Shown: positions 1-37,712 of the stretch, piece by piece
Layout of the letters: each line of letters opens with the position of its first letter
Numbering within the stretch: position 1 is the first letter of the stretch
Virus record (IMG/VR): IMGVR_UViG_3300037524_000258
Coordinates: 1-37,712 of that record
Length of the DNA stretch: 37,712 bases
Strand: one strand, 5' to 3'
Origin: a virus
Lineage: Duplodnaviria > Caudoviricetes
Notes under the pieces: model-generated
What the model saw: the letters and a program-made list of their open reading frames with translations, nothing else
Told to the model about the DNA's origin: nothing
Databases searched by the model: none
Made by a program: the position numbers and the translations under genes

Positions 1-99
1 CCATCACCCGCCCCCCGCCCCGCCGCTTCACACAACACACATCAAAATCTAGGCTCACGCAGCACATCAACCAAGCATGCCAAGCATGCCAATGCGCAG

Positions 100-131
100 G
101 CACAACAAAGCAGCACACGATGGTGCTGCTT
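100..131 (-). terminator. Possible intrinsic terminator after the 40-aa gene
   Basis: 9-bp stem AAGCAGCAC (108-116) / GTGCTGCTT (123-131), followed on the minus strand by a weakly T-rich tail (TGTTGTG). Confidence 0.35.
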
Positions 132-149
132 GCTTGGGGGGATGCTTGG

Positions 150-272
150 TCAGCGTTGCGTGATGGCTGCGTGGACCGCTAGGCCGGCCCACCAGGCCGC
201 AAGGACAACCACCAGGGGCACACCCACCGGCGGCACGACAACGCAGAGGACAAGCAGGACAATGTAGATCAT
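150..272 (-). CDS. 40-aa hydrophobic membrane peptide (Pmp3/YqaE-like motif)
   Basis: Not in the ORF track; translated by hand as MIYIVLLVLCVVVPPVGVPLVVVLAAWWAGLAVHAAITQR. AAGGAG RBS lies 8 nt before the ATG at 272; TGA at 152-150. Confidence 0.7.
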   Translation of the reverse strand: MIYIVLLVLCVVVPPVGVPLVVVLAAWWAGLAVHAAITQR

Positions 273-311
273 GGCGGTGCTCCTTGTGGGGGCCGAAGCC
301 CCCTGGGTTGG

Positions 312-704
312 TTACTCGGCGGTGGCCTGCTCGGCGGCGGCCTGCTCGCGCTTCGCGCGCTTACCCTTGGCGGGAGCCTTGGGGGCGTCGGCCTTGGGCG
401 CGTCGCCGGTGCCCGCGACTACCGTGAACAGGTTCAGCGTGGCGGCCTTGTTGACCTTGAGCTCCTTGTGCGCCGCTTCGGTGAGCTCGATCCAATGCTG
501 GAAGTCTCCCTGCATGAAGTACGCGTAGAAGCGCGGGACCGCGCCCTTGCCCTGACCGCTCGTGAGCCGGCCCTGATACTCGTTGTTGTCGAAGTTCACG
601 GTGATCAGGTCGCGGGCGACCTTCGGCTTGACCTGGTACGAGTACGGGCTGAGCGTACCGATGATGCCGAGGTTGCTGGTGACGGGGGTCTTGATCTTGC
701 TCAT
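312..704 (-). CDS. Hypothetical protein (130 aa) with Lys/Ala-rich tail; probable paralog of 5888..6409
   Basis: Start moved to ATG 704 (GGAG-AAAGTT-ATG); strongly G/C-ending codons; ends in APKAPAKGKRAKR. Confidence 0.8.
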   Translation of the reverse strand: MSKIKTPVTSNLGIIGTLSPYSYQVKPKVARDLITVNFDNNEYQGRLTSGQGKGAVPRFYAYFMQGDFQHWIELTEAAHKELKVNKAATLNLFTVVAGTGDAPKADAPKAPAKGKRAKREQAAAEQATAE

Positions 705-763
705 AACTTTCTCCGGTTGCTCGGTTCGACACCGCGCCGAACCGATACATCTACTATAGCTCA

Positions 764-877
764 CGAACCTTACGCGAACCTTACGGCACCTAGGTGTAGC
801 TCTCTAAATTTCGCCAGACCGAAGTTGCGCGCGCCCGCGCGATGCGCATACGCTGCGAACCTTACGCGAACCTTACG
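764..877. repeat. Two tandem doublets of the 11-mer CGAACCTTACG
   Basis: Copies at 764-774, 775-785, 856-866 and 867-877; the doublets are 92 bp apart. The first abuts a minus-strand TATAGT (758-753). Confidence 0.9.
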
Positions 878-920
878 TCAGACTAAATCAGTCGGGTATT
901 CGATTTTAGGGGAAGCTCTC

Positions 921-953
921 TAGTTACTTTTGGTTACGTTTGGTTACGTTTGG
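921..953. repeat. Tandem 10-mer TGGTTACGTT (2 perfect copies, 1 imperfect)
   Basis: TAGTTACTTT TGGTTACGTT TGGTTACGTT TGG read directly from the sequence. Confidence 0.85.
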
Positions 954-1019
954 AGCAGCAGGACACACACCATGTCACTCACCTAACTGTAGCGGCCCCT
1001 CCTGGGGGCTCCAATACTG

Positions 1020-1250
1020 TCGTAGGGGTTTACCCTTGGTTTTAGGTGCGTTTTCTGGTCTCGGCCCCCCCCTAGACCCCGGCCCCCCCCCCTGTCACAA
1101 AGTTTTTATACGCGAAGACCCAAAATACCTCCGTATATACAAAAAAGGGGGGGCCGGGGGGAGAAGGGGGGCCGACCCTAAAAAACCCCTTACGAATCAA
1201 AGACTTACACTCGGCCCCCCCTCCGGCCCCCCTCCGGCCCCCCCCTCCCT
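1020..1250. other. Putative replication origin with CGGCCCCCC iteron-like repeats
   Basis: Non-coding region immediately 3' of the primase-helicase gene. CGGC(C)n occurs at 1062, 1080, 1212, 1224 and 1235, and inverted ending at 1156 and 1174, around an AT-rich core (about 1098-1146). The function is inferred. Confidence 0.55.
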
Positions 1251-1251
1251 G

Positions 1252-3537
1252 TCAGCTGTACTTGGTTCCCCGCTGGCGGCGCACAGCGGTGAGTGTGTCG
1301 TCCCCCAGCCGCAAGATCGGGGCCACGGCTTCAAACGCCTCGATGAGGGCATCCCGCGCCCGCAGTTGTACGACCAGTTCCATCTCCTCCCCTTTGGCGT
1401 ACCGGCCAGTATCCTTGTCGGTCCCGGTCACCCAGGCAGAGTAATCGAGCACTGTACGAAACTTGCCCGCGCCCTTGCTCTCTTTCTTGACGGGCAATGG
1501 CTTCCCGCGAGGGGCCAAGACCCAGGCCTCAGACCGTTCGCCAAAGGCGCGAGTGTCGGTGCGCAAGGCTTGTCCGCCCCGAGTCTTCACAAAGTCCCTG
1601 AACTTGGACCAGAACCGCGCGTGTACGGCGCTCACGTTGTTAGGGAGCACCCAGAACCCCTCTTCACACTGGTTCAGCATGCCATACATCTCCACCATCC
1701 CTAGCTCGCCCGCATCGCGAGTGGCCTCGATCATGTCCTCCATATCCTCAGTGACCGGAGGAGCAGCAGTGGAGTCCCAGTCCCGCAAGTCAACGCAGTT
1801 CATGAGGTGGTACATGAGATGTCTACGGGGCCAATTCTCGTCTTCGCTGTTGTCCAGACAGAACCGTCCCCAGACTTCCCTGCCGACCCACTCACGCCAC
1901 CCGCTAACCACTTCCTCTTGCGTAAGTCGAGTCCGCGCCACAAACCAACGCCTACCAGTCTCGTCCACCTTGACGGGGTCCAACGCATTGGAGGTCACGA
2001 TGACCCGAGCCAAGTTGTCGTTCTCGTAGTCAGGCACGTACTTGATAGAGATGTTGGTGCGGGGATTCGTGATGAAGTCCTTCAACCGAGCCATTTGCCC
2101 CCTGCTCAGGCCTTCCGACTCCTCAATTTGGACCACGAGCTTACTGTCGATGTTCGATCCCTTGTAGTCGCCAAAGAAGTCGTCAAAGGGGCCAGAGTGT
2201 CGATAGTTTGCCCCAACAAGGGCGCCAGCGATAGCCCCATAGAGGCTCTTGCCCGTCCCCTCGGTGGTGCCCCCCAGCACCACGGCATAATTGGGCTTCT
2301 CCCAAGGACGCTGTACCAAATGGGCCATGAAGTGCTCAAGGAAGGCGGCGTTGTCCTCGCTTCCAGCCACGCCCATCAGGTACTTACGCCAGATGGCTAC
2401 GTCCCGATCCAAGGCATCGGGGTCCTTCATCCCTGGCGTGGTCAGCAAACCCTTCCACGTATTAAAGTGGTCCCGAGTCTGATCAAGTCCGAACTCAAAC
2501 TCTGGGTTGAAGACTATCTTGCGGCACGTAGGGCGCTGAGCAGGGGGCAGGTCCAGGAACGCGCGCCCGGCAGGAACGAGGGTGATCTTGTCCCCCACTT
2601 GCTTCTTGACCTTCCGGTCTGAGACCACTACGTTGATGAAGTCCCCCGCGCCGTGCTTGTACGTGCCCGTAGCGCGATCCATGATGAATGGCTTAGACCC
2701 CAGATAGACGCACCAATCGCGGATCATCTCACTCAGCACACGATCTTCAGGGGTGAGCTCCTCCATCGTGGCCATGAGCTCGTCCAGAGTGCCGCCGGCA
2801 TCCCTGAAGTCGTCAATACCCATCTTGACCCTAGGCTGCTGCTTCAGGAAAGTCTGGGTCTTGGCGATGAAGACCAGGTAAGGGCTAGCACCTGCGATAC
2901 TGATCTTGTTCGCGAATGCCTTAGCAGCCTTGAGCTCATCGTTGGGGCGCAAGGGTTCTTCCGCAGTCGAGGTCTCATGGGCATCGAAGCAGATAACGAC
3001 TTGCTTGTTATTCCAATTGACGTCGTCAACTGGTATAGGCATCTTCCGACTATCTTGGGCGAACATCCAAATGCCGCCTAGACCAACGGTGGCGATGCCC
3101 ATCTTACAGGCCGCGATGGCCTTGTACTCCCCCTCGGTAAACATGATGGGTTCTTGGGGATCGGCAGCGACGCGGTGCCAGTCGATCCCTACCCCACGGG
3201 GCACGTATGCCAGGTGCGGACTTGAAGGTTTCGCTTGCGTGTACTTACCAGGCTTGAAGCCCGCCGTGAACTTCCAGTCACGCTTGAAGTTCAGACGATA
3301 CCGACAGAAGTGCTTGCCCGTCTTGGGGTCGATCAGCGGATGACCGTCAATGTCGAAATACGGAATGCGCTGACCGCTATCTACCCAGGGAAGGTTGATG
3401 TTGGTCTCTGAGCCAATCTCCACACCCGATAGGTGGACTAGCTCAATGGCTGCTACGTCTAGTTGAGTGAGCCCTCGGGCCTCCATGACGGCGGTCAGAG
3501 GATTGACTAGATGGGGCTTGGGGAAGGATGAGCTCAT
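1252..3537 (-). CDS. Primase-helicase: N-terminal TOPRIM (DUF3854-like) plus C-terminal SF3-type helicase (DUF5906-like)
   Basis: TOPRIM motifs FTEGEYKA, VGLGGIW, VICFD, KMGIDDF; Walker A EGTGKS; Walker B VQIEE; motif C IVTSN; arginine finger RRWFV. Confidence 0.88.
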   Translation of the reverse strand: MSSSFPKPHLVNPLTAVMEARGLTQLDVAAIELVHLSGVEIGSETNINLPWVDSGQRIPYFDIDGHPLIDPKTGKHFCRYRLNFKRDWKFTAGFKPGKYTQAKPSSPHLAYVPRGVGIDWHRVAADPQEPIMFTEGEYKAIAACKMGIATVGLGGIWMFAQDSRKMPIPVDDVNWNNKQVVICFDAHETSTAEEPLRPNDELKAAKAFANKISIAGASPYLVFIAKTQTFLKQQPRVKMGIDDFRDAGGTLDELMATMEELTPEDRVLSEMIRDWCVYLGSKPFIMDRATGTYKHGAGDFINVVVSDRKVKKQVGDKITLVPAGRAFLDLPPAQRPTCRKIVFNPEFEFGLDQTRDHFNTWKGLLTTPGMKDPDALDRDVAIWRKYLMGVAGSEDNAAFLEHFMAHLVQRPWEKPNYAVVLGGTTEGTGKSLYGAIAGALVGANYRHSGPFDDFFGDYKGSNIDSKLVVQIEESEGLSRGQMARLKDFITNPRTNISIKYVPDYENDNLARVIVTSNALDPVKVDETGRRWFVARTRLTQEEVVSGWREWVGREVWGRFCLDNSEDENWPRRHLMYHLMNCVDLRDWDSTAAPPVTEDMEDMIEATRDAGELGMVEMYGMLNQCEEGFWVLPNNVSAVHARFWSKFRDFVKTRGGQALRTDTRAFGERSEAWVLAPRGKPLPVKKESKGAGKFRTVLDYSAWVTGTDKDTGRYAKGEEMELVVQLRARDALIEAFEAVAPILRLGDDTLTAVRRQRGTKYS

Positions 3538-3722
3538 TGGTCGTCCTTTTCAATTTCCTTGAGCATAGCAGACTTGAGGTCTATATCTTGGTAGCCGCCC
3601 AGCCTCTTCCATGGGGCAGTGAAGGCGTCAGGGTTCGGTACTTTCACCCAAAGCACCCCTTCATCGTCTAAGACAACTATGTATCCGTCATTATCCATAG
3701 CAACTTGTACAAACTTAGGCAC
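3534..3722 (-). CDS. Small hypothetical protein (62 aa)
   Basis: AAGGAG RBS before the GTG; the stop overlaps the primase ATG (ATGA). Confidence 0.75.
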   Translation of the reverse strand: MPKFVQVAMDNDGYIVVLDDEGVLWVKVPNPDAFTAPWKRLGGYQDIDLKSAMLKEIEKDDQ

Positions 3723-3917
3723 AGCATCTCCTTGGTTCAGGATCTATCGAAGGGGGGACCGCTATCGTACCCCCGCCCCGACTCCCAGCGCTATCCCCCC
3801 GTTTGTATCCCATACGAAACCGCTTCCCTGCCCTATCTGAAGGCCCTATACGCGCGGGCGGGCGCGTCGCGCGTTTCTGCTAGCCTCACCCCTCCAGTCG
3901 ATACCATACGAAACATC

Positions 3918-3945
3918 TTTACTTCAGTCTACTGTAGGCTATACT
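3918..3945 (+). promoter_or_regulatory. Sigma70-like promoter TTTACT-N16-TATACT for the rightward early genes
   Basis: -35 at 3918-3923 and -10 at 3940-3945; the same TTTACTTCAG and GCTATACT elements occur upstream of terS. Confidence 0.65.
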
Positions 3946-3990
3946 ACGTTCACCGGGTCGGCGGTTCCCGACAGTTCAGGAGATACGACA

Positions 3991-4218
3991 ATGAACTACG
4001 AGCAAGCAGAGAAAGAGTGGAAGTCTTTGGGGTGGGGGGTCCGCATTATTCAGCGCGGAAATCCCTCCATTTACTTCGTGTTCCCCAAGTCGAATCCCGC
4101 AGTTGGCTTCTTCCAGCAAGGGCGCGTAGCCTACAACGAGTGGGGCCAGCTCCACGTTGACGGAAACAACGACGCCGAAGTCACCCTTAACGTCATCAAG
4201 AAGTTCTTTGGAGGTTAA
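3991..4218 (+). CDS. Early hypothetical protein (75 aa)
   Basis: AGGAG RBS; first gene after the promoter. Confidence 0.75.
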   Translation: MNYEQAEKEWKSLGWGVRIIQRGNPSIYFVFPKSNPAVGFFQQGRVAYNEWGQLHVDGNNDAEVTLNVIKKFFGG

Positions 4219-4219
4219 T

Positions 4220-4729
4220 ATGAGCACTACCCCTCTCAGCAAGGCGCTCCACGAGCGCGGTACGAACAACGTCAAGCGCCTCCGCGCCCAGCTCGCCTTC
4301 CAAGGCACCCCCCGAGTCAAGGCCCTGCTGGAGACCATCGACTGGCTGATCGAGCGTCACAGCATGGAGGTCTACACCGATGTGGGGACCTACTCCACCA
4401 GCATCTACCTGACGGTGAAGGGCCTCACCGGCCTGAAGGACCCGTCCCTGGCCGCGCTTCTCGACACCCTGGTGCACGCGGAGTCGGACCACACGGCCAC
4501 CAGCGACTCCCCGGCCAGCTTCTCGCGCTCCTACCAGTTCTACTGGTACGGCGACGCGGAAGAGCACTCAGGCTTCCAGTCGGCCCTCTACGTCAACGTG
4601 ACGGCGAGCTTCAAGGAGGACAGCGAAACGTGTAAGCGTGTCATCGTCGGCTACAAGGAGCCGAGCACCGAAGCGCAGCCCATCTACGAGCTGCGTTGTA
4701 CCGACGACGCCCCCACCGAGCAGGAGTAA
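4220..4729 (+). CDS. Early hypothetical protein (169 aa)
   Basis: Start moved to ATG 4220 (GGAGG RBS), 1 nt after the previous stop; G/C-ending codons. Confidence 0.8.
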   Translation: MSTTPLSKALHERGTNNVKRLRAQLAFQGTPRVKALLETIDWLIERHSMEVYTDVGTYSTSIYLTVKGLTGLKDPSLAALLDTLVHAESDHTATSDSPASFSRSYQFYWYGDAEEHSGFQSALYVNVTASFKEDSETCKRVIVGYKEPSTEAQPIYELRCTDDAPTEQE

Positions 4730-4732
4730 GTC

Positions 4733-4879
4733 ATGATCCCCTACGGCCACGACGCCTCGTGCGTCTTCAACACCGGGGGGTTCGTCCCCTCCACCATGGC
4801 CGGGGTTCACCTGGCGTTTGTGGAGGGGGATCAAGCAACCCTAGCAGTCAACCGACTCATCGAACCGAGGAACCCATGA
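4733..4879 (+). CDS. Small hypothetical protein (48 aa)
   Basis: Not in the track; MIPYGHDASCVFNTGG...IEPRNP. AGGAG RBS; fills the gap exactly; ATGA overlap with the next gene. Confidence 0.6.
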   Translation: MIPYGHDASCVFNTGGFVPSTMAGVHLAFVEGDQATLAVNRLIEPRNP

Positions 4880-5208
4880 ACAAGCAGCAACGTATCCAGA
4901 TCAGCAAGCTCAGCGCCGCGCTGGTCGAAGCCACCGACAACGGCATGCCCCTCCCCGAGCTCAAGGAACTGGTCAAGAGCACCGTTTCTGAGTTGGAGAC
5001 CCTGCGCGACGACGAGCAGGAAAAGTATGACAACATGCCGGAGTCCCTCCAGGCCTCGTCCAAGGGCGAAGCGCTGGAGGAGGGCATTCAGTACCTGGAC
5101 GACGCCATCCACGACCTGGGGTCCATCGACGACAGCGAGGAAGGTGAGGAGGATGAGGTCGGCCAAGTCATCGGCGCGGCAGTGGATAGCCTGAGCAACC
5201 TGGAGTGA
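4876..5208 (+). CDS. Acidic helical phage protein (110 aa)
   Basis: Start at ATG 4876 (GAGG RBS). The motif DEQEKYDNMPESLQ-x3-GE is one I recall from a widespread phage hypothetical family; 28 D/E versus 8 K/R. Confidence 0.8.
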   Translation: MNKQQRIQISKLSAALVEATDNGMPLPELKELVKSTVSELETLRDDEQEKYDNMPESLQASSKGEALEEGIQYLDDAIHDLGSIDDSEEGEEDEVGQVIGAAVDSLSNLE

Positions 5209-5210
5209 CC

Positions 5211-5366
5211 ATGAAGAACGAACGCACCCCTCGCACCCTCGCAGACAGCGAGTTCACCACCGGCTACAGGGAGCACCCCGCCCCCGACTACGCTGAGGTG
5301 GCGGACTACCTGATCCTGGTGCTCTTCGCCCTGGTACTGGCCGCTTTGCTCTGGGGGTATTTGTGA
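5211..5366 (+). CDS. Small membrane protein (51 aa, one C-terminal TM segment)
   Basis: Not in the track; MKNERTPRTLADSEF...YLILVLFALVLAALLWGYL. GGAG RBS; GTGA overlap with the next gene. Confidence 0.7.
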   Translation: MKNERTPRTLADSEFTTGYREHPAPDYAEVADYLILVLFALVLAALLWGYL

Positions 5367-5779
5367 TCACACTATCCCGCAACCAACGCTTCGTCCGCCA
5401 GCTGGTGGTGGACAATCCAGGCAGGACGGCAATTGAGCTTCAGGACCTCGCCTGCGAGGCGATGCCCCAAGGGGGCTGGCCCAAGGTCAACTCAGCCTTG
5501 TCCTACCTCAAGGCTTGGGGCTTCGTGAGGCTTGAGAAGGACGGGTCCGCGCCTGGGGTTTGGTACAACATCCCCGGCAACGGGTTCGATGCGAGGACCC
5601 CAGCTATCCCCCGGAACAGGAAGGCACCGAAGACTGCCCCCACGCCCGCCCCCACGCCCCAGCCTGTGTCTACCGCTGCCGTGTTGACCTTCACGGCTCA
5701 AGTCCAATTCTCTGACGGCACCAAGGTCGCCCTCACTGCCGAGCAGTTCAAAGAGCTCAAGGAGATCCTGTCCAACTAA
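5363..5779 (+). CDS. Putative winged-helix DNA-binding protein (138 aa)
   Basis: Pattern NPGRTAIEL...KVNSALSYLKAWGFVR...VWY is typical of wHTH; followed by a Pro/Thr linker and a small C-terminal domain. Confidence 0.65.
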   Translation: MITLSRNQRFVRQLVVDNPGRTAIELQDLACEAMPQGGWPKVNSALSYLKAWGFVRLEKDGSAPGVWYNIPGNGFDARTPAIPRNRKAPKTAPTPAPTPQPVSTAAVLTFTAQVQFSDGTKVALTAEQFKELKEILSN

Positions 5780-5805
5780 AACCTAACATTTCGATTGTCA
5801 CCCAC

Positions 5806-5834
5806 TAGACGCGTGGAGCGAATCAGCGTATACT
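5806..5834 (+). promoter_or_regulatory. Sigma70-like promoter TAGACG-N17-TATACT
   Basis: Intergenic; near-consensus hexamers with a 17-bp spacer; upstream of 5888. Confidence 0.65.
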
Positions 5835-5887
5835 ATCGTTGACGCTCCACCAAGCGTCTTCATCCCACCCCAACTTGAGGATTCATC

Positions 5888-6409
5888 ATGACTGAAGTCA
5901 CCACCGCCCCCGAAGCCACCGCCAAGAAGGCCCCCCCGAAGCGCGTGTTCCCCCAACTGTTCCTGACCGCCAAGGGCATGGAGCCGCTCAAGGTCGGCAA
6001 GTACCCGATGCCGGTCAAGGCCGCACGGTTCCCGCTGGGCGTCAACGGCCAGGAAGTGGAGGCCGCCACCACCGAGTTCAAGGACAAGAAGTACACCTAC
6101 TTCATGTACCAGGGCGTCGGCTTCTGGGTCACCGGCCACCTGAACGCTGAGGTCGAGTACACCCTGGACTTCCCCGATGGCTATGAGTTCAAGCCGGTCA
6201 AGGTCGATCGCAAGGCTCAGGCCGACGCTGCCGCAGCGAAGGCGAAGGCGAAGAAAGCCGCCGCCGCGGACACAGCCTCTGCCAGCGAGGAATCGGCCGC
6301 TAGCGCGTCCGAAGCGGCCGGCGAGGGCGAGGGTAGCCCGGCGACCTCCGAAGCGCCTACGGCCCCGGAAAACGCGCCGGCACCGAAGGGCAAGAAGGCC
6401 AAGCGCTGA
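5888..6409 (+). CDS. Hypothetical protein (173 aa) with Ala/Lys/Glu-rich disordered tail; probable paralog of 312..704
   Basis: GAGGA RBS; strong codon bias; ends in APAPKGKKAKR. Confidence 0.85.
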   Translation: MTEVTTAPEATAKKAPPKRVFPQLFLTAKGMEPLKVGKYPMPVKAARFPLGVNGQEVEAATTEFKDKKYTYFMYQGVGFWVTGHLNAEVEYTLDFPDGYEFKPVKVDRKAQADAAAAKAKAKKAAAADTASASEESAASASEAAGEGEGSPATSEAPTAPENAPAPKGKKAKR

Positions 6410-6453
6410 CCAGTCGATAGTTCCCCTACAGTCAGGGGAACCCGGCTATACTA

Positions 6454-6490
6454 GGGGGGCCGACCCGCAAGGTTGGCCTCCCTTTCTACT
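6454..6490 (+). terminator. Intrinsic terminator-like hairpin
   Basis: 12-bp stem (6454-6465 / 6471-6482, two G-U pairs), loop CGCAA, followed by TTTCTACT. It directly follows a TATACT (6447-6452), so it could instead be a leader hairpin. Confidence 0.55.
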
Positions 6491-6506
6491 TCAACGAAAG
6501 CATACC

Positions 6507-6857
6507 ATGTCCATCAAAGAAATCCTGTCCGTGCGTAAGCAGCGCCTCAGCCTGCAGCGTGAAGCCGACCTTCTGGAGCAGAAGGAAAAGGCCCTCACGA
6601 ACGAGTTGGTCAACTACATGGTCTCCGGTGCCCTCGACACCCTCGTCGATGGCGAGGACCAAGTGACCCTCGTCACCACCACCGAGCCGGTCGCCGTCAA
6701 CTGGCCCGCCCTGCTCGACTACATTCGTCAGAACGACGCGCTGGACATCCTCCAGAAGCGGCTGACCCCCTCCGCCATCAAGGCTCGCTGGGCCGACAAC
6801 CAGGTCGTGCCCGGCGTCGACAGCCTCGAAAAGCACACCATCAAGTTCAACGTCTGA
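6507..6857 (+). CDS. Conserved phage replication-module protein (116 aa, N-terminal coiled coil)
   Basis: Start at ATG 6507. The pattern VNW...DYI....ALDILQKRL...A...W....VPGV is recalled from genes next to phage PolA modules. Confidence 0.75.
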   Translation: MSIKEILSVRKQRLSLQREADLLEQKEKALTNELVNYMVSGALDTLVDGEDQVTLVTTTEPVAVNWPALLDYIRQNDALDILQKRLTPSAIKARWADNQVVPGVDSLEKHTIKFNV

Positions 6858-6867
6858 GGACACCACC

Positions 6868-7704
6868 ATGGCTACCAAACCCACCGAAGCCAAGCCCGCC
6901 CCCTCCACTGCCGTCGCCGTCAAGGCCCCGGCCTCCACCGCTGTGGCGATGCCCGTCAACTGGCGGGACCGCATGAAGCAGGTCGCCGTCAAGACGGCTG
7001 AGACCGAGAAGCCCAGCGGCGGCTTCATCAGCTTCAAGTCCGGTCGCCTCAGCATTGGCGATCAGGTCATGCCTGGCGACAAGATCGAGTGCGTCGTTGT
7101 GGACTACCTGCTCCACAACAAGTACTTCGACACCCCGTACAACGCCAACAAGCCGACGCCGCCGGCCTGCTATGCGTTCGGGCGGGAGGAGGTCAATATG
7201 GCCCCCAGCACCGGCAACTCCGACACGGTGGACGAGGACAGTGAGGAGTACAACCCTGGTGCGCGCGACCCGCAAGCGGAAGGCTGCGCGGTGTGTCCGA
7301 TGAACGAGTGGGGCAGCGCTGGGGGCGGCTCCAAGGGCAAGGCTTGTACCAACAGCCGTCGTCTCTGGCTCCTGCCTGCTGATGTCGCCTCCAACCCGGA
7401 CAAGGCGCGCGCCACGGACTTCCTCCAGTGCGACCTCCCGGCGACGAGCGTCAAGAACTTCAGCAAGTTCGCCAACGACTGCGCGGCCAGCGGCAACGCC
7501 CCGTTCCAGTTCGTGGTTGAGATGTCGGTCAAGCCTCACCCGACGAGTCTGTTCCAGGTGCATTTCAAGGCCCTGGAGCAGATCAAGGACGAGGCGGTGC
7601 TGGAGCAGCTGGCCACCCGCAACTGGAAGCACGAGCAGGAGCCGGCCCCCATGTACCCGACCGCTGAGCAGATGGCCGAACGCGCCGCCTCCAACAAGTT
7701 CTGA
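6868..7704 (+). CDS. Putative Zn-binding ssDNA-binding/annealing protein (278 aa)
   Basis: GAGGA RBS; Cys motif PACYA...CAVCPMNEWGS...GKACTNSRRL; lies upstream of the DNA polymerase. The function is inferred. Confidence 0.6.
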   Translation: MATKPTEAKPAPSTAVAVKAPASTAVAMPVNWRDRMKQVAVKTAETEKPSGGFISFKSGRLSIGDQVMPGDKIECVVVDYLLHNKYFDTPYNANKPTPPACYAFGREEVNMAPSTGNSDTVDEDSEEYNPGARDPQAEGCAVCPMNEWGSAGGGSKGKACTNSRRLWLLPADVASNPDKARATDFLQCDLPATSVKNFSKFANDCAASGNAPFQFVVEMSVKPHPTSLFQVHFKALEQIKDEAVLEQLATRNWKHEQEPAPMYPTAEQMAERAASNKF

Positions 7705-7831
7705 CGTGTAACGCAGAAGGGGGGCTTGACCCCCCGCAGGATTAGCGGTGAGTGCCTGTGCTCGCAAAACCTCCGCAGTTGAAGTTGGGCCTACGTCTCC
7801 AACCCTTCGGTTCAATGATTCAGCCGGCCTC

Positions 7832-7857
7832 GCCCCCTCCGTCATGGGGGCCTTTTT
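7832..7857 (+). terminator. Intrinsic terminator
   Basis: GCCCCC (7832-7837) / GGGGGC (7846-7851) stem followed by CTTTTT. Confidence 0.65.
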
Positions 7858-7869
7858 CATGGAGAGGAT

Positions 7870-8082
7870 ATGGGCGACCCCAAATTTTGCAAGGATTGTA
7901 AGCATAGCGCGACTACTCCCAACTGCGAATGGAGTTTAATGTGTACACATCCCCGCGTGGTCGGGAAAAGCGCCTGGGCATTGGCGCGGGCTACGTATAA
8001 CGGCACCGAGTGCACTGACGAACGTCGTCTGCGTTGGCCCTCCCCCTGCGGTATGCGCGGCGCGCTGTGGGAGACCAAATGA
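7870..8082 (+). CDS. Small Cys-rich (probably Zn-binding) protein (70 aa)
   Basis: GAGAGG RBS; CKDCKH, CTHP, C..ER and PCG motifs; ATGA overlap with the polymerase. Confidence 0.75.
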   Translation: MGDPKFCKDCKHSATTPNCEWSLMCTHPRVVGKSAWALARATYNGTECTDERRLRWPSPCGMRGALWETK

Positions 8083-9857
8083 GCGAACCAGTAACCCTTG
8101 ACTTTGAGACCGAGGCTATTGAGGACGGGACGGGCATCCCACCCAAGCCGGTCGGTCTTGCGATCTGGATACCAGGCGAAGAACCCAAGTACATGTCTTG
8201 GGGCCACCCTACAGGCAACAACTGCCAAGAGTACGAGGCTAAGCAGGAAGCCCATCGACTGTGGGATAAGGGGGTGCTGTTCCACCACGGCAAGTTCGAC
8301 ATCGGCGTGGCTCGCGAGCACTGGAGCTTCGGTGTCCCCAAGAAGTGGGACGACACCATGTACCAGATCTACCTCCACAACCCCCTCGCCAAGACTGTCT
8401 CCCTCAAGCCTTCGGCTGAGACTCTCCTAGGGATGCCCCCCGATGAGCAGGATGCGGTAGCAGATTACGTCCTCACCCATGGCTTCACCAAATCACGCGC
8501 GAAGGCTGGCGCCTTTATAAGTAAAGTGCCAGCTGAGATAGTGGGGCCATACGCTATCGGCGACGTTGTGCGCACCCGTAGGCTCCACGACCTCCTGTCC
8601 CCCGAGATCATAGAGCGCAAGTGGGAGAATGCCTATCAGCGGGAGCTCAAGCTGGCACCCATCCTGATGGACATGGAGCGCAAGGGCGTCCGCATCGACC
8701 GGCCCCGCCTGTACTTCGACATCCTTCACTATGAGGTGTTCTTCCAGCAGGCCACCGAGTTCATCTGGGCCAAGATCGGCAAGGTCTTCAATGTGGACTC
8801 CGGTCCTGAACTCGCCAAGGCACTCATCGACTCCCCCTTAGTTGACAAAAACAAGCTCGGTCGGACCCCTACGGGCCGAATCTCCACGGCGCGGGCAAGC
8901 CTAGAAGCCGCTGTGCAAGACGCGCAACTCCTCCGGGTACTCCGGTACAGGGGCGCGCTAAAGACGTTGCTAGGGACGTTCATGCGGCCCTGGTATGAGA
9001 TGTCGGAATCGGACGGGCACCTACACCCCTCATGGAACCAGGTGCGGGGCGACGAGTACGGCACGAGAACTGGTCGCCTGTCCTGCTCCCACCCCAACCT
9101 CCAGAACGTGCCCACGGAGTTTGAAGACATCGACATTGACGGCTACCCGCCAATGATCTTCATGCGTCGGTACATCCTGCCCGACGAAGGCCAGGTCATC
9201 GTGGGGGCCGACTACAACGGCCAGGAAATGCGGCTCTTGGCCCATTTTGCCGAGGGCAGGGCGGCGCAGATCTATCGTGACGAGCCCACCGCTGACTTCC
9301 ACCAGATTGCCAAGGACATCCTCTCCAACGAGGCCGGTCTGGACTTCCCCCGCAAGAAGGTCAAGATTGTGGGCTTCAGTCTCATCTACGGGGCAGGGGT
9401 GAACAACCTGGCGGCGCAACTCAAGATGGAAGACCAGATGGGGGAGGTCAGGCGCTTACGGGACACCTACCTGCGCTCCATCCCCGGCCTGCGAGAGTTC
9501 CTGGACGACGTCACCTCAAGACCTGGGGTGCGGACCTGGGGCGGGCGGTGGATCCCTGTCGACAAGCCCGAGGGCACCAACTGGGACTTCAGCTACAAGC
9601 TGGCGAACCACTTGATCCAGGGCTCTGCCGCCGACCAGACCAAGGAGTCCATCATCCGGTACCATGAGCTGGGCCTCAGCGGACGGTTCCTGATGACCGT
9701 ACACGACGAGAATGACTTGTCGTCCCCCATAGATGACCTGAAGGAGAACGTGGAGGGTATCAAATACGCTATGGAGAAGATGGAAGGTTTCGATGTCCCC
9801 TTCGTCGCTGAAGTGGAGACAGGCTACAACTGGCATGAAATGGAGAAGTACGCATGA
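8079..9857 (+). CDS. polA: DNA polymerase family A with 3'-5' exonuclease (592 aa)
   Basis: ExoI LDFET, ExoII HHGKFD, ExoIII YAIGD; TRTGRLSCSHPNLQNVP; motif A ADYNGQEMR; motif B RKKVKIVGFSLIYG; NHLIQGSAAD; motif C TVHDE. Start moved to ATG 8079. Confidence 0.97.
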   Translation: MSEPVTLDFETEAIEDGTGIPPKPVGLAIWIPGEEPKYMSWGHPTGNNCQEYEAKQEAHRLWDKGVLFHHGKFDIGVAREHWSFGVPKKWDDTMYQIYLHNPLAKTVSLKPSAETLLGMPPDEQDAVADYVLTHGFTKSRAKAGAFISKVPAEIVGPYAIGDVVRTRRLHDLLSPEIIERKWENAYQRELKLAPILMDMERKGVRIDRPRLYFDILHYEVFFQQATEFIWAKIGKVFNVDSGPELAKALIDSPLVDKNKLGRTPTGRISTARASLEAAVQDAQLLRVLRYRGALKTLLGTFMRPWYEMSESDGHLHPSWNQVRGDEYGTRTGRLSCSHPNLQNVPTEFEDIDIDGYPPMIFMRRYILPDEGQVIVGADYNGQEMRLLAHFAEGRAAQIYRDEPTADFHQIAKDILSNEAGLDFPRKKVKIVGFSLIYGAGVNNLAAQLKMEDQMGEVRRLRDTYLRSIPGLREFLDDVTSRPGVRTWGGRWIPVDKPEGTNWDFSYKLANHLIQGSAADQTKESIIRYHELGLSGRFLMTVHDENDLSSPIDDLKENVEGIKYAMEKMEGFDVPFVAEVETGYNWHEMEKYA

Positions 9858-10510
9858 ACAAGCCCACCCGTTGGAGCTATAGCTCCATCTCAACCTACGA
9901 ATCCTGCCCGGCTAAGTGGAAGTTCGGGTACATTGACAACATCCCCTACAAGCCCTCCGCAGCGATGCAACGCGGGACGCGCCTCCACTCTGACTGCGAG
10001 AAGTTCCTCAAAGAACCCCTCCATGTCTTGCCGTGGGAGTTGGCCAAGATGGGGCCCAGGCTACAGGACTTGAAGAACCTGGGGGCGAAGTCAGAGGAAA
10101 CCTGGTGCCTCGACCGCTACTGGCTACCCGACATGGTCAACCCTTGGGTCAAGGCCATCGTTGACGTGCACTGGTTTGAAGGGGACGGTACGGTGCTCCA
10201 TGTCCGGGACTTCAAGTCAGGGCGCGAGTACCCAGACCACAGGGACCAGCTGGAGTTGTACGCCTTGATCGGACTCAGCACCTTTCCCCAAGTCAAGCGT
10301 GCCGAGTATGGCGCCATCTATCTCGACACCGGCCACACCTCCAATGAGGGGGCTGTCATCCGGGGGGATATGATGGACCAAAAGATCAAGGTCTGGCACG
10401 ACCGCGCCGAGATCATGATGAAGGACGAGCAGTTGTTGCCCCGTCCTGGCGGAGCATGTAAGTGGTGCGACTACTCCCGCACCAAGGGGGGTCCTTGTGA
10501 AGCAGCTTGA
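9854..10510 (+). CDS. PD-(D/E)XK exonuclease, Cas4/RecB-like with four-Cys Fe-S motif
   Basis: SYSSISTYESCP, GTRLH, IVDV, VRDFKSG, QLELYA, CKWCDY...PC. Confidence 0.9.
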   Translation: MNKPTRWSYSSISTYESCPAKWKFGYIDNIPYKPSAAMQRGTRLHSDCEKFLKEPLHVLPWELAKMGPRLQDLKNLGAKSEETWCLDRYWLPDMVNPWVKAIVDVHWFEGDGTVLHVRDFKSGREYPDHRDQLELYALIGLSTFPQVKRAEYGAIYLDTGHTSNEGAVIRGDMMDQKIKVWHDRAEIMMKDEQLLPRPGGACKWCDYSRTKGGPCEAA

Positions 10511-10844
10511 GCGTGATATACAAGCGAATGTCACGAAAGAGTCAACCTCGCTCGGATTGATTCCGATTAGAATAAACGTGTCGGGCCGGAAGGGCTGGCC
10601 TGACTACGGGTACATGTACATGGGCCGGATAGCGTTCATCGAGTTCAAGCGACCCGGTGAACGCCCCGACCCGCTACAGGCTCACGTTCACAAGTTGTTG
10701 AACGCAGCCCAGATACCCGTATTTGTCGTGAACAACGAGGACTATGGAAACACCTTACTCAAGGAGTGGAAGCATGCTGTTGACGGTGAGCGAAAAGCAC
10801 TGGACGAACTTCGCAGTAAATCTGGTCAAAACAGGAGAAATTGA
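10497..10844 (+). CDS. VRR-NUC domain nuclease
   Basis: E..IQ, GWPDY, AFIEFKRPG, PLQ..VH motifs; usual position between PolA and SNF2 helicase. Confidence 0.88.
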   Translation: MKQLERDIQANVTKESTSLGLIPIRINVSGRKGWPDYGYMYMGRIAFIEFKRPGERPDPLQAHVHKLLNAAQIPVFVVNNEDYGNTLLKEWKHAVDGERKALDELRSKSGQNRRN

Positions 10845-11571
10845 TCCCCCTTACGAGGTCATCTACAAGGGTGGTCTGTCCTACGGGGACGAGTGGGCAG
10901 AGCGGTTCGCCCTCCACTACTTCCTGTTCTATGACCTGGGCGGAGCAGCGCGGTGCGCCAACGACACGACCCCATTCTGGTCCTACGTCACCAACGGGTA
11001 CCATCTGTTCAAACGCGGCAAGTCTCGTCGCCACTTCCGGGGGGAGAACGGGGCCAGAGCCATCCGACTCTTGTTAGAGTACCCCACCGCTGGCGATGTG
11101 TTCGCGGCTCTGTACCAGCCCACCTATGCTGGGATGTACCACCATATCCAGGACAACTTCGACGGGTGTCAAATTGGCGACTACTTCAGGTGGAAGCTCA
11201 TGGACATTTTTGATCGGTGTCTGGGGCGTCACGTCAGTCTCAGCATGCCGGAAGCTCTCAAGTTCCTCCCTGAGACCCCGCGCAAGGGCGCCAAGCAGTT
11301 CTTCCCCAACGATAGCTTGACGACCGCTCTCATGTCTGTAGTGCGAACCATTTCCCACCTGCCCGCGCCCGGCAATCCGAACCGACCTTGTGACCTGCCG
11401 GAAGCCGAGACCATCCTGTGCGCCATGTACGGGGCGCGCAAGGGAACGTACCGCTTTGGCATGGACCTCGACCATCGACGGGAGGAACTCAAAGACTTCC
11501 CTGACCTTGTTGAGTTCCTCCCCACCCACCAAGACTGGAGCCCTTATGACTGCAGTAACCTGGAATCCTAG
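10774..11571 (+). CDS. Amino acid:DNA transferase (AADT, aGPT-Pplase2 family) of thymidine hypermodification (265 aa)
   Basis: Start at ATG 10774 (AAGGAG RBS). Motifs F...LVKTGEIDPPY, RGKSRRHFRG, GDYFRWKLMD and EAETILC...GTY..G.D match my recollection of the family; supported by hmU-pathway neighbours. Confidence 0.8.
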   Translation: MLLTVSEKHWTNFAVNLVKTGEIDPPYEVIYKGGLSYGDEWAERFALHYFLFYDLGGAARCANDTTPFWSYVTNGYHLFKRGKSRRHFRGENGARAIRLLLEYPTAGDVFAALYQPTYAGMYHHIQDNFDGCQIGDYFRWKLMDIFDRCLGRHVSLSMPEALKFLPETPRKGAKQFFPNDSLTTALMSVVRTISHLPAPGNPNRPCDLPEAETILCAMYGARKGTYRFGMDLDHRREELKDFPDLVEFLPTHQDWSPYDCSNLES

Positions 11572-12913
11572 GCCATACCAGGAGACTTCCCTGGCCTGGC
11601 TCATCGAGAAGCCGCACTGCGGCCTTCTCCTGGACCCTGGCCTGGGCAAGACCAGCACAACCTTGGCCGCCATTGACGTCCTCCACGGCGGGGGTCACAT
11701 TCATCACGTGCTGGTGGTCGCCCCTCTCAGGGTGGCCAAGACCGTGTGGCCCGTCGAGGCAGAGAAGTGGCTAGACTTCTCTCACATGTCAGTGTGCGAC
11801 CTGACCGAGCAGGACCGCGACCAACGCATTGCCCGTCTGAAGGAGAAGCATCTTGTGTACGTCATCAACCCTGAGTCGCTACAGCGAGTACTTGAACTCG
11901 ATCCGTGGGCGCTTGGTACCCCCTTTGACATGCTCGTCATCGATGAGAGTACGAAGTTCAAGGACAGTTCGACTCAGCGGTTCAAGGCTCTCAAGAAGCA
12001 TCTACACAAGTTTGGGCGACGAGTCATTCTCACCGGAACCCCTGCTCCAAACGGACTTGCAGACCTTTTTGGACAAATGTACGTTTGCGACATGGGCGAA
12101 AGCCTGGGCAAATACATCACCCATTTCCGGCAGAGGTACATGTACAAGGGGTACGATGGCTTCTACTGGGTCATGGCGCCGGGGTCGGAGGACCAGATAT
12201 ACGACAAGATCAAGTCCAAGCTGCTCCGCATGATGGCCGTGGATCATCTTGAAATGCCGGAGCTTATCGACAACCGCATCGAGATCACCCTCCCCCCGGC
12301 TGTCCAGAAGCAGTACAAGGAACTGGAGCGGGACTTCTTGCTCAAGGTCAACGATGAGACGGTGGCCGTCTTCAATACCGCCGCCCTAGGGGTCAAGCTC
12401 CGGCAGGTGGCCAACGGGTTCATCTACGACGAGAACCATACGGCCATCCCGATCCATGACGAGAAGTTGAAGGCCCTGGAGGAACTCATCGATGAGATGC
12501 AGGGGCGTCCCCTCCTGCTCTGCTACGAGTTCATTGAGGACGCTGTACGTATCCTGAACCACTTCCCCGCCGCCATCAACATTAGCGATGCCAAGGACAC
12601 GTTGGCAGTCATCCAACGGTTCAACGAGGGCAGGATTCCACTCCTGATCGGTCACCCTAAGTCGATGGGTCACGGTCTCAACCTCCAGGAGAAGTGTAAG
12701 GACATTTGCTGGTACGGGATCACCTGGGACCTTGAGCTATACCAGCAAGCTATCGCCCGCGTCTGGCGGCAGGGGCAACCCTCCCCCGTCGTGTCTTGTC
12801 ACCACATCGTGGCCGCCAACACCAAGGACGTAGATGTGGTCAAGGTGCTGGAGAAGAAAGACGCTGACCAGAACAGGCTAAACCTCGCCCTGCGCACCCT
12901 TCCCGCGCTATAA
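11546..12913 (+). CDS. SNF2-family (SF2) helicase (455 aa)
   Basis: PRPYQ, DPGLGKT, VIDEST, LTGTPAPN, GHGLNLQ, QAIARVWRQGQ. Start at ATG 11546 with GGAG RBS. Confidence 0.95.
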   Translation: MTAVTWNPRPYQETSLAWLIEKPHCGLLLDPGLGKTSTTLAAIDVLHGGGHIHHVLVVAPLRVAKTVWPVEAEKWLDFSHMSVCDLTEQDRDQRIARLKEKHLVYVINPESLQRVLELDPWALGTPFDMLVIDESTKFKDSSTQRFKALKKHLHKFGRRVILTGTPAPNGLADLFGQMYVCDMGESLGKYITHFRQRYMYKGYDGFYWVMAPGSEDQIYDKIKSKLLRMMAVDHLEMPELIDNRIEITLPPAVQKQYKELERDFLLKVNDETVAVFNTAALGVKLRQVANGFIYDENHTAIPIHDEKLKALEELIDEMQGRPLLLCYEFIEDAVRILNHFPAAINISDAKDTLAVIQRFNEGRIPLLIGHPKSMGHGLNLQEKCKDICWYGITWDLELYQQAIARVWRQGQPSPVVSCHHIVAANTKDVDVVKVLEKKDADQNRLNLALRTLPAL

Positions 12914-12914
12914 T
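12909..12914 (+). promoter_or_regulatory. Consensus -10 hexamer (TATAAT) at the head of the modification operon
   Basis: GCTATAAT overlaps the helicase stop codon, about 30 nt before ATG 12941; no good -35. Confidence 0.45.
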
Positions 12915-12940
12915 ATAGTTCCCCACCTATAGGAGAACCG

Positions 12941-13387
12941 ATGAGTGACATCAATCTGATCTACCCAGGGCGCGACACCGCTACCCTGGTCAAAACGATG
13001 GACCCCCAGTGGCTCGTGGTCGGCCCCATCCGGGCTTGTATCCACCTGTCCAACGTGTGGCACCTGCTCGACCCCGCAGCCTTGGCCAAGACCAAGGACA
13101 CGGTGGGCGGGAAGGGGGCGATCCACTATAGCCTGAACGGGGCCAACGTGTTCGGTCCCAACGTCCTGGACCACTCCTGGACCAAGTGGGCCGCCACATG
13201 CGTGGAGAACTACTCTTGGCTGCTGTTCTTCGCCCAAGACATGTGCGCCGAGTACATCATCCGGTTCCCTCACGTCAGCAAGCACGGCGTCAGTCGTATG
13301 CTGGAGGCCCTGGAGAACATGCCCGAGTCCCTGCCCGAAGGCGAGTGGACCGAACCCTGGTTTGCCAAAGATGTGGAGGTACAATGA
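12941..13387 (+). CDS. Divergent pyrimidine-dimer DNA glycosylase (DenV/T4 endonuclease V)-like protein (148 aa)
   Basis: AGGAG RBS. The C-terminal pattern H.WTKW....ENYSWL......MCAEY..RF....KH.....L..L...P..LP....T matches the family as recalled; the N-terminal catalytic segment is degenerate. Confidence 0.6.
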   Translation: MSDINLIYPGRDTATLVKTMDPQWLVVGPIRACIHLSNVWHLLDPAALAKTKDTVGGKGAIHYSLNGANVFGPNVLDHSWTKWAATCVENYSWLLFFAQDMCAEYIIRFPHVSKHGVSRMLEALENMPESLPEGEWTEPWFAKDVEVQ

Positions 13388-13935
13388 AGATCATTAAGAT
13401 TCACGGCTGCTCTGGCGCCGGCAAGACCACCGCGGTGCGGGAGTTCATGTCCACCGGTGCGGTCCCCGTCCACGGTTCCAATCTCAAGATTGAGGCGTAC
13501 CATGCCCCGTTCGATACATATGTTCTGGGCTCTTATGAGAACACATGCGGCGGAATGGACACGGTCGGGTCGGCCCAAGAAGTTATGGCCCTACTCGACA
13601 GGTATGCGTCCCTGGGAAATGTCATATTTGAGGGGCTACTCCAAAGCACATACTACGGAGCGATGGGTACACATTCCCGCAAATGGGGCGATGATTACAT
13701 CTATGCGTTCCTCGACACACCCATTGAGCTCTGTTTGGAGCGCGTCGTTGCCAGACGAGCCGCCTCAGGGCGCAACAACAAGTTCAACCCTCAGCTGACG
13801 AGGGACAAGCACGCCACCATTGAAACCCTGAGAAGGAAACTCGAAAACGGCACCCAAATGGGGTTCCGTCACAAGGTGGCGATCCTCAAGCACGATCAGC
13901 CGATGGCGGCACAAATCATGGAGCTTCTGAAGTGA
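13384..13935 (+). CDS. P-loop nucleotide kinase associated with hmU modification clusters (183 aa)
   Basis: Start at ATG 13384 (GGAGG RBS, ATGA overlap); IIKIHGCSGAGKTT, LGSY...CGGMDT, VIFEGLL, FLDTPIELCLERV..RR. Confidence 0.85.
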   Translation: MKIIKIHGCSGAGKTTAVREFMSTGAVPVHGSNLKIEAYHAPFDTYVLGSYENTCGGMDTVGSAQEVMALLDRYASLGNVIFEGLLQSTYYGAMGTHSRKWGDDYIYAFLDTPIELCLERVVARRAASGRNNKFNPQLTRDKHATIETLRRKLENGTQMGFRHKVAILKHDQPMAAQIMELLK

Positions 13936-14393
13936 GCGAGTTCGGCGTCATTAAGACCAAGAAGGTCAGGATGACAGCCATGACCTTCGCCCTCATGATG
14001 AAAGAGCTGGATGCCGGGGCCTCAACTGTAGCCCAACTACAGGAGGCTACCGGCTTGGCCAAGGCCACCTTGTACGATTACCTGCGCGAGCTCAGGAAAG
14101 CTGGGCTGGTGTACGTGGCCGGGTTCGACAGGGCAGCGAACAACTGCCCCATGATCCCTCTGTACGAGTGGGGACCGGGGAAGAAGGACAAGAAGGTCAA
14201 GGCCATTTCCGTTGCGGAGAAGGCGCGCAACTACAGGAGAAACAAACGTGATCGTGAAGCACTTGGACGACTTACTCTATTGGGTCAACGAACGGGATCG
14301 GATGCGGATCAGGAAGCAGGAGGGGACCCGCCCCTACAGTTCCGACCCGATCATGGCCGAGACCAGATGGTGCAACGTGAGGCGCGAGGATGA
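13932..14393 (+). CDS. Winged-helix DNA-binding protein (153 aa)
   Basis: GTGA overlap; TVAQLQEATGLAKATLYDYLRELRKAGLVYV HTH pattern; the 3' end overlaps the next gene by 146 nt. Confidence 0.8.
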   Translation: MSEFGVIKTKKVRMTAMTFALMMKELDAGASTVAQLQEATGLAKATLYDYLRELRKAGLVYVAGFDRAANNCPMIPLYEWGPGKKDKKVKAISVAEKARNYRRNKRDREALGRLTLLGQRTGSDADQEAGGDPPLQFRPDHGRDQMVQREARG

Positions 14394-15075
14394 TCGAGTC
14401 ACTCAGTGGATCCACCAAAATTGGCTCAACCGAGGATGTCACCCGGATGACATGGCCTTCGCCATGTGCGTCGCTCGCATGGTTAACTGGCCAGATACAC
14501 TTGCTGAACTGGGTTTTCCTTACCAATGGAGTCCCACCCACTTCATCGACACTCTTGCCGCCCGTAAGGCGCGTGGTGACAAGGTATGGACGTCAGCATA
14601 CATGATCACCGGGGGCTACTCTGAGGGCGGCGAGAGCAAGGAAGTGATCATCGCTAGGGTGCTGTCGGGGGCACACGCCCGCCTTACCCACCCCAGTACT
14701 CGGATCAACCCGGACGACACACTTGAGGTCGCCTGGAAGAAGATCCAGACTCCTGGGATCGGCACGTTCCTGGCGGCCCAAGTTGTGGCGGACCTGAAGC
14801 ATACCCACCCACTACAACACGCCAAGGACTGGAACTACTGGTGTGCGGTCGGCCCCGGCTCCACGAAGGGGTTGAACTTTCTCCACGACCGCCCTCAGGG
14901 GCACGTCATCAACCAAGCCAATTTCGTCAAGGAGGTCAACGAGGTCAGAGAAGTACTGCGCCACTCGGGGTGGGCATTGGACGCCCAAAACGTCCAGAAC
15001 TGCCTCTGCGAGTTTCACAAGTTCATCAAGATCAAGTACCACGGAGGGCGGGCCAAGTCCCGCTATGTAGCATGA
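14248..15075 (+). CDS. 5-hydroxymethyluridine DNA kinase (5-HMUDK, aGPT-Pplase1 family; 275 aa)
   Basis: GTG 14248 with AGGAG RBS; WVNER, DPIM...RWCNVRREDDRVT, RMVNW, TSAYMI, GIGTFLAAQVVADL, GPGS.KGL, QNCLCEFHK. Confidence 0.88.
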   Translation: MIVKHLDDLLYWVNERDRMRIRKQEGTRPYSSDPIMAETRWCNVRREDDRVTQWIHQNWLNRGCHPDDMAFAMCVARMVNWPDTLAELGFPYQWSPTHFIDTLAARKARGDKVWTSAYMITGGYSEGGESKEVIIARVLSGAHARLTHPSTRINPDDTLEVAWKKIQTPGIGTFLAAQVVADLKHTHPLQHAKDWNYWCAVGPGSTKGLNFLHDRPQGHVINQANFVKEVNEVREVLRHSGWALDAQNVQNCLCEFHKFIKIKYHGGRAKSRYVA

Positions 15076-15794
15076 ACCTTAGCACGCTATCTGTTTGCGG
15101 CTTCAACATTGAGCTGCCCATTGGTTTGCCCGAAGTGCTCGACACCAAGGTGCGGGACTCCTACCAGACCTTCCTGAAGGAAAGCACCAACGACGTTCGC
15201 CGGCATCTTACCTGTGCCGCTACCCTCCTGCCCCCCATGATGAAGGGTCGGGACGGTCAACGGGTGCTCCATTGCTTCGGCGGCTTGGGGGCCACGGCTC
15301 AGATCCTCGATCAATGCGCAAAGGGTCTCAAGCACGAGTTCTGGGAGCGCGATCCTGTGTGTGTCGAATTTTTGTGCAGCCGCTATGACAACGTCCTGCC
15401 CGTAGACGACACGTTCAAGTTGTTCCCCGTCACTGACCTCAGTTCAGTCGACATCCTGCTCATGGACATGTCGGTCGGTACGATCAAGACCAAGGGCGTC
15501 AAGGAAATGTGGGGCAAGATCGCGGAGTGGATGCTGGATCATCCCGATCGGTTCGTGTGGTTCACCGACACGGCATGCCACAAGATCCACCTCAACTGGG
15601 ACCGCTACGGCAAGGACTTCGACACCCCACTACCCGAGCCGACCGCCGAAGCGTATTTGAACTGCTACAGCAGTTGGTTGGAGCGGATCCACGGCATGAC
15701 GATCACCGCCGCTATGCGGGAGGCGGGTGAGATCTACGCCATCGTCCAACGCCATACGGGACACAGCCGGTTCAAGGAAATCCCCTACGTGTAG
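15072..15794 (+). CDS. Atypical class I SAM-dependent methyltransferase-fold protein (240 aa)
   Basis: ATGA overlap with the 5-HMUDK stop; motif I-like VLHCFGGLGATA, acidic end of strand 2 (FWERD), strand 4 DILLMD; no DPPY/NPPY or PC motif. Confidence 0.65.
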   Translation: MNLSTLSVCGFNIELPIGLPEVLDTKVRDSYQTFLKESTNDVRRHLTCAATLLPPMMKGRDGQRVLHCFGGLGATAQILDQCAKGLKHEFWERDPVCVEFLCSRYDNVLPVDDTFKLFPVTDLSSVDILLMDMSVGTIKTKGVKEMWGKIAEWMLDHPDRFVWFTDTACHKIHLNWDRYGKDFDTPLPEPTAEAYLNCYSSWLERIHGMTITAAMREAGEIYAIVQRHTGHSRFKEIPYV

Positions 15795-15840
15795 ACCCTA
15801 TACTAGACGCGCCGGGGCGGTCCCGGCGCTTGTAGGAGAT

Positions 15841-16047
15841 ATGATGGAAATGGGCTTGAAGGGTAACTTGCTGCCCGACAACGAGCAAGAGTTTGCCGAC
15901 AACTTCATTGATATGAAGCACGTTCGGTGCGTTCAGTGTAACTCGGGGTTCGGCCCCCAGAACACCTTCACCCGACTCGGCTGGCGCGAGACGCAGATCA
16001 GCGGCTTCTGCGAGAAGTGCTTCGATGACATGTTCGTGGAGAACTGA
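15841..16047 (+). CDS. Small zinc-finger protein (68 aa)
   Basis: AGGAG RBS; CVQC...RETQISGFCEKCFD; preceded by TATACT (15799-15804). Confidence 0.75.
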   Translation: MMEMGLKGNLLPDNEQEFADNFIDMKHVRCVQCNSGFGPQNTFTRLGWRETQISGFCEKCFDDMFVEN

Positions 16048-16319
16048 TGAGACCCCTCAACAAGATCGCGGCAGAAATCGTGACGTTGTGGAAGGACAAG
16101 CCGCCTTCCCCCAAAGTCGTGTGGTTCTCGCTGCCCTACGTGCGAGCCATGCTCGACCTGACCTCCTGCCGCGACATGTACGGCATGGAGTACGGGGACA
16201 TGATCGTGGCCTACGCGCTCAACAACATGTCGCACTGGCGCGGCGACGACGCCAAGCGCATCAAGTCCGAACTCAAGCAACACCTGGAGGCGTTCAATGT
16301 TAACCATCATCGCGCATAA
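16047..16319 (+). CDS. Conserved phage hypothetical protein (90 aa)
   Basis: TGATG overlap; RPL..IA.EI...W, PY..AM, YG.....IV.Y.L.N...WRG..AKRIK.EL pattern recalled from phage hypotheticals. Confidence 0.8.
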   Translation: MRPLNKIAAEIVTLWKDKPPSPKVVWFSLPYVRAMLDLTSCRDMYGMEYGDMIVAYALNNMSHWRGDDAKRIKSELKQHLEAFNVNHHRA

Positions 16320-17265
16320 CGTCAATGACGCGTACCACGAGGGCCTGTGGAAGATGAAGTCCATGGGGGAGAGGGCTGACAGCCGCAACGGTGGGGTCAC
16401 CCGATTCCCCTACCCGGTGGCTACGACATACCTCAACCCGCAAGAGCGCATGCTGCTCGACGTCAAGCGGGACGCCAACCCGTTCTTCCACATCTTTGAG
16501 GCGATCTGGATGTTGGCGGGCCGCAATGACTCCGAGTTCTTGAAGCGGTTCTCCTCCAACATCGGCCAGTTCGCTGACGGTAACGGCACGTTCCATGGGG
16601 CCTACGGGTTCCGGTGGCGCGAGCACTTCGGGGAAGATCAGCTGGTGTGGATCATGGAACACCTGCGGAAGAACCCCAACACTCGCCGCGCGGTCCTGCA
16701 AATGTACGATCCGGTGGCGGACCAATGGAGCAAGGACGTAGACGCGCCGCTCGACATCCCCTGTAACACCGCGGCATACTTCGGCGTCCGCCAGGGCGCT
16801 CTCAACATGACGGTGACCAACCGCTCCAACGACATGATTTGGGGAGCCTACGGCGCCAATGCCGTACACTTCTCCATGCTCCTGGAGTTCGTGGCTAGGG
16901 GGCTGGGGCTCAAGGTCGGGTCGTACACTCAGTTCAGCAACGACCTCCACATCTATGAGCGTCACTACCCATTGATGGAGTTCCCCGAACCCGTCACAGA
17001 GTACGCCCACCACTGGCGCCACGTTCCGTTGACGGACCCCGAACACTGGGGCGGCGATCTCATTCAGTTTGAGGAGTGGTGCCGGTGGCCTCAAGGGGAG
17101 TACGAAAGCCCCTACATCAACCGGGTGCTGTCCCCCATGCTCCAGTCTTGGTACGCATACAAGGGGAAGAACAAGGAACTGGCACTGGGTCACATCCAGG
17201 CAGTTGACGACGACGCAGTGCGGTACGCCTGCGAGCAATGGCTCCATAGGAGGGCGTGGAAATGA
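16297..17265 (+). CDS. Thymidylate synthase-family enzyme, probably dUMP hydroxymethylase (322 aa)
   Basis: NPFF..EAIWMLAGRND, GAYGFRWR, DQL, RRAVLQMYDP, catalytic DIPCN, RSNDMIWGAYGAN (Asn indicates dUMP specificity), LHIY; C-terminal extension ending ACEQWLHRR; context of hmU-DNA enzymes. Confidence 0.9.
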   Translation: MLTIIAHNVNDAYHEGLWKMKSMGERADSRNGGVTRFPYPVATTYLNPQERMLLDVKRDANPFFHIFEAIWMLAGRNDSEFLKRFSSNIGQFADGNGTFHGAYGFRWREHFGEDQLVWIMEHLRKNPNTRRAVLQMYDPVADQWSKDVDAPLDIPCNTAAYFGVRQGALNMTVTNRSNDMIWGAYGANAVHFSMLLEFVARGLGLKVGSYTQFSNDLHIYERHYPLMEFPEPVTEYAHHWRHVPLTDPEHWGGDLIQFEEWCRWPQGEYESPYINRVLSPMLQSWYAYKGKNKELALGHIQAVDDDAVRYACEQWLHRRAWK

Positions 17266-17768
17266 GGCCAAGTTCAATTCGTCCGTTGTACCGCGCGGGG
17301 CGGATCAAACGCTACCACAGCACTGACTTAGAGGCGCAAACCGTCGCTCAGCACTCTTGGGGCGTCGCCATGATCGTGGCGATGATCTACCCCAGGGGTG
17401 AGGGGTACGCTGGGATGTCCTCCCGTTTGATCCTGGCGGCGCTGACCCACGACCTGGCTGAGATCGAAACCGGGGACATCCCCGCCACCGCTAAGTGGGA
17501 GAGCCGCGAACTCTGCGAGGCTCTCAACGTAATGGAGGGGAAGTTCAACCGCAGGCACGACCTGCCTCAGCCCGCATCGTACAAGGAGGATTCCATTCTC
17601 AAGTGGGCGGACACTTTTGAGTTGTGCCTCTACTCCCACCATCAAATCACCAAAGGCAACGAGTACGCTGTTGAGATCCTCAACAACGGACTGGAGCACC
17701 TTCGCAAACTCGGTTTCCCAACAACAGAAGCAAAGGAATTGTATGACCAGGTCTTCGGCAGACGATAG
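17262..17768 (+). CDS. HD-domain deoxynucleotide phosphohydrolase (YfbR-like; 168 aa)
   Basis: IKRYH, QTVAQHSWGV, ALTHDLAE..TGDIP, KWAD..E; ATGA overlap at 17262. Confidence 0.88.
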   Translation: MRPSSIRPLYRAGRIKRYHSTDLEAQTVAQHSWGVAMIVAMIYPRGEGYAGMSSRLILAALTHDLAEIETGDIPATAKWESRELCEALNVMEGKFNRRHDLPQPASYKEDSILKWADTFELCLYSHHQITKGNEYAVEILNNGLEHLRKLGFPTTEAKELYDQVFGRR

Positions 17769-18018
17769 GCAAGTGGGGGGTAACCACTACAAGCGCGGCG
17801 GGGAGGAGCATTGGACCCGCGTGTATCGCTTGTTCGGCCCCGGCTACTTCATCGGGTGCATCACCAAGTACGTGGAGCGATACCAGTACAAGAACGGCTT
17901 GGAGGACCTTCTCAAGGCTCAGCACTTTCTCGACAAGCTCATCGAGTTGGAAGGTGCGAAGCCGAAGAAGGACGACAGCGAACCGGTGGGAAGGGGGTAC
18001 GTTGACCAAGACCGCTAG
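17743..18018 (+). CDS. DUF3310 / T7 gp1.7-like putative nucleotide kinase (91 aa)
   Basis: Start at ATG 17743 (AAGGA RBS); QVGGNHYK, G.ITKYV.R...KNGLEDL.KA.HFLDKLIE. Confidence 0.85.
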   Translation: MTRSSADDRQVGGNHYKRGGEEHWTRVYRLFGPGYFIGCITKYVERYQYKNGLEDLLKAQHFLDKLIELEGAKPKKDDSEPVGRGYVDQDR

Positions 18019-18121
18019 GGGCGCGCGGGACCCTTCGGGCTACCCTACCCCTACCCCCCGCCCGCGCGTCGATCCTAGGGGGTATTCAGCGCTGGCACAA
18101 GCCCTTCGCCGGGGGGCCTTT

Positions 18122-18133
18122 CCCGGCTATACT
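18122..18133 (+). promoter_or_regulatory. -10-like element CCCGGCTATACT
   Basis: Identical 12-mer at 6441-6452; intergenic and upstream of 18155. Confidence 0.55.
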
Positions 18134-18154
18134 CTAGACCTTTGAAAGGACACC

Positions 18155-18328
18155 ATGAACATTGAACTCACCAAGGACGAGGTTGCTCTGATCCTCGACG
18201 GGCTGTCCCAGTTGCCCCTGGCGAAAGCCTACAACACGTTCCAGAAAGTGCTGTCGCACTATCAGGCCGCAGAACAAGCCGAACAGAGATTGTCGCAAGG
18301 AGAGCTGAACCTGGGCGGTACGGACTGA
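18155..18328 (+). CDS. Small helical protein (57 aa)
   Basis: Not in the track; MNIELTKDEVALILDGLSQLPLAKAY...SQGELNLGGTD; AAAGGA RBS. Confidence 0.75.
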   Translation: MNIELTKDEVALILDGLSQLPLAKAYNTFQKVLSHYQAAEQAEQRLSQGELNLGGTD

Positions 18329-18342
18329 TTGTCAAACGGGTC

Positions 18343-18364
18343 GCCGGTCCCTCACCGGCATTTT
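18343..18364 (+). terminator. Weak terminator-like hairpin
   Basis: GCCGGT / ACCGGC stem followed by ATTTT. Confidence 0.4.
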
Positions 18365-18376
18365 CTAGGAGTTACC

Positions 18377-19057
18377 ATGCTGAAACATCTTTCCATCATC
18401 GTCGTTATGGTCGGCGTCGCCTTCATGGCCGAAGCTCAGGCCGCTGGTCTGGGCCTTGGTCTCGACAAGGACACCAACATCAACACCAACGCCAATACCC
18501 AGGGACAGACCCAAGGGCAGAACCAGGGCCAAGCCCAGGGTCAGCTGCAGGGCCAGAACCAGGGACAGGCGCAGATCGCTACTGGCGGCAACGCAGCGGC
18601 AGGGGCGGCGGCAGGGGCCATTTCCGGCTCTGCCAGCAAGTCGGTGTCGGGGTCCACTTCCGGGGCCGTCAGCGGGTCGGTGTCCAGCACCGGTGCCGTG
18701 GACGCCTCCAGCAAGAACGCGGTGGGTCAGACGACCACGGTCACCATCAATGAGGCGGCTCCCCCGGCCAATGTGCGGGTGACGTCGGCGCCTGACGTTT
18801 ATGCTCCCCCGGCCGTCACCACGGCGGTCTGCGTGATCGGGGCGTCGGGTGGTGTGTCCGGTATGGGTTGGGGCTTCAGCCTGGGTAGCGGCGTCAAGGA
18901 CGAGGGTTGCGAAGCCCGCGCCCTGGCATCCCTGCTGCACTCGCACGGCGCAGCCGACGCGGCCAAGGAACTGCTCTGCGCCGCTGACAAGCGGGTCGCG
19001 GATGCGTTCGCCAAGGTCGGCAAGCCCTGCCGCCCGGAGCCGGCACCGGCCCAGTAA
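18377..19057 (+). CDS. Exported protein with signal peptide, QGQx repeats and a four-Cys C-terminal domain (226 aa)
   Basis: ATG 18377 with AGGAG RBS; MLKHLSIIVVMVGVAFMAEAQA signal-like N-terminus; (QGQx)6; Gly/Ser/Ala-rich middle. Confidence 0.8.
   Translation: MLKHLSIIVVMVGVAFMAEAQAAGLGLGLDKDTNINTNANTQGQTQGQNQGQAQGQLQGQNQGQAQIATGGNAAAGAAAGAISGSASKSVSGSTSGAVSGSVSSTGAVDASSKNAVGQTTTVTINEAAPPANVRVTSAPDVYAPPAVTTAVCVIGASGGVSGMGWGFSLGSGVKDEGCEARALASLLHSHGAADAAKELLCAADKRVADAFAKVGKPCRPEPAPAQ
18500..18574 (+). repeat. Six in-frame 12-bp repeats encoding QGQ[T/N/A/L]
   Basis: QGQT QGQN QGQA QGQL QGQN QGQA Q. Confidence 0.9.
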
Positions 19058-19092
19058 GTCCCACACACCTTCGGCGCTCTAGCGCCGATCCT

Positions 19093-19125
19093 AGCGGGTA
19101 GCCCTCCACGAGCTACCCGCTTTTT
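19093..19125 (+). terminator. Intrinsic terminator where the two genome arms converge
   Basis: 10-bp stem AGCGGGTAGC (19093-19102) / GCTACCCGCT (19112-19121), then a T-tract. Confidence 0.8.
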
Positions 19126-19154
19126 GTTGCCTAGCGTTGGCAAGGTGTGTGGAA

Positions 19155-19337
19155 CTACCCGCGCTCCCTCAACTTCTTGGCGAGGGCCTTGGCCTGATCC
19201 GCCTTTTCCTGGGGAGTCCAAGCCTTGCCGAACTTGGCCCCAGCTGACGGGGGCGCAGACGCCGGCAATTCGACTTCCTGCGCCGCCTCCCGGCGCTGCA
19301 GGGTCTTCTTGGGGTTGATGATTTCGTTCAGTTCCAC
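19155..19337 (-). CDS. Small hypothetical protein (60 aa)
   Basis: GGGAGGG RBS before the GTG; last gene of the late arm. Confidence 0.65.
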   Translation of the reverse strand: MELNEIINPKKTLQRREAAQEVELPASAPPSAGAKFGKAWTPQEKADQAKALAKKLRERG

Positions 19338-19350
19338 GGTTCCCTCCCAA

Positions 19351-19575
19351 TCACTTCGGATTCAGCGACGGGTAGGTCTGCACACCCTTCTCGTTGAGCG
19401 TGGTGCAGACGCCCAGGAAGTCCCAGGCGGGCTGCTGGGACGGCTTGGTCGGCAACGTCGGCTTGCCGGCGACAGGCGTCGGCTTGGGTTGGATGGCGGT
19501 GCCAGGGGGCGGCACGACAGTGGCGCACGCCAGGGCGGCGTACACCAGGGGGACAGCGACGGCTGCAACGATCAT
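19351..19575 (-). CDS. Small Pro-rich putative lipoprotein (74 aa)
   Basis: AAGGAG RBS, ATGA overlap; hydrophobic N-terminus ending ALAC; Pro-rich mature region. Confidence 0.65.
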   Translation of the reverse strand: MIVAAVAVPLVYAALACATVVPPPGTAIQPKPTPVAGKPTLPTKPSQQPAWDFLGVCTTLNEKGVQTYPSLNPK

Positions 19576-19754
19576 TTGCGATTCTCCTTGGTAGGTGCTA
19601 GGACATCTTCGATGGTGGCGCTGTCCTTTGCCACTTCACGCTGGACATCGGCGTCGGCGCGCGTGTTCACCGTGGCGACGCTATTGTGTCCGAAGGCTAC
19701 TGCGCAGCCTCCGACCAGCAGCACCACGAGGATCAACGCGACGAGGCCCCACAC
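19572..19754 (-). CDS. Small putative lipoprotein or membrane protein (60 aa)
   Basis: GTG 2 nt after the tail-fibre stop; LVALILVVLLVGGC hydrophobic segment with a lipobox-like Cys. Confidence 0.65.
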   Translation of the reverse strand: MWGLVALILVVLLVGGCAVAFGHNSVATVNTRADADVQREVAKDSATIEDVLAPTKENRK

Positions 19755-19756
19755 GG

Positions 19757-21127
19757 TCAGGCAGCGTAGAGCCGACCGTTGTTGTCGACCATCACCTGAC
19801 GGTTGCCGCCGCCCGCCATATTTGCGACGATAACGCCCCCGTCGCTCTTGACAGCCAGCCGCGAAACGTCGTTGGTCTGGAATAGCAGATCACCGCCGGA
19901 GCGGCGGTTGCCCAGGATCACGCTCTGGCCGCTGAACGTCAGTACGAACTGCTGGGCCTCACCAGCGTTCAGGTTGAACGTGTTGATGATCGGGGAGTTG
20001 ACTGCGCCGCTTTCGTTGTTGCTGTAGATCTGCAGGGCCTGATTCAGGTCAGCGCCAAACAGCGTCACGATGCCGTTGGCTGCGATTCGCATGCGTTCAA
20101 AGCCGACGCGCTGGTCAGCGTCCATCGGGCCAGAGCCGGTGCTGAAGGCCAGCGCGCCGCCGCTGTTCGGCACCATGCTGATGCCCGCACCGTAAGAGCC
20201 GACGCTGTTGTTCGCCACTAAGGCGATCTGCACGCCCGACTGGTTGGCGTCGCTGTTCGTGTAGACCTGGCCTGTGAAGACGGTGCGGTAGCTGTTGGCA
20301 CCGCCGGTGGCTGGCGTGTTCTTCGCAAAAAAGCTCACGTCATCCATGTTCGCCAGCACGTTGCTCCCGCCAGCGCCAGGATGGATCGACGTGATCACCG
20401 CCGCGCGTGCCGTGTCTTCGCCGCCGAAAGTCGCACGGCCGAGGTTCGTCACGCGGCCGACCTCGCCGCCACCAGGGCCACGCCACAACTGCACTGGGCC
20501 CGTGCCGTCCTGGCGGGTGATCGCCGCAGCGTTGACGCTGTTGTCGTAGATCAAGAGCTTGACCGTTTCCGCTGAACTGGTGCCGATCTGGACTGAGCCG
20601 CTGGGCTGAATCCGCATGCGCTCGACGCCGCTACTGCTCCACGTCAACCCCGTCGAGGATGCCGGGATTTGCATGACCCAGCTTTCGTTCCCGTCTTGGA
20701 ACAACTGCAGCCCAGCGGCCGTGCCGCTCGGCGTGTTGACCGCGAGCTTTTGACTGGGCGACGCAGCCCCCTCGCCGACCTTGAGGCTCGCAGCCGTGAT
20801 GGTCTTGCCCGTAGCCATGCCCAGGCCGGTGGTACCCCACTGGGCGATCTTCGCGCCCCCCACAGACACCGACAAGGTGCTAGCCGCTTCGCGGTAGAAG
20901 CCCAAATTGGGTTGGGAACCAAACGAGATAGATGGTTCCGCCACCGTTCCATCGGTGAACCGAACAGGGGCGGTGGGTCCCAGCAACCCGTCGCGGGTGA
21001 GAACGTTGTTGAGCTGAACAGCGATGTCGGACATCGTGGGATTGGCCCACGACGTTTCGATGATCGTACCGTCAACGACAGGGTTCCCTGCGGGCAGGGT
21101 ATAGACGCCAGAAGAGTCGCGGGGCAT
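19757..21127 (-). CDS. Tail fibre / receptor-binding protein (456 aa)
   Basis: Start at ATG 21127 (GGAG RBS); N-terminal anchor MPRDSSGVYTLPAGNPV..GT.I...WAN.T.SD...L.RDG; DGT..EPSISF; two ERMRI..[S/N]G.V repeats. Confidence 0.85.
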   Translation of the reverse strand: MPRDSSGVYTLPAGNPVVDGTIIETSWANPTMSDIAVQLNNVLTRDGLLGPTAPVRFTDGTVAEPSISFGSQPNLGFYREAASTLSVSVGGAKIAQWGTTGLGMATGKTITAASLKVGEGAASPSQKLAVNTPSGTAAGLQLFQDGNESWVMQIPASSTGLTWSSSGVERMRIQPSGSVQIGTSSAETVKLLIYDNSVNAAAITRQDGTGPVQLWRGPGGGEVGRVTNLGRATFGGEDTARAAVITSIHPGAGGSNVLANMDDVSFFAKNTPATGGANSYRTVFTGQVYTNSDANQSGVQIALVANNSVGSYGAGISMVPNSGGALAFSTGSGPMDADQRVGFERMRIAANGIVTLFGADLNQALQIYSNNESGAVNSPIINTFNLNAGEAQQFVLTFSGQSVILGNRRSGGDLLFQTNDVSRLAVKSDGGVIVANMAGGGNRQVMVDNNGRLYAA

Positions 21128-21128
21128 G

Positions 21129-23030
21129 TCAGTACTCCGAGTCAGTTGAGACAGCCGCAGAGCGTCCACCGCCCAGCAGCAATTGTTTGAGGGTTTTCTC
21201 GACAGGGCCCAATGGAGCCCCTGCCGCCTCCCGCTTCTGCATCAGATCCAGGAACTTCTGGGGCTCCAGCAGGGCCTCGTCAATCATCTTGACGGACCTC
21301 TCGTTGAGGTCCCCGAAGTACGAGCCCAGGGCACCCCTCAACCGCCACAGGGGACCGGCGTTGAGCGCGGCGGATGCCGCCCCTTCGCCGCCACCCAGAT
21401 TGACGCCAGCCCCACCGGAGGACATAGCAGGGGTGTAGATTTCGTGGGCCTTGAGTTGGTCCGCTACGATGTTCAGAGTATCCATGTTGTCTTGCCCGAG
21501 TTCGCCCAGGCGACCCTTCTTGGCTTCGGCAATCATGCTCCGACGCAGCGGACCAGACGACATGTGGGGTACAACGTCCTGGCCGGTGCTGCCATAGAAC
21601 TGGTTGGTGGAAGCGATCTGGTCTTTGACCAACCTCTCCCGCATAGCTTTGGCGGCCTCAGCCCCGCCGAGCTGCTCCATGGTGGCGCCGTAACCGGCTT
21701 GCATGTTCGTGAACTGCCCCTTGCTACGTTCGTCAGCCGCTTGCTTGAGGACCTCCCGAGCGCGTTGGATGGTGCTGGAGTCCCCAGCTTCCTGACCCAG
21801 ACGCCAGTACAGTTGGGGGAGCACTTCCAAGGTCGCTTCCGGGTTGTCCACGGCAGCGATGACGTTATCCAGTTCCTTGGCCAGTTGCGGGTTGGCGATG
21901 ACCTCATTGGAGTTGCGGAGGGCGAGCATTTCCTGGGAAATTGCGGCCCTACGATCCTGGCTGAGCGGGAGCTTGTTCAGCAGTTCCTTGCCCTCGACCA
22001 TGATGTCGGTGCCGCCCTTGACGAGATTGTCGATCTCATCAGCTGCGCTAGTGGCGCCCTGAACGGCTTCCCACGCTGCCCTGGACACCGACTCGTCGTG
22101 TGGCGAGAAGTCCACGTTGCCCCGACTGCGAGCGCCGCGCTCCAAGGCACCCAAGCGGGCGTCCTGAGCCGTGGCTGCGGTTGTGCGGGGGAACATAGAC
22201 GGAGTGGGATTGGAGACTTGTTGGGCGATCTGACCCAGCTTGTCCTTGCCCAAGGTGCGTTCCAAAGCGCGGACAGCCCGACCTTGGGTCGCCCCGACAG
22301 TGGGCAGCGCTTCTCGTGCCAGGTACTTGCCCGTCCCCTTCACGGCACTGACCGCTAGGGGGAGGGCTCCCGCCACCGTACCGCCCGTCACGCCGCCCAA
22401 GGCGAGGTTGTCCAGGCGATCCATCGCGCCGCGATCTTCAGCGTCGCCGACAACACCAGCGCTCAACGCTCCCTCAGTGGCGGCCCTCCCTACCAGTCCC
22501 AGGTTTGCGACCCGCCCACCAACGGAACCCAGGCGCGACGCGGCAGGGAGGGCCTTAGTCAATACCTTGGCGCCCGACCCAACAACCCCACCCAAGGGGG
22601 CCGTGGCGATCATTTCGCCAGCAATTTCCCCGGCAGTTCCCCACCCGCCCAGGTTTTCCTTGCTCTTCTTCCAGTCCATGCGCTCCTGGCGCTCTTCTTC
22701 AGAGCCCAGGCCGACCAGGTTCTTGGCGCCCAGATAGGCGTTGCGCATGCCCCCGCCAATACCCACCAGGGCCTTCTCAGCGAAGTTCATACCCGCTGCC
22801 GGGTCGTAGGTTTCGGGGGACGGAGAACCAGTCCCTGCAAGGCCGGAATCGGCCCCCCGCGCGTTCGCCGGGGCCGGGGGTAGGCTACCCCCTCCCGCGC
22901 CCGTCGCCGCGCCCGTAGACCCCCCTAGCTGAGACTGGAGAATCTTGAAGGCGTCGGCTTCCGTGGCCCCCTCAGGACCGTTGACCCGATAGGTCTGGCC
23001 ATCAGGAGACTTGAACGTAAAGGTGGGCAT
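21129..23030 (-). CDS. Internal virion / DNA ejection protein (633 aa)
   Basis: N-terminal F..PDG.TY.V.GPEGAT motif; Gly/Ala-rich hydrophobic segments; position before the tail fibre. Confidence 0.7.
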   Translation of the reverse strand: MPTFTFKSPDGQTYRVNGPEGATEADAFKILQSQLGGSTGAATGAGGGSLPPAPANARGADSGLAGTGSPSPETYDPAAGMNFAEKALVGIGGGMRNAYLGAKNLVGLGSEEERQERMDWKKSKENLGGWGTAGEIAGEMIATAPLGGVVGSGAKVLTKALPAASRLGSVGGRVANLGLVGRAATEGALSAGVVGDAEDRGAMDRLDNLALGGVTGGTVAGALPLAVSAVKGTGKYLAREALPTVGATQGRAVRALERTLGKDKLGQIAQQVSNPTPSMFPRTTAATAQDARLGALERGARSRGNVDFSPHDESVSRAAWEAVQGATSAADEIDNLVKGGTDIMVEGKELLNKLPLSQDRRAAISQEMLALRNSNEVIANPQLAKELDNVIAAVDNPEATLEVLPQLYWRLGQEAGDSSTIQRAREVLKQAADERSKGQFTNMQAGYGATMEQLGGAEAAKAMRERLVKDQIASTNQFYGSTGQDVVPHMSSGPLRRSMIAEAKKGRLGELGQDNMDTLNIVADQLKAHEIYTPAMSSGGAGVNLGGGEGAASAALNAGPLWRLRGALGSYFGDLNERSVKMIDEALLEPQKFLDLMQKREAAGAPLGPVEKTLKQLLLGGGRSAAVSTDSEY

Positions 23031-24263
23031 TTATTTCCCCTTCTCAACCGTCCAACCTTGCGGGATGCCGGACGGAGGGCTTTGTGCGGGAGCAGACCTA
23101 CGGGACACCGGGGGCTTGTAGCCCTGGTCCCCAGCGTAGTTCTGGATCTCCTGCTGCATCATTTCGTACTCCCGCTTGAAGTTCTTCAGCTTGTCCCGGG
23201 CAGACTCGGGGGTGTCCGCAGCGGTGGGGATGAACGGCTTCAAGCGGGGGAACTCAGACACTGTGACCGCAGCGCCCGACCTGTCGTGGAGCTTCAACGA
23301 GCCGATGTCCGCGATGGCGGCACGAAGCGGGACACCCTTGGGGTCCATGCGCTGGCCGACATCTTCCGCGAACGGCAAGGCGTAAGCTGCGGACATACTC
23401 TTGCGAGCATCACGACGAATCTCACCCTTCTCGTCTTGGAGCAGACCCAGGGCCGAGTCGATCTTGCCCAAAGCAGTCTCGTTCTCCACCCACGCCTTCG
23501 ACTGGGCGGCAGGGAGAGGCTTGAGATCCTTGGCCTTGTCGTCAGCCGCGCCCTTGCGAGCGGCAGCGGCGATATTGGCGGCGTCACGGCGAGCGTCAGC
23601 AGCCAGCTGCGCAATCTGGAGCCGAGTTGCGTTGGCTTCCCTGGCGGCGGCAGCGCGTTCCTCGCGCGACAGACGTTGATCCTCAGCGCGCTGCCGGGCC
23701 GCTTCCGCACGGGCCTCAAGCTCAGCCTTCCACTGCTCGGCGCGGGCAGCACGAGCGGCGACGGCTTCCTGGCTGCGGAACTCCCGTTGCTCCTGTCGCA
23801 CAGGCTCGTTGATCAGGGTGTCCGCACCGTACTGGGCCGCCAGGGCGCGAGTCAAGGGGTTGGTCTGCCCCCGCTGGGCCCACTCCATCTTCTCCTGCAT
23901 GGTCGGGGGCGTCACGCCGGTCAAGGGACCCTCCACGCCCTCCGGTTGCGGGCCCTGCAGCATCACTTCCTGACCCTGCGGACGGGCGCCCATCCACTGG
24001 GCGGCGTCGGCGGCCATCTGCTGATCCAGGTTCGTCTGGTCGCGGTTGGCGTCGTATTCCTTGACCGAACCACGGAGCGCGTTGACGAACGGAAGGGCCT
24101 GTTGGCTCCAGTGCGGAGCGACATATATGCCCGAGACCATCTGCCCCTTGGGCATGTCTCCGGCACCCTGACGCAGCGCAGCAGCTTCAGCGAGAGCGCG
24201 CTTGATCTGTTCCTGACGGGCGTCCCAAGGAACGCCACCGACTAGTGGGTTAGCAACGGGCAT
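23031..24263 (-). CDS. Internal virion / DNA ejection protein (410 aa)
   Basis: Start at ATG 24263; P.GQMVSG.YVAP.W motif; Ala/Arg/Glu coiled coil; C-terminal GAAVT.SE..R...FIP...D. Confidence 0.7.
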   Translation of the reverse strand: MPVANPLVGGVPWDARQEQIKRALAEAAALRQGAGDMPKGQMVSGIYVAPHWSQQALPFVNALRGSVKEYDANRDQTNLDQQMAADAAQWMGARPQGQEVMLQGPQPEGVEGPLTGVTPPTMQEKMEWAQRGQTNPLTRALAAQYGADTLINEPVRQEQREFRSQEAVAARAARAEQWKAELEARAEAARQRAEDQRLSREERAAAAREANATRLQIAQLAADARRDAANIAAAARKGAADDKAKDLKPLPAAQSKAWVENETALGKIDSALGLLQDEKGEIRRDARKSMSAAYALPFAEDVGQRMDPKGVPLRAAIADIGSLKLHDRSGAAVTVSEFPRLKPFIPTAADTPESARDKLKNFKREYEMMQQEIQNYAGDQGYKPPVSRRSAPAQSPPSGIPQGWTVEKGK

Positions 24264-24264
24264 C

Positions 24265-25575
24265 TTAACCCCCAAACATGCTGCCGATTTTGCCGCCCAC
24301 GGCACTGCCGATGGGACCGAAGAACGAGCCACCCAGTGACCCAGCCAACCCAAGCAAGCCCCCCGTCCGGTTGGAGCGGTTCGCCATCTGGGCGTTGTAA
24401 TTGTTCATCGCTGCCTGGTAGTTGTCCTGAGCCGCCCCGTAGATGTTAGCAGGATTGAACCCGGTGCCTTGGGTGTAGCCCTCAAAGCTCGGGTTCTGGA
24501 CCTGGGCTCCGCTCATGAACGCATTGAACTCGTTCAGGGGCATCTGCCGTTGCATCAGCATTTCTTGGAGGGCGCGTTGGCGGTCCTGGACGGAAGCATC
24601 GCGGAGCAGACCCTGCTCGCCCAGCTGAGCTTGACGGAGCATGTTGGCGTAGCTAGAGGCCAGGTCGCCCCGACCCAAAGCCAGACCCTGCTCGTCCAGC
24701 TGAGATTGACGAAGTTGGTTAGCCCAGTCAGACTGTAGATCGCCCCGACCCAAGGACAGTCCTTGCTCCCTCAGCCCTTGTTCGCGCAAAGCGTCCTGGC
24801 GGTTGATCCCGAGGCCCTGCTCCAACAGCCCTTGCTGACGGGACGTCATGCCCCGGTTAAAGATGTCCCCGTAGGCCCCCATGGCCCCTAGCAAGGCTTG
24901 CTGGTTGGCGTCAACATCCCTTTGGTTGAGGGATTGCATCGCCGCTTGCCACGCCGGGGTGCCCTCCGTAATGCCCTGAGCCTTGAGTCGGTTGACCTCT
25001 CGGTCACGACCTTGGGTGAGGGCCGGATTCAACCGACCCATCATGGCGTCTTGGACCTCCTGGACCGCCCCAAAACCGGCCTCAGGCATAGCCCCCAAGG
25101 CGCCAAAGTCGTACTGACCACCCATCTGGGGCAGCTTGCTGAAGTCGTACTGGCCAGGGGCCGCGCCCGGAGCCTGTAGCTTGCTGAAGTCGTACTGGCC
25201 GGGGGCAGTACCCCACTGAGACAGCTGACTCAGGTCGAAGCCCTCGACACCAGGCAACCCCTCCAAGGAGAAGGGGTCCTTGACTGCGTCCTGCGCCGAC
25301 CCGAGCAACCCCAAGCCGGTGTTGGCCAGCCCTAGTTGGGCGGCCTGTTGGGCGTCGAAAATGTCCTGACCGGCCTGACTCAGCTGCTCGATCTGGGTCC
25401 AGTGCCCCGTAACAGGGTCTTGACTCCAGGTCAGAGAACCGTAGGGGTTGTACTGGTCCGCCCGGTTGGCCTGCGTCTGTTCAGCAGCCGCCTGCTTGTT
25501 CAGGTCAGCTTGCTGTTGCGCAAGTGCGCCGTAGTCCGGGGCCGGGGGAGGGGCTGGAGTGGACTTCTTTCCCAT
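24265..25575 (-). CDS. Internal virion / pilot-like ejection protein (436 aa)
   Basis: GAGG RBS; MGKKS.PAPP.APDY...A..Q...N and ANR..QY.PYGSL motifs; Q/G/A-rich; Gly-zipper C-terminus. Confidence 0.75.
   Translation of the reverse strand: MGKKSTPAPPPAPDYGALAQQQADLNKQAAAEQTQANRADQYNPYGSLTWSQDPVTGHWTQIEQLSQAGQDIFDAQQAAQLGLANTGLGLLGSAQDAVKDPFSLEGLPGVEGFDLSQLSQWGTAPGQYDFSKLQAPGAAPGQYDFSKLPQMGGQYDFGALGAMPEAGFGAVQEVQDAMMGRLNPALTQGRDREVNRLKAQGITEGTPAWQAAMQSLNQRDVDANQQALLGAMGAYGDIFNRGMTSRQQGLLEQGLGINRQDALREQGLREQGLSLGRGDLQSDWANQLRQSQLDEQGLALGRGDLASSYANMLRQAQLGEQGLLRDASVQDRQRALQEMLMQRQMPLNEFNAFMSGAQVQNPSFEGYTQGTGFNPANIYGAAQDNYQAAMNNYNAQMANRSNRTGGLLGLAGSLGGSFFGPIGSAVGGKIGSMFGG
25133..25200. repeat. 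23-bp direct repeat (period 45 bp) encoding GQYDFSKL units
   Basis: AGCTTGCTGAAGTCGTACTGGCC at 25133-25155 and 25178-25200. Confidence 0.9.
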
Positions 25576-25996
25576 GAGTACCTCTGTTCAACCACTTACA
25601 ATCCGCCTTACGCATGCTCAAGATGTGTAGCGCCCCATCGGGGTGAGCCCCCTCAAGGATGCACTCGGTCTTGAACCCGAGGCGACGGTTAATGTCCAAC
25701 GCAGTTACGTGGCCCGAAGGCACCTTGCCGATCACTACGTTACACTTGGCCTGGTTGAACGGGTAGTCAAATGCGGCCCAAATGAAATCTCTGCTCATCC
25801 ATCCGGGGGAACCAGCCATGTGCATTTCGCAAGCCGACCCGTTCCACCCGTCATACCCAACGACCCCGAGTATACCCCCCGTCCGGGGGTCTAGTCTACC
25901 CAGGGCAGTAAAGTGGTCCGTAACCACTAGATCCAACTTCTTGCACAACCACCACTTCAGTAGCGATTGGTTGCGCGTTTCGATCAGAAGCGTCAC
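25505..25996 (-). CDS. GNAT-fold protein of the podovirus morphogenesis module (163 aa)
   Basis: GTGA-coupled start at 25996; GVVGY..W....CEMH, W.SR.....AFDYPF.Q..C, RLGF..E..L, M.K..C.WL; sits between the tail and ejection genes. Confidence 0.75.
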   Translation of the reverse strand: MTLLIETRNQSLLKWWLCKKLDLVVTDHFTALGRLDPRTGGILGVVGYDGWNGSACEMHMAGSPGWMSRDFIWAAFDYPFNQAKCNVVIGKVPSGHVTALDINRRLGFKTECILEGAHPDGALHILSMRKADCKWLNRGTHGKEVHSSPSPGPGLRRTCATAS

Positions 25997-26346
25997 GCCC
26001 CACCAGTCGGCTCGTAGTTGGCCCAAGCCGCCAGCATTTGTTGTCGCTGAGCAGCTTGTTGTTGGGCGACTTGTTGTTGTTGTTGTTGACGCAAGGCCTG
26101 AACCTGCGCCGCAGCCTGAGCTTGCTGCTGCTTCTGCATCGCCTGCTGACGCATCGCGTCCCTATTGAACATATGCTGCTGGAGGGCCTGCTGCATATGC
26201 GCAGGAACGCGCTGCGCCATAACAGGAGCCCCTTGTGGGGCGGGCATCCCTTGCGGAGCCCGGTTGGCCATGGCGCGGCTGAAGGCGTCCGAAACGCGGG
26301 AACGCATGCCCCCGAACGAAGGCATACCAGGCTTGGAGCTTTTCAC
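25993..26346 (-). CDS. Gln/Ala/Met-rich low-complexity protein (117 aa)
   Basis: GGAGG RBS; GTGA overlaps at both ends; fills the gap in the late operon exactly. Confidence 0.7.
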   Translation of the reverse strand: MKSSKPGMPSFGGMRSRVSDAFSRAMANRAPQGMPAPQGAPVMAQRVPAHMQQALQQHMFNRDAMRQQAMQKQQQAQAAAQVQALRQQQQQQVAQQQAAQRQQMLAAWANYEPTGGA

Positions 26347-27944
26347 AACGGACCTCCTGAACGGTAAGTGTAGTCAGTGCTGACCCAAACAGACTCAGCT
26401 TCAGATGAGATGTTCAACGCAAGGGACACGGCGGTGCCGATACCGCTGCCGGAGTTCCACTCGCGCTGCGTCAACAGACCACCGGACCACGAATCCTGAC
26501 CCCAAATGGCTTGGTTCCAAAAGGCGAAGGGGGAAGCCGCCCCAGATCCGGTGGGAAGGGGGGCGGCTTGCTGCTCGTAGTCATACTTGATGATCGAGGC
26601 ATAGCCTACCACCCGAGAGCCCAGAAACGTGGGACGGTACAAACCCACCTGCTTCTGAGCCGCAGGGGCGTTGAAATGGGTGTAGGCCTGTTGGGCGAAG
26701 GACAGGATGTTGGTCCCGCCCGTACCGTCCAACTTCACATCGTCCTTGTAGCCGATGTAGGACCGCATGACGCGACCATCGGCAGTGCCGAAGAACGGCA
26801 ACTCATCGACCCGAGCCCAGCACCGGGCGTTCATCCCCGAGAAGGTGCACCAAGACTGGGTAATGTCGTTGGAGACCAGCTGTCCGTTGCCGCCTTGGTA
26901 GACCGAGGGGACGTTGATGTAGACCAGGTTGATGGACGGGATGAAGAGAATCTCCCACCCCTCCAGGTCGCCCAGGTCGCTCATCAAGTCACTGATCAAG
27001 AACTGGACCTTGCGACTGTAGGTATCGTTGGCCTGAACGTTGACCTGAGTAGACGTCAGAACCGTGGCCATGGAGACCACGCCGTTCTGGGTCAAGACGA
27101 ACAGGTCCCCGCCCTTGTTGGTCAGAAATCGTCTGCCGCGCGGGGGTTCGCCCAAGAAATAGACGCCCACCAACCTCCAAGCAGAAGCGTCCGTGGGGTC
27201 CACCCCCACGTACACCACCGCTTCGCCGCGCGAAGATATGGCCACCAAGTGGTCGTCAGAGCCAGCCCCCGTATCTGCCGACCAGGTACCCAAAGCAGCC
27301 AAATAACCGCCACGCTTGAACAGGGCGCCAAAGTCAAAGAAGTTGGCCTCCCCGTAGACGGCGTCAGGGGCCAGGAACCAACCCAAGGTCGAGTTGACCT
27401 CTACCGCCCAGACGCGGCGCTGGTGGATGGTGCCCTGAATAAGGTTGGCAGGGTCAACGTTCTTCCACGTACCGGCGGCAATACCATCGCCCGCCGTCAG
27501 ACGTTGAAGCCCCGCTGCACTGTACCAAATGGGGTCGTCACTCCCGTTAAAGATCAAGGTATGGGGACCAGCAGAGTTGGCGAAGAACACCGACTGCCAG
27601 AAATCATTGGTCAACCCGGTCAGAAGCTCGTTGGCAGGAACGACCGCCCCTGGGGCAGTGATATCCCACATTGAGCCGGTGGCGAAGGCGAACAACTTGC
27701 TGGGAGGAGTCCCACTGACGCTGACCCAGCCGCTGATGGACTCGACCGCCCCAGTCATGCCGGTGGCGTACTCCTGGTACCCACGACGTACTGTGCACCC
27801 ATAGGGTTGGGGCACGAGATTGTCCAGGCGAATGGCGTCCGTCGCCGGCATAGCGGCGAGGTTGTCGTAAGCGTTAAGGCCACCAATCGGTGACGGGACC
27901 GTGGTGATCTTGGACGAGTCTTGTTCGACAGGGAAGGACTTCAC
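26343..27944 (-). CDS. Tail nozzle / packaged-DNA stabilisation protein (P22 gp10- or tail tubular B-like; 533 aa)
   Basis: Probable GTG start at 27944 (GTGA overlap); PSPIGGLN..D.LA.M...DA..L.N..P....VRRG N-terminus; beta-rich; W....W...W C-terminus; synteny. Confidence 0.75.
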   Translation of the reverse strand: MKSFPVEQDSSKITTVPSPIGGLNAYDNLAAMPATDAIRLDNLVPQPYGCTVRRGYQEYATGMTGAVESISGWVSVSGTPPSKLFAFATGSMWDITAPGAVVPANELLTGLTNDFWQSVFFANSAGPHTLIFNGSDDPIWYSAAGLQRLTAGDGIAAGTWKNVDPANLIQGTIHQRRVWAVEVNSTLGWFLAPDAVYGEANFFDFGALFKRGGYLAALGTWSADTGAGSDDHLVAISSRGEAVVYVGVDPTDASAWRLVGVYFLGEPPRGRRFLTNKGGDLFVLTQNGVVSMATVLTSTQVNVQANDTYSRKVQFLISDLMSDLGDLEGWEILFIPSINLVYINVPSVYQGGNGQLVSNDITQSWCTFSGMNARCWARVDELPFFGTADGRVMRSYIGYKDDVKLDGTGGTNILSFAQQAYTHFNAPAAQKQVGLYRPTFLGSRVVGYASIIKYDYEQQAAPLPTGSGAASPFAFWNQAIWGQDSWSGGLLTQREWNSGSGIGTAVSLALNISSEAESVWVSTDYTYRSGGPL

Positions 27945-28693
27945 GGAGTCATGCCCGGGTTGACGTCCCAAGAACCATCAGGGATGGACCAGGGGCCGAT
28001 GAACAGAGGCGGGAAGCGGGGGGCCAACGACAGCTTTGGCGCACCGCGATCCTTGCCCGTCAACGATTGGAAGATGCGCATGAAGTCCCCGCGCACTCCA
28101 GAAGTGTCGAAGCCCTTGAGCTCGTAGAACTTGAGCTTGACGAACTTGATCACCATCCAAGGGTGGTACTCCACGAGGTCGCTGTCGTTGGTGACCATCG
28201 ACGCTTGTGTAAGGTCAGCGGCAGTGACCCAGGTGCTGCGGATGTACTCCATGTCCAAGGTGAACGGAGTGAACGGGTTGCCCACCGTTGACGCTGCCGG
28301 AATAGGCCACACCACGAACTTGTTGTTGTACACCCGATAGCGCATCCGGGGAGCAGCCTGCAACAGACCGCCCTTCAACCAGGCCCATTCCTGCGGAGAC
28401 TTGGGACCGAGCAGCGGCCAGTGGTTGGTCTGGTCCCATTGCGTCTGGTCAACGAAGTAAGCCCAGTCATCGGGGACAGGGTACTCTTGTTGGCCGTCAA
28501 CGGTCTGGAAGTTCCAGAACTCAACGAACTGCTCCCACGGGTAGTAGGTAAGCAGTTCGTTGCCGCTGCTATTGAGAAGCGCCACCAGTTGGTCGATCTG
28601 GGGGTTGTCTTGCCCAAACAACGTCTGGGGCTGGGGCAAGCCCAGCTCCCCCGCCACCTGCTTGACGATTTCAATAGCGGTCCAGTTCTGCAT
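27941..28693 (-). CDS. Head-tail adaptor / tail tubular protein A-like (250 aa)
   Basis: IVKQVAGELGLP.P, TVDGQ.EY..P.D and LLGP.SPQEW motifs; synteny. Confidence 0.72.
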   Translation of the reverse strand: MQNWTAIEIVKQVAGELGLPQPQTLFGQDNPQIDQLVALLNSSGNELLTYYPWEQFVEFWNFQTVDGQQEYPVPDDWAYFVDQTQWDQTNHWPLLGPKSPQEWAWLKGGLLQAAPRMRYRVYNNKFVVWPIPAASTVGNPFTPFTLDMEYIRSTWVTAADLTQASMVTNDSDLVEYHPWMVIKFVKLKFYELKGFDTSGVRGDFMRIFQSLTGKDRGAPKLSLAPRFPPLFIGPWSIPDGSWDVNPGMTP

Positions 28694-28696
28694 AGC

Positions 28697-29272
28697 TTAC
28701 GCCTTGGCAGTTGCTTTCGCCGGCATCTTGTTCAGGAGGTCCATGGCTTCCTTGAGTTGGCGGGCCAGGACTTCGTTCTGACTCTTCAGCGCGTCGATCT
28801 GCTCCTGCATATGGGTGATCGGGGCCGCGTTGTTGGCGGCGTCGAGGTACTTCTGCGCCTTCTGCTTCAAGGACTGGATGCCCATGAACTTCTGACCCGC
28901 TTGGTCCGACATCCCGGCCAGTTGCTCCAGGGTGAAGCAATTGAACGCCTTGAGCTCCGCGATCTGGCTGACCGTCAAGAACGGAACCTGGTCCAGCGGA
29001 GTGCCGTCAACGATCTGCTCCATCTGCTTCTGGAAGCGGTCCCACTGACGGGGGAAGCGGCGGATGTAGTTCTCGTTGACCTTCTGGACAGTGGGGTCCT
29101 TGGAGCCGGGGATCAGGATCTTGATCATGGGGACATCCTTGAAGATCGGACGCCCTGCCTCGGCAGAAGCGACCTCATTCTTCACGGCTTCCATGTAGAA
29201 CATGACGAGCAACTTCTTGTCGCCCTCGTCAGTTTCAAAATCCATGTCAGAGTCGTAGGTGGGGGTGGGCAT
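28697..29272 (-). CDS. Conserved phage protein in the morphogenesis module (191 aa)
   Basis: GGAG RBS; V.FY, GRPIF.D, RFP.QW..F, GTPL, T.EQLA..SD motifs; C-terminal coiled coil. Confidence 0.8.
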   Translation of the reverse strand: MPTPTYDSDMDFETDEGDKKLLVMFYMEAVKNEVASAEAGRPIFKDVPMIKILIPGSKDPTVQKVNENYIRRFPRQWDRFQKQMEQIVDGTPLDQVPFLTVSQIAELKAFNCFTLEQLAGMSDQAGQKFMGIQSLKQKAQKYLDAANNAAPITHMQEQIDALKSQNEVLARQLKEAMDLLNKMPAKATAKA

Positions 29273-29296
29273 GGTGGTGCTCCAGTGGTGGGGAAG

Positions 29297-29881
29297 TTAG
29301 ACGAAACTGTTGACCGGCACGTTCTCGACCAGCAGCAGTGCGTTGCTGATCGTGTAGTTGCCGGCGTTGGTGGTGGTCGCGCGGATCTCAAAGACCGCAT
29401 CGACGCCGCCAGTGTAGACCAGCGCGCCGAAGGTCAGCGCGCCGAAGTTGCCCGCACCGCCGCACGTGACCGAGTCGCGGAATGGCGTGGCGACGCCGTT
29501 CTTGTAGAGGGTGAAGGTCACGTCAGCGTTGTTGGCCCCGACCACGTCAGCCGTGAACGTCACGCGGGCTGACGCGCCTGTGTTGCCGACCGCCGCGATC
29601 TGCTGGGTCACCTGACCCGCTGCCGCGTTGGCCGTCATCTCGCCACTGGCCGCGACCACGGACGCAAAGGGTGCGATCACGACAGGTGTGGTCGTGTTCA
29701 GCGCCACCACCACGCCTGGGGTGGCGGGGATGTTGATGCCGCCGTAGGCCGGGGCCATCGTGGTGAGGAAGTTCTTGATCATGTCCCGCACATCGGCGGG
29801 GTCGATCAGCTGAGTCGTGTTGTCAGGCAACGTAGCGTCTGCCTGGGCGAGCAATTCGACAATGCTGTAACGGGTAGCCAT
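29297..29881 (-). CDS. Virion fibre/decoration-like protein (194 aa)
   Basis: ATG 29881; N-terminal LPDNT..LI.PAD.R segment; beta-sandwich-like C-terminus (VTFTLYKNG). Confidence 0.65.
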   Translation of the reverse strand: MATRYSIVELLAQADATLPDNTTQLIDPADVRDMIKNFLTTMAPAYGGINIPATPGVVVALNTTTPVVIAPFASVVAASGEMTANAAAGQVTQQIAAVGNTGASARVTFTADVVGANNADVTFTLYKNGVATPFRDSVTCGGAGNFGALTFGALVYTGGVDAVFEIRATTTNAGNYTISNALLLVENVPVNSFV

Positions 29882-29883
29882 GG

Positions 29884-30030
29884 TCAACTCTCGTCAGGGT
29901 CAAAGCCGCCATCCGCCAGCACGGCGATCAGCAACAGAAGAAGATGCCGGAGGTCGGCCGGCGTGATCAAGCCCTGCGTGTTGTCCGGCAGGTGTTGCTC
30001 CACCAAGCTGCGAAACTCAGTAGGCGTCAT
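29884..30030 (-). CDS. 48-aa protein sharing the LPDNT..LI.PAD.R motif with the downstream gene
   Basis: Not in the track; MTPTEFRSLVEQHLPDNTQGLITPADLRHLLLLLIAVLADGGFDPDES. GAGG RBS, ATGA overlap, fills the gap exactly. Confidence 0.75.
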   Translation of the reverse strand: MTPTEFRSLVEQHLPDNTQGLITPADLRHLLLLLIAVLADGGFDPDES

Positions 30031-30413
30031 GCGAACCCCTCATCGAAGCCGGAACTGAACCCGGACAACGTGGCCGGGGGCTCGCTAGCTGCGAACGCCA
30101 GCTTGCCCCCGCTGGTGAACGGTAGACCCGCGTTCCAGTACGCCACGGCCCCAACAGTGTCGATGGCGACAGCACCTAGTTCGTTGATTGGAATACCGCC
30201 CTGAGAATGGTACGCTACGGTGCCAACGTTCTGCACCGACAACGCGCCATTGTTCATGAACGGCAAGCCGTTGTGCCATCGTTGGGGGGTATTGAGGCTA
30301 ACGGACACCAACCCCTGCTCCGACTCCACTCCAGCGTTGAATTCGCTGCCCGCAACAGTAGTGTTGCGCACTTTCCCCAGAGCGTCGAAGCGGAGCACGC
30401 CAGCGTTCAGCAT
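30027..30413 (-). CDS. Putative virion structural protein with three internal repeats (128 aa)
   Basis: Repeats WHNGLPFMNNGAL / HSQGGIPINELGAV / YWNAGLPFTSGGKL; C-terminal SGFSSGFDEGFA. Confidence 0.7.
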   Translation of the reverse strand: MLNAGVLRFDALGKVRNTTVAGSEFNAGVESEQGLVSVSLNTPQRWHNGLPFMNNGALSVQNVGTVAYHSQGGIPINELGAVAIDTVGAVAYWNAGLPFTSGGKLAFAASEPPATLSGFSSGFDEGFA

Positions 30414-30425
30414 GGCGCGCCCCTA

Positions 30426-30989
30426 TCAGGCCACCGCTGCGCTGGCCGCGTTGGACGAGCCGAACTGCGACTGTCCAACCTTCAGCGACACCCCCGAGCG
30501 GTTGGCAAACCCAGTTTCGATGTCCGCGCCGTTGGCCACCGTACCCGACGCCGTCACGAGCTTGGACAGGAAGCCGGTGAAGGCCGGGCCAGTGCCCGCG
30601 TCACGACTGCCGCCGTTGCCACCGTTGCCGATGCCGAAGCCGGCAGTGTACGGGTTCGGTGTCGCCGCGCCGCCAGAGTTGGGATCGCTGCGACCGCCGC
30701 CGAGGTACATCAACGTCGAGTCAGCAGACGCCGTGCCGTCGGGCTTCGTGACGCCAGGGGTGTAATTGTCGGTGAAGTTCTGCGGGATCGTGTCGATACC
30801 GGGCACCTTGGTCGCGCAACCAAAGCCGATGCCGGTAGACAGGGCACCAGTGGAGGCGTGAACCGAGGGAACCACGTTGTCGAACGGCGAACCCTTGGGG
30901 CCGGACAGCAAGTCAAAGTTGACCGTCGCGCCTGCGGAGGGATTCAAGAGGTTGTTGGCGGGGGTGTCGCCAGGGAGTCCTGCGGGCAT
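30426..30989 (-). CDS. Gly/Thr/Ser-rich putative capsid decoration protein (187 aa)
   Basis: Start at ATG 30989 (CAGGAG RBS); directly after the major capsid gene. Confidence 0.7.
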   Translation of the reverse strand: MPAGLPGDTPANNLLNPSAGATVNFDLLSGPKGSPFDNVVPSVHASTGALSTGIGFGCATKVPGIDTIPQNFTDNYTPGVTKPDGTASADSTLMYLGGGRSDPNSGGAATPNPYTAGFGIGNGGNGGSRDAGTGPAFTGFLSKLVTASGTVANGADIETGFANRSGVSLKVGQSQFGSSNAASAAVA

Positions 30990-31078
30990 ATCGTTCTCCT
31001 GAGTTGAGAGGTTAGGTGGGGGCCAGGCGGACTCGCACCGCTCAGAGCTATCAAGCTGCCCTAGGCGCCCCCAATTCC

Positions 31079-32059
31079 TTACTCGACCATGATGCCTTGG
31101 AACTGGAGACCCGACGAGGTCAGGTTGCCAGCCCACGCCAGGATCTGCACCGCAGCGTCCTGGTTGACCGAGTAGCGTTGACCCGGCGACAGGGGCACCA
31201 TGTTGCGGTCACGGTGCGGGCGGAAGTGCATGTACTTCGTGTTGAGGAAGTACGCAGTGGACGCCGGCATGAAGCCGCCGATACCGCCGTCCAGCACCAC
31301 GTCAGCGTCCATGTACTTGACGCTCACGAAGCCCAGCTTGGCGCTGTCGCTGTCGGTGAACCGCTGGATCGCCTGCAGGGACGCCATGTAGAAGCCCCAG
31401 TAGACGTTGTCCACGATGATCAGGTCCGGGCGGTCGTTGCCGCGCACGCACTTGGCCCACAGACGGTTGAAGTACGTCTGGATGTTGCTGGCCGTGGTCG
31501 CGCCGCCGCCATCCGTGGTCGCATCGAACGTCTGGTTGCGCCAGAAGTTCCACGTACCACGGTCGATGCCGCCAGGCGAGCCGCTGGTCGGGACCGCGAT
31601 CACCTGCGCGCCGAGGCCGGTGATCTGCTTGCCGCCAGCCGCCGTGCCGTCGCTGTAGACGCCCTGGGCGATCAGGTTGGCCATCGAGGACTCGCCCACC
31701 GACACGCGGGCTTCCATCAGGTCAATGATCTGCTCGCGACCCGAGTTCTGGAGCTGGTCCAGACCGCTGATCGTGACCGGGCAGGCCGCTTGCTTGATGT
31801 CGTACTGGGCCGCGCTGATGACGTCCTGCGCCGCGACGGGCAGCAGGTCGTAGCCAGCGTACCAACCGGCGTTGCCGTTGGCTTGGAAGCTCAGCTCCTG
31901 GAGGATGACGTTACCACCACCGAACGGCTTCACGTTCCCGCGCTGGTTCAGGCGAGAGAGCAGTGCGTTGTTCTTGGTGACGTTGTCGGCGATCTTGCCG
32001 GTACGCGACTGGATCGTGGTCGCGATGATGTCGCTAATTGCGGAATTGGCGAATGCCAT
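31079..32059 (-). CDS. Major capsid protein (326 aa)
   Basis: CAGGAG RBS; very strong codon bias; TTIQSR...IADNVTKNNALL, GG..I.Q.L, WY.GYD.L, YSDGT..GGKQI.GL, GGIDR..W.FWRN, YFLNTKY; follows portal and scaffold. Confidence 0.92.
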   Translation of the reverse strand: MAFANSAISDIIATTIQSRTGKIADNVTKNNALLSRLNQRGNVKPFGGGNVILQELSFQANGNAGWYAGYDLLPVAAQDVISAAQYDIKQAACPVTISGLDQLQNSGREQIIDLMEARVSVGESSMANLIAQGVYSDGTAAGGKQITGLGAQVIAVPTSGSPGGIDRGTWNFWRNQTFDATTDGGGATTASNIQTYFNRLWAKCVRGNDRPDLIIVDNVYWGFYMASLQAIQRFTDSDSAKLGFVSVKYMDADVVLDGGIGGFMPASTAYFLNTKYMHFRPHRDRNMVPLSPGQRYSVNQDAAVQILAWAGNLTSSGLQFQGIMVE

Positions 32060-32062
32060 GAT

Positions 32063-32224
32063 TTACTCCTGAGTTGGAACGGGCTTGGCCGGCTTCGGCA
32101 CCACTCCGTTCGGATGTACGCGGGGTTGGCCTGGGTCTTTGCGCTTCTGACGAATCGGCTGTGCCGGCTTCAGGAGGGTCCGGGGGAACGCCATACCCAG
32201 TTTGGCTCTGGTAATGATGCTCAT
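32063..32224 (-). CDS. Small basic Pro-rich protein (53 aa)
   Basis: ATGA overlap with the scaffold stop; AGGA RBS; fills the gap before the capsid gene. Confidence 0.55.
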   Translation of the reverse strand: MSIITRAKLGMAFPRTLLKPAQPIRQKRKDPGQPRVHPNGVVPKPAKPVPTQE

Positions 32225-33300
32225 CGTCCTGCCACCTGAGACCATGCGGCCTCGATTGTGTCGCGCAAGCTACCGTTAGGATTCACACCAGCGGGGGAGC
32301 CACCAGGAGCGCCAGAAACTGAGGCCGCTGCTCCGAGTGCCTTCTGAGCCTTTGCGTTCGCCGCTTGGGCTTGAGACATCTGAGCCGCCGCCTGTTGCTG
32401 GGCCACCATTTGGGCGTTCCATTCAGGGTTCATCGCTACGGCGCGAGTATAGGCCTGTTCGGGGGAAAAGTAAAGCCCCCGCTTCGCGCCCAACTCGATA
32501 ATGTCTGCCATGTCCTCTCGCACCTGGTCAAAGTACGGGAACTTGACAGAGTCGGCGGCCATCTGCTCGATGGTGGCGCCGGCTTCCTGCTGAACCTGGG
32601 CTTCGCGTTGCTGAGCGTACTCGCGTTGCTGATTCATGAATTGCTGGTACGGAGCCAGCCTTTCAGCCAGCATCTGCTCGACGCGAGAGGCCACCGGATC
32701 GGGCGCAGCTTCTCCTGCAAGGGCAGCGTCCAGCTCCCTGATGTCCACCCCGTACTCCTTGACCAACTTGGCCATGTACTGAGCCTTCTGGGTGGCCGGG
32801 GACGACGACAGAATGTAGTCGGCCTTGAAGAGCTCACTGACGGCCTGAAGGGGCGAGATACCGGTGGCACGCAAGCGGGCCTCAAAGGGGCGGACCACCT
32901 CAGAGAACTGCTTGTGGAACTCCCTGACCTGGTTGTTCTCGCCAAAGGACTTGGTGACGTCCCGCTCGCGGCGCAGGATCTCCTGCCGCACTTCGGGGTC
33001 CAAGGTCTTCCACTTCTCCGCCATCGTGGGCTTCCACGACTTGGGGGCAGGCTCCAAGGCAGGGGCCTGAGCCGCCTGTTCTATCGGAATCTTGGAGGCA
33101 TCCGCGCCCTTGCCGGGCTCAGCTGCATTGGAAGCCTGCGGCGTTGTAGGCGCAGCTTCTTGCGACTCAGCAGCCTTAGCTGGAGCCTGATTGGTTGGGG
33201 CAGGGGCGGGACTCGATACTGCGGGTGTGGGTTCCGGTTTCTCGACGGTCTCAATTGCGGCCTCCAGGGATTCCCTCAAAGTGGCTTCGGCGGTAGACAT
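32221..33300 (-). CDS. Capsid scaffolding protein (359 aa)
   Basis: AAAGGA RBS; disordered N-terminus, PKSWK....W..L..EV..EI.RRE, helical body, LR..LEAA / LRDTIEAAW at both ends; synteny. Confidence 0.8.
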   Translation of the reverse strand: MSTAEATLRESLEAAIETVEKPEPTPAVSSPAPAPTNQAPAKAAESQEAAPTTPQASNAAEPGKGADASKIPIEQAAQAPALEPAPKSWKPTMAEKWKTLDPEVRQEILRRERDVTKSFGENNQVREFHKQFSEVVRPFEARLRATGISPLQAVSELFKADYILSSSPATQKAQYMAKLVKEYGVDIRELDAALAGEAAPDPVASRVEQMLAERLAPYQQFMNQQREYAQQREAQVQQEAGATIEQMAADSVKFPYFDQVREDMADIIELGAKRGLYFSPEQAYTRAVAMNPEWNAQMVAQQQAAAQMSQAQAANAKAQKALGAAASVSGAPGGSPAGVNPNGSLRDTIEAAWSQVAGR

Positions 33301-33327
33301 GACAATCCTTTCGGTGGTGGTGGAAAA

Positions 33328-33633
33328 CTACATGTAACCCTTGTCACGCATCACTCGGATGATGTCTTGGGTTCGCTCTTGCTTGGAGAGTCGTACTTCA
33401 GGAGCCCGATGCGGTAGACCAGCCAGATCGCGCGTCGGCACAACGTTGTGGCGAGCGCAATGGTCGCGTATGCCAGCCCGACCACGAACAATACTGCCAT
33501 CAATGGGACTAACGAAATCAGCATAGTCGCCCTGAATAGCAGGACCACGAGGGTGCCCATCGCTTCTATCGGCAGGTTCCGTTCCCTTTTCATAGAGCAC
33601 TCCGTTGACTTGGACGTAGGATCGGCGGGTCAT
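33328..33633 (-). CDS. Conserved hypothetical protein between portal and scaffold (101 aa)
   Basis: GAGGA RBS, ATGA overlap; FVSPIDG..V.GR...RDHC.RH motif. Confidence 0.78.
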   Translation of the reverse strand: MTRRSYVQVNGVLYEKGTEPADRSDGHPRGPAIQGDYADFVSPIDGSIVRGRAGIRDHCARHNVVPTRDLAGLPHRAPEVRLSKQERTQDIIRVMRDKGYM

Positions 33634-35768
33634 TGCTTCCTCGTGGTGGGTTGGGGTTCTCCGGGGCCAGCGCGACCAGTCATGAGTTGCATGATGGACC
33701 GCTCTTGCATCTGCTGCATCTGCTGCTGATGCTTTGCTTGGGCCACCATCAGGTCGAGCTGGGACTTCTTGGCTTGGACGCCGAGCTTCATCTTATCGGA
33801 CTGGGCGCTGATATGGGCCTTCTGGGCCGCAGCCTGCGTCTCCATTTCGATCTTCTTGATCTCTGCCTCCTGCTTCTGGGCCTCAGGGTCGGGCTTCTCC
33901 TGCTGGTCGCCCTGCTCGGCTTGCTTCAACAGGTTGGTGAGCTCCCGGTCCAGCATACCCTCGATGTCGCGAGCGCCACGGAACCCGGCGACGGCCCACT
34001 TGAGCATGCCGATCAGGAGGGGGGCAGCAGACGGTACTTGCATGAACATCGCCCCGGCGCTCTGGAGGTAGCCGCTGACGGAGGTCAAAAGCTCGATGCG
34101 CTCTTGCTTCTGGAGCGCGTAGTCGGCCTGGGCCAGTTGGTCCGCAGTGACGAGGATTCGCCACTCAAAGCCTTCCTCAGACTGGAGCAACTGAATTGCG
34201 GGCTGGGCCAAGTGGGCGTCATCCGTACGCATGATGTTGCTCTTGCGGATGAGGATCTCAGGGTCATAGTGCTTGACCATGATCTCAGCCTTGATGCGGA
34301 GCACCTGGGCGGCGAACAGGGCAACCTCATCTTGCACGTCACGGATGCGGATGGAGGCGAACTTGGCCTTGATCTCCTGGGCACCCAAGGTTTCGCTGGC
34401 CTTCGTGTCGCCACGAACGATGTCCGCGATGCCGGTCAGTTCGTAAATCTGCCCCTTGATCACTTCGCGGGACTCGTTGAGCTGCTGGAGGGCCCGCACA
34501 ACCTGCTCCAACGGGAGCCAGTCCACTTGCCCCTTGACGCCACCCTTCTCAGCGAACATCGCCCAGTTGTCGACCGGGATGAGGGTGTTATCGAAACCCT
34601 CCAGGAGCATTCGTTGGACGCCTTCAGAGGCGCGGTCGTACACACCGACCACTTTGCAGGCCTGGACCAGCATGGAAATGCGGTTATTGACGGTGTCCAA
34701 CTCACCGTACTGGTCTTGGACCAGCTGGTAGTCGGGCCGGGGCACCGTATTGGAGGTGGTGATGTTGGCCAGCAACGGTTTCGGGTGCGGGTAGAACCCG
34801 ATCAGGTTGAGGAAGTCATCCTTCTCATCCAACACCTGCGGGTAGTCCTTGCAGAGCCAGATGACCTTGCGATGGATGCGGTCCCAGATTTCGTACACCA
34901 CGGCTTGCTCGATGGCCTGATTCATCGGCGTGATGCCGGTGGGGTACGTGGCCATGATCGAGCCGGAAGGGCGGTGGTTGAGGGGTACAGCGTTGCCGAT
35001 TTCCTCACCGAACCTGGAAACCAGCTGCTGCCGGTCCATGTAGACCCTGCGGGCCGTCCAGCGGTTTTCCTCCCACACGCGGCAGGGGGACCACAGGAAG
35101 TCTTCCCAGTACACGTAATCCACGGCCACGCGCTGATCCGTGATCCGCTTGTACGCGATGATCTGGGGCTGGCCCGGTTGCTGTTGTTGGCTGTCGGGTG
35201 CGGGGCCGGTGGCAAAGCCCGAGTTGAGCGGGCTATTGTGGTGGTCTTGCGGAGGGGGGAGCCCCTCACCCACGGAGGGCTTGTCCTCCAGGATCAGCTC
35301 CGCATCCTCCGTGTCCGTCTCCAGTCGGCACCAAGCCATGCCCAGGCCGGGCACCAGCCGGTCCAAGGTCACGTGCTTCATGGTAGAGTCGAACGTGTCG
35401 CGTGGGTCGTCGCAATCCGGCGTGATGGCGCGCTGGAGGATGGTGGCCGCCACACGAGCGAGCTGGTCGTTGTAGTCCAGGAACTTGCGCTTCACTTCCG
35501 GCTGGGGCGCTTGCGAGTAAAGCGCCGCGCGCAGGATCTTCGTGTTGGCGTAGTACAGATTGAACCACTTCATCTGTGCGTCAACGGCATCGCGCTCGTC
35601 CACGTACCTACGGACCACCTTACGCCCGCGCTCATGGAACTTCTTGAGCTCCTGCTCCGCATACGCAATCTCCGTCGTCCAGAGTTGCATGGGGGTGAGC
35701 TTGGTCGGGTCCGCAATGGTGGGGTTACCATTGATCGGGGCGACAGGAAAGAAGGGGGAAGACATCAC
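33630..35768 (-). CDS. Portal protein (712 aa)
   Basis: Follows TerL; size and motifs FN....N.....ALY...P.P.V.R, WEDF..SP.R.W, V.EIWD, YELTGIADIVRG, ET.GAQ; Q-rich C-terminal tail. Confidence 0.9.
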   Translation of the reverse strand: MMSSPFFPVAPINGNPTIADPTKLTPMQLWTTEIAYAEQELKKFHERGRKVVRRYVDERDAVDAQMKWFNLYYANTKILRAALYSQAPQPEVKRKFLDYNDQLARVAATILQRAITPDCDDPRDTFDSTMKHVTLDRLVPGLGMAWCRLETDTEDAELILEDKPSVGEGLPPPQDHHNSPLNSGFATGPAPDSQQQQPGQPQIIAYKRITDQRVAVDYVYWEDFLWSPCRVWEENRWTARRVYMDRQQLVSRFGEEIGNAVPLNHRPSGSIMATYPTGITPMNQAIEQAVVYEIWDRIHRKVIWLCKDYPQVLDEKDDFLNLIGFYPHPKPLLANITTSNTVPRPDYQLVQDQYGELDTVNNRISMLVQACKVVGVYDRASEGVQRMLLEGFDNTLIPVDNWAMFAEKGGVKGQVDWLPLEQVVRALQQLNESREVIKGQIYELTGIADIVRGDTKASETLGAQEIKAKFASIRIRDVQDEVALFAAQVLRIKAEIMVKHYDPEILIRKSNIMRTDDAHLAQPAIQLLQSEEGFEWRILVTADQLAQADYALQKQERIELLTSVSGYLQSAGAMFMQVPSAAPLLIGMLKWAVAGFRGARDIEGMLDRELTNLLKQAEQGDQQEKPDPEAQKQEAEIKKIEMETQAAAQKAHISAQSDKMKLGVQAKKSQLDLMVAQAKHQQQMQQMQERSIMQLMTGRAGPGEPQPTTRKQ

Positions 35769-37123
35769 AGTATCCTTTGACGGTGACCGGAGCGGTTGAG
35801 AGACGCGTGGTGGGCGAACAGGGTTTCCAGGTCATACTTGTAGTGATGACCGAGCTTGTCGTCGGCTGGGCCCCGACCTTGCGCATCGTTCTTCGTGTAC
35901 TTGTGGAACTTCGGGGCAGCAACAACACACAAGTAACCGAAGGCGTCAGCGTAGTCTGAGCACCAGTCGTGGAGGGGGTGGTCCTTGAACATGAGTAGGT
36001 TTTCATCCCACTCGCGGCGGTAGCCCTTCAGGGCCTCGATCAGGTCATCCGAGCAGTCCGCATCAAAGTGAATGCGGGGGAACATCTTCCGCGTGGCGGC
36101 AATCCGGTCCCTGATCTTGTGGGCGGGGACAATCGTCGGTCGAATGCCTTGTTGCAGAAACTGCTCGACAATGCTTCGGCCAGTTTGTAGGTTCCGAGCC
36201 TTGGCGTCATGTGGGAGGTACACTTCACCCAGCTCACCGGGGAACTGCGTCAAGCGGTCGATGTGGTGAAAGATGTCCTTGCCCTGGGTGGCCTCCACGT
36301 TGACCACCCGCAGCGTCCCGTCCCGGTGTTCTTGCCACCAGATCGCAACCGTCGAATCTGTGAATCCCAGGTCGTAGACCACGTGCGTGGCTAGGTTAGG
36401 GTCATAGAGTTGGTGGGTGGCGGAGCGTTGCTCAGCAAAGACCTGATTGATCTCGTCGGAATAGATGGCCCCCTTCAGAGCAGCGTCAAACGAGCACTCG
36501 TACTCCTGAGCGTACTCATCCGGGTCCATGTCCTTTCTGAGCTCATCGAGTTCAGAAGTGGGGATTATTTGGGACTCTGAGGCCTTGAGGGTGAGGGAGA
36601 ACCAATCCTTGTCCGTTTCACTCTGGCGGTGGGTCTTGTGGAACAGGTTCTTGCCTCGTGGGGTGGAGGCAAACACCCACCAGCCGTTGCGGTCCGACAG
36701 GGCGGGGCGGATAATGGTGGGGTACGTCGATGGGCGGAACAGGGCATACTCGTCACCCACTCCCCCGTCCAAGTACATGCCCCGCAAGGAGTCTGGGTTG
36801 TCCGCCCCTAGACAGTAGATGGTCCTGTCCCCATGAAGGGTGAGCTTCAGTTCACTTTCAGACGGGGGCTTGCTCAGGTACGGCTCAGCGTAGTCCTTCA
36901 GGTACGCCCACGCGATGCGTTTGGCTTGAGTGTACGTCGGACCAACATAAGCCAACTGCGGCTTGCGGAGGGGGCACTGCAGGGCACCAACAATCACGTC
37001 ATTGACTAAGGCCACCGTCTTGCCGGCCCGCCGATGTGTGTTTAGGGACGCCCACCGTTGGCGTCGGTTGTGGAAGGGGAGAAATTGGGGGCGGGGGACA
37101 TACTCCAGGGTCTTAGTCGCCAT
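35765..37123 (-). CDS. terL: Terminase large subunit (452 aa)
   Basis: Start at ATG 37123; Walker A HRRAGKT, GPTYTQAK, GADNPDSLRG, Walker B VGDEYA, STPRG, QEYECSF; nuclease YDLG..DST and HDWCSDYADAFGY. Confidence 0.96.
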   Translation of the reverse strand: MATKTLEYVPRPQFLPFHNRRQRWASLNTHRRAGKTVALVNDVIVGALQCPLRKPQLAYVGPTYTQAKRIAWAYLKDYAEPYLSKPPSESELKLTLHGDRTIYCLGADNPDSLRGMYLDGGVGDEYALFRPSTYPTIIRPALSDRNGWWVFASTPRGKNLFHKTHRQSETDKDWFSLTLKASESQIIPTSELDELRKDMDPDEYAQEYECSFDAALKGAIYSDEINQVFAEQRSATHQLYDPNLATHVVYDLGFTDSTVAIWWQEHRDGTLRVVNVEATQGKDIFHHIDRLTQFPGELGEVYLPHDAKARNLQTGRSIVEQFLQQGIRPTIVPAHKIRDRIAATRKMFPRIHFDADCSDDLIEALKGYRREWDENLLMFKDHPLHDWCSDYADAFGYLCVVAAPKFHKYTKNDAQGRGPADDKLGHHYKYDLETLFAHHASLNRSGHRQRIL

Positions 37124-37517
37124 TCTCGATGACCTCCCCAGAGTTGGTTTGGTACGAGAGACGCTCAGGGGTGGCCCATGAGATGGAGACGTTGATGTCC
37201 TTCTTCTCATGGATCTCTGCCGTGGCGGGCACGAGCTTGCTGTAGAGGGTGTAGAACTTGGTCGGGTTTTGGTCAGCCCACAGGGCAAGGCGGGGGACAC
37301 CACCAATCATGTCGAAGGCCTGCTGAAACGCTTTCGCTGCCTTGCTATCCTTCAGCACGGGCGGGAGGGAGGCACCAATCAGTCCCCTTTCAAGTAACCG
37401 CGTCAGTTCGGGGGACATCTGCAAGTCAAGTTGAGTCATGACCCCTGTGGGGTCCGCATCAATTTGATCTAGCAAGCCCTGGAGGGCAGGGTCACGTTCT
37501 GGGGGGTGCAATTTCAT
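37113..37517 (-). CDS. terS: Terminase small subunit (134 aa)
   Basis: Directly upstream of and overlapping terL; AF..IGG...L..WA..NP..FY.LY.KL.P pattern. Confidence 0.7.
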   Translation of the reverse strand: MKLHPPERDPALQGLLDQIDADPTGVMTQLDLQMSPELTRLLERGLIGASLPPVLKDSKAAKAFQQAFDMIGGVPRLALWADQNPTKFYTLYSKLVPATAEIHEKKDINVSISWATPERLSYQTNSGEVIENGD

Positions 37518-37525
37518 GCCACAAG

Positions 37526-37554
37526 AGTATAGCGGACCTCGGGGCTGAAGTAAA
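37526..37554 (-). promoter_or_regulatory. Promoter TTTACT-N17-TATACT for the packaging/structural arm
   Basis: On the minus strand, -35 at 37554-37549 and -10 at 37531-37526; shares TTTACTTCAG with the promoter at 3918. Confidence 0.65.
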
Positions 37555-37581
37555 GGGGTGCAAATTGTGTAGTTGGGGCTG

Positions 37582-37694
37582 GAAAACGGGGTGGTCTCGT
37601 GGAAAACTGTAGGGCTATGTCACACATAAAAAGTTGGTCTCGTAGAAAACGGGGTGGACTTGCCACACATAAAAAGTTGGTCTCGTAGAAAACG
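37582..37694. repeat. Phased direct repeats (43-bp period) upstream of terS
   Basis: 31-bp perfect repeat CACACATAAAAAGTTGGTCTCGTAGAAAACG at 37621-37651 and 37664-37694; core TGGTCTCGTRGAAAAC at 37592, 37635 and 37678. Confidence 0.92.
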
Positions 37695-37712
37695 CGCTCA
37701 GGGAGTCTCCCT

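What the first reader, a model, noticed from the sequence alone, without database searches (positions are those of the whole stretch)
10774..18018. Thymidine-hypermodification system with a non-canonical tailoring enzyme set: candidate new modified base
Seen: genes for dUMP hydroxymethylase (16297), HD phosphohydrolase (17262), DUF3310 (17743), P-loop kinase (13384), 5-HMUDK (14248) and AADT (10774), most of them tightly coupled. Established: in phages such as M6, ViI, PhiW-14 and PaMx11, hmU replaces T, is phosphorylated on DNA by 5-HMUDK, and AADT swaps the phosphate for an amino acid. PLP, radical-SAM, flavin or acetyltransferase enzymes then tailor the adduct. Seen: none of those tailoring enzymes is recognisable in this cluster; a SAM-fold gene and a DenV-like gene are present instead. 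Inference: the end product differs from the described hypermodified thymidines. The pathway sits in a 38-kb podovirus-type genome, smaller than the characterised carriers I know.
Basis: partly seen in the sequence, partly recalled or inferred. Interest (0 to 1): 0.92.

Follow-up and report, generated by a model that had tools for sequence, protein, structure and literature searches.

The report
Methyltransferase-tailored phage thymine hypermodification cluster
An uncultured small phage carries the known genes for decorating thymine in its DNA plus an unstudied methyltransferase-fold gene that recurs beside such genes in several unrelated phage types, so it likely makes a methylated thymine derivative that has not been described chemically.

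Summary
The cluster is real, but two labels need fixing. 13384 is the 5-HMUDK (homologue of M6 gp54). 14248 is aGPT-Pplase1 (homologue of M6 gp55; function unshown). 10774 is a true AADT/Pplase2 (TM 0.79 to PaMx11 gp46; Cys, Glu, Thr kept). It groups with the diamine transferases (99/89), lacks the glycine-binding Lys, and matches no mapped donor pocket. Missing PLP/rSAM/FAD/GNAT genes prove nothing alone, because putT and dapT need none. The stronger evidence is 15072, a class I SAM-fold family with no Pfam model. It lies within 3 kb of hypermodification genes in 33 of 36 loci found through it. It is present in 21 of 28 podovirus relatives, which have no known tailoring gene. It also sits in M6-type clusters (cultured cyanophage Pam3; once in a slot where a sister phage has an acetyltransferase) and in TET-AADT-kinase clusters. 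Best reading, inferred: hmU, then phospho-hmU, then an amine adduct, then N-methylation. The DenV-like gene lacks the catalytic Glu and is probably not a tailoring enzyme. Small size is not unique (P26218, 36 kb). The scan's earlier notes hold no look-alike of this DNA, only different methyltransferase-hmU clusters. No chemistry was tested.

The parts
10774..11571 (+). AADT / aGPT-Pplase2 (265 aa); non-glycine branch, pocket D24 S84 K141 E212 T213 C216 A217 G220 Y226 D231
   Evidence: phrog_6364 E 2e-33; PDB 8z2m E 2.6e-7; AF2 pLDDT 93, Foldseek TM 0.79; residues; tree
11546..12913 (+). SNF2-type helicase lying between AADT and the rest of the cluster; not a modification gene as far as tested
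   Evidence: PF00176 E 7e-20; start; same order in relatives
12910..12915 (+). TATAAT -10-like hexamer ahead of the DenV-kinase-HTH-Pplase1-MTase run (promoter inferred)
   Evidence: sequence; not listed by the sigma-70 scan
12941..13387 (+). DenV-fold protein, probably not an active glycosylase (GPIR where L010 has MGIE)
   Evidence: Atlas hits to PF03013 clusters, 0.92 and TM 0.76; alignment; role of the Glu recalled from T4 endonuclease V
13384..13935 (+). 5-hmdU DNA kinase (5-HMUDK), P-loop, 183 aa
   Evidence: PF18748 27.6 bits; 32% to M6 gp54 and PaMx11 gp49
13932..14393 (+). small winged-HTH protein, overlaps the Pplase1 start, found in few relatives
   Evidence: HTH_5 E 6e-6
14248..15075 (+). 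aGPT-Pplase1 (PF18723), function not shown; C254, E255 and K258 invariant in 38 sequences
   Evidence: E 2e-34; homologue of M6 gp55
15072..15794 (+). class I SAM-dependent methyltransferase-fold protein of an unmodelled, hypermodification-linked family (240 aa); candidate tailoring enzyme
   Evidence: no Pfam/PHROG/NCBIfam hit; AF2 pLDDT 95; Trm1 Z 14.8, rmsd 3.4, 210 aligned; 79 homologues; contexts
15799..15804 (+). TATACT -10-like hexamer just after the MTase stop; inferred start of the pre-replicative run
   Evidence: 8 TATACT in the window against 2.3 expected, motif picked by eye first; similar hexamer after the MTase in several relatives
15841..16047 (+). 68-aa ORF with two CxxC pairs, unknown
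   Evidence: sequence; no family; homologues in L002 and L030-L032
16047..16319 (+). 90-aa conserved ORF of unknown function
   Evidence: phrog_13953 E 4e-17; common before TS in relatives
16297..17265 (+). dUMP hydroxymethylase (inferred), thymidylate-synthase fold, C156 and N188
   Evidence: phrog_5131 E 9e-101; 46% to M6 gp58, 43% to PaMx11 gp51; Asn where CMP hydroxymethylase has Asp
17262..17768 (+). HD 5'-deoxynucleotidase-like protein (dTMP removal inferred)
   Evidence: PF12917 E 6e-13
17743..18018 (+). DUF3310 protein
   Evidence: PF11753 E 3e-7; same slot in M6 and PaMx11

Best explanation
The phage likely replaces thymine with 5-hydroxymethyluracil, phosphorylates it in DNA, swaps the phosphate for a non-glycine amine, and then likely N-methylates that amine with the SAM-fold enzyme 15072, which would give an undescribed methylated thymidine.

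Steps:
(1) 16297 makes hmdUMP, 17262 drains dTMP and the phage PolA incorporates hmdU. Inferred from homology to M6/PaMx11.
(2) 13384 makes 5-PmdU in DNA. Inferred from homology to the demonstrated kinases.
(3) 10774 uses C216 and the E212/T213 metal site to eliminate phosphate and add a donor. The machinery is shown to be conserved; the donor is unknown. A diamine or polyamine is my best guess (about 0.4), with its far amine filling the space left by Lys-to-Ala217, next to Y226 and D231.
(4) 15072 adds one or more methyl groups to the exposed amine on DNA. Fold and gene context are shown; the substrate is inferred.
Pplase1 (14248) handles the remaining hmU or is a second transferase (not shown). 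The DenV-fold protein is accessory.
For: AADT branch and pocket:
- Careful tree of 87 AADTs: the 34 podovirus sequences and 3 diamine-type ones form one group (99/89), apart from the 45 Lys-bearing glycine-type ones (100/99).
- None of 28 distinct podovirus AADTs has Lys at the YuA K248 position (M13, A7, G4, L2, S1, T1).

Tailoring genes by branch (AADT-seeded loci):
- Podovirus loci: MTase in 21 of 28; PLP/rSAM/FAD/GNAT in 0 of 28.
- Lys-type loci: known tailoring genes in 31 of 40, MTase in 2 of 40. One search printed 30 of 39 and 1 of 39; L094 was misfiled by my regex and has Lys.

Context of the MTase family:
- Of 36 distinct loci found through the MTase itself, 33 have a kinase, AADT, Pplase1 or TS gene within 3 kb.
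- It occurs in at least four genome architectures: this podovirus group (three different slots); Pam3 gp39 and L113 in PLP+rSAM clusters; L091/L094 right after the PLP gene, where sister locus L099 has a GNAT and L097 an amidoligase nearby; and T4-like TET_JBP-MTase-AADT-kinase with no Pplase1 in the 20-kb locus.
- The TET context argues against a nucleotide-pool role.
- Top fold matches are RNA amine N-methyltransferases: Trm1 Z 14.8, RlmKL 14.4, RsmD-like 13.7.
- 34 invariant columns in 73 sequences.
Against: - No activity was tested.
- The pocket fails the mapped diamine signature: G227/H230/D238 read A/G/Y here, and D238Y killed diamine transfer in SH-Ab 15599 (PMC13458397).
- 7 of 28 relatives have no MTase in the DNA held, so it is dispensable.
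- Most of the 36 loci belong to one lineage, and one is a copy of this genome.
- The fold ranks are near ties among many class I enzymes, and Foldseek ranked sugar C-methyltransferases first.
- This subclade has His67 where 92% of distant members have Glu in motif I, which could mean another cofactor.
- In its own subclade the gene nearly always follows Pplase1, not AADT.
- The match between MTase subtype and AADT residue 226 (His in 15 of 15 against 2 of 12) rests on only 2 independent pairs, p 0.5.
- The family was seen in none of the 14 FAD-lyase loci, whose product also has a free amine.
Confidence: 0.45

Rival explanations
1. 15072 works with Pplase1, or alone, on hmU itself and would make 5-methoxymethyl-dU at sites the AADT does not take.
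For: 15072 overlaps the Pplase1 stop codon. It follows Pplase1 in all loci of its subclade that show both genes except L069. Pplase1 keeps an invariant Cys-Glu and has no shown function. Earlier scan notes propose hmU methylation by other methyltransferase families (unchecked leads). PMC13229309 lists O-methyltransferases near T-dioxygenases.
Against: The distant subclade sits before the kinase, and in T4-like loci it lies between TET and AADT with no Pplase1 held. Every full-length locus with the MTase also has AADT and kinase, except L114, where they are about 26 kb away on the same contig.
Confidence: 0.15
2. The end product is a known base (putT or dapT) or just an unmethylated new adduct, and the methyltransferase is a passenger or acts elsewhere.
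For: The AADT groups with PhiW-14 gp109 and SH-Ab 15599 Pplase2, whose products need no tailoring. 7 of 28 relatives lack the MTase.
Against: The family has not been seen outside such clusters (33 of 36 loci; two misses end inside the gene, one has 574 bases after it). It moves between slots inside the cluster. The AADT is only 27% identical to the diamine enzymes and differs at their selectivity residues.
Confidence: 0.13
3. 15072 transfers another part of a SAM-type cofactor (aminopropyl from decarboxylated SAM, aminocarboxypropyl, or carboxymethyl), extending the adduct instead of methylating it.
For: His67 replaces the motif I acid in this subclade. TYW2, a putative spermidine synthase, nicotianamine synthase and CmoA appear among the fold hits. 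A phage carboxymethyltransferase is in print (PMC12783734, search listing only).
Against: Those hits rank below or tie with ordinary methyltransferases. His-type and Glu-type subclades replace each other beside the same AADT type (L057 and L069 against L051 and others), which suggests one function.
Confidence: 0.12
4. 15072 methylates a free host amine first, and the AADT then transfers the ready-made methylated donor.
For: Single small domain, pI 5.8, no extra DNA-binding domain. AADT pocket unlike the mapped ones.
Against: It accompanies three different AADT branches, including glycine-type ones that keep the Lys. The AADT itself has pI 6.2, so charge says little.
Confidence: 0.1

Closest known systems
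Delftia phage PhiW-14 putT and Acinetobacter phage SH-Ab 15599 dapT pathways (dUMP hydroxymethylase, 5-HMUDK, diamine-transferring Pplase2; PMC8989533, PMC13458397)
   Same: Same core enzymes; AADT in the same branch; catalytic Cys and metal residues kept; no PLP/rSAM/FAD step.
   Different: 27% identity; pocket A217/G220/Y226 instead of G/H/D; extra SAM-fold gene; about 38-kb podovirus-type genome against 143-157 kb; no dCMP deaminase or dTTPase recognised.
Pseudomonas phages M6/YuA (5-NedU) and PaMx11 (5-AcNmdU)
   Same: Kinase-Pplase1-TS-HD-DUF3310 order; TS 43-46% and kinase 32% identical.
   Different: Their AADT has the glycine-binding Lys; tailoring is by PLP+rSAM or FAD+GNAT; no 15072 homologue by tblastn or broad profile.
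Rhodoferax phage P26218 (cultured podovirus, 36,315 bp; PMC4657236)
   Same: Similar size; PolA-VRR-SNF2 neighbourhood with AADT, kinase, TS, HD and DUF3310; best cultured hit of 10774 (31%).
   Different: No Pplase1 and no 15072 homologue; separate AADT subgroup; I saw no chemical analysis of its DNA in the passages read.
Pseudanabaena phage Pam3 gp39 (cultured cyanophage)
   Same: Only cultured carrier found of the 15072 family, upstream of PLP, rSAM, Pplase2, kinase, Pplase1 and TS genes.
   Different: Distant subclade; M6-type glycine pathway; three unrelated-looking genes separate it from the PLP gene; annotated as hypothetical.
tRNA MnmC2 (nm5U to mnm5U; recalled) and Trm1/RsmD-type amine methyltransferases
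   Same: Would be the DNA counterpart: SAM methylation of an amine hanging from C5 of uracil; class I fold.
   Different: 10-12% identity to the fold hits; MnmC was not among the rows shown; analogy only.

Membership tests
AADT / aGPT-Pplase2 (10774) | Pplase2 fold | tested here: met
   Foldseek TM 0.79, E 5e-10 to PaMx11 gp46; next hit E 0.34
AADT / aGPT-Pplase2 (10774) | catalytic Cys and metal ligands Glu, Thr, Asp | tested here: met
   C216, E212, T213 invariant, D24 kept (roles from PMC13458397)
AADT / aGPT-Pplase2 (10774) | Pfam PF18724 gathering score | tested here: not met
   20 bits against 26.2; many close homologues carry the precomputed domain
AADT / aGPT-Pplase2 (10774) | group transfer to 5-PmdU DNA | not testable with these tools
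   needs an assay
glycine:DNA transferase (M6/YuA/PaMx11) | E96, K159, K248, Y257, D262 pocket | tested here: not met
   S84, K141, A217, Y226, D231: E96 and K248 missing
diamine:DNA transferase (SH-Ab 15599, PhiW-14) | G227, H230, D238, D243 pocket | tested here: not met
   A217, G220, Y226, D231: only the last is kept; same tree branch, however
serine:DNA transferase (ViI type) | sequence kinship to Kuttervirus Pplase2 | tested here: not met
   15% to the phage Guerrero protein; no Salmonella phage among 42 tblastn hits; ViI gp247 itself not fetched
5-HMUDK (13384) | P-loop kinase homologous to demonstrated 5-HMUDKs | tested here: met
   PF18748 27.6 bits, cut-off 27; hits M6 gp54 and PaMx11 gp49
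   homologue of M6 gp55, which was dispensable for GlyT formation
dUMP hydroxymethylase (16297) | TS fold, catalytic Cys, dUMP-type Asn, kinship to the M6/PaMx11 enzymes | tested here: met
   role of the Asn recalled
dUMP hydroxymethylase (16297) | hydroxymethyl rather than methyl product | not testable with these tools
   inferred from the neighbouring kinase
class I SAM-dependent methyltransferase (15072) | Rossmann-like SAM fold with Gly-rich motif I and acidic motif II | tested here: met
   HCFGGLG (67-73), E92/D94, D113, D132
class I SAM-dependent methyltransferase (15072) | acidic residue at the end of strand 1 | tested here: inconclusive
   His67 in 99% of near homologues, Glu/Asp in 99% of distant ones
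class I SAM-dependent methyltransferase (15072) | methyl transfer and its acceptor | not testable with these tools
   needs an assay
DenV pyrimidine-dimer glycosylase (12941) | DenV fold | tested here: met
   homologues hit PF03013 weakly
DenV pyrimidine-dimer glycosylase (12941) | catalytic Glu in the first helix (recalled) | tested here: not met
   Arg in this protein and 8 of 11 aligned homologues; Glu in L010 and L071

The most novel reading that the evidence does not exclude
15072 founds a fifth class of thymidine-tailoring enzyme: a DNA amine methyltransferase that phages add to any amine-bearing thymidine adduct. Together with an AADT of new donor specificity it makes an undescribed, possibly multiply methylated and permanently charged, base in a widespread group of small podoviruses, and a methylated 5-NedU in the cultured phage Pam3.
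Probability: 0.45. Interest if true: 0.78.

Novelty: new variant of a known kind. Interest (0 to 1): 0.62.

Why it matters
The tailoring enzymes shown so far for thymidine hypermodification are PLP decarboxylases, radical-SAM isomerases, flavin lyases and acetyltransferases (PMC8989533). A SAM methyltransferase acting on the adduct would add a class, parallel tRNA mnm5U synthesis, and give a simple way to label DNA with SAM analogues. The family has 236 clusters at 50% identity and no Pfam model, so annotation misses it. It can be tested now: three small genes in vitro, or LC-MS of Pam3 and P26218 virion DNA. The field already expects more such bases, so this would extend a known system rather than overturn anything.

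Tried and rejected
- 14248 as the kinase: rejected.
- DenV-like gene as tailoring enzyme: rejected as unlikely.
- Acyl-CoA N-acyltransferase-like ORF 25505-26026 (phrog_4470) as the missing acetyltransferase: set aside because it lies on the other strand among virion genes; not tested further.
- 15072 against cultured phages: no match. Against prokaryote genomes: 0 of 109 pattern matches confirmed.
- Complex prediction Pplase1 + 15072: no answer, score 0.00, neither for nor against binding.
- Co-evolution of MTase subtype and AADT residue 226: only 2 independent pairs, not significant. AU test of window + glycine AADTs did not finish.
- Dinucleotide odds: TA low (0.60), TG 1.14, not informative.
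- The sigma-70 scan did not list the hexamers at 12910 and 15799.
- Loci for three of the four alignments of distant MTases could not be searched. Contexts of distant members therefore come from one subcluster, one single protein and one locus-derived alignment; most of the 236 clusters have no context here.
- Iyer et al. 2013 is not held, so I could not check whether it lists this methyltransferase.
- Literature searches that found no methyltransferase-tailored hypermodified thymidine. Subscription papers are mostly not covered.
Full report
Setting. The window is a nearly whole phage genome: the longest contig holding these proteins is 38,434 bases. Replication genes lie on the + strand (PolA, PD-(D/E)XK and VRR nucleases, SNF2 helicase). 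Terminase, portal, capsid and adaptor genes lie on the - strand. Podovirus type is inferred from these families. Two runs not marked as a possible source hold half or more of the region's words; both are wetland metagenomes of one year and may be one campaign.

Observation. One label is wrong. PMC8989533 Table 1 lists the demonstrated 5-HMUDKs as P-loop kinases, M6 gp54 and PaMx11 gp49 among them. These are the tblastn hits of 13384. 14248 matches PF18723 and M6 gp55, a protein not needed to make GlyT. PMC5889632 Table 3 shows SP10 with a Pplase1 domain fused to its kinase and no Pplase2, so Pplase1 may itself be a transferase; that is my inference. 10774 is under the Pfam cut-off but has the Pplase2 fold (AF2 pLDDT 93; TM 0.79 to PaMx11 gp46) and keeps C216, E212, T213 and D24. 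16297 is 46% identical to M6 gp58 and has Asn188 where a CMP hydroxymethylase has Asp.

PhiW-14 and SH-Ab 15599 make putT and dapT with kinase and Pplase2 alone (PMC13458397), and both are among the best cultured hits of 10774. In a careful tree of 87 distinct AADTs, 34 podovirus sequences and 3 diamine-type ones form one group (99/89), separate from 45 Lys-bearing glycine-type sequences (100/99). ViI-type sequences were not in this tree. A small carrier is also already cultured: P26218, 36.3 kb, has AADT, kinase, TS and HD but neither Pplase1 nor the methyltransferase.

The AADT donor. Mapped on the residues of PMC13458397, the window has S84, K141, A217, G220, Y226 and D231. Glycine transferases have E/K/K/S/Y/D at these places; the SH-Ab 15599 enzyme has A/K/G/H/D/D. 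Loss of the carboxylate-binding Lys argues against glycine. Tyr at the D238 place argues against the mapped diamine mode, since D238Y was dead in that enzyme. My reading is that Ala217 leaves room for a donor whose far amine takes the place of the Lys side chain beside Y226 and D231. This is inference. Across 28 distinct relatives the position is M13, A7, G4, L2, S1, T1, so the donor may vary within the group.

The methyltransferase. 15072 has no Pfam, PHROG or NCBIfam hit. It has 79 homologues including itself, 34 invariant columns in 73 sequences and 236 clusters in a full profile search. Its model (pLDDT 95) is a class I SAM fold. VIA ranks Trm1 (Z 14.8, rmsd 3.4, 210 aligned), RlmKL (14.4) and an RsmD-like protein (13.7) first, in near ties. 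Foldseek ranks sugar C-methyltransferases first. The fold therefore names no substrate. A broader profile showed that a 220-aa gene lying before the kinase in other relatives is the same family (hhalign 96.7%, E 4.5e-10).

Gene context, counted two ways. (a) Loci found through the methyltransferase: 33 of 36 distinct ones have a kinase, AADT, Pplase1 or TS gene within 3 kb. Two misses end inside the gene; the third has those genes about 26 kb away on the same contig. PMC8989533 puts kinase-bearing contigs at 5-8 per 10,000. Most of the 36 are one lineage and one is a copy of this genome. (b) Loci found through the AADT: 21 of 28 podovirus loci have the methyltransferase and 0 of 28 a PLP, rSAM, FAD or GNAT gene; 31 of 40 Lys-type loci have a known tailoring gene and 2 of 40 the methyltransferase (with L094 moved as explained under evidence). 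The known-gene test used profiles grown from the M6 and PaMx11 enzymes. A Pfam scan covered 73 picked ORFs, about 55 of them from the 213 unassigned ones. Loci reach at most 10 kb each side and several are cut short.

Independent architectures carry more weight than these counts. The family occurs in Pam3 gp39, upstream of an M6-type cluster; this is the only cultured carrier found. It occurs between PLP and rSAM genes in L113, and right after the PLP gene in L091 and L094, where the sister locus L099 has a GNAT. It also occurs in T4-like loci as TET_JBP, methyltransferase, ViI-branch AADT, P-loop kinase, with no Pplase1 held. Known products of those branches (5-NedU, O-SerT) expose a free amine. 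That shared feature and the swap with an acetyltransferase are why I favour N-methylation of the adduct.

Against this: 7 of 28 relatives lack the gene; this subclade has His67 in motif I and clings to Pplase1; and none of the 14 FAD-lyase loci carries the family. The link between methyltransferase subtype and AADT residue 226 does not survive correction for kinship.

Anatomy. A TATACT hexamer occurs 8 times against 2.3 expected; I picked the motif by eye first, so the test is lenient. One copy lies just after the 15072 stop and a TATAAT lies before 12941. If these are promoters, 15072 closes a unit with the kinase and Pplase1, apart from the TS-HD unit. This is inferred. 12941 has the DenV fold, but Arg replaces the Glu kept in L010 and L071 (catalytic role recalled), and 10 of 28 relatives lack it.

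What was read. PMC8989533: abstract, introduction, results parts 1-2 of 4, section 21, discussion, passages. PMC13458397: abstract, results parts 1-3 of 4, passages; 'methyltransferase' and 'Pplase1' do not occur in its main text. Passages only: PMC5889632, PMC9599517, PMC13229309, PMC11472151, PMC9837993, PMC4657236. Listing only: PMC12783734. No supplements or figures were read; Fig. 2 of PMC8989533 and Dataset S10 of PMC13229309 could already show this family unnamed. Searches found no methyltransferase-tailored hypermodified thymidine. Iyer et al. 2013 is not held.

Verdict. A real hmU-based hypermodification cluster, a new variant of a known kind. I put about 0.9 on an active pathway, about 0.8 on the SAM-fold enzyme taking part, and 0.45 on N-methylation of the DNA-bound amine adduct.

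Noticed in passing
L013:9773-13265 (Rhodoferax phage P26218): Cultured podovirus with a minimal AADT-kinase-TS-HD-DUF3310 cluster, no Pplase1, and a distinct pocket (Val at the Lys place, Arg at the last Asp): a separate candidate new base that can be tested on virions.
   Followed up: partly
L112:8604-9230 (Pam3 gp39): Only cultured member found of the 15072 family, near an M6-type cluster; annotated as hypothetical.
   Followed up: partly
L117:8643-12476, L115: T4-like phages with TET_JBP, methyltransferase, ViI-branch AADT and P-loop kinase 3 in a row; a glycosyltransferase lies upstream.
   Followed up: partly
L108:13044-13748: FkbM-family methyltransferase between kinase and Pplase1 in an FAD-type cluster; not hit by the 15072 family profile, so a second methyltransferase family in such clusters.
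   Followed up: partly
L017:7001-7564 and other RefSeq records: 5-HMUDK genes of M6-like phages and P26218 are annotated 'terminase small subunit' (also phrog_800), a spreading misannotation.
   Followed up: no
window 8079-9857: PolA of 592 aa appears to start directly with the exonuclease domain, shorter than M6 PolA; a UDG-fused PolA family of T-modified phages is in print (listing), fusion not tested here.
   Followed up: no
window 25505-26026 (-) and 37113-37517 (-): Acyl-CoA N-acyltransferase-like ORF among virion genes (phrog_4470, E 1e-32) and a weak NAT_N hit next to the terminase.
   Followed up: no
window 3940, 5829, 6447, 15799, 18128 (+); 25874, 32451, 37531 (-): TATACT hexamers in the direction of the neighbouring genes, mostly intergenic; likely phage promoters without a clear -35.
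   Followed up: partly
L032:8692-9831; L070:15538-17071; L068:12918-14843; L078:12367-13011: Other accessory genes inside or beside hmU clusters: CotH kinase; hexapeptide acyltransferase plus Rieske oxygenase; TET-associated glycosyltransferase plus radical SAM/SPASM; 2OG-Fe oxygenase.
   Followed up: no
L091:7588-9987: Radical-SAM isomerase homologue carrying an intein.
   Followed up: no

Follow-up and report, generated by a model that had tools for sequence, protein, structure and literature searches.

A class I SAM-dependent transferase of an unnamed family as a candidate tailoring enzyme in phage thymidine hypermodification

In this study, we observed a gene for a 240-aa SAM-dependent transferase (15072..15794, plus strand) among thymidine-hypermodification genes in the window, the whole stretch of 37,712 bases that was analysed, which is a linear virus record about 92% complete. 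Its sequence and setting mark it as a real accessory tailoring gene of that pathway, belonging to a phage family without a name. Our preferred reading, which we hold at about even confidence, is that this class I enzyme N-methylates the amine that the amino acid/amine:DNA transferase (AADT) has attached to thymine in phage DNA.

The gene lies in a rightward operon that encodes, in order, polymerase A, a PD-(D/E)XK nuclease, the AADT, an SNF2 helicase, a P-loop kinase, a wHTH protein, a PF18723 protein, the methyltransferase, a thymidylate-synthase homologue and an HD nucleotidase. The clade 2 transferase, or AADT (10744..11571, +), falls below the Pfam cut-off (19.9 against 26.2), matches its PHROG at E 2e-33 and 8z2m at E 3e-7, and has an intact catalytic E-T-x-x-C, residues whose roles have been described (PMC11472151). 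The P-loop 5-hmdU DNA kinase (5-HMUDK, PF18748; 13384..13935, +) scores 27.6 bits against a cut-off of 27. Downstream of the methyltransferase are the thymidylate-synthase homologue, a presumed dUMP hydroxymethylase (16297..17265, +), and an HD-domain YfbR-like 5'-deoxynucleotidase (17256..17768, +). Judged by its genes, the cluster is of the 5-HMUDK/AADT kind, with a dUMP hydroxymethylase homologue, a P-loop kinase and a clade 2 transferase that keeps the catalytic Cys and the metal-binding Glu/Thr. Two other genes of the window have counterparts elsewhere: a small gene at 12941-13387 with a PHROG 624 match resembles pyrimidine-dimer-glycosylase-like genes that recur near TET operons, and a secreted-looking Gln/Gly/Ala-rich protein at 18377-19057 (PHROG 20531) is like signal-peptide genes found 3' of the cluster in several relatives.

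An earlier note on this DNA had stressed translational coupling of the gene to a 5-HMUDK. The overlap is there, in that the ATG at 15072 shares an ATGA with the TGA of the gene upstream, but that gene is not the kinase. It is a putative clade 1 aGPT-PPlase (14248..15075, +; start codon inferred from the ribosome site), in which PF18723 is the sole match and no P-loop kinase domain was found; we therefore rejected it as the 5-HMUDK, the P-loop kinase being the gene at 13384-13935. Pfam calls PF18723 the 'HMUDK helical domain', and its phage matches are annotated aGPT-Pplase1/clade 1; the name probably comes from SP10 gp186, in which the kinase and clade 1 are fused (PMC5889632). The enzymes shown by Lee 2022 to be 5-HMUDKs are P-loop kinases, and M6 gp55 is dispensable (PMC8989533). 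Nor does the emphasis on coupling hold: four-nucleotide overlaps occur at 4 of the 14 junctions of the window operon and are hence ordinary, a gap of more than 100 nt lies beside the methyltransferase in 5 of 11 non-self close loci, and the position of the gene varies. The AADT, which lies 3.5 kb upstream, is the more probable partner to track the methyltransferase. A longer frame from GTG-14841 was also considered as the start of the methyltransferase and was rejected because most close homologues align over residues 1-240.

The motifs that the earlier note had read in this frame are all present. Motif I, VLHCFGGLG (aa 65-73; 15264..15290, +), carries His67 in place of the family Glu, and the acidic residue expected of class I enzymes in strand 1 of this motif is thus absent. 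FWERD (motif II, aa 90-94; 15339..15353, +) closes strand 2 and supplies the presumed acidic ribose-binding position. Strand 4, DILLMD (aa 127-132; 15450..15467, +), ends in Asp132, and the distinctive segment is the family signature WFTDTACHKIHLNW (aa 163-176; 15558..15599, +), with Asp166 at the end of strand 5; both positions are acidic in 128 of 128 family members. The Asp166 region of this signature is likely the acceptor pocket. A regex scan of the 240-aa protein found no [DNS]PP[YFW], PC or ENV motif, bearing out the reported absence of DPPY/NPPY and PCQ, and the motif IV position reads D-M-S-V.

The product is confidently predicted to be a class I SAM-dependent transferase with seven strands, a glycine loop and an acid after strand 2. 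An AlphaFold2 model built from 74 sequences reached a pLDDT of 95.3 and a pTM of 0.91, and all 50 PDB matches listed in a structure search are class I SAM enzymes, as the earlier note had expected. Trm1 (Z 14.8, rmsd 3.5, 211 aligned), RlmK (Z 14.8, rmsd 2.6, 173 aligned), an RsmD-like protein (Z 13.8, rmsd 3.0, 170 aligned), RlmO, TYW2 (Z 13.7-13.8) and Trm5 lead the list within about 1 Z of each other, and the fold therefore leaves the chemistry unfixed. AzeJ and EgtD follow at Z 12.7; MnmC2 and DNA methylases are not among the 50 matches listed, which excludes nothing. The closest solved folds, Trm1, RlmK, RsmD and Trm5 (Z 13.4-14.8), align from residue 1 and share an N-terminal hairpin, yet they are only 9-13% identical to the window protein, which lacks their DPPF/DPY-type motif and has a family-specific D-[ST]-A..H-L-N..Y insertion after strand 5. 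By sequence, the protein has no family in Pfam, PHROG or NCBIfam, and a PDB sequence search with the close alignment gave no match at E <0.03.

The family is nevertheless sizeable. Close homologues number 79 matches at 43% identity or more, the window's own sequence included; a profile search widens this to 237 clusters at 50% identity, and in a profile comparison a distant subgroup joins the close clade with a probability of 99.3. Gly71, Gly73, Asp132, Asp166, Tyr179 and Tyr195 are constant across the family, and position 92 is Glu or Asp. The residue at position 67, as the earlier note had observed for the window, departs from the acidic norm: it is His in 74 of 74 close relatives, while among 128 wider members it is Glu in 109 and Asp in 7 (acidic in 116 of 128). 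The His clade forms a single branch of the tree (support 100/100) and has an invariant Cys169 after strand 5, a position at which just 13 of 138 wider members have Cys. Eight basic positions are conserved in the family and could contact DNA; the isoelectric point was uninformative as a test of DNA binding, known DNA-acting enzymes being equally acidic. Weak profile matches among the 128 members lean toward amine N-methyltransferases (KsgA 9, OlsG 5, PmtA 4), TRM5/TYW2 being matched by 8, and the weak profile matches from the PDB search span the SAM-binding half only.

The earlier note had suggested that homologues might co-occur with hmU clusters, and they do. The forward set comprised loci retrieved with methyltransferase-only queries, grouped at 95% identity, with the window's own group dropped; its sampling patterns reach motif-matching subgroups, a minority of the 237 representatives, and leave the Glu-type subgroup A7 (10 proteins) outside. 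Within the DNA available around each locus, a T-hypermodification gene lies beside the methyltransferase in 59 of 59 groups: a kinase in 52, the clade 2 AADT in 51 and clade 1 in 20. Clade 2 is missing in 11 of 81 groups, all 11 short or ending near the gene. A pattern scan of GTDB gave 2 matches, neither in the family; of the 14 pattern matches in metagenomes, 2 likewise proved false.

The gene occurs in three settings. Podoviruses like the window phage carry it with a PhiW-14-like transferase. M6-type clusters, in about nine lineages including Pam3, usually have it in the order PLP-MT-radical SAM, most with a glycine-type AADT. T4-like phages have TET/JBP-MT-AADT-kinase in 27 of 36 groups, with a ViI-type AADT (25% identical to that of Vi01); the 27 TET-type groups showed no PLP, radical SAM or clade 1 gene. 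This widespread T4-like operon (L240-L299; e.g. L270:798-4125), of TET/JBP, methyltransferase, ViI-type AADT and P-loop kinase 3, often follows ParB and amounts to a minimal post-replicative pathway without a PLP enzyme. Other arrangements were seen as well. One M6-type cluster (L023) holds two divergent family copies (9956-10723 and 19642-20220). At L025:9152-15124 and L022:4482-6884 the order is ParB-MT-radical SAM-AADT-kinase-second radical SAM, and a PLP gene was not detected; in each of the two AADTs the catalytic Cys is followed by Asp, and the radical-SAM gene of L022 has an intein-like insertion. The Mycobacterium phages Frederick, Bane1 and Prince (H131-H133) have, near 1.8-2.7 kb, a gene 36% identical to the ViI-type AADT of the TET operon, which suggests that they carry thymine hypermodification.

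When four family members were searched against 50,697 cultured phage records, two matched Pam3 only and two matched nothing, against 107 records with an M6-type AADT; the methyltransferase gene is therefore accessory. The cultured member, Pam3_39 of cyanophage Pam3 (UQS95110.1, hypothetical protein), has the family's motifs and is matched at E 2e-9 from a Glu-type member. The Pam3 genome is like the window's cluster in having an AADT, a kinase and clade 1, and also has PLP and radical SAM genes. Pam3_39 differs from the window gene in its Glu-type motif I, its glycine-type AADT and its place about 2.4 kb before the PLP gene; the accessible text of PMC9382816 describes no function for it.

These findings bear on whether the protein is an ordinary orphan methylase (m6A, m4C or m5C), or an RNA or protein methylase, that travels in the replication module. 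Its F-G-G-x-G motif I is like that of DNA and RNA methylases, and RNA base methylases head the fold list. Against this, DPPY-type, PC and ENV motifs are missing, DNA-methylase families, m6A and m4C included, have no match among 128 members, and the link to one pathway is seen in podoviruses, M6-like and T4-like phages alike, with the gene at several places in the cluster. We consider an ordinary methylase very unlikely, in keeping with the earlier view that this is not an ordinary DNA methylase. Tetramer counts in the window (TGCA most under-represented against Markov expectation, at 0.56; TATA over-represented, at 1.62) gave no usable methylase-site signal.

The reverse set was drawn from alignment searches with AADT, clade 1 and kinase (the best 80 of 159, 295 and 91 matches, respectively) plus the 11 close loci, giving 200 loci in 104 groups, of which 60 had a complete cluster and 44 incomplete ones were set aside. 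Among complete clusters of this best-80 set, the methyltransferase occurs in 23 of 43 with both AADT and clade 1, a share biased upward because the seeds came from methyltransferase-bearing loci, in 0 of 13 with AADT alone, all 13 from one P26218-like clade, and in 0 of 4 with clade 1 alone. In the 60 complete podovirus clusters, the gene precedes the kinase 12 times, follows clade 1 8 times and follows the HD gene 3 times, and the slot is filled by two separate branches of the family. In clusters without it, the wider profile detected no remoter methyltransferase, and no replacement tailoring gene stood out by eye among the unannotated ORFs. Some clusters depart further from the common plan: L161, L175/L176, L182 and L183/L184 have, like SP10, the kinase, clade 1 and thymidylate-synthase homologue with no detected AADT. 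Invariant Cys residues are retained in clade 1, which may be a transferase in its own right. The AADTs of Rhodoferax phage P26218 (L027, genes 14-17) and L081-L115 have Arg at pocket position 243, with no clade 1 or tailoring gene, and this clade, present in a cultured phage, probably uses another donor, perhaps an anionic one.

The donor pocket of the window AADT is also set apart. On the pocket map of Li 2026 (PMC13458397), its pocket reads Y139/A227/G230/Y238/D243 in SH-Ab 15599 numbering. It fails the glycine type (M6, YuA, PaMx11), having Ala and Tyr instead of K248 (after the catalytic Cys) and Trp146, and it fails the diamine type (PhiW-14, SH-Ab 15599), with A, G and Y against G227, H230 and D238; in SH-Ab 15599, D238Y abolished diamine transfer (PMC13458397). 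With the glycine-binding Lys and the diamine-binding Asp both missing, the pocket is of neither type and fits no known donor. The window AADT also has Ser at the amine-binding Glu position (E96 of YuA) kept by most relatives, a position at which a few other relatives carry Asn, Ala or Gly.

Comparison of sister phages suggests that the methyltransferase clade and this donor pocket covary. The nearest relative of the window (L126) shares 79-85% identity with it across polymerase, nuclease, helicase, kinase and clade 1 and 61% in the thymidylate-synthase homologue, but 42% in the AADT and 20% in the methyltransferase, which belongs to the other branch. The pairs window/L126, L011/L069 and L002/L150 are all 61-87% identical in polymerase, helicase, kinase and clade 1, and differ in methyltransferase clade and pocket. 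Residue 238 of the AADT is aromatic in 9 of 14 His-clade genomes against 0 of 13 others, and His-clade genomes are mostly A227/Y238, other-clade genomes M227/H238. The clade 1 tree yields 5 independent pairs (4.1 agree, 0 oppose, p 0.125), a number that cannot reach 0.05, and the kinase and AADT trees yield only 2. The AADT evolves fast, at 44% identity even between same-clade genomes, and label changes are equal on the AADT and clade 1 trees (6 versus 6; 5 versus 5). Clade 1 was rejected as the main functional partner, since it accompanies only 20 of the 59 forward groups against 51 for the AADT and the position of the gene is variable.

The chemistry of the kinase and AADT is known from papers on homologues, and the proposed pathway would run as follows. 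The thymidylate-synthase homologue would make 5-hmdUMP, which would replace T during replication; the P-loop kinase would phosphorylate 5-hmdU in DNA; the AADT would swap the phosphate for an amine donor, through a pocket neither of the glycine nor of the diamine type; and the methyltransferase would move one to three methyl groups from SAM onto the nitrogen of the adduct, with Asp166 and Asp132 likely holding and deprotonating the amine. We infer that the acceptor is the adduct, the atom nitrogen and the group methyl. The M6-type product 5-NedU ends in a primary amine, and an amine appears to be the only group that the known products of the three AADT types all share (PMC8989533, PMC13458397). 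Class I catalytic pockets lie at the ends of strands 4 and 5 (PMC1282579). N-methylation of the adduct is favoured because the amine is shared by these products, because the acids Asp132 and Asp166 lie at the ends of strands 4 and 5, and because the weak profile matches include amine N-methyltransferases; the top and longest fold matches, moreover, are nucleic-acid base methyltransferases. PmtA and OlsG, the best weak profile matches to the family, would be its work-alikes in chemistry, as they methylate an alkyl amine repeatedly, but they act on lipids, the window protein matches neither model, and the likeness is limited to the SAM-binding half. MnmC2 offers an analogue on tRNA, where it is the SAM-dependent partner of the MnmC1 step. 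Phage PaMx11 has a homologue of MnmC1 from this pathway (PMC8989533).

Other acceptors in the same pathway would be the 5-hydroxymethyl group, the 5-PmdU phosphate or the adduct carboxylate, methylated on oxygen in DNA, or the product of clade 1. The kinase is as frequent a neighbour as the AADT (52 versus 51 of 59), and clade 1 accompanies the podovirus gene in 23 of 23 complete clusters of the best-80 reverse set. Against N-methylation, the clade 1 product stays a candidate acceptor, since the 13 AADT-only clusters are one clade and podoviruses never have the gene without clade 1. However, most TET-type clusters have no clade 1, the methyltransferase is in none of the 4 complete clusters that combine a kinase and clade 1 but no AADT, the carboxylate is removed in clusters with a PLP decarboxylase, and none of these targets predicts the covariation with the AADT pocket. 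We regard O-methylation, or a change to the clade 1 product, as distinctly improbable. The same grade applies to an enzyme acting before the AADT, one that makes the AADT's donor by methylating a free amine or amino acid or by cyclising SAM. Such donor synthesis explains the pocket covariation as well as N-methylation of the adduct does, the window pocket fits no known donor, and AzeJ (PMC11794875) and EgtD are in the fold list. Yet the AADTs beside Glu-type members retain the glycine pocket (K248/Y257/D262), nucleic-acid enzymes give the best and longest fold matches, the family has conserved basic residues, and sister phages keep the AADT without a methyltransferase gene.

The His clade may differ from the rest of the family in the group that it transfers. 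The earlier note had listed aminopropyl and aminocarboxypropyl transfer beside methylation of the adduct, which is the best fit, and had likened DILLMD to strand 4 of spermidine synthases. An Asp closing strand 4 is shared by many class I enzymes and is not specific to one family; Asp132 is there, but the Asp of the spermidine-synthase glycine loop, which excludes the SAM carboxylate (PMC1282579), is missing, positions 72 and 74 being acidic in 0 of 128 members. Only 1 of 128 members matches the Spermine_synth profile (E 0.004), and scanning of window ORFs revealed no SAM decarboxylase. Aminopropyl chemistry is thus unlikely. For aminocarboxypropyl transfer, the motif I acid is lost throughout the close relatives, as in nicotianamine synthase, where Kozbial and Mushegian linked the loss to aminocarboxypropyl transfer and proposed that it frees the aminoalkyl group (PMC1282579). 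TYW2, an aminocarboxypropyl transferase that shares the class I fold, lies within about 1 Z of the top match, 8 of 128 members match the TRM5/TYW2 profile, and the window AADT groups with the PhiW-14/15599 diamine transferases (support only 84/75). The motif argument is, however, a published hypothesis and not a rule, and the His clade is a single branch within a family that elsewhere retains Glu or Asp and fills the same slot in sister phages. Aminocarboxypropyl transfer by the His-clade enzyme, a small aminopropyl share included, therefore seems to us unlikely, and slightly less likely again is the fuller proposal that the clade switched to this chemistry and, with a new-donor AADT, builds an amino-acid-extended thymine on DNA. 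If that were true, the family would consist of interchangeable SAM enzymes that diversify phage DNA in step with the AADT pocket, an aminocarboxypropylated DNA base included; no paper on such a base was found in the literature searched.

The window cluster shares with M6/YuA (5-NedU), PaMx11 (5-AcNmdU), ViI (5-NeOmdU), PhiW-14 (putT) and SH-Ab 15599 (dapT) a hydroxymethylase homologue, a P-loop 5-HMUDK, a clade 2 AADT with E-T-x-x-C, a clade 1 paralogue and a tailoring slot; unlike in these phages, its AADT pocket matches no characterised donor. The tailoring set described for these pathways, namely a PLP decarboxylase, a radical-SAM isomerase, a flavin lyase and an acetyltransferase (PMC13458397), holds no class I SAM transferase, and none of its members was found among the scanned window ORFs. 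The type of system is thus known, and a class I SAM enzyme within it was not found in print: the literature searched, which did not extend to Iyer et al. 2013 or the supplements of Lee 2022 and Li 2026, gave no report of a class I methyltransferase within an AADT cluster, the accessible portions of PMC7824862 and PMC9382816 have nothing on one, and the Pfam-annotated methyltransferases near TET/JBP genes in PMC13229309 belong to families not matched by the window protein.

Altogether, N-methylation of the AADT adduct, if true, would bring the classes of tailoring enzyme in phage thymidine hypermodification to five and imply several DNA bases not yet described, such as N-methylated aminoethyl-, serine-type or other amine adducts. 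The family is wide, spanning three phage groups and 237 clusters, but surveys that rely on annotation would overlook it, as Pfam, PHROG and NCBIfam hold no model for it. A SAM enzyme that acts on a side-chain amine of DNA could serve as a labelling tool, and the exchange of methyltransferases between sister phages hints at an arms race against modification-dependent nucleases.
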